A stretch of DNA of 11,676 nucleotides from Promethearchaeia archaeon (GTDB lineage: Archaea > Asgardarchaeota > Lokiarchaeia > Sigyniarchaeales > SOKP01). The position numbers and the translations under genes were made by a program. Where the stretch lies: the NCBI GenBank assembly GCA_046497275.1, contig JAWOFX010000185.1, positions 1 through 11,676 of the forward strand, read 5' to 3'. Below the pieces are notes generated by a model. The model did not search any database, was not told where the DNA came from, and saw only the letters and a program-made list of their open reading frames with translations. This document shows positions 1-11,676 of this stretch, piece after piece. Numbering within the stretch: position 1 is the first letter of the stretch; each line of letters starts with the position of its first letter.

Positions 1-282
1 AAACCAATTTTGAAAGAAGAGCAAGGAAAATTTTATCAGAAGGGATTCATTTTTTCAGATGTCGGAGAGAGCCAAATCGCTCCATATGTGAGTGAGTTAG
101 AAGAAAGAAATCCAGAATTATGGATTAAAACACATCCTAGAGTAGGATTAGCTGTAGAAGTTGAGATTTCAATCACATGTTTTGATAAACCCAAATGTGA
201 AGAATTGATAAATAAAGTGTTAGATAAATTAAAGAATATTGTCCAAAATATAGGTGGAACAATTAAAAAAAAGTATGAATAA
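1..282 (+). CDS. 3' end (5'-truncated) of a probable archaeal CinA-like / molybdopterin-binding-domain protein
   Basis: The frame is open from base 1 (KPILKEEQ...) to TAA at 280-282. The segment 'GESQIAP...EL...PELWIKTHP' resembles the C-terminal 'ESxxAP...IKSHP' domain of archaeal CinA-like proteins. Only the tail is visible. Confidence 0.55.
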   Translation, partial: KPILKEEQGKFYQKGFIFSDVGESQIAPYVSELEERNPELWIKTHPRVGLAVEVEISITCFDKPKCEELINKVLDKLKNIVQNIGGTIKKKYE

Positions 283-331
283 AAAGAGTTCAATTCCTTT
301 ATTGATTAATAAAACAAGGGATAATTAAATT

Positions 332-409
332 TTGATGACACCTTGCGGGTGTTAATACTCGATAAGCTCTCGCAATTTATTGCGTTTCAGTTTATTTCAT
401 CGTCATCAA
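332..409 (-). promoter_or_regulatory. Putative SECIS element in the selD 3' UTR
   Basis: Starts immediately after the selD stop. On the - strand: AUGAA (400-396) and CGAG (361-358) form a non-Watson-Crick core. Helix AUAAACU (395-389)/AGCUUAU (368-362) pairs 6 of 7. Unpaired GAAA at 388-385. Apical stem CGCAA/UUGCG with a UAAA loop (384-371). Outer closing stem UUGAUG (409-404)/CAUCAA (337-332). It follows a gene with an in-frame UGA at the catalytic position. Confidence 0.75.
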
Positions 410-1441
410 TTAATATTTTGTTATTTCTAAAAATTCAACATCATCAGATACTCTAACAACACCAGGTTTTTTTTTATCTATAGTTCCAACAATCCAATTT
501 GGCACATTTGAGTTTGAGAGGGTATTTGTGAATTCTTCAATCATTTTATTATCGATAGCTAAGAGCATACCACCAGCGGTTTCATGTGCTCGACATTCTT
601 CAAAGGCGTATCCTAAATCAGCAGATAATTCTCTTGAGAGGTTAATAGAAGGAACCCTCTCAATAATCGCCGAGAGATTTGAATGTTGGAGTAACTCTTT
701 TGTATGACCGGCTAAGCCAAAGCCAGTTATATCTGACATAGCGTGAACAAATGAAAAATCTTTGAATGAATGGATTGCTTTCACTACATCTTGATTGGGT
801 GTGGTCATAACTTTAATCGCTATATCAATGGATTTTTGTAGCTCAGTGTTAGAATATGTTTCTAGAATTTCTGGCATATCCTTCAAAACACGATAAGCAG
901 CCATAACTCCTTGTAGACCAATCGGTTTAGTAATTACTAATTTATCCCCATTTCTAACTCCACTCTTCCTTATAATGATATCTTTATCTACGATACTCGA
1001 GGCTTCACCACCCATTAAAGGCCAATCGCAATATATAGTGTGTCCTCCGACTACTTTTGAGTTAATCTTATTCTCCATAAAGTGTTTGATACCATTAAGA
1101 ATTCCTTCAGCAATTTCAGTGGGTGTATTTGTATTAATTGCTAAAAAGACAAGCATTCCCCCGTTGATTTCAGGTACATTCATAGCAAAGATATCATTTG
1201 TAACATTACATGCCGTAATTTCTCCTTGAATTTCTGGTTCATCAATAATCGGGGTGAATATATCTAAATTTTTCACTAAAACCATATTTGTTTTTAAGAT
1301 TGGAATAACGGCGGAATCTTCAATATCTCTCGCTAAACCTGTTCTCTGAAGAAGATTCTCTAAGCTATCTGGTCCGAGTTTACATGATCATCCGTGAATT
1401 TTTACCTGTGATGTGAGTCTATATTCGTTCTCTTTAGACAT
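410..1441 (-). CDS. selD: Selenophosphate synthetase (selenide, water dikinase), selenocysteine-containing; 343 aa with Sec18
   Basis: ATG at 1441, with GAGGT just upstream, is in frame with the 410..1285 ORF. It reads MSKENEYRLTSQVKIHG-[TGA 1390-1388]-SCKLGPDSLENLL...EDSAVI...KNLDIFTPIIDEP. G-U-x-C-K is the SelD active-site motif. Further SelD/PurM-fold motifs: DIFTPIIDEP, NDIFAM, GGHT, GDKLVITKPIG, DITGFGLAGH, ETAGGMLLA. Confidence 0.93.
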
Positions 1442-1524
1442 CAACCTCAGTCCTTTTTTTTCATTAACTTATATTATTTTATTAAATTAATTTATTTTTA
1501 AAATTTCTAATAGAGGAATTTAAA

Positions 1525-1878
1525 TCAAAAGAGTTGAATCAACTCTCTTTTTTGTGTAACCATTTCCTTCAATTTTTCCAAAATCCTATTTGCTTCTTCT
1601 AAAGATAGGTTAGATTGGGCTATATCGCCATTATCAAGGGACACTGCTCCAAGTATATGAGATCCTAAATAGCATTCTAAACATTTTATAGATGGATCTC
1701 TTGAATATTTAGAAATTGATAAAACTAAATCTTTACCGTATAATAATGATCGATTTTGATTCTCAGGATTAAAGAAATATAGATAATTATAATGTGAATC
1801 ATGAATATCAAATAGGATATAAGATTTATTATTATGTGTGAAAATATAGTGAATTCTTTTAATTTCCGTCTTTTTCAT
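1525..1878 (-). CDS. Hypothetical protein (117 aa) with a CxxC (CLEC) motif
   Basis: ATG-started ORF, co-oriented and 9 nt downstream of the preceding gene, with ordinary globular composition. No family recognised. Confidence 0.65.
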   Translation of the reverse strand: MKKTEIKRIHYIFTHNNKSYILFDIHDSHYNYLYFFNPENQNRSLLYGKDLVLSISKYSRDPSIKCLECYLGSHILGAVSLDNGDIAQSNLSLEEANRILEKLKEMVTQKRELIQLF

Positions 1879-1887
1879 TTTTTTTAT

Positions 1888-2124
1888 TTACAAATTTTTT
1901 AATATTGAGATATAATATTTATTATCATCTACTTGATTTCCCTCAACTCTATATCCGTTTTTGGAAAAAGGCTTTTTAATGTTGTCGAATTGCTCTCTAT
2001 TTGAATAAAATTCTAAAGACTCGCCTTTATTCAATTTTTTCAAATTTATTTTTAATTTTAACATTAAATTCGTACAAGTTAAATCGATATAATTTGGTAT
2101 TTCTTTCATTTCTTTCAGTGTCAT
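1888..2124 (-). CDS. Divergent TusA/SirA-like sulfur-carrier-fold protein (78 aa)
   Basis: Size and pattern ('IDLTC..L.LKLK..LKKLNKGE.LE...N......NI...F...GY.V......NKYYI.I') follow the TusA layout, but CPxP is replaced by CTNL. Confidence 0.55.
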   Translation of the reverse strand: MTLKEMKEIPNYIDLTCTNLMLKLKINLKKLNKGESLEFYSNREQFDNIKKPFSKNGYRVEGNQVDDNKYYISILKNL

Positions 2125-2172
2125 TTTTATATTATTTCAAAAACCTATTATTCATATTTTGTAAATTAATAA

Positions 2173-3420
2173 TTAATAGAAAATGATCCGTTTATGAGTT
2201 ATTGATTGATCTGGTCTAGATAGGATCATTCCTCCTAAGTTATTAATTTTTTCGATAATATTATTTAAATTATTCGCTAAATCTAAATTTCGCATTTTTA
2301 ATGAATCTTCAAAAACATAATAGTTTAAAAATTCCATATCCGAAGTCGCCATAATGATATCTTGGATATTAAATATTTTATTTTCTTCGGTAACTTTATG
2401 TTTAGTTGGTAAACAATAAGCACCATCTTCGATAAACACAAGTTCGGTAGGAATTTCATGGTTTGCACATGCCATGGCAAATGACAATCCTCCAAAAGTC
2501 CATTCCGACCCATATGGGCTATGTGTTATAAATACAATTATAGAAGGTTTACTAATTTTTTTATCAGGAATTTTTTGGACGGGGTCACTAAAAAATTGAA
2601 CAGATCCCCAAGAAGGTGCCAGAATTAAATTTGACTCTTCATATTCATCGATAATTCTATTTAAATTGCAAAACATATAATTTGGAATTACATCATCAGA
2701 TTGAATATATTTTTGGCTTTCTGGTTCTCGAATATGCCCTCGAGCGGTACCACATCGGGAACAAGATAACATTTTGAAATTTAGGTTATTTTTTTTTGCT
2801 TTTTGGTTCAAATAGACTAATTTTTTACCAATGTTCTCAAATTCCGATGGTCTTTGTCCTAAATGTCCTATATGTACTCCATCAAGATAAGTGAAAAATT
2901 TTGGATTTAAGTTATTATCAATCGCACTTTCCAAGAATTTTACAGCATTTACGGAAGTTCTGCTCATGTAAGGTCCTTGAAACTCTAAAAAACCTATTTG
3001 ATTCCCATAATTTTTAGCATGAGTAGCATTAATAAGAGTGTGCCAAAATTCTGATTCTTTTTTTATTTTAAGGTTCCCAAAAGGTATATTTCTGGATATT
3101 TCTTTTTTAGGAAAATATTTTTCACACCTATTAAATTTTAATCCTAATAAGGATAATTCTTCTGAATCCAAATAGCACTGAAAATTATTTTTTGAAATCA
3201 GTTTTAACCAAGATTCTTGATATCTCTTATCAATCAAACTGAAAAGTGCGTCTCCAGTTAGAAAGAATCTTATCTGATCTTTTTCATTAAAACCCGTAGA
3301 ATTCTTTTGATTTAAATTTTCTTCGGTTTCAATTTTATGAAAACATTCAGCCAACCATTCTATCCGTTCCAGTGGGATCTTTTCCATAAAAAGAAATAAT
3401 AATTCCTTTCTCTTTTCCAT
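2173..3420 (-). CDS. Three-domain DsrE/F/H-superfamily fusion (DsrH/TusB-like, DsrE/TusD-like, DsrF/TusC-like), 415 aa
   Basis: Three DsrEFH-fold signatures. N-terminal 'FFLTGDAL...CYLDSEELSLLGL' is TusB-like. Middle 'QGPY...FFTYLDGVH....Q.PSEFENIG...CSRCGTARG' is DsrE/TusD-like. C-terminal 'VFITHSPYGSE...LVFIEDGAY...YYVFEDSLKMRNL' is DsrF/TusC-like. Confidence 0.75.
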   Translation of the reverse strand: MEKRKELLFLFMEKIPLERIEWLAECFHKIETEENLNQKNSTGFNEKDQIRFFLTGDALFSLIDKRYQESWLKLISKNNFQCYLDSEELSLLGLKFNRCEKYFPKKEISRNIPFGNLKIKKESEFWHTLINATHAKNYGNQIGFLEFQGPYMSRTSVNAVKFLESAIDNNLNPKFFTYLDGVHIGHLGQRPSEFENIGKKLVYLNQKAKKNNLNFKMLSCSRCGTARGHIREPESQKYIQSDDVIPNYMFCNLNRIIDEYEESNLILAPSWGSVQFFSDPVQKIPDKKISKPSIIVFITHSPYGSEWTFGGLSFAMACANHEIPTELVFIEDGAYCLPTKHKVTEENKIFNIQDIIMATSDMEFLNYYVFEDSLKMRNLDLANNLNNIIEKINNLGGMILSRPDQSITHKRIIFY

Positions 3421-3454
3421 ATTTAAAAAAAAAATTTAAAAATTTCGTTTATTT

Positions 3455-3682
3455 CTATTGTATTGTTATTTTTAATTCCCACATACCAGGATCGAGTAAT
3501 TTTGATTCAATTTTATGTCCCTTCTTTTTTATATCAGTGGGAATTGTATCATTTGCCGCGGGTGGATGATCAGTTTTAACAACAAGTACATCTCCAGAAC
3601 TTAATTCTTTAACCTTATTTCTTACAGCTAATAAACAATAAGGACATACTTTACCAATAATATCCAACTCATATTCAGTCAT
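3455..3682 (-). CDS. TusA/SirA/YedF(YeeD)-family sulfur/selenium carrier with a CPYC motif
   Basis: 'LDIIGKVCPYC...GDVLVVKTDHPPA...IP......GH......G.WELKI' is a typical TusA fold. ATG at 3682 is preferred over GTG at 3694 because GAGGTG (3697-3692) then serves as the RBS. Confidence 0.85.
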   Translation of the reverse strand: MTEYELDIIGKVCPYCLLAVRNKVKELSSGDVLVVKTDHPPAANDTIPTDIKKKGHKIESKLLDPGMWELKITIQ

Positions 3683-3695
3683 TTTTTTATTCACC

Positions 3696-4196
3696 TCAAG
3701 GCATAATCATTTGAACTAATTGAATTATTACACCATGGAATAGAATCGCACCAACAATAGTTCCTGCTATGAAGAATAGGGATTTAAGGTTACCTTCAGA
3801 TGTCATAACAATCTGTCGTAGTGGACATCCTCCTAATAAGACTCCGATAAATCCCATTCCAAAACCTCCAATTATGGCTAAAACTACATAAGAGAGGTTT
3901 GCAAGTCCTCCAGGAGCTCCAGGGATGGGAGTTAAAGGATCAGCTTGATTTACTACCCAAAAGAAGTTAGGAAACGCAACTGGAACTATTGCCCAAAAAA
4001 TAAAATATCCGATGAAAGCACCGCCTATTAATGCCAAATATCCAAAGAATAATCTAGTATGTTTAAACATAAATAGGTCTCTTAGACCTCCAATTGAGCA
4101 AAATCCTGAACGCTGCGCTAGATATCCAATAATAAAGCCCAATATGAGTGTCATTATAGGAAGTACTAAGGCAGTGCTTGCAATAAGACCACTCAT
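3696..4196 (-). CDS. YeeE/YedE-family membrane transporter, C-terminal half as a separate gene
   Basis: Hydrophobic and Gly-rich, with motifs 'AQRSGFCSIGGLRD' and 'VLLGGCPLRQ...EGN'. These match the second half of selenium-associated YedE proteins as I recall them. Confidence 0.85.
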   Translation of the reverse strand: MSGLIASTALVLPIMTLILGFIIGYLAQRSGFCSIGGLRDLFMFKHTRLFFGYLALIGGAFIGYFIFWAIVPVAFPNFFWVVNQADPLTPIPGAPGGLANLSYVVLAIIGGFGMGFIGVLLGGCPLRQIVMTSEGNLKSLFFIAGTIVGAILFHGVIIQLVQMIMP

Positions 4197-4197
4197 T

Positions 4198-4713
4198 TTA
4201 TATACCCCTCCGTTTCATATAGAATAAAAGGAGAATCACTCCCACTGCTACTCCTCCCGCAATAGAAAAAATCCCTATTAATGCGATAAGATCTCCATAT
4301 GCAAATCTTAACGCTAATCTGTATGGACATGCTCCCACTAATAAGGCAAAATTAATCACCGCGATACCTCCGAGAAAGTATAAAATATAATTCAGAATTG
4401 AACTTTTTTTTAAACGAAATTCCTTTTTTCTCTTAGCAGCAAAATATCCTCCAATCAAAACTCCTACGATTGTTAGGACTGGAGTTGTTGCCGAAAAAGG
4501 AGCAATTCCTAAACTCGTTCCCATAAAAGCGTTTGTTATTGCATTTACCAAATCTCTAGTATGACATGCAACACAGAAACCATATGCTTCTGGTCCACCT
4601 GCGCTAATTAATAATGCTTGTATTAAAGCGGCAAGAAGTCCAATTATGATCCCTAAAAAAGCGGGAATTCTAATAATACTTAACAAACTTTTTTTTTCAT
4701 TCTCGTTTTTCAT
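4198..4713 (-). CDS. YeeE/YedE-family membrane transporter, N-terminal half as a separate gene
   Basis: Hydrophobic, with motifs 'GFCVACHTRD', 'G..IGG..AA...KEFR' and 'GACPYR...R...GDL.AL.G'. These match the first half of the selenium-associated YedE family (TIGR04112-like, from recall). Confidence 0.85.
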   Translation of the reverse strand: MKNENEKKSLLSIIRIPAFLGIIIGLLAALIQALLISAGGPEAYGFCVACHTRDLVNAITNAFMGTSLGIAPFSATTPVLTIVGVLIGGYFAAKRKKEFRLKKSSILNYILYFLGGIAVINFALLVGACPYRLALRFAYGDLIALIGIFSIAGGVAVGVILLLFYMKRRGI

Positions 4714-4765
4714 TTCAGAATCACTTTCTAAATACTTAAAAATTAAGAGAGAGAATTTTAAATTA

Positions 4766-4806
4766 CTTATAAATCTTTTCGATAGTGTTTATCGAAATAA
4801 TCGATA
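4766..4806 (-). promoter_or_regulatory. Putative archaeal promoter (BRE + TATA) for the yedE-tusA-dsr-selD gene run, with upstream TATCGATT motif
   Basis: The - strand reads CGAAAA (4781-4776)-GA-TTTATAAG (4773-4766), about 55 nt upstream of ATG 4713. TATCGATT lies at 4806-4799. Confidence 0.55.
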
Positions 4807-5142
4807 TATTTTTCAAAATAATTAAATTTGAAATAGATTAAAATTAACCTTGATATAGATATAAAAATTATATTTAAAAAGCAAAAATTATCCGAAAACT
4901 AATGAAAAGTAGTAAATTGATCTATTTTGGTTAATTATTTCTGAAGACCAAACGATCAATTAAAATAAATTATGAGATTTACATCATCATGAGTATTATT
5001 CACGAGTTGAGATCTTATTTCTTTATCAAAATTTAAGAAATAAACAAACTTAAAATTTGTTCTGGTTTTTAATTCGTCAATTTGAAAATATTTTGGAAAA
5101 CCATTATCTTTTAGTAATGATCTATTTCTTTAAATTTAGATT

Positions 5143-5183
5143 TATCGATTTATTAAATAAATAATTACGAAAATATTAATATA
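5143..5183 (+). promoter_or_regulatory. Putative archaeal promoter (BRE + TATA) for dsrE-tusA, with upstream TATCGATT motif
   Basis: TATCGATT (5143-5150), 17 nt, CGAAAA (5168-5173), TA, TTAATATA (5176-5183), about 60 nt upstream of ATG 5246. The geometry matches the opposite promoter. Confidence 0.5.
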
Positions 5184-5245
5184 TTCAGAAATATTTTTTT
5201 TATTAACAAGTATAATTTAGAAAAAATCGATTGAGTATTGAACAT

Positions 5246-5605
5246 ATGGCAGAAAAACAAATGATTTTTACAATCGCAATTGGAGATGGTGCGTACACAA
5301 AGGAAAGACCTTACACAATGTTACGGTTTGCCTATACTGCATTATTAACAGGCCATAAGGTTAATATTTTTCTTGTTGAAGACGGAATATTTGTAGGAAA
5401 AAAAAACCAAAATCCGACTACTTATGATAATATTGGCAAATGGTTAAGCGATGTAATTGAGGAAGGAGCAAATGTCAAATCATGTGGAGTGTGTATGAAA
5501 GCACGAGGAATGCCTGATGATGAACTAATGCAAGGAATTGAAAAAACAACCATGAATGGTTTTTTGGAAATGTGCGAAGAGGCAGATAAAATACTTTTCA
5601 GTTAA
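5246..5605 (+). CDS. DsrE/TusD-family sulfur-relay protein (119 aa)
   Basis: 'TIAIGDGAY...R...LRFA......GHKVNIFLVEDGI...KKNQNP...NIG..L......G..VKSCGVCMKARG' is a classic DsrE with CxxCxxARG. ATG 5246 is preferred over TTG 5231. Confidence 0.87.
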   Translation: MAEKQMIFTIAIGDGAYTKERPYTMLRFAYTALLTGHKVNIFLVEDGIFVGKKNQNPTTYDNIGKWLSDVIEEGANVKSCGVCMKARGMPDDELMQGIEKTTMNGFLEMCEEADKILFS

Positions 5606-5624
5606 ATAAATGGGTGTTTAAAAA

Positions 5625-5849
5625 ATGAGTAAGACAATATTAAAATGTGAAGGAATGGTCTGTCCTATGCCCGTTGCGAAGACTAAGCGCAAGTTGCGTG
5701 AATTAAATTCGGGAGATATACTTGAAATCACCGGAGATTTTGCTGAGGCATCTGAAAATATAAAACGATTTGTGGAGAAACAAGGGCATAAAGTCTTAGA
5801 ACATAAGATTGAGGGAGAGAATTATCACCTAAAAGTGAAAAAAGCATAA
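5625..5849 (+). CDS. tusA: TusA-family sulfurtransferase (74 aa)
   Basis: Canonical 'L.CEGMVCPMPV.KTKRKL..L.SGDILEITGD..EA.ENI.RF..KQGH.V' including the CPxP motif. Confidence 0.88.
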   Translation: MSKTILKCEGMVCPMPVAKTKRKLRELNSGDILEITGDFAEASENIKRFVEKQGHKVLEHKIEGENYHLKVKKA

Positions 5850-5857
5850 ATGTTAGA

Positions 5858-5880
5858 TTTTTCTTTCTTTTATTTTTTCT
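5858..5880 (+). terminator. Possible archaeal oligo-U terminator after tusA
   Basis: T-rich tract TTTTTCTTTCTTTTATTTTTTCT starting 9 nt after the stop codon. The background is AT-rich, so specificity is limited. Confidence 0.4.
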
Positions 5881-5963
5881 ATTACATTTCAGCTTAAGAA
5901 TAATTAAAATTAAGCTTGAAATTGATATTAGAATTGGATTTTAAAAATATTTTATCGAATAAA

Positions 5964-8924
5964 TTATGAGAGAAGTAAATCAATCTTTTTGGTTAATCTC
6001 TTATGAAGATCAAAAGGTCCTTTGTAATGAATTATCAATCCAATTTCATCATGGGTATTACTAGCAAGATTTTTTTTTATATCTTTATCAATATGTAAAA
6101 GATATTTAAATTTAAAGTTATTTCCTGTTTTTAACTCAGAGACTTGAAAATATCTGGGAAAACTTTTATCTTTTAATATTTCAATATATTCTGGAATACG
6201 GAGAGTGATTTGCAAATCTTTAAAATCATAATTTGAAGGATTATTCAACCTTAGATTAATTTCCAATTGATTAATCATAGATTTAATATTTTTAAATACT
6301 TTAATTTCTTTAATATCACCTATATCTGATTGCAATTTAGCGGAATAAATTGAATCATCAATTATTTTGGCATCTAATTTCTTTTTATTAATGTATGTTA
6401 ATGTTCGTTCCTTTATTTGTGAATTGTTAAGTCCCATATAATTTGAGAGAAGATCAAAATTGATAGGATTCACAATTTTAAGATAATGGTTTATTTGTTT
6501 AAGATATAGTTTATCTCTACCTTTCTTGACGAATTTCTTTGACTTAAGAATTAATAACTCCTTAGAAGTGTTCCATTTCTCCATAAAAGGTTTAATATAT
6601 AAATCAAATCCATTTTGACCTTTCTTAAAAATTTCGTCCTTTTCTATGATACTTTCAATTTGTTGCTCCGTATCGTCGATAAAAGAATTAATCTGATTTG
6701 AATGAGTTTCAATAAGTTTCTTAGCTTCCTCAAATCCACCCTTTTTTATGAGTAAATCTAACTTTGACTCTAACTTATCAAAATTTTTATTAAATTTTTT
6801 GATCCCTTCAATTCCGTATGAAATAATTGATTGGATATGACCTTGAACGATTTGAAATGTTAATTCTTCACTTAATCCATCGATCTCATCATATTTTGTA
6901 ATTTGTTCTGATAAATCAACTGCAGATAAATCGCTTATTATCTTTTGTTTCATATCTTTAATTTCTCGATCTAAATTGTTTAAAAATATTTGAATTTCTA
7001 TTTTAACTGCCACCCAGCTGCTTAATAGTTCTTTAAATATGTCATCAAACTCAACATTATTGATCAACATTTCCCGGATATCTACATCTAATTTAAATAA
7101 ATTCCTTCGGAGAAGGGAAATGTAATTAAAATTCTCATGAAACGAGGATTCTGGATACCATTCTATATTTTCAATATTCTCTTTTTTGACGATATTCTCA
7201 TCTAATGATTTGCGCTTTATATAATCAAATTGGGCTTTAAGGATATCAATTCTGTCCATTAAAATATTTATTTTTATTTGAAGATTGGATTTATATTCTT
7301 GTTTTTTCTCCTCGCAAATATTTGATATAAATCCTTTTATAATACTTAACTCATCAATGATCTGAATCTTAGTTTCTTCCCATTCTTCAATTAAATCAAA
7401 AGCTAATCTTTTATATTCAAACCGATTTATTTCCTTATGAAATTCTTGAATATCTTTGATTATATCGTCATACATTTGGTTTAATTGTATTTCTGTAGTA
7501 GTAAATTTGAAACTCTTAATGTATGAATTAAGTTTCCGCCTGAATTCAACCGGAATCTTTTGAAATTCAAGAATTTTGTCCTCAAAATTAGAAAGTTGTT
7601 TGTTTATTTTCTCGATATATTCCTCAATATGAGGATATTTATCATTAATTTTCTCTAATGTGTAAATGATTTCCTTCCTAATTTCCAAGTCATTTTCTTG
7701 ATCTAATTTATTATTCAATTCAATAGTTATCCAAAGAGCCATTTTTCTACTTTCTAATATGAGACAAATATTTTGAAGAAGTTGTATAGTTTTTTTACGC
7801 TTTCTCCAATATTTTGATTCCAATTTATATACTATTCTTGTTATCTCATTCTCTATTTCAACTTGATATTCATCAAAGAGACGTCTAAAAACTAATTCAA
7901 TAGTCGCTCTAACATTTTCAGAAGGATTTTCTAATTCTTCAAATAAGTAAGGAAAAATAAAATCAATATGATTTTGAGATATTTGATAAAGAGCATTGCT
8001 CAAGGAATTTTTAAATATATTATCGCTTGATTCTGAAATAGAATGTATTAAATTGGCCCATATTTGTTCAAAATTATTTTTTGATATATTAATTAAAGCG
8101 TCAATTACTTTTACTTGAATTCGAAAGTTCTTATTTTTCAAAAATTTAATGATCTTGGGAATAAATGGAATTATTTCTGAAGATTTTTCTTTCCCAATTT
8201 CTCCAAAGAGCCAGAATACTAGTTCTTTCACCCTGGACTCTTCATTGTAAAGGAGATTTAACAAAATATAGAATATCTTTTCCTTTGAAAGAAAGTAATT
8301 TCCAAGAATCCTGAGAAGTTCAGCAGAAGCCCTTGCCACATCATCATCGTTATCTCTTAAATTGATAATAACCATAGATAATAATGGTTCAATTTCTTTA
8401 ATTTTGGTATAATCTTGATTTATAATGTCTATTGTAGTATTTATTACGGATAATTTTACTTTCCAATCATTATCCATTAATTTTTCGGTATATTCGTTTA
8501 GTATCTCTTGTAAAATTTGTGAATCTATATGAAGGGACAAAATTAGATTTCCAATAATCTTAACTGCCAGTCTTCGTACAGGTGGATCGCTATCGAATAA
8601 TCGAGATCTAATATCAGTTAAGTACTCTATTAATAAATTCGGTCTATATATTGCAATTTGATAGATAATCTCAAGAGCTATTAAACGAATCCAAGAATCT
8701 TGATCATTAATAAGAGGTGATACATTTTTAATTGCTTTTAGCGATATCTTTGGAGATTTATCGCAGATTATATTCAGAAGATTAAGACAGTTTAAAAGGA
8801 TTTCTTTATCATCACTGGATGAAAATACCTCTATCGCCTCAAATATCTCATCTGTGGCCTTATCATACTTTCCTTCTAAAATATATCCTTCAATGTCTTT
8901 AATATCCAAATTTAAAATCCGCAA
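5964..8924 (-). CDS. Large HEAT-repeat (alpha-solenoid) protein with helical middle, C-terminal winged-helix/PCI-like segment and beta-sandwich domain (986 aa)
   Basis: About 10 HEAT-like repeats in the first ~430 aa ('LINDQDSWIRLIALE', 'LFDSDPPVRRLAVK', 'LMDNDWKVK', 'LRDNDDDVARASAE', 'LENPSENVRAT'). The middle is charged and helical. The C-terminus has alternating beta-strand patterns ('LEINLRLNNPSNYDFKDLQITLRIP'). The start codon is TTG and uncertain; an in-frame TAA just upstream rules out a longer extension. Confidence 0.8.
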   Translation of the reverse strand: MRILNLDIKDIEGYILEGKYDKATDEIFEAIEVFSSSDDKEILLNCLNLLNIICDKSPKISLKAIKNVSPLINDQDSWIRLIALEIIYQIAIYRPNLLIEYLTDIRSRLFDSDPPVRRLAVKIIGNLILSLHIDSQILQEILNEYTEKLMDNDWKVKLSVINTTIDIINQDYTKIKEIEPLLSMVIINLRDNDDDVARASAELLRILGNYFLSKEKIFYILLNLLYNEESRVKELVFWLFGEIGKEKSSEIIPFIPKIIKFLKNKNFRIQVKVIDALINISKNNFEQIWANLIHSISESSDNIFKNSLSNALYQISQNHIDFIFPYLFEELENPSENVRATIELVFRRLFDEYQVEIENEITRIVYKLESKYWRKRKKTIQLLQNICLILESRKMALWITIELNNKLDQENDLEIRKEIIYTLEKINDKYPHIEEYIEKINKQLSNFEDKILEFQKIPVEFRRKLNSYIKSFKFTTTEIQLNQMYDDIIKDIQEFHKEINRFEYKRLAFDLIEEWEETKIQIIDELSIIKGFISNICEEKKQEYKSNLQIKINILMDRIDILKAQFDYIKRKSLDENIVKKENIENIEWYPESSFHENFNYISLLRRNLFKLDVDIREMLINNVEFDDIFKELLSSWVAVKIEIQIFLNNLDREIKDMKQKIISDLSAVDLSEQITKYDEIDGLSEELTFQIVQGHIQSIISYGIEGIKKFNKNFDKLESKLDLLIKKGGFEEAKKLIETHSNQINSFIDDTEQQIESIIEKDEIFKKGQNGFDLYIKPFMEKWNTSKELLILKSKKFVKKGRDKLYLKQINHYLKIVNPINFDLLSNYMGLNNSQIKERTLTYINKKKLDAKIIDDSIYSAKLQSDIGDIKEIKVFKNIKSMINQLEINLRLNNPSNYDFKDLQITLRIPEYIEILKDKSFPRYFQVSELKTGNNFKFKYLLHIDKDIKKNLASNTHDEIGLIIHYKGPFDLHKRLTKKIDLLLS

Positions 8925-9036
8925 GATCTGATAATGTTATAATGCTAGAATTTTTATCCTAATAATATAAAAATGCTTTAATAATTGTTTCTACTTGAAA
9001 GTGATAATCTGGTTTTAATTTCCAAAATTAGAGCTT

Positions 9037-9080
9037 AAAAACAAAAAGAAAAAGGTTTTCAAAAATGAAAAAAATAAAAT
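9037..9080 (-). terminator. Possible oligo-U terminator after the MaoC gene pair
   Basis: Several T5-T7 runs on the - strand directly after the TGA at 9083-9081. Confidence 0.4.
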
Positions 9081-9629
9081 TCATTTATTAAGTTCGATAA
9101 TAGCTGTCCCTTCAGTTGCCACTCGTTCTCGGTAAGTCAGAATTCCTCCATCAACGTCCTTGGTAAAGACCAGCCCCTTTTCATGATCCTTTTCTGTGAC
9201 ATATCCTCTCTCTCCCGCTTCGAATTGCTCAATAATATTAGCATCACTGTCCCGAATATCAACTGGAGTGATTGTTCTCTGGACAACATCCAAAAATACT
9301 TTATTCTTCTCTATTTTTTTAACAGTAGCTTCTGTAATTAAATTATCTCCACAACGTACCATACCGCGCATATCTACATCAATTTCAATTAGGGCTCCAT
9401 CTCTCTCACCATTCAGAAAGTCTTCAAATAATTTTGTAATAAAGCCAAAACTAAATAATCCATGAGCTATTACACCGCCCAAACCTTGCTTTTCTGCTAT
9501 ATCATCACGAGTATGGATTGGATTTGTGTCGCCGCTAGCCGACGCGTACATTTTAAGTAAATCCCGTGTGATTTGATCAAATTTATCTTTAATAACTTGA
9601 TCAACTTTTATATCAGTGATAGTTACCAT
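9081..9629 (-). CDS. MaoC-family (R)-specific enoyl-CoA hydratase/dehydratase, catalytic hot-dog subunit
   Basis: Hydratase-2 motif 'YASASGDTNPIH.....A...GLGGVIAHG' and 'MRGMVRCGDNL'. Confidence 0.87.
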   Translation of the reverse strand: MVTITDIKVDQVIKDKFDQITRDLLKMYASASGDTNPIHTRDDIAEKQGLGGVIAHGLFSFGFITKLFEDFLNGERDGALIEIDVDMRGMVRCGDNLITEATVKKIEKNKVFLDVVQRTITPVDIRDSDANIIEQFEAGERGYVTEKDHEKGLVFTKDVDGGILTYRERVATEGTAIIELNK

Positions 9630-9630
9630 C

Positions 9631-10131
9631 TTAATACCCTCCTGGTCTGACAGCCGCTCTTACTGTTGGCTTACAGACTAATTCTTTATTTTCATTCTTA
9701 ACCGTGACCAATAATTCAGCAAAAAGAATCATATTTTTTTCAATTAACCATACTTTTCCCCATTCAGCAGTTACAGTTAATTTGTCTCCGTCTCTGAGAT
9801 CTACGCAATCCTCCCAATTGTATTTTTGCCCTGCATGGAGCAATTTCCCAGGATCTAAAACAAATGTTCTAGTCTTACCATTTTGTTCTAATTTCATCCC
9901 TAAGAGTAATTTGTATAAAGCTTTAATTGTAAAATGATTAGCGAAAGCTTTACATGCAATAATACCATCCTCTTCTGGGCCAACATATTTAGGATCATCA
10001 ATTCCAAAAACATCAGCAAAGTTCACTAGATCGTTATATCTGCATCGTATTCTTACTTTCCCAGGGACCTTTTTTCCTGGTAACTCCTTGATTAAAAACT
10101 CTGCATTTTCTTTCATTTCTTTTTCGTCCAT
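9631..10131 (-). CDS. MaoC N-terminal-half / FAS1-like dehydratase hot-dog protein, likely partner subunit of 9081..9629
   Basis: 'FADVFGIDDPKY', 'LLHAGQKY.W...LRDGDKL' and 'KNENKELVC'. Lacks the D-x-N-P-I-H catalytic motif. Its stop is 1 nt from the next ATG, implying translational coupling. Confidence 0.75.
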   Translation of the reverse strand: MDEKEMKENAEFLIKELPGKKVPGKVRIRCRYNDLVNFADVFGIDDPKYVGPEEDGIIACKAFANHFTIKALYKLLLGMKLEQNGKTRTFVLDPGKLLHAGQKYNWEDCVDLRDGDKLTVTAEWGKVWLIEKNMILFAELLVTVKNENKELVCKPTVRAAVRPGGY

Positions 10132-10281
10132 TTTACTCTTGACACCTTTTAATGAAAAATTTTGGTTTTTTATTATTAACTATTTTTGCTTTTTTCATTA
10201 TTTAATGTTTTCATTTTTTCTATCATTATTTTTATCTTAATAGAATTTTTCATTATAAGCGAAAAAATTAATCATTGTTTT

Positions 10282-10301
10282 GGGAAAGAGATAAAGAAAA
10301 A
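10282..10301 (-). terminator. Possible pyrimidine/oligo-U terminator after mfnE
   Basis: The - strand reads TTTTTCTTTATCTCTTTCCC immediately after the TAA. Confidence 0.35.
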
Positions 10302-11048
10302 TTATTTAATCATTCTAGTGTATTTCTTTTTATTTTCTGAAGAAGAGGAAAAGTATTCCAAAATTCTATTTTTATCCCCAGAACCATTTAGAAAAACACA
10401 TTCTAACTTATAATTATCTATTAGCTCTAAGGAATACTGATCTATAGGTCTTGATAATTTAATATTTTCATCCGCTTCATTTAAATTTGCCAATAAATTA
10501 TTTTGCTTTAATTTTCTTAATTCTTGTGTAGTAATAGTTTTTATCAGGTTAAAGTTTTTATCCAATATTCCATCGACATCTTTAATCAAATAACAAACGT
10601 TTAATGAACATTTATTTGCAATATATAATGCAATTGAATCAGAAGTGACAGTCCAACTATGTGGTAATTCATCTTTATCTTTTAAATATTTAAATGGTTG
10701 GAAAATAATTATCTCTTCACTTTCCGAATTATCTTTTAAAGTTTTTTGAAGGCTTGAGAATTCTGATATTAAATTTGTGTTTCTAAATTTATTATGAATG
10801 TTAAAAGCATTCCAATTCATTGCCAAAATCGCTTCCCAGTGAGCTAGGTCATCTCCTAAATGCGATTTCTTATCAATGTAACGTATAAAATTCGCATAAC
10901 TGCCTCCACCAGGAATAATTATAACTTTTTTTATAATATTTTTCTTGAAAATTAACGTTTTAAATTGATTAATGGATGAGGTTAAATTATTCTCATGTTC
11001 TATTATTGCTCCTCCTAATTTCACTAAAATAATATCTTTAAAGCTCAT
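10302..11048 (-). CDS. mfnE: Amino-acid-kinase-family protein, MfnE-like [5-(aminomethyl)furan-3-yl]methyl phosphate kinase (methanofuran biosynthesis)
   Basis: 'VKLGGA', 'IIPGGGSYANFIR', 'AHWEAILAM', 'LPHSWTVTSDSIA' and 'IKDVDGI'. It overlaps mfnF by 11 nt. ATG 11048 is preferred over TTG 11057. Confidence 0.78.
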   Translation of the reverse strand: MSFKDIILVKLGGAIIEHENNLTSSINQFKTLIFKKNIIKKVIIIPGGGSYANFIRYIDKKSHLGDDLAHWEAILAMNWNAFNIHNKFRNTNLISEFSSLQKTLKDNSESEEIIIFQPFKYLKDKDELPHSWTVTSDSIALYIANKCSLNVCYLIKDVDGILDKNFNLIKTITTQELRKLKQNNLLANLNEADENIKLSRPIDQYSLELIDNYKLECVFLNGSGDKNRILEYFSSSSENKKKYTRMIK

Positions 11049-11676
11049 TTTTCTCAATTAAATGCCGATAATAGAATGCTCCCGCAACAGCATAAGCAGA
11101 AGAGCTAATATTATCTGGTATTTTAGTAATTTCTTCATATTTTTTAATAATGTTAAAATCTAAATCGTTTAGAACAGGTTTGATGAGGAAATCAGCTGAT
11201 AAGCCCGTAATAATAAATTTAAGATTATTATCAGTATCAGTATACTTTTTAAGATCGTGGATGTGTAAGAATTCTCTTATCTCTTCATGGATTAATTCTT
11301 TTTGTTTGTTATAAATGTAGATTGCAATTTTATCTAATTCTTTTCTTGAAATCATATTCAAATCAGCACATACCATTCGTGATAAACGTGCATAACAATC
11401 TTCAATGGATTTTGATCTATTATCTGCCGTGTCATTTATATATTTTCTTTCAGAAATATTGTGGAGAATTCGATGTACATCAGATATTAAGGCAAATTTT
11501 TCAAATGATAATCGTAAATTACTTCCTCTATAAGGAATATAATGAGTAATTGAAGGGATTGTAGCGCGCAAACCTCCAGTATATATAAGTTCATGATATT
11601 TTAATCTCTCAAGATCAGTTTTTCCTTTTGTATCAGGTAAGGATTTAAAAATTGGAATAAGATCAATAGTAGTAGA
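11038..11676 (-). CDS. mfnF: Hydantoinase-A/ASKHA-family MfnF-like methanofuran biosynthesis protein (H4MPT-linked C1 pathway), 5'-truncated by the window
   Basis: The frame is open to the window edge: STTIDLIPI...GKTDLERL..HELIYTGGLRAT...SFEKFALISDV...Y..DTADNR.KS...C.ARLSRMVCAD. The TTG at 11571 given in the ORF track is internal. Confidence 0.85.
   Translation of the reverse strand, partial: STTIDLIPIFKSLPDTKGKTDLERLKYHELIYTGGLRATIPSITHYIPYRGSNLRLSFEKFALISDVHRILHNISERKYINDTADNRSKSIEDCYARLSRMVCADLNMISRKELDKIAIYIYNKQKELIHEEIREFLHIHDLKKYTDTDNNLKFIITGLSADFLIKPVLNDLDFNIIKKYEEITKIPDNISSSAYAVAGAFYYRHLIEKNEL

What the first reader, a model, noticed from the sequence alone, without database searches (positions are those of the whole stretch)
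358..400. 3'-UTR SECIS with a eukaryote-type kink-turn core plus an archaeal-type GAA bulge
Seen in sequence: right after the selD stop, the - strand folds into an AUGA(A)...(C)GA(G) core, a 7-bp helix, an unpaired GAAA opposite AG, and a 5-bp apical stem. Established: eukaryotic SECIS use an AUGA/GA tandem G.A core and unpaired apical As, classical methanogen SECIS use a GAA/A internal loop, and Lokiarchaeota are reported to have eukaryote-like 3'-UTR SECIS. Inference: this element carries both hallmarks and directs UGA recoding about 1 kb upstream, which also points to an Asgard origin.
Basis: partly seen in the sequence, partly recalled or inferred. Interest (0 to 1): 0.72.

Follow-up and report, generated by a model that had tools for sequence, protein, structure and literature searches.

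The report
Three-armed SECIS element after Asgard selD
The hairpin after selD is a genuine selenocysteine-insertion signal of the eukaryote-like kind already published for Asgard archaea; it is the central arm of a larger, conserved three-armed RNA, and its "methanogen-type GAA" is a local spelling of a conserved AAA bulge.

Summary
Observation confirmed. On the - strand, 400-358 reads AUGA-A, a 7-position helix (6 pairs plus one A.C), GAAA opposite AG, a 5-bp ministem with a UAAA loop, then C-GA-G. It lies 10 nt after the stop of a Sec-containing selD (UGA 1390-1388).

It is the type II "eSECIS-like" or SPS lokiSECIS element already described for Asgard selD (Mariotti 2016; Huang 2024). The nearest relatives are Promethearchaeota (Loki-type) MAGs.

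The full element is 409-332. A closing helix starts right after the stop codon. Next come a canonical kink-turn (2-bp C helix, 3-nt loop, tandem G.A), the type II arm, and a second hairpin with a conserved YGCRA loop.

All five helices covary: 24/24 pairs change on both sides in 107 sequences, and about 90% of cells are paired against 29-54% when partners are slid. The architecture recurs in a second Asgard family.

The "archaeal GAA" reading is weak. The G occurs in 17 of 101 orthologous elements and in 3 of 6 genus members. AAA is invariant, and the 3' side is never a single A.

Type I SECIS with the same three-armed layout follow at least nine other UGA-containing ORFs in this genome. tRNA-Sec and EFsec are present. 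No SBP2-like protein was found.

This scan has noted the three-armed shape before on other DNA. Verdict: a new member of a known kind.

The parts
410..1441 (-). selD (selenophosphate synthetase, SPS) coding sequence, 343 codons, stop TAA 412-410
   Evidence: Translation with TGA=U gives one open frame with the HG-U-SCKLG motif. Pfam AIRS and AIRS_C match. Thirty orthologues in relatives each carry one in-frame TGA.
1388..1390 (-). Sec codon UGA (codon 18), the codon that the SECIS is inferred to recode
   Evidence: The position is conserved in all orthologues. RNA-library contigs run across it with no differing letters.
404..409 (-). P1 closing helix, 5' strand (UUGAUG), starting at the first base after the stop codon
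   Evidence: Pairs with 337-332. RNAalifold predicts it independently. Covariation is shown.
402..403 (-). Kink-turn C helix, bulged strand (A403, C402), paired with U357 and G358
   Evidence: Pair 12-58 reads UA 9, AU 4, CG 2, GU 1. Pair 13-57 reads CG 14, UA 1, UG 1. In 101 sequences the inner pair is C-G 71, U-A 28, U-G 2, with none unpaired.
397..401 (-). Kink-turn loop G401-A400-U399 and G398, A397 of the tandem sheared G.A pairs (the 'AUGA')
   Evidence: In 101 elements A is 92, U 100, G 101 and A 101. The G.A pairing itself is inferred from kink-turn rules, not shown.
389..395 (-). Helix II (NC helix), 5' strand, pairs with 368-362; A391.C366 is a mismatch in this genome only
   Evidence: The top two pairs are G-C and C-G in relatives and are paired in 101/101.
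385..388 (-). 5' internal bulge GAAA: variable first base plus invariant AAA
   Evidence: First base A 50, U 33, G 17; AAA 99-101 of 101.
371..384 (-). Ministem CGCAA/UUGCG with UAAA loop (type II apical stem)
   Evidence: C-G 96/101. The second pair is mostly A-U in relatives and G-C here and in the nearest kin. The third pair is C-G or U-A.
369..370 (-). 3' internal bulge A370, G369
   Evidence: First base is a purine (G 66, A 32); the following bases are variable.
357..368 (-). Helix II 3' strand (368-362), C361, G360-A359 of the tandem G.A, and G358-U357 of the C helix
   Evidence: The 3' GA reads G 99/101 and A 101/101.
353..356 (-). A/U-rich linker in the non-bulged strand between C helix and hairpin 2
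   Evidence: 3-4 nt in all family members.
338..352 (-). Hairpin 2 (third arm): 5-bp stem ACACC/GGUGU with pentaloop C347-G346-C345-A344-A343
   Evidence: 97.5% of cells are paired and all 5 pairs show compensatory change. In the loop G is invariant and C is 86/101. The same loop sits on an unrelated G+C-rich stem in family f9.
332..337 (-). P1 closing helix, 3' strand (CAUCAA)
265..314 (-). Oligo-U runs after the element (314-311, 285-281, 272-265): likely archaeal termination signals, in the gap before a convergent ORF that ends at 282
   Evidence: Direct reading. The + strand ORF 1-282 has a weak CinA_KH match, E 0.0017, below the cut-off. The termination role is inferred.

Best explanation
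Window 409-332 (- strand) is the SECIS element of the selD mRNA of a Loki-type Asgard archaeon. It is the type II, eukaryote-like form already described for Asgard selD.

It folds as a three-way junction. A closing helix P1 begins at the first base after the stop codon. P1 stacks on a 2-bp C helix. A 3-nt loop and tandem G.A pairs (a canonical kink-turn) turn into helix II. Helix II carries an invariant AAA bulge and a G+C-rich ministem. A third arm, hairpin 2 with a conserved YGCRA loop, branches from the non-bulged strand. This is the topology of a k-junction.

While a ribosome pauses at UGA 1390-1388, the folded element is inferred to recruit EFsec.GTP.Sec-tRNASec, through L7Ae or a still unknown SECIS-binding factor, so that Sec is inserted instead of termination.

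Shown here: the structure, its conservation and covariation, its exclusive position behind Sec-containing selD, related elements behind other UGA genes, and the presence of tRNA-Sec and EFsec. Inferred: the G.A pairing, protein binding and the recoding itself.
For: All described letters are present.

Sixteen orthologous 3' UTRs were scored on the five-helix structure. 90.6% of cells are paired against 30-50% with slid partners, 17/24 pairs change on both sides, and 0/500 shuffles reach the observed score. RNAalifold finds P1, helix II, the ministem and hairpin 2 on its own.

In 107 distinct sequences, 89.7% of cells are paired and 24/24 pairs are compensatory (that alignment was fitted to the model). 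AUGA, GA and AAA are near-invariant.

The C-helix pairs flanking a 3-nt loop covary: C-G 71, U-A 28.

The model hits once in the own genome. It hits once or twice per genome in 22/25 family members, always beside selD copies. It also finds 7/8 selD 3' ends of a second family with about 40% SelD identity at E<1e-3.

At least nine other UGA-containing ORFs in this genome, four of them FlpD/VhuD, carry AUGA/GA SECIS that fold into the same three arms.

tRNA-Sec scores 49.4 bits, over Rfam's cut-off, and an EFsec-like gene lies 3.3 kb from it.

Contigs from RNA libraries of two studies cover selD across the UGA. They continue past the stop through the SECIS hairpin to 350 and 344 with no differing letters.

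The element meets every criterion of the published type II model, and published text describes such an element for Loki SPS.
Against: No experiment here or in the papers I read shows that any Asgard SECIS works.

The one Loki element tested, vhuU.2 (a type I form), gave background activity in Methanococcus maripaludis.

Rfam's SECIS models do not match, even on 141 bases at E<=10.

Thermodynamic folding of the single sequence gives only z -1.0 to -2.0 and does not form helix II unaided.

This genome's helix II has an A.C mismatch.

No SBP2-like protein was found; only L7Ae and L30e carry the L7Ae domain. The adaptor is therefore unknown.

The RNA-library contigs stop inside hairpin 2, so they do not show that the whole element is transcribed.
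Confidence: 0.85

Rival explanations
1. Hybrid element. The apical half, meaning a G-C clamp, the NAAA/R internal loop and a G-C ministem, is the homologue and functional equivalent of the methanogen SECIS core (GAA_A 'kink-turn-like' motif). The selD element would then carry two recognition modules and link methanogen, Asgard and eukaryotic SECIS.
For: The layout is similar. Helix II ends in G-C and C-G pairs, paired in 101/101. The loop has invariant adenines. The ministem begins C-G and is G+C-rich, CCC/GGG in families f2 and f9. In M. maripaludis the G of GAA is dispensable (AAA/A and CAA/A work), while the two As are essential and G-C clamps matter. This window and its two nearest kin do spell GAAA. 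Methanogen VhuD SECIS are published as carrying both AUGA/GAC and GAA_A.
Against: The loop is 4x2 here and mostly 5x3 in relatives, not 3x1. The 3' side has no conserved single A (G 66, A 32, then variable). The G is present in only 17/101. The same AAA bulge is equally the standard unpaired-A motif of eukaryotic type II SECIS, so no methanogen ancestry is needed. Huang 2024 treats GAA_A as a later methanogen novelty and found no AUGA_GA within eaSECIS-like structures of Asgard. No methanogen sequence could be fetched for direct alignment.
Confidence: 0.25
2. A structured 3' end unrelated to Sec. It could be a terminator or stability hairpin set, or an L7Ae-binding kink-turn that regulates selD, and only happens to sit behind selD.
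For: Oligo-U runs follow the element. L7Ae is encoded in the genome and binds kink-turns in general (established knowledge). RNA-library contigs stop at 350 and 344.
Against: The same core and three-armed layout follow unrelated genes whose only shared property is an in-frame UGA: FlpD x4, small membrane, zinc-ribbon and other ORFs. The model hits nowhere else in 3.85 Mb. Every selD copy found at E<=1e-60 in the related genomes searched has one in-frame UGA, and a related structured element follows nearly every selD stop examined. The U runs start 18 nt after P1, not directly after a hairpin.
Confidence: 0.04
3. A box C/D small RNA, with C box UGAUGA at 408-403 and a D'-like CUGA at 390-387.
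For: Sub-threshold Rfam matches to box C/D families: sR6 at 16.5 bits against a gathering score of 60, E 2.
Against: There is no 3' D box and no terminal C/D pairing. The CUGA letters are not conserved in relatives, which read CUUAAA, CCGAAA or CACAAA. The matches reflect shared kink-turn letters only.
Confidence: 0.01

Closest known systems
SPS lokiSECIS (Mariotti et al. 2016, PMC4989117, Fig. 5), also called the type II eSECIS-like structure of Asgard selD (Huang, Xiao and Zhang 2024, PMC11227280)
   Same: Same gene, same position just after the stop, AUGA_GA core, short main stem, unpaired adenines in a bulge, an extra apical ministem and a small loop. All numeric criteria of the published type II model are met.
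   Different: The main texts I could read do not mention the closing helix, the covarying 2-bp C helix with 3-nt loop, or the second hairpin with its conserved YGCRA loop. The figures and supplements were not available, so those parts may still be drawn there.
Eukaryotic type II SECIS (Rfam RF00031 SECIS_1; SBP2-bound kink-turn)
   Same: 3'-UTR location far from the UGA, AUGA/GA tandem G.A core, AA(A) bulge above helix II, and a ministem.
   Different: Helix II is 6-7 bp, shorter than in eukaryotes by Mariotti's own comparison. Helix I is replaced by a three-way junction with a side hairpin. Rfam models do not match. No SBP2 homologue was found.
Methanogen SECIS (eaSECIS; GAA_A 'kink-turn-like' motif between two G-C clamps; Peiter and Rother 2025, PMC11881835)
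   Same: 3'-UTR hairpin, an asymmetric internal loop with essential or invariant adenines, flanked by G-C pairs, with a short G+C-rich apical stem. Methanogen vhuD/hdrA versions also carry AUGA/GA at the base.
   Different: The loop size is 4x2 or 5x3, not 3x1. There is no conserved 3' A, and the G is variable. The AUGA/GA core is near-invariant here but absent from most methanogen SECIS. A Loki type I element does not work in M. maripaludis.
k-junction (Wang, Daldrop, Huang and Lilley 2014, PMC4005666; TPP riboswitch, H. marismortui J4/5)
   Same: [quoted passage not shown] This is the same strand topology as hairpin 2 here.
   Different: Here two Watson-Crick C-helix pairs and a 3-4 nt linker separate the G.A pairs from the branch. 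The three-dimensional arrangement is untested, and the function is different.

Membership tests
Asgard type II eSECIS-like element (model of Huang et al. 2024) | Core 5'-GA_[G/A]A-3', preceded by AU or GU | tested here: met
   A400-U399-G398-A397 and G360-A359; near-invariant in 101 elements.
Asgard type II eSECIS-like element (model of Huang et al. 2024) | Upper stem 7-15 bp with at most 2 mismatches | tested here: met
   395-389 with 368-362 gives 7 positions with 1 mismatch, A391.C366. This is the minimum length allowed.
Asgard type II eSECIS-like element (model of Huang et al. 2024) | Bulge of 4-12 nt, ministem of 2-8 bp, apical loop of 2-6 nt | tested here: met
   GAAA plus AG gives 6 nt; the ministem is 5 bp; the loop UAAA is 4 nt (criteria).
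Asgard type II eSECIS-like element (model of Huang et al. 2024) | Lies in the 3' UTR of a gene with an in-frame Sec UGA, in an organism with Sec machinery | tested here: met
   selD UGA at codon 18; tRNA-Sec and EFsec-like gene present.
Asgard type II eSECIS-like element (model of Huang et al. 2024) | Directs Sec insertion | not testable with these tools
   No functional assay exists here. Support is comparative only.
Eukaryotic SECIS (Rfam RF00031 and related models) | Scores with the curated covariance model | tested here: not met
   No SECIS family at E<=10 on the whole window or on 300-440.
Eukaryotic SECIS (Rfam RF00031 and related models) | Bound by SBP2 (an L7Ae-domain protein) | tested here: not met
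   Only two PF01248 proteins are in the genome. They are named L7Ae and L30e by NCBIfam. Binding itself is not testable here.
Methanogen SECIS (eaSECIS) | Asymmetric internal loop 5'-GAA / 3'-A (3x1) | tested here: not met
   Here the loop is GAAA/AG. In relatives it is NNAAA/RNN. G is present in 17/101.
Methanogen SECIS (eaSECIS) | Two invariant adenines in the loop, flanked by G-C clamps | tested here: inconclusive
   AAA is invariant and G-C/C-G pairs lie on both sides in relatives. The same features define eukaryote-like type II elements, so they do not discriminate.
Canonical kink-turn / k-junction | C helix, 3-nt loop, tandem G.A and A.G, then NC helix; third helix inserted in the non-bulged strand | tested here: met
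   The sequence pattern is present. The -1b.-1n and -2b.-2n pairs covary: C-G 71 / U-A 28, and UA, AU, CG, GU. Hairpin 2 branches from the 3' strand.
Canonical kink-turn / k-junction | Kinked three-dimensional geometry with A-minor contacts | not testable with these tools
   Needs probing, FRET or a solved structure.
Box C/D sRNA | C box and 3' D box brought together by a terminal stem; guide regions | tested here: not met
   There is no 3' CUGA. The internal CUGA is not conserved. The best Rfam score is 16.5 bits against 60.

The most novel reading that the evidence does not exclude
The working unit of Asgard SECIS may be a k-junction rather than the published hairpin. On this reading, the kink folds helix II back along the stacked P1/C helix and hairpin 2. 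The invariant AAA bulge, about 9 positions above the G.A pairs, would then come to lie beside the conserved YGCRA loop of the third arm. Together they would form one docking surface for the still unidentified archaeal SECIS-binding factor or for EFsec. The AAA bulge with its G-C clamps would be the same module as the methanogen GAA_A motif. This would give a defined bait for finding the missing factor. It could also explain why a bare Loki hairpin fails in heterologous tests.
Probability: 0.25. Interest if true: 0.65.

Novelty: new member of a known kind. Interest (0 to 1): 0.35.

Why it matters
How archaea link a 3'-UTR SECIS to a UGA about 1 kb away is unsolved: no archaeal SECIS-binding protein is known. 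Asgard SECIS are the proposed bridge to the eukaryotic system.

This locus adds no new kind of element. It does give a clean, deeply sampled case (about 100 genomes and a second family) in three respects:
- The kink-turn is canonical, with a covarying C helix.
- The conserved unit is larger than the published hairpin: it includes a closing helix that abuts or includes the stop codon, and a side hairpin with a sequence-conserved loop.
- The 'GAA' letters should not be read as a methanogen signature.

These points matter for designing reporter constructs and RNA baits.

Tried and rejected
- Rfam at permissive thresholds on the window and on 300-440 gave no SECIS family. It gave only chance-level and box C/D-like hits.
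- A loose regular-expression scan of the genome for core plus helix plus a hairpin with NGCRA loop was no better than control loops (18 hits against 11-77). I dropped it as evidence. A stricter type I scan gave 45 hits, of which about 10 look real.
- Mutual information between the hairpin-2 loop and all other columns showed only the split between the two selD paralogue classes. It gave no sign of a long-range base pair.
- Model R1 found nothing outside the own family in a 150-genome phylum sample under strict filters. That reflects a narrow model, not absence. With filters off it finds family f9.
- selD was not found with this query in 16 genomes of family f14 or 14 genomes of family f7. Many of those genomes are incomplete, so I draw no conclusion.
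- I looked for Cys-type selD in close relatives as a natural control. The full-length database proteins turned out to be UGA read as W by the gene caller.
No direct alignment with a methanogen SECIS was made.
- aragorn found no tRNA-Sec; the Rfam model did.
- RNA-library contigs gave no cover at 150-343 and ended at 350 and 344. No DNA run was laid beside them, so this is not evidence for a transcript end.
- The supplements of Mariotti 2016 are not held. I could not check whether the side hairpin is drawn there.

Full report
**The observation**

On the - strand, selD runs from ATG 1441 to TAA 412-410 and has one in-frame UGA at 1390-1388, in the motif HG-U-SCKLG.

- A400-U399-G398-A397, then A396
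- a helix, 395-389 with 368-362
- G388-A385 opposite A370-G369
- a 5-bp ministem, 384-380 with 375-371, with loop UAAA
- C361, G360-A359 and G358

The only correction is that the helix holds six standard pairs and one A391.C366 mismatch.

Folding the single sequence is only mildly better than shuffles (z -1.0 to -2.0). It recovers the ministem and an outer helix but not the weak A-U helix II. Thermodynamics alone would therefore not settle the matter.

**What is really there**

I took the 3' ends of 30 selD orthologues from related genomes; each has one in-frame TGA. The conserved unit proved larger than the flagged 43 bases. It spans 409-332 and has five helices.

| Part | Window coordinates (- strand) |
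|---|---|
| P1 closing helix | 409-404 with 337-332, starting at the first base after the stop |
| C helix (2 bp) | A403-U357 and C402-G358 |
| Kink-turn loop (3 nt) | G401-A400-U399 |
| Presumed sheared pairs | G398.A359 and A397.G360 |
| Helix II | 395-389 with 368-362 |
| Internal loop | G388-A385 opposite A370-G369 |
| Ministem and loop | 384-380 with 375-371; loop 379-376 |
| Linker (4 nt) | 356-353 |
| Hairpin 2 | 352-348 with 342-338; loop C347-G346-C345-A344-A343 |

Covariation evidence:
- On 16 sequences, 90.6% of cells are standard pairs against 30-50% when the 3' partners are slid. 17 of 24 pairs change on both sides, and no shuffle in 500 reaches the observed covariation score.
- RNAalifold, given only the alignment, predicts P1, helix II, the ministem and hairpin 2.
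- The two C-helix pairs are the most telling. One reads U-A 9, A-U 4, C-G 2, G-U 1. The other reads C-G 14, U-A 1, U-G 1.

Together with the 3-nt loop and the G.A letters, this is the sequence signature of a standard kink-turn. The third helix leaves from the non-bulged strand, as in the k-junction of Wang et al. 2014.

**Breadth**

I built a covariance model from 14 of these sequences.
- It hits this site alone in the 3.85-Mb genome, at 80 bits; the next best is 15.9 bits.
- It hits behind selD in nearly all of 80 further loci, whose records are named Promethearchaeota or Promethearchaeia MAGs. This settles the Asgard (Loki-type) origin.
- Many genomes give two hits because they carry two tandem selD paralogues, each with its own element.

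In 101 distinct elements:

| Feature | Count out of 101 |
|---|---|
| AUGA | A 92, U 100, G 101, A 101 |
| 3' GA | G 99, A 101 |
| Inner C-helix pair | C-G 71, U-A 28, U-G 2 (none unpaired) |
| Bulge AAA | 99-101 |
| Hairpin-2 loop | G 101, C 86 |

On the model-fitted alignment of 107 distinct rows, all 24 pairs show compensatory change.

A second Asgard family, with about 40% SelD identity, has the same layout on unrelated stems. There the selD stop codon UGA is itself the UGA of the kink-turn core. P1 lies in the last codons of the gene, and hairpin 2 is a G+C-rich stem with a CGCAA or UGCAA loop. The model finds 7 of 8 of these at E<1e-3.

**The rest of the genome**

Other selenoprotein genes:
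- Four FlpD/VhuD genes carry two in-frame UGA each.
- Each is followed at once by a type I lokiSECIS: AUGA, an 8-bp stem, an 11-nt A-rich loop ending in AG, then GA.
- The same holds for at least five more small UGA-containing ORFs.

With the AUGA and GA letters held unpaired, RNAfold gives most of them the same three arms. The side hairpin usually carries a UGCGA, CGCAA or similar pentaloop.

Sec machinery:
- The genome has tRNA-Sec, over Rfam's cut-off.
- An EFsec-like gene lies 3.3 kb from it.
- Only two proteins carry the L7Ae domain, L7Ae and L30e, so there is no SBP2-like candidate.

Contigs from RNA libraries of two studies match selD with no differing letters. They cross the UGA and run past the stop through the SECIS hairpin, to 350 and 344.

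**The 'archaeal GAA bulge'**

This part of the reading does not hold as stated.
- The base before the AAA is A in 50, U in 33 and G in 17 of 101 elements.
- Within the genus it is G in this genome and two others, and U, U and C in the other three.
- The 3' side of the loop is a purine followed by one or two variable bases, never a lone A.
- The invariant AAA is what the literature calls the unpaired adenines of type II eukaryote-like SECIS. Spellings that contain G (AGAAA) are already reported for Asgard selD.

A fair caveat is that in M. maripaludis the G of GAA can be A or C, whereas the two As are indispensable and the flanking G-C clamps matter. The selD element also has G-C pairs on both sides of its loop. 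A common origin of the two adenine loops therefore remains possible; I give it about one in four. Methanogen VhuD SECIS that carry both AUGA/GAC and GAA_A were described in 2016.

**Mechanism**

The best-supported reading is that 409-332 is the SECIS of selD.

Shown by the data:
- the fold and its conservation
- its tie to UGA-containing genes
- the presence of the Sec machinery

Inferred from established knowledge of kink-turns and SECIS:
- the sheared G.A pairs and the kink
- binding of L7Ae or an unknown adaptor
- delivery of Sec-tRNASec by EFsec to the ribosome at UGA 1390-1388

One consequence follows directly from the sequence. P1 starts at the base after the stop codon, and in family f9 the stop codon is part of the core. 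A ribosome terminating at the true stop must therefore melt the junction.

**Comparison and novelty**

The element meets every criterion of the published type II model for Asgard selD. [quoted passage not shown]

It does not match Rfam's eukaryotic SECIS models, and it fails the strict GAA_A definition of methanogen SECIS.

The main texts of the two Asgard papers do not mention a side hairpin, a three-way junction or a closing helix. I could not see their figures or supplements.

Earlier follow-ups in this scan reported the three-armed shape on other DNA and a type II selD SECIS in another genome. I reached the structure before reading those notes, and here I tested it on selD.

Verdict: a real SECIS, and a new member of a known kind. 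The hybrid claim is not supported as stated. The extended architecture is the one point worth carrying forward.

Noticed in passing
L142-L149 (selD loci of a second Asgard family, f9): The selD stop codon UGA doubles as the UGA of the kink-turn core (G/A-UGA). The 5' strand of the closing helix lies in the last codons of the ORF. Termination at the true stop and SECIS folding should therefore exclude each other.
   Followed up: partly
L042-L109 and others; G016:C5 26607-27614 and 27932-28957; G019:C51: Many related genomes carry two tandem selD paralogues. Each has an in-frame UGA and its own three-armed SECIS. The two classes differ in hairpin 2: CCAC-YGCRA-GUGG type against CYGUU-GCAC-AACRG type.
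   Followed up: partly
G000 contig C118:76013-76495 (- strand), SECIS 75955-75990: An ORF with two adjacent in-frame UGA codons (..SGC**EK..) is followed 22 nt after its stop by a type I SECIS whose side hairpin has a UGGUC loop.
   Followed up: no
G000 contigs C185:8310-8739 and 8913-9309, C100:58478-58746, C167:631-851: Small unannotated ORFs with an in-frame or terminal UGA, each with a type I SECIS that touches or overlaps the stop. They are two tandem ORFs on C185, a tiny membrane protein on C100 and a zinc-ribbon ORF on C167.
   Followed up: partly
window 391 and 366: Helix II has an A.C mismatch in this genome, where all 101 related elements have G-C or A-U. This may be a real weakening, a protonated A+.C wobble or a consensus error in the assembly.
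   Followed up: no
G000 C33:11-129 and C165:63-181: The tRNA-Sec match is 119 nt long and sits at the ends of two contigs. On C165 it lies 3.3 kb from the EFsec-like gene. aragorn misses it. It may hold an intron or an unusually long arm.
   Followed up: no
window 1-282 (+ strand): A convergent ORF running off the window start ends at 282. It has a weak, sub-threshold CinA_KH match. The selD 3' UTR therefore lies in a 127-nt gap between convergent genes.
   Followed up: partly
window 344-1458: Metatranscriptome libraries labelled salt lake metagenome, from three studies, hold contigs that match selD with no differing letters. DNA runs from sediment and freshwater sediment hold 92-96% of the sampled words.
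   Followed up: partly

Follow-up and report, generated by a model that had tools for sequence, protein, structure and literature searches.

A split YedE-type transporter and small cysteine-bearing proteins upstream of a Sec-containing selD in an Asgard archaeon: a candidate chalcogen import-relay module

Gene content of the selD locus

The window, meaning the whole 11,676-nt stretch of contig JAWOFX010000185.1 that was analysed, comes from a Promethearchaeia archaeon. The first-pass annotation had described six tightly spaced co-oriented genes leading into selD with a divergent DsrE-TusA pair on the other side, and all nine genes were confirmed at the coordinates in Table 1, seven of them on the minus strand and two, divergent, on the plus strand. 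The intergenic gaps along the minus-strand string, from yedE-N to selD, are 1, 1, 34, 48, 9 and 83 nt.

Table 1. Genes and sequence elements at the selD locus (positions in the window).
Feature	Position	Strand	Description
SECIS-like element	333..409	-	selD 3′UTR; AUGA...GA core, helix II, AAA internal loop, mini-stem; type II-like
selD	410..1441	-	Selenophosphate synthetase, 343 aa; Sec at codon 18 (TGA at 1390-1388)
Orph117	1525..1878	-	117 aa, beta-rich, CLEC motif (C66 and C69 invariant)
TusL2	1888..2124	-	78 aa, TusA-fold; a single invariant Cys (C17), its context CTNL and not CPxP
Fused DsrE-family protein	2173..3420	-	415 aa single chain with three DsrE-fold domains: DsrH-like, DsrE/TusD-like (CSRC), DsrF/TusC-like
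TusA1	3455..3694	-	79 aa, YedF/YeeD-like TusA, CPYC motif
yedE-C	3696..4196	-	166 aa, C-terminal half of split YedE; starts 1 nt past yedE-N
yedE-N	4198..4713	-	171 aa, N-terminal half of split YedE-type membrane transporter; motifs FCVAC and GACPYR
Palindromic operator	4791..4805		ATCGA-N5-TCGAT; LTTR-box form ATC-N9-GAT
DsrE124	5231..5605	+	Single-domain DsrE, CGVC motif; DsrE half of split YedF-like pair
TusA3	5625..5849	+	74 aa, canonical CPxP TusA (CPMP); TusA half of YedF-like pair

The assignment of a Sec-containing SelD was borne out by the in-frame UGA, which lies in the context HG-U-S-C-K, and by a conserved SECIS-like element in the 3′UTR. The protein scored 180 bits on TIGR00476 (cut-off 125) and 268 bits on NF010705, SepSecS is encoded in the same genome, and one in-frame TGA was present in most Asgard selD matches among those listed. 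The consensus structure of the SECIS-like element over eight loci contains 20 pairs, nine of them with compensatory changes; the Rfam search returned no match for it, and it fits the published description of Asgard selD elements as type II eSECIS-like (PMC11227280).

Both YedE halves match PF04143 (3e-7 for yedE-N and 2e-8 for yedE-C), and among YedE-type NCBIfam models the best match for both is TIGR04112 seleno_YedE, with 64 bits for yedE-N (profile positions 3-133) and 75 bits for yedE-C, as against 18 and 26 bits for TsuA, respectively; the halves sum to 139 bits, below the TIGR04112 cut-off of 200. A separate full-length TsuA-type YeeE, scoring 264 bits on NF052577 and 47 bits on TIGR04112, was located on contig C143 of the same genome, accompanied by its own TusA, DsrE and DsrF.

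Three window proteins passed the Pfam TusA threshold, with TusA1 at 4e-14, TusA3 at 1e-22 and TusL2 at 32 bits (cut-off 28.6). Among NCBIfam models, TusA1 is closest to NF008242, the E. coli-type YedF (43 bits), and its true start is probably the ATG at 3682, where the homologues begin. The fused protein and DsrE124 (7e-21) are above the Pfam DsrE threshold. The AlphaFold model of the fused protein has a pLDDT of 84 and a pTM of 0.87. Residues 139-269 resemble YchN, DsrE and TusD structures at Z 14.7-15.8, residues 294-387 match TIGR03010 TusC, Foldseek also matched the protein to DsrH and DsrF chains, and residues 1-130 appear DsrH-like by fold. Orph117 had no match in the Pfam or NCBIfam profile search; its structure model has a pLDDT of 93. 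The predicted complex of TusA1 with Orph117 gave an ipSAE of 0.66, a mark attained by 58 of 80 solved complexes and by 2 of 110 mismatched pairs; the best of three controls reached 0.02. The prediction runs agreed in at least 94% of contacts with a partner pLDDT of at least 87, and the interface (TusA1 14-19 and 21-23, orphan 66 and 68-73) includes both CxxC motifs, so the two proteins are predicted to dock motif to motif.

Candidate carrier cysteines had been pointed out in nearly every protein, and they do occupy conserved positions across the module loci. Invariant residues are C47, C50 and C129 of YedE-N (49 loci), C33 and C124 of YedE-C (50 loci), C220 and C223 of the fused protein (51 loci) and C17 of TusA1, with TusA1 C20 kept in all loci except one. 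In the divergent pair, the CxxC of DsrE124 is invariant among 23 orthologues, and the CPxP of TusA3 is likewise an invariant motif.

Downstream of the palindromic operator come a TATA-like TTTATAA (4773-4767) at 18 nt and the yedE-N start at 85 nt. The operator is the sole match in the window and the sole clearly intergenic exact match genome-wide. Fetched loci totalling 1.84 Mb contain 17 exact ATCGA-N5-TCGAT sites, 13 of which are located ≤350 nt upstream of yedE-N, selD or dsrE/lysR.

Distribution and neighbourhood of the module

The identical gene order was observed in 51 loci of other species-level genomes, a recurrence that lies far beyond chance. Of the 51 complete module loci, 50 have TusL2 after the fused protein and one, L010, gave no TusL2 match, and yedE-C and the fused protein co-occur in the same genomes of the Asgard sample. 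Nine species-level loci have the module next to selD, in two different arrangements. It is immediately 5′ of selD and co-directional in the window, L008, L009, L012, L013, L014 and L016; in L038 it is divergent from a Sec-type selD, and L059 retains upstream of selD a decayed remnant, with TusL2 still intact although the fused gene has degenerated. In the fused-protein tree, the selD-adjacent loci likewise fall into at least two separate arrangements. Five further module-bearing Asgard genomes have a non-adjacent selD, each with a TGA-containing match elsewhere (four above the family cut-off and one partial at a contig end).

With ≤1 mismatch allowed, 8 of the 10 loci in the family-f1 module clade have the operator upstream of yedE-N, and none has it upstream of selD; in the loci of the window's family that have no module, it precedes selD in 13 of 27. 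At these positions it was missing from 35 loci of methanogens and from 33 loci with selD in other families. A LysR gene adjoins yedE-N in the sister family (Lokiarchaeum ossiferum, Harpocratesius and two others), and the top NCBIfam match of the two that were scanned is the selenium-associated NF040786, at 162 bits with the runner-up at 107.

The core of the module (yedE-N, yedE-C, the fused protein and TusL2) is also present in 35 Methanoregulaceae-type species loci. Among 121 sampled Methanoregulaceae genomes, 62 contain the fused protein, none of them with selD; the one genome that has selD is outside these 62, and the weak "selD" matches in the family are HypE. TusA1, which the four-gene methanogen form lacks, was found in 15 loci from Asgard and 3 from Methanoregula, and Orph117 occurs in 12 Asgard loci and the same number of Methanoregula loci as TusA1 (L020, L022 and L046), which thus have the six-gene form; in the one of these three genomes that was searched, that of L020, selD was not found. 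Since many methanogens without SelD carry it, the importer core is not selenium-specific by nature, and would be a general chalcogen import-relay device. The expectation that the cluster tracks Sec was not supported: the four-gene core and even the six-gene form occur without selD, and among 301 sampled Asgard genomes the module is rare, in about 10, as against 153 with selD. This rarity among selD-bearing Asgard, together with decayed copies (G030/L059 and G282), shows the module to be dispensable for Sec synthesis.

The occurrence of the core in the absence of selD in half of the Methanoregulaceae sampled favours a sulfur function, in which the module would import thiosulfate or zero-valent sulfur and relay persulfide for assimilation or thiolation, as do TsuA/TsuB and YedE1E2, the proximity to selD reflecting shared regulation or history. 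Characterised YeeE/YedE proteins carry thiosulfate (TsuA with TsuB), the two-gene half-size forms import zero-valent sulfur (PMC11582611, PMC10812762), TusA and DsrEFH/TusBCD are sulfur relays, and a clear selenium phenotype was not seen on deletion of yedE in Methanococcus maripaludis (PMC11097638). However, the separate TsuA-type cluster on C143 argues against a mere thiosulfate or sulfur relay neighbouring selD, which had been the alternative offered at first. The window's YedE halves are also far closer to the selenium-type model than to TsuA, the selD operator precedes the module in the window's family, a selenium-type LysR flanks it in the sister family, and adjacency to selD arose in at least two arrangements. 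We regard the sulfur function as rather unlikely.

The methanogen module is surrounded by genes for an ArsR-family regulator, an ArsP permease and a low-molecular-weight phosphatase (ArsC-type), with DGC, DUF2703, DsbD_2 and C_GCAxxG_C_C proteins as further conserved neighbours, a context indicative of metalloid or thiol stress rather than of the use of selenium. The module might then sequester or export reactive selenium, sulfane sulfur or thiol-reactive metalloids as protection, its tie to selD being a common response to selenium load. CxxC dithiols are good binders of selenium and metalloids, which suits such a role, as does the L. ossiferum locus, in which two unassigned genes separate the module from an ArsR-family gene about 1 kb further downstream. 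An exporter role for YedE was also raised by Lin et al. (PMC5322559). In the Asgard family, though, operator and orientation are common to the module and selD, which consumes selenide and does not remove it, ars genes near the module were not found in the fetched Asgard loci, and in M. maripaludis it is depletion of selenium, not excess, that induces yedE (+5.3 log2) and a TusA/TusD pair (+4.5 log2) (PMC11097638), making protection an improbable function.

The divergent DsrE-TusA pair is widespread among Asgard. Of the eight Asgard families with selD, six or seven have it conserved; of the 22 families without selD, none has it. It mostly adjoins a LysR whose NF040786 score is 214-235 bits, and tusA comes after dsrE in 19 of 22 loci. 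Genus g4 has the order lysR-dsrE-tusA-selD, which places the pair immediately upstream of selD. The top NCBIfam match of TusA3 is the N-terminal domain of TIGR03527 selenium_YedF (4e-12). The pair's proposed membership of the system is supported by its restriction to selD-bearing families and weakened by its position, since it stands beside the module in the window's genome only.

Proposed selenium route and comparison with known systems

As a whole, the locus is best explained, with moderate confidence, as a selD operon that has taken in a chalcogen import-relay module. The seven minus-strand genes would form one transcription unit ending in selD and its 3′UTR SECIS, driven from a TATA box under the guard of an LTTR-type operator, and in the window's lineage the module may have been inserted between the selD operator and selD. 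The YedE halves would assemble into a heterodimeric channel with five invariant cysteines for low-valent chalcogen species, most likely selenium in this organism, and pass the imported element to cytoplasmic cysteine carriers. One branch could be TusA1 (CPYC) docked on the orphan (CLEC), and another TusL2 with the single-chain DsrH/E/F-like protein (CSRC), as TusA works with TusBCD; carrier-bound selenium would then reach SelD at its U-x-C site. The divergent DsrE(CGVC)-TusA(CPMP) pair may be an archaeal split counterpart of bacterial YedF in the same selenium regulon. We infer the substrate, the direction of transport, the order of transfer and the delivery to SelD, and discrimination of selenium against sulfur would be pure conjecture. 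The selenium chain put forward by the first-pass annotation thus stands in its link to selD, through synteny, the operator and the selenium-type YedE, LysR and DsrE-TusA, and is weakened by a core that is common without selD and rare in Sec-using Asgard. A split importer, four small cysteine carriers and a Sec-containing SelD set behind one conserved operator provide testable candidates for the route of selenium to SelD in a Lokiarchaeia-type Asgard archaeon.

The closest likeness is to the YedE/YedF/LysR_Se set (TIGR04112, TIGR03527, NF040786), in which YedE co-occurs with SelD and is encoded by two genes in archaea (Lin et al. 2015, PMC5322559), so that this part of a combination first taken as undescribed is published; its novelty lies in the fused DsrH/E/F-like and TusA-like proteins, the orphan and the operator. 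YedF consists of a SirA and a DsrE domain with CGXC (PMC5322559), the same two domains as the window's TusA(CPxP) and DsrE(CGxC), and a selenium-type LysR and LTTR box accompany the Asgard genes. YedF is reported to be absent from archaea, and here its domains are separate genes in reverse order. Compared with this set, the module has three further components, namely the fused DsrE protein with its three domains, a TusA-like protein lacking the Pro and a CxxC protein belonging to no known family; its core is present in methanogens without SelD, and the HMM cut-offs are missed.

The CGXC of YedF was interpreted as a redox motif by Lin et al. (PMC5322559), and TusA1, the orphan, the fused protein and DsrE124 might similarly act in thiol-disulfide exchange, reducing imported selenite or holding the SelD U-x-C in its reduced state, and not carry the element. 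Every soluble member save TusL2 and TusA3 has a CxxC pair, as against the single Cys of classical persulfide carriers, and UxxC DsrE-like proteins are a known selenoprotein family (PMC13188914). Nevertheless, strict pairing with a YedE channel and single-Cys TusA-fold proteins suits cargo transfer, and methanogens have the proteins without SelD; redox maintenance is very improbable.

Other systems share elements with the proposed import-relay module. TsuA/TsuB (YeeE/YeeD) likewise sets a YeeE/YedE channel with conserved cysteines beside a small TusA-like gene, whose product in E. coli is essential for thiosulfate uptake (PMC11582611), whereas the window's channel is split, weak on TsuA models and bears an extra CxxC in its N-half, the better TsuA candidate being that on C143. 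YedE1E2/PmpAB, for zero-valent sulfur, also has two adjacent half-genes, presumably forming a heterodimer; each of its halves is ~130 aa long and has a single conserved Cys (PMC11582611), unlike the longer window halves, which contain three (N-half) and two (C-half) invariant Cys and align to the full-length model of the selenium type. TusBCD/DsrEFH heterohexamers (PDB 2D1P, 2HY5) share three paralogous DsrE-fold modules, an adjoining TusA-fold gene and a Cys loop, ACSRCGTARG in the window's DsrE/TusD-like module. In contrast, the window's modules form one chain in the order H-E-F, with a CxxC pair rather than a single Cys, no conserved Cys in the H-like module, no DsrC/TusE partner and a coupling to a membrane transporter. 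HrsM, the LysR_Se regulator of Methanococcus, has the same top NCBIfam model as the Asgard LysR beside dsrE-tusA or yedE. No LysR gene was found in the window's own genome; the shared Asgard palindrome, with its LTTR-box form, is by sequence a candidate site, and, in contrast to HrsM, the putative Asgard targets would be the selenium acquisition genes themselves.

The selD locus and the split YedE

The window is a complete contig of 11.7 kb from a 3.85-Mb genome estimated to be 98.9% complete, and a string of seven co-oriented genes on its minus strand is separated by gaps of 1, 1, 34, 48, 9 and 83 nt. The first six genes (the module) encode the two halves of YedE, the TusA-family protein TusA1, a fused DsrE-type protein, the TusA-like TusL2 and the CxxC protein Orph117, while a four-gene core consists of the same genes without TusA1 and Orph117. 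The seventh gene is selD; when it is read from the ATG at 1441, its only TGA is codon 18, within HG-U-S-C-K. The first-pass annotation had described this seven-gene string, the Sec-containing SelD and the divergent DsrE-TusA pair correctly throughout. The features are collected in the table.

Coordinates and content of the features in the window, its genome (G000) and related loci
Feature	Location	Strand or orientation	Content
Module and selD	window	minus, co-oriented	yedE-N, yedE-C, TusA1 (CPYC), 415-aa DsrE-family protein, TusL2, Orph117, selD
Divergent pair	window, across a 517-bp spacer	opposite	DsrE (CGVC), TusA (CPMP)
Repeat-rich protein	window 5964-8924	minus	986 aa
Sulfur-type cluster	G000, contig C143; L003:117-2134	minus	TusA (CPYP), 343-aa TsuA-like YeeE, DsrE (CNLC), DsrF-like protein
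Third TusA-DsrE pair	G000:C136:64282-64868		
LysR-pair-selD unit, genus g4	L077:6806-9528; L082:5279-7999		lysR, dsrE, tusA, selD
LysR-pair unit	L123-L141		LysR, DsrE, TusA
selD directly after module, as in window	L008, L009, L012, L013, L014, L016		
selD upstream of module	L038	divergent	Sec-type selD
Paired selD, window's family f1	L063, L067, L068, L071-L073, L078, L083, L084, L087, L089 (tandem or a few kb apart)		Sec-type selD
Second SelD-like region, family f9	G236:C12:110681-111607; G131:C8:32609-33535; eight more		no TGA
Decayed module copies	L059:10001-11567; G030:C26:33129-34494; G282:C219:1005-1429		in L059, selD preceded by a 42-residue fused-gene remnant and an intact TusL2
Lone selD in the Methanoregulaceae sample	G371:C1:2475052-2475834		no in-frame TGA, no module in genome
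Core in metalloid/thiol-stress style island	L004/L005:2759-9425; other Methanoregulaceae loci		four-gene core, no selD in genomes

Membership of the SelD family was judged, for the window's gene, by a score above the family cut-off, a Sec or Cys two residues ahead of a Cys that is followed by Lys, and a SECIS element where UGA is used. The window's SelD belongs to the family, with 179.8 bits on TIGR00476 against a cut-off of 125, and its 3′ UTR holds a conserved fold with an AUGA...GA core, in which 9 of the 20 pairs show compensatory changes among eight loci. This element agrees with the type II eSECIS-like form described for Asgard selD (PMC11227280), and SepSecS was found in the same genome. 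A scan of the window with Rfam returned no SECIS or other family, apart from one chance lncRNA match, and a scan for sigma-70 promoters and terminators was set aside as uninformative for an archaeon. Many genomes of the window's family contain two Sec-type selD genes close together, the copies sharing 57-62% and 65-70% identity with the window's SelD. In some f9 genomes, a second SelD-like region scoring about 400 bits on TIGR00476 lies within a frame of 532-782 aa (mostly 743-782 aa), apparently a fused SelD form beside the Sec-type gene. Six related loci keep the repeat-rich protein of the window in the corresponding position, roughly 4.4 kb upstream of their fused gene.

The two yedE genes are adjacent ORFs of 171 and 166 aa lying 1 nt apart, each matching one half of TIGR04112 (seleno_YedE), in line with the split reported for archaeal YedE, there into two neighbouring genes with 4-5 transmembrane helices each (Lin et al. 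2015, PMC5322559). YedE-N scored 63.6 bits (profile 3-133) and YedE-C 74.8 bits (best stretch, profile 186-238; 186-307 in the genome search), and neither half, nor their sum of about 138 bits, reaches the cut-off of 200. TIGR04112 is the top YedE-type model for both halves, compared with 18 and 26 bits on the thiosulfate transporter models. Across 51 loci, C47, C50 and C129 of YedE-N and C33 and C124 of YedE-C are invariant.

Relatives in the YeeE/YedE family carry thiosulfate or zero-valent sulfur (PMC11582611, PMC10812762), and a sulfur role for the module would follow this precedent. The window's genome encodes a second, unsplit YeeE on another contig, which scores 264 bits on the TsuA model and 47 on TIGR04112 and has its own TusA, DsrE and DsrF, so that a sulfur-type system exists apart from the window; we regard a sulfur role for the module itself as unlikely. 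A third TusA-DsrE pair was also detected in this genome.

Candidate carrier proteins of the module

On the Pfam TusA model (PF01206), TusA3 of the divergent pair scored 80 bits with its CPMP motif and TusA1 scored 53 bits with CPYC, and both are family members. The 78-aa TusL2 also belongs to the family (32 bits against a cut-off of 28.6), retaining the Cys and lacking the Pro. C17 is invariant in both TusA1 and TusL2 in the 51-locus set, as are C66 and C69 of Orph117, while C20 of TusA1 is present in all but one locus.

The fused protein, whose predicted model is confident (pLDDT 84, pTM 0.87), comprises three DsrE-fold modules, as in TusBCD/DsrEFH. Residues 139-269 form a DsrE/TusD/YchN domain (structure match Z 14.7-15.8), residues 294-387 match TIGR03010 TusC (TusC/DsrF) at 6e-7, and Foldseek aligned the protein with the DsrH chain 2hy5_C with a TM of 0.84 by target. 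The N-terminal module had no match in a profile search against PDB sequences, and Pfam DsrH matched just one of 16 members, so the predicted fold and the position suggest that this module is DsrH-like. The TusD, TusC and TusB equivalog HMMs gave 22-29 bits on the fused protein against cut-offs of 89-94. C220 and C223, within the DsrE-type loop, are invariant across the 51 loci, and the N-terminal module holds no invariant Cys in that set.

Orph117, a protein of 117 aa, has a confidently predicted fold (pLDDT 93) but no relative that could be recognised: no usable match was obtained in the ESM Atlas, the best hit of a structural search of the whole PDB was at noise level (Z 5.4), and the AlphaFold DB clusters yielded just two uncharacterised proteins (TM 0.62-0.67). 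Because TusA1 and Orph117 have identical phyletic patterns, they were tested as a pair, and the predicted complex reached an ipSAE of 0.66, a mark attained by 58 of the 80 complexes with solved structures and by 2 of the 110 mismatched pairs, compared with 0.02 for the best of three controls. Contact agreement between the runs was at least 94% and partner pLDDT at least 87. The predicted interface is formed by residues 14-19 and 21-23 of TusA1 and residues 66 and 68-73 of Orph117, with both CxxC motifs inside. The prediction supports binding of TusA1 to Orph117, its figures expressing the confidence of the model and not a measurement.

Distribution of the module and of the DsrE-TusA pair

A pattern scan over one genome per prokaryotic species recovered 52 loci, of which 51 keep the order yedE-N, yedE-C, [TusA1], fused protein, TusL2, [Orph117], [selD], brackets marking genes that may be absent; within these 51, L010 gave no TusL2 match. 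About 17 loci are from Asgard archaea, mostly in the six-gene form, and the other 35 are of the Methanoregulaceae type. In Asgard archaea, six loci besides the window have selD directly behind the module and one has it divergently upstream, and in five module-bearing Asgard genomes whose selD is not adjacent, a selD match with a TGA was found elsewhere, four above the family cut-off and one partial at a contig end. Every Asgard module genome has a selD match, often adjacent, with the sole exception of G165, which is 90% complete and whose module contig stops right after the orphan gene. The reverse does not hold: among 301 evenly sampled Asgard genomes, 153 had a selD above the cut-off and only nine had the full-length fused protein. 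YedE-C was confined to these fused-protein genomes and one pseudogene, and all of them belong to the window's family or its sister family. The module is therefore accessory and limited to a small number of Sec users, and there are signs that it was lost more than once. Among the decayed copies, one retains a fused-gene fragment of 42-47 residues and another has three stop codons in yedE-C.

The 35 Methanoregulaceae-type loci (Methanolinea and Methanoregula) contain mostly the four-gene core, with all six genes in three Methanoregula loci, and selD is near the module in none of them. Of 121 sampled Methanoregulaceae genomes, 62 encode the fused protein and one, outside those 62, has selD. Weak matches to the selD model in this family were rejected as divergent SelD, since HypE accounts for them at 415 bits. 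In the fused-protein tree, 31 methanogen sequences make up one well-supported clade; the sequences from the three Methanoregula loci with six genes are placed close to those of the Asgard archaea. The first-pass annotation had proposed a selenium-dedicated cluster and had named frequent occurrence in genomes without selD as one outcome that would overturn it. Since the core is common in genomes lacking selD, it is not intrinsically a selenium device, and the proposal is not supported in that form. The conserved methanogen neighbours include an ArsR-family regulator, an ArsP permease, an ArsC-type phosphatase, DGC, DUF2703, DsbD_2 and C_GCAxxG_C_C. Such an island of metalloid or thiol-stress style would suit a role of the module in homeostasis or detoxification, which we consider improbable in the window's lineage. 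Maintenance of redox state is another alternative, more improbable still.

The divergent DsrE-TusA pair is distributed differently from the module. No other module locus has it alongside, including that of a same-genus relative, where the pair adjoins LysR on a separate contig, the flanks of the pair mapping to other contigs of the window's genome. Of 22 loci that represent six Asgard families, 19 have dsrE followed by tusA; LysR adjoins the pair in 14 of those loci, and in genus g4 of the window's family selD completes the series lysR, dsrE, tusA, selD. Of the eight Asgard families with selD, six or seven have orthologues of the pair, and in the 22 families lacking selD no orthologue was found. 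Weak matches to the pair's DsrE (DsrE124) in selD-less families and in the selD-bearing f9 were rejected as orthologues, being solitary DsrE genes with no TusA or LysR neighbours.

The CxxC of the pair's DsrE and the CPxP of its TusA are invariant, and bacterial YedF is defined by the same two motifs (PMC5322559). YedF is a single chain with an N-terminal TusA/SirA part (CPxP) and a C-terminal DsrE-like part (CGxC), whereas here two genes are found, dsrE then tusA. TusA3 scored 46 bits and DsrE124 13 bits on TIGR03527 (selenium_YedF), against a cut-off of 110. The pair looks like an archaeal split form of YedF, a protein reported as absent from archaea (Lin et al., PMC5322559). The findings correct two published views, namely that YedF-like functions are missing in archaea and that selenium-type YedE is restricted to selenium users.

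Candidate operator, LysR and the proposed role of the module

When five loci were aligned over the DNA preceding yedE-N, little proved to be conserved beyond a palindrome, ATCGA-N5-TCGAT, and a TATA-like box that lies 18 nt further downstream. The palindrome conforms to ATC-N9-GAT, the classical LTTR box of LysR-type regulators. The fetched loci, 1.84 Mb in all, contain 17 exact copies, 13 of them at most 350 nt upstream of yedE-N, selD or dsrE/lysR. With up to one mismatch allowed, 8 of 10 module-clade loci of the window's family have the candidate operator before yedE-N, at a distance of 64-100 nt, and none has it before selD. In the family's loci without the module it lies 81-210 nt upstream of selD (13 of 27), and the dsrE-lysR spacer holds it in two of seven loci of the family. 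As these loci are related, the counts are not independent events; what is informative is that the site changes position. None was present at the corresponding positions in 35 methanogen, four sister-family and 33 other-family selD loci. These sequences are most simply read as a module placed between the operator of selD and selD itself, in one putative operon.

The whole genome of the window contains five exact sites against 3.6 expected, of which only the yedE site is clearly intergenic, and the scan defined no wider regulon there. No LysR gene was detected in this genome by NF040786 search or tblastn, and no LysR remnant was found in the divergent spacer. LysR flanks yedE-N in the sister family, which is represented by L. 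ossiferum, Harpocratesius and two others. For each LysR scanned, the selenium-associated NF040786 (LysR_Sec_metab) was the best model by a wide margin, with 214-235 bits for three beside dsrE-tusA and 161-162 for two beside yedE (next best 107), all short of the cut-off of 250.

The best-supported interpretation is a chalcogen import and thiol-relay module that was recruited in this lineage into the selD operon and regulon, next to a split YedF-like pair; its substrate, direction and order of transfer are inferred. Whether its role in this lineage is the delivery of selenium to SelD appears to us evenly balanced. Selenium depletion strongly induces yedE and a TusA/TusD pair in M. maripaludis, and yedE deletion gave no clear phenotype there; according to the authors of that study, a transporter specific for selenium is not known from any organism (PMC11097638). 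The first-pass annotation had also been aware of no earlier description of the gene combination. A search for literature on DsrE, TusA and selenophosphate together found nothing describing the module, and the Asgard selenoproteome paper mentions neither YedE, TusA nor DsrE (PMC11227280); the co-occurrence of YedE (TIGR04112) with SelD and the archaeal gene split, however, were already published in 2015 (PMC5322559).

More tentatively, and in our judgement somewhat short of an even chance, the locus may represent a dedicated, LysR_Se-controlled selenium acquisition of Lokiarchaeia type, in which protein-bound selenium would pass from the split YedE through CxxC carriers to the Sec-containing SelD. 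With that pathway, and at the same level of doubt, Orph117 might be a new carrier fold docking on TusA1, accompanied by a single-chain DsrH/E/F relay. Since Methanoregulaceae would use the same hardware for sulfur or metalloids, specificity in such a dedicated pathway would come from context or from extra cysteines, and many Asgard copies have the lineage-specific cysteines C251 and C318.

The route of selenium to selenophosphate synthetase in archaea is poorly defined, and the locus suggests a few candidates that are all small and expressible: the two halves of YedE, TusA1, Orph117, TusL2, the fused DsrE protein, and the divergent pair of DsrE and TusA. A candidate operator comes with them, and the methanogens that have the module without SelD form a natural set for comparison. 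The genome of Lokiarchaeum ossiferum Loki-B35 contains both the module and a selenium-type LysR, so the reading may be testable in a cultured Asgard archaeon or after its genes are moved into Methanococcus.
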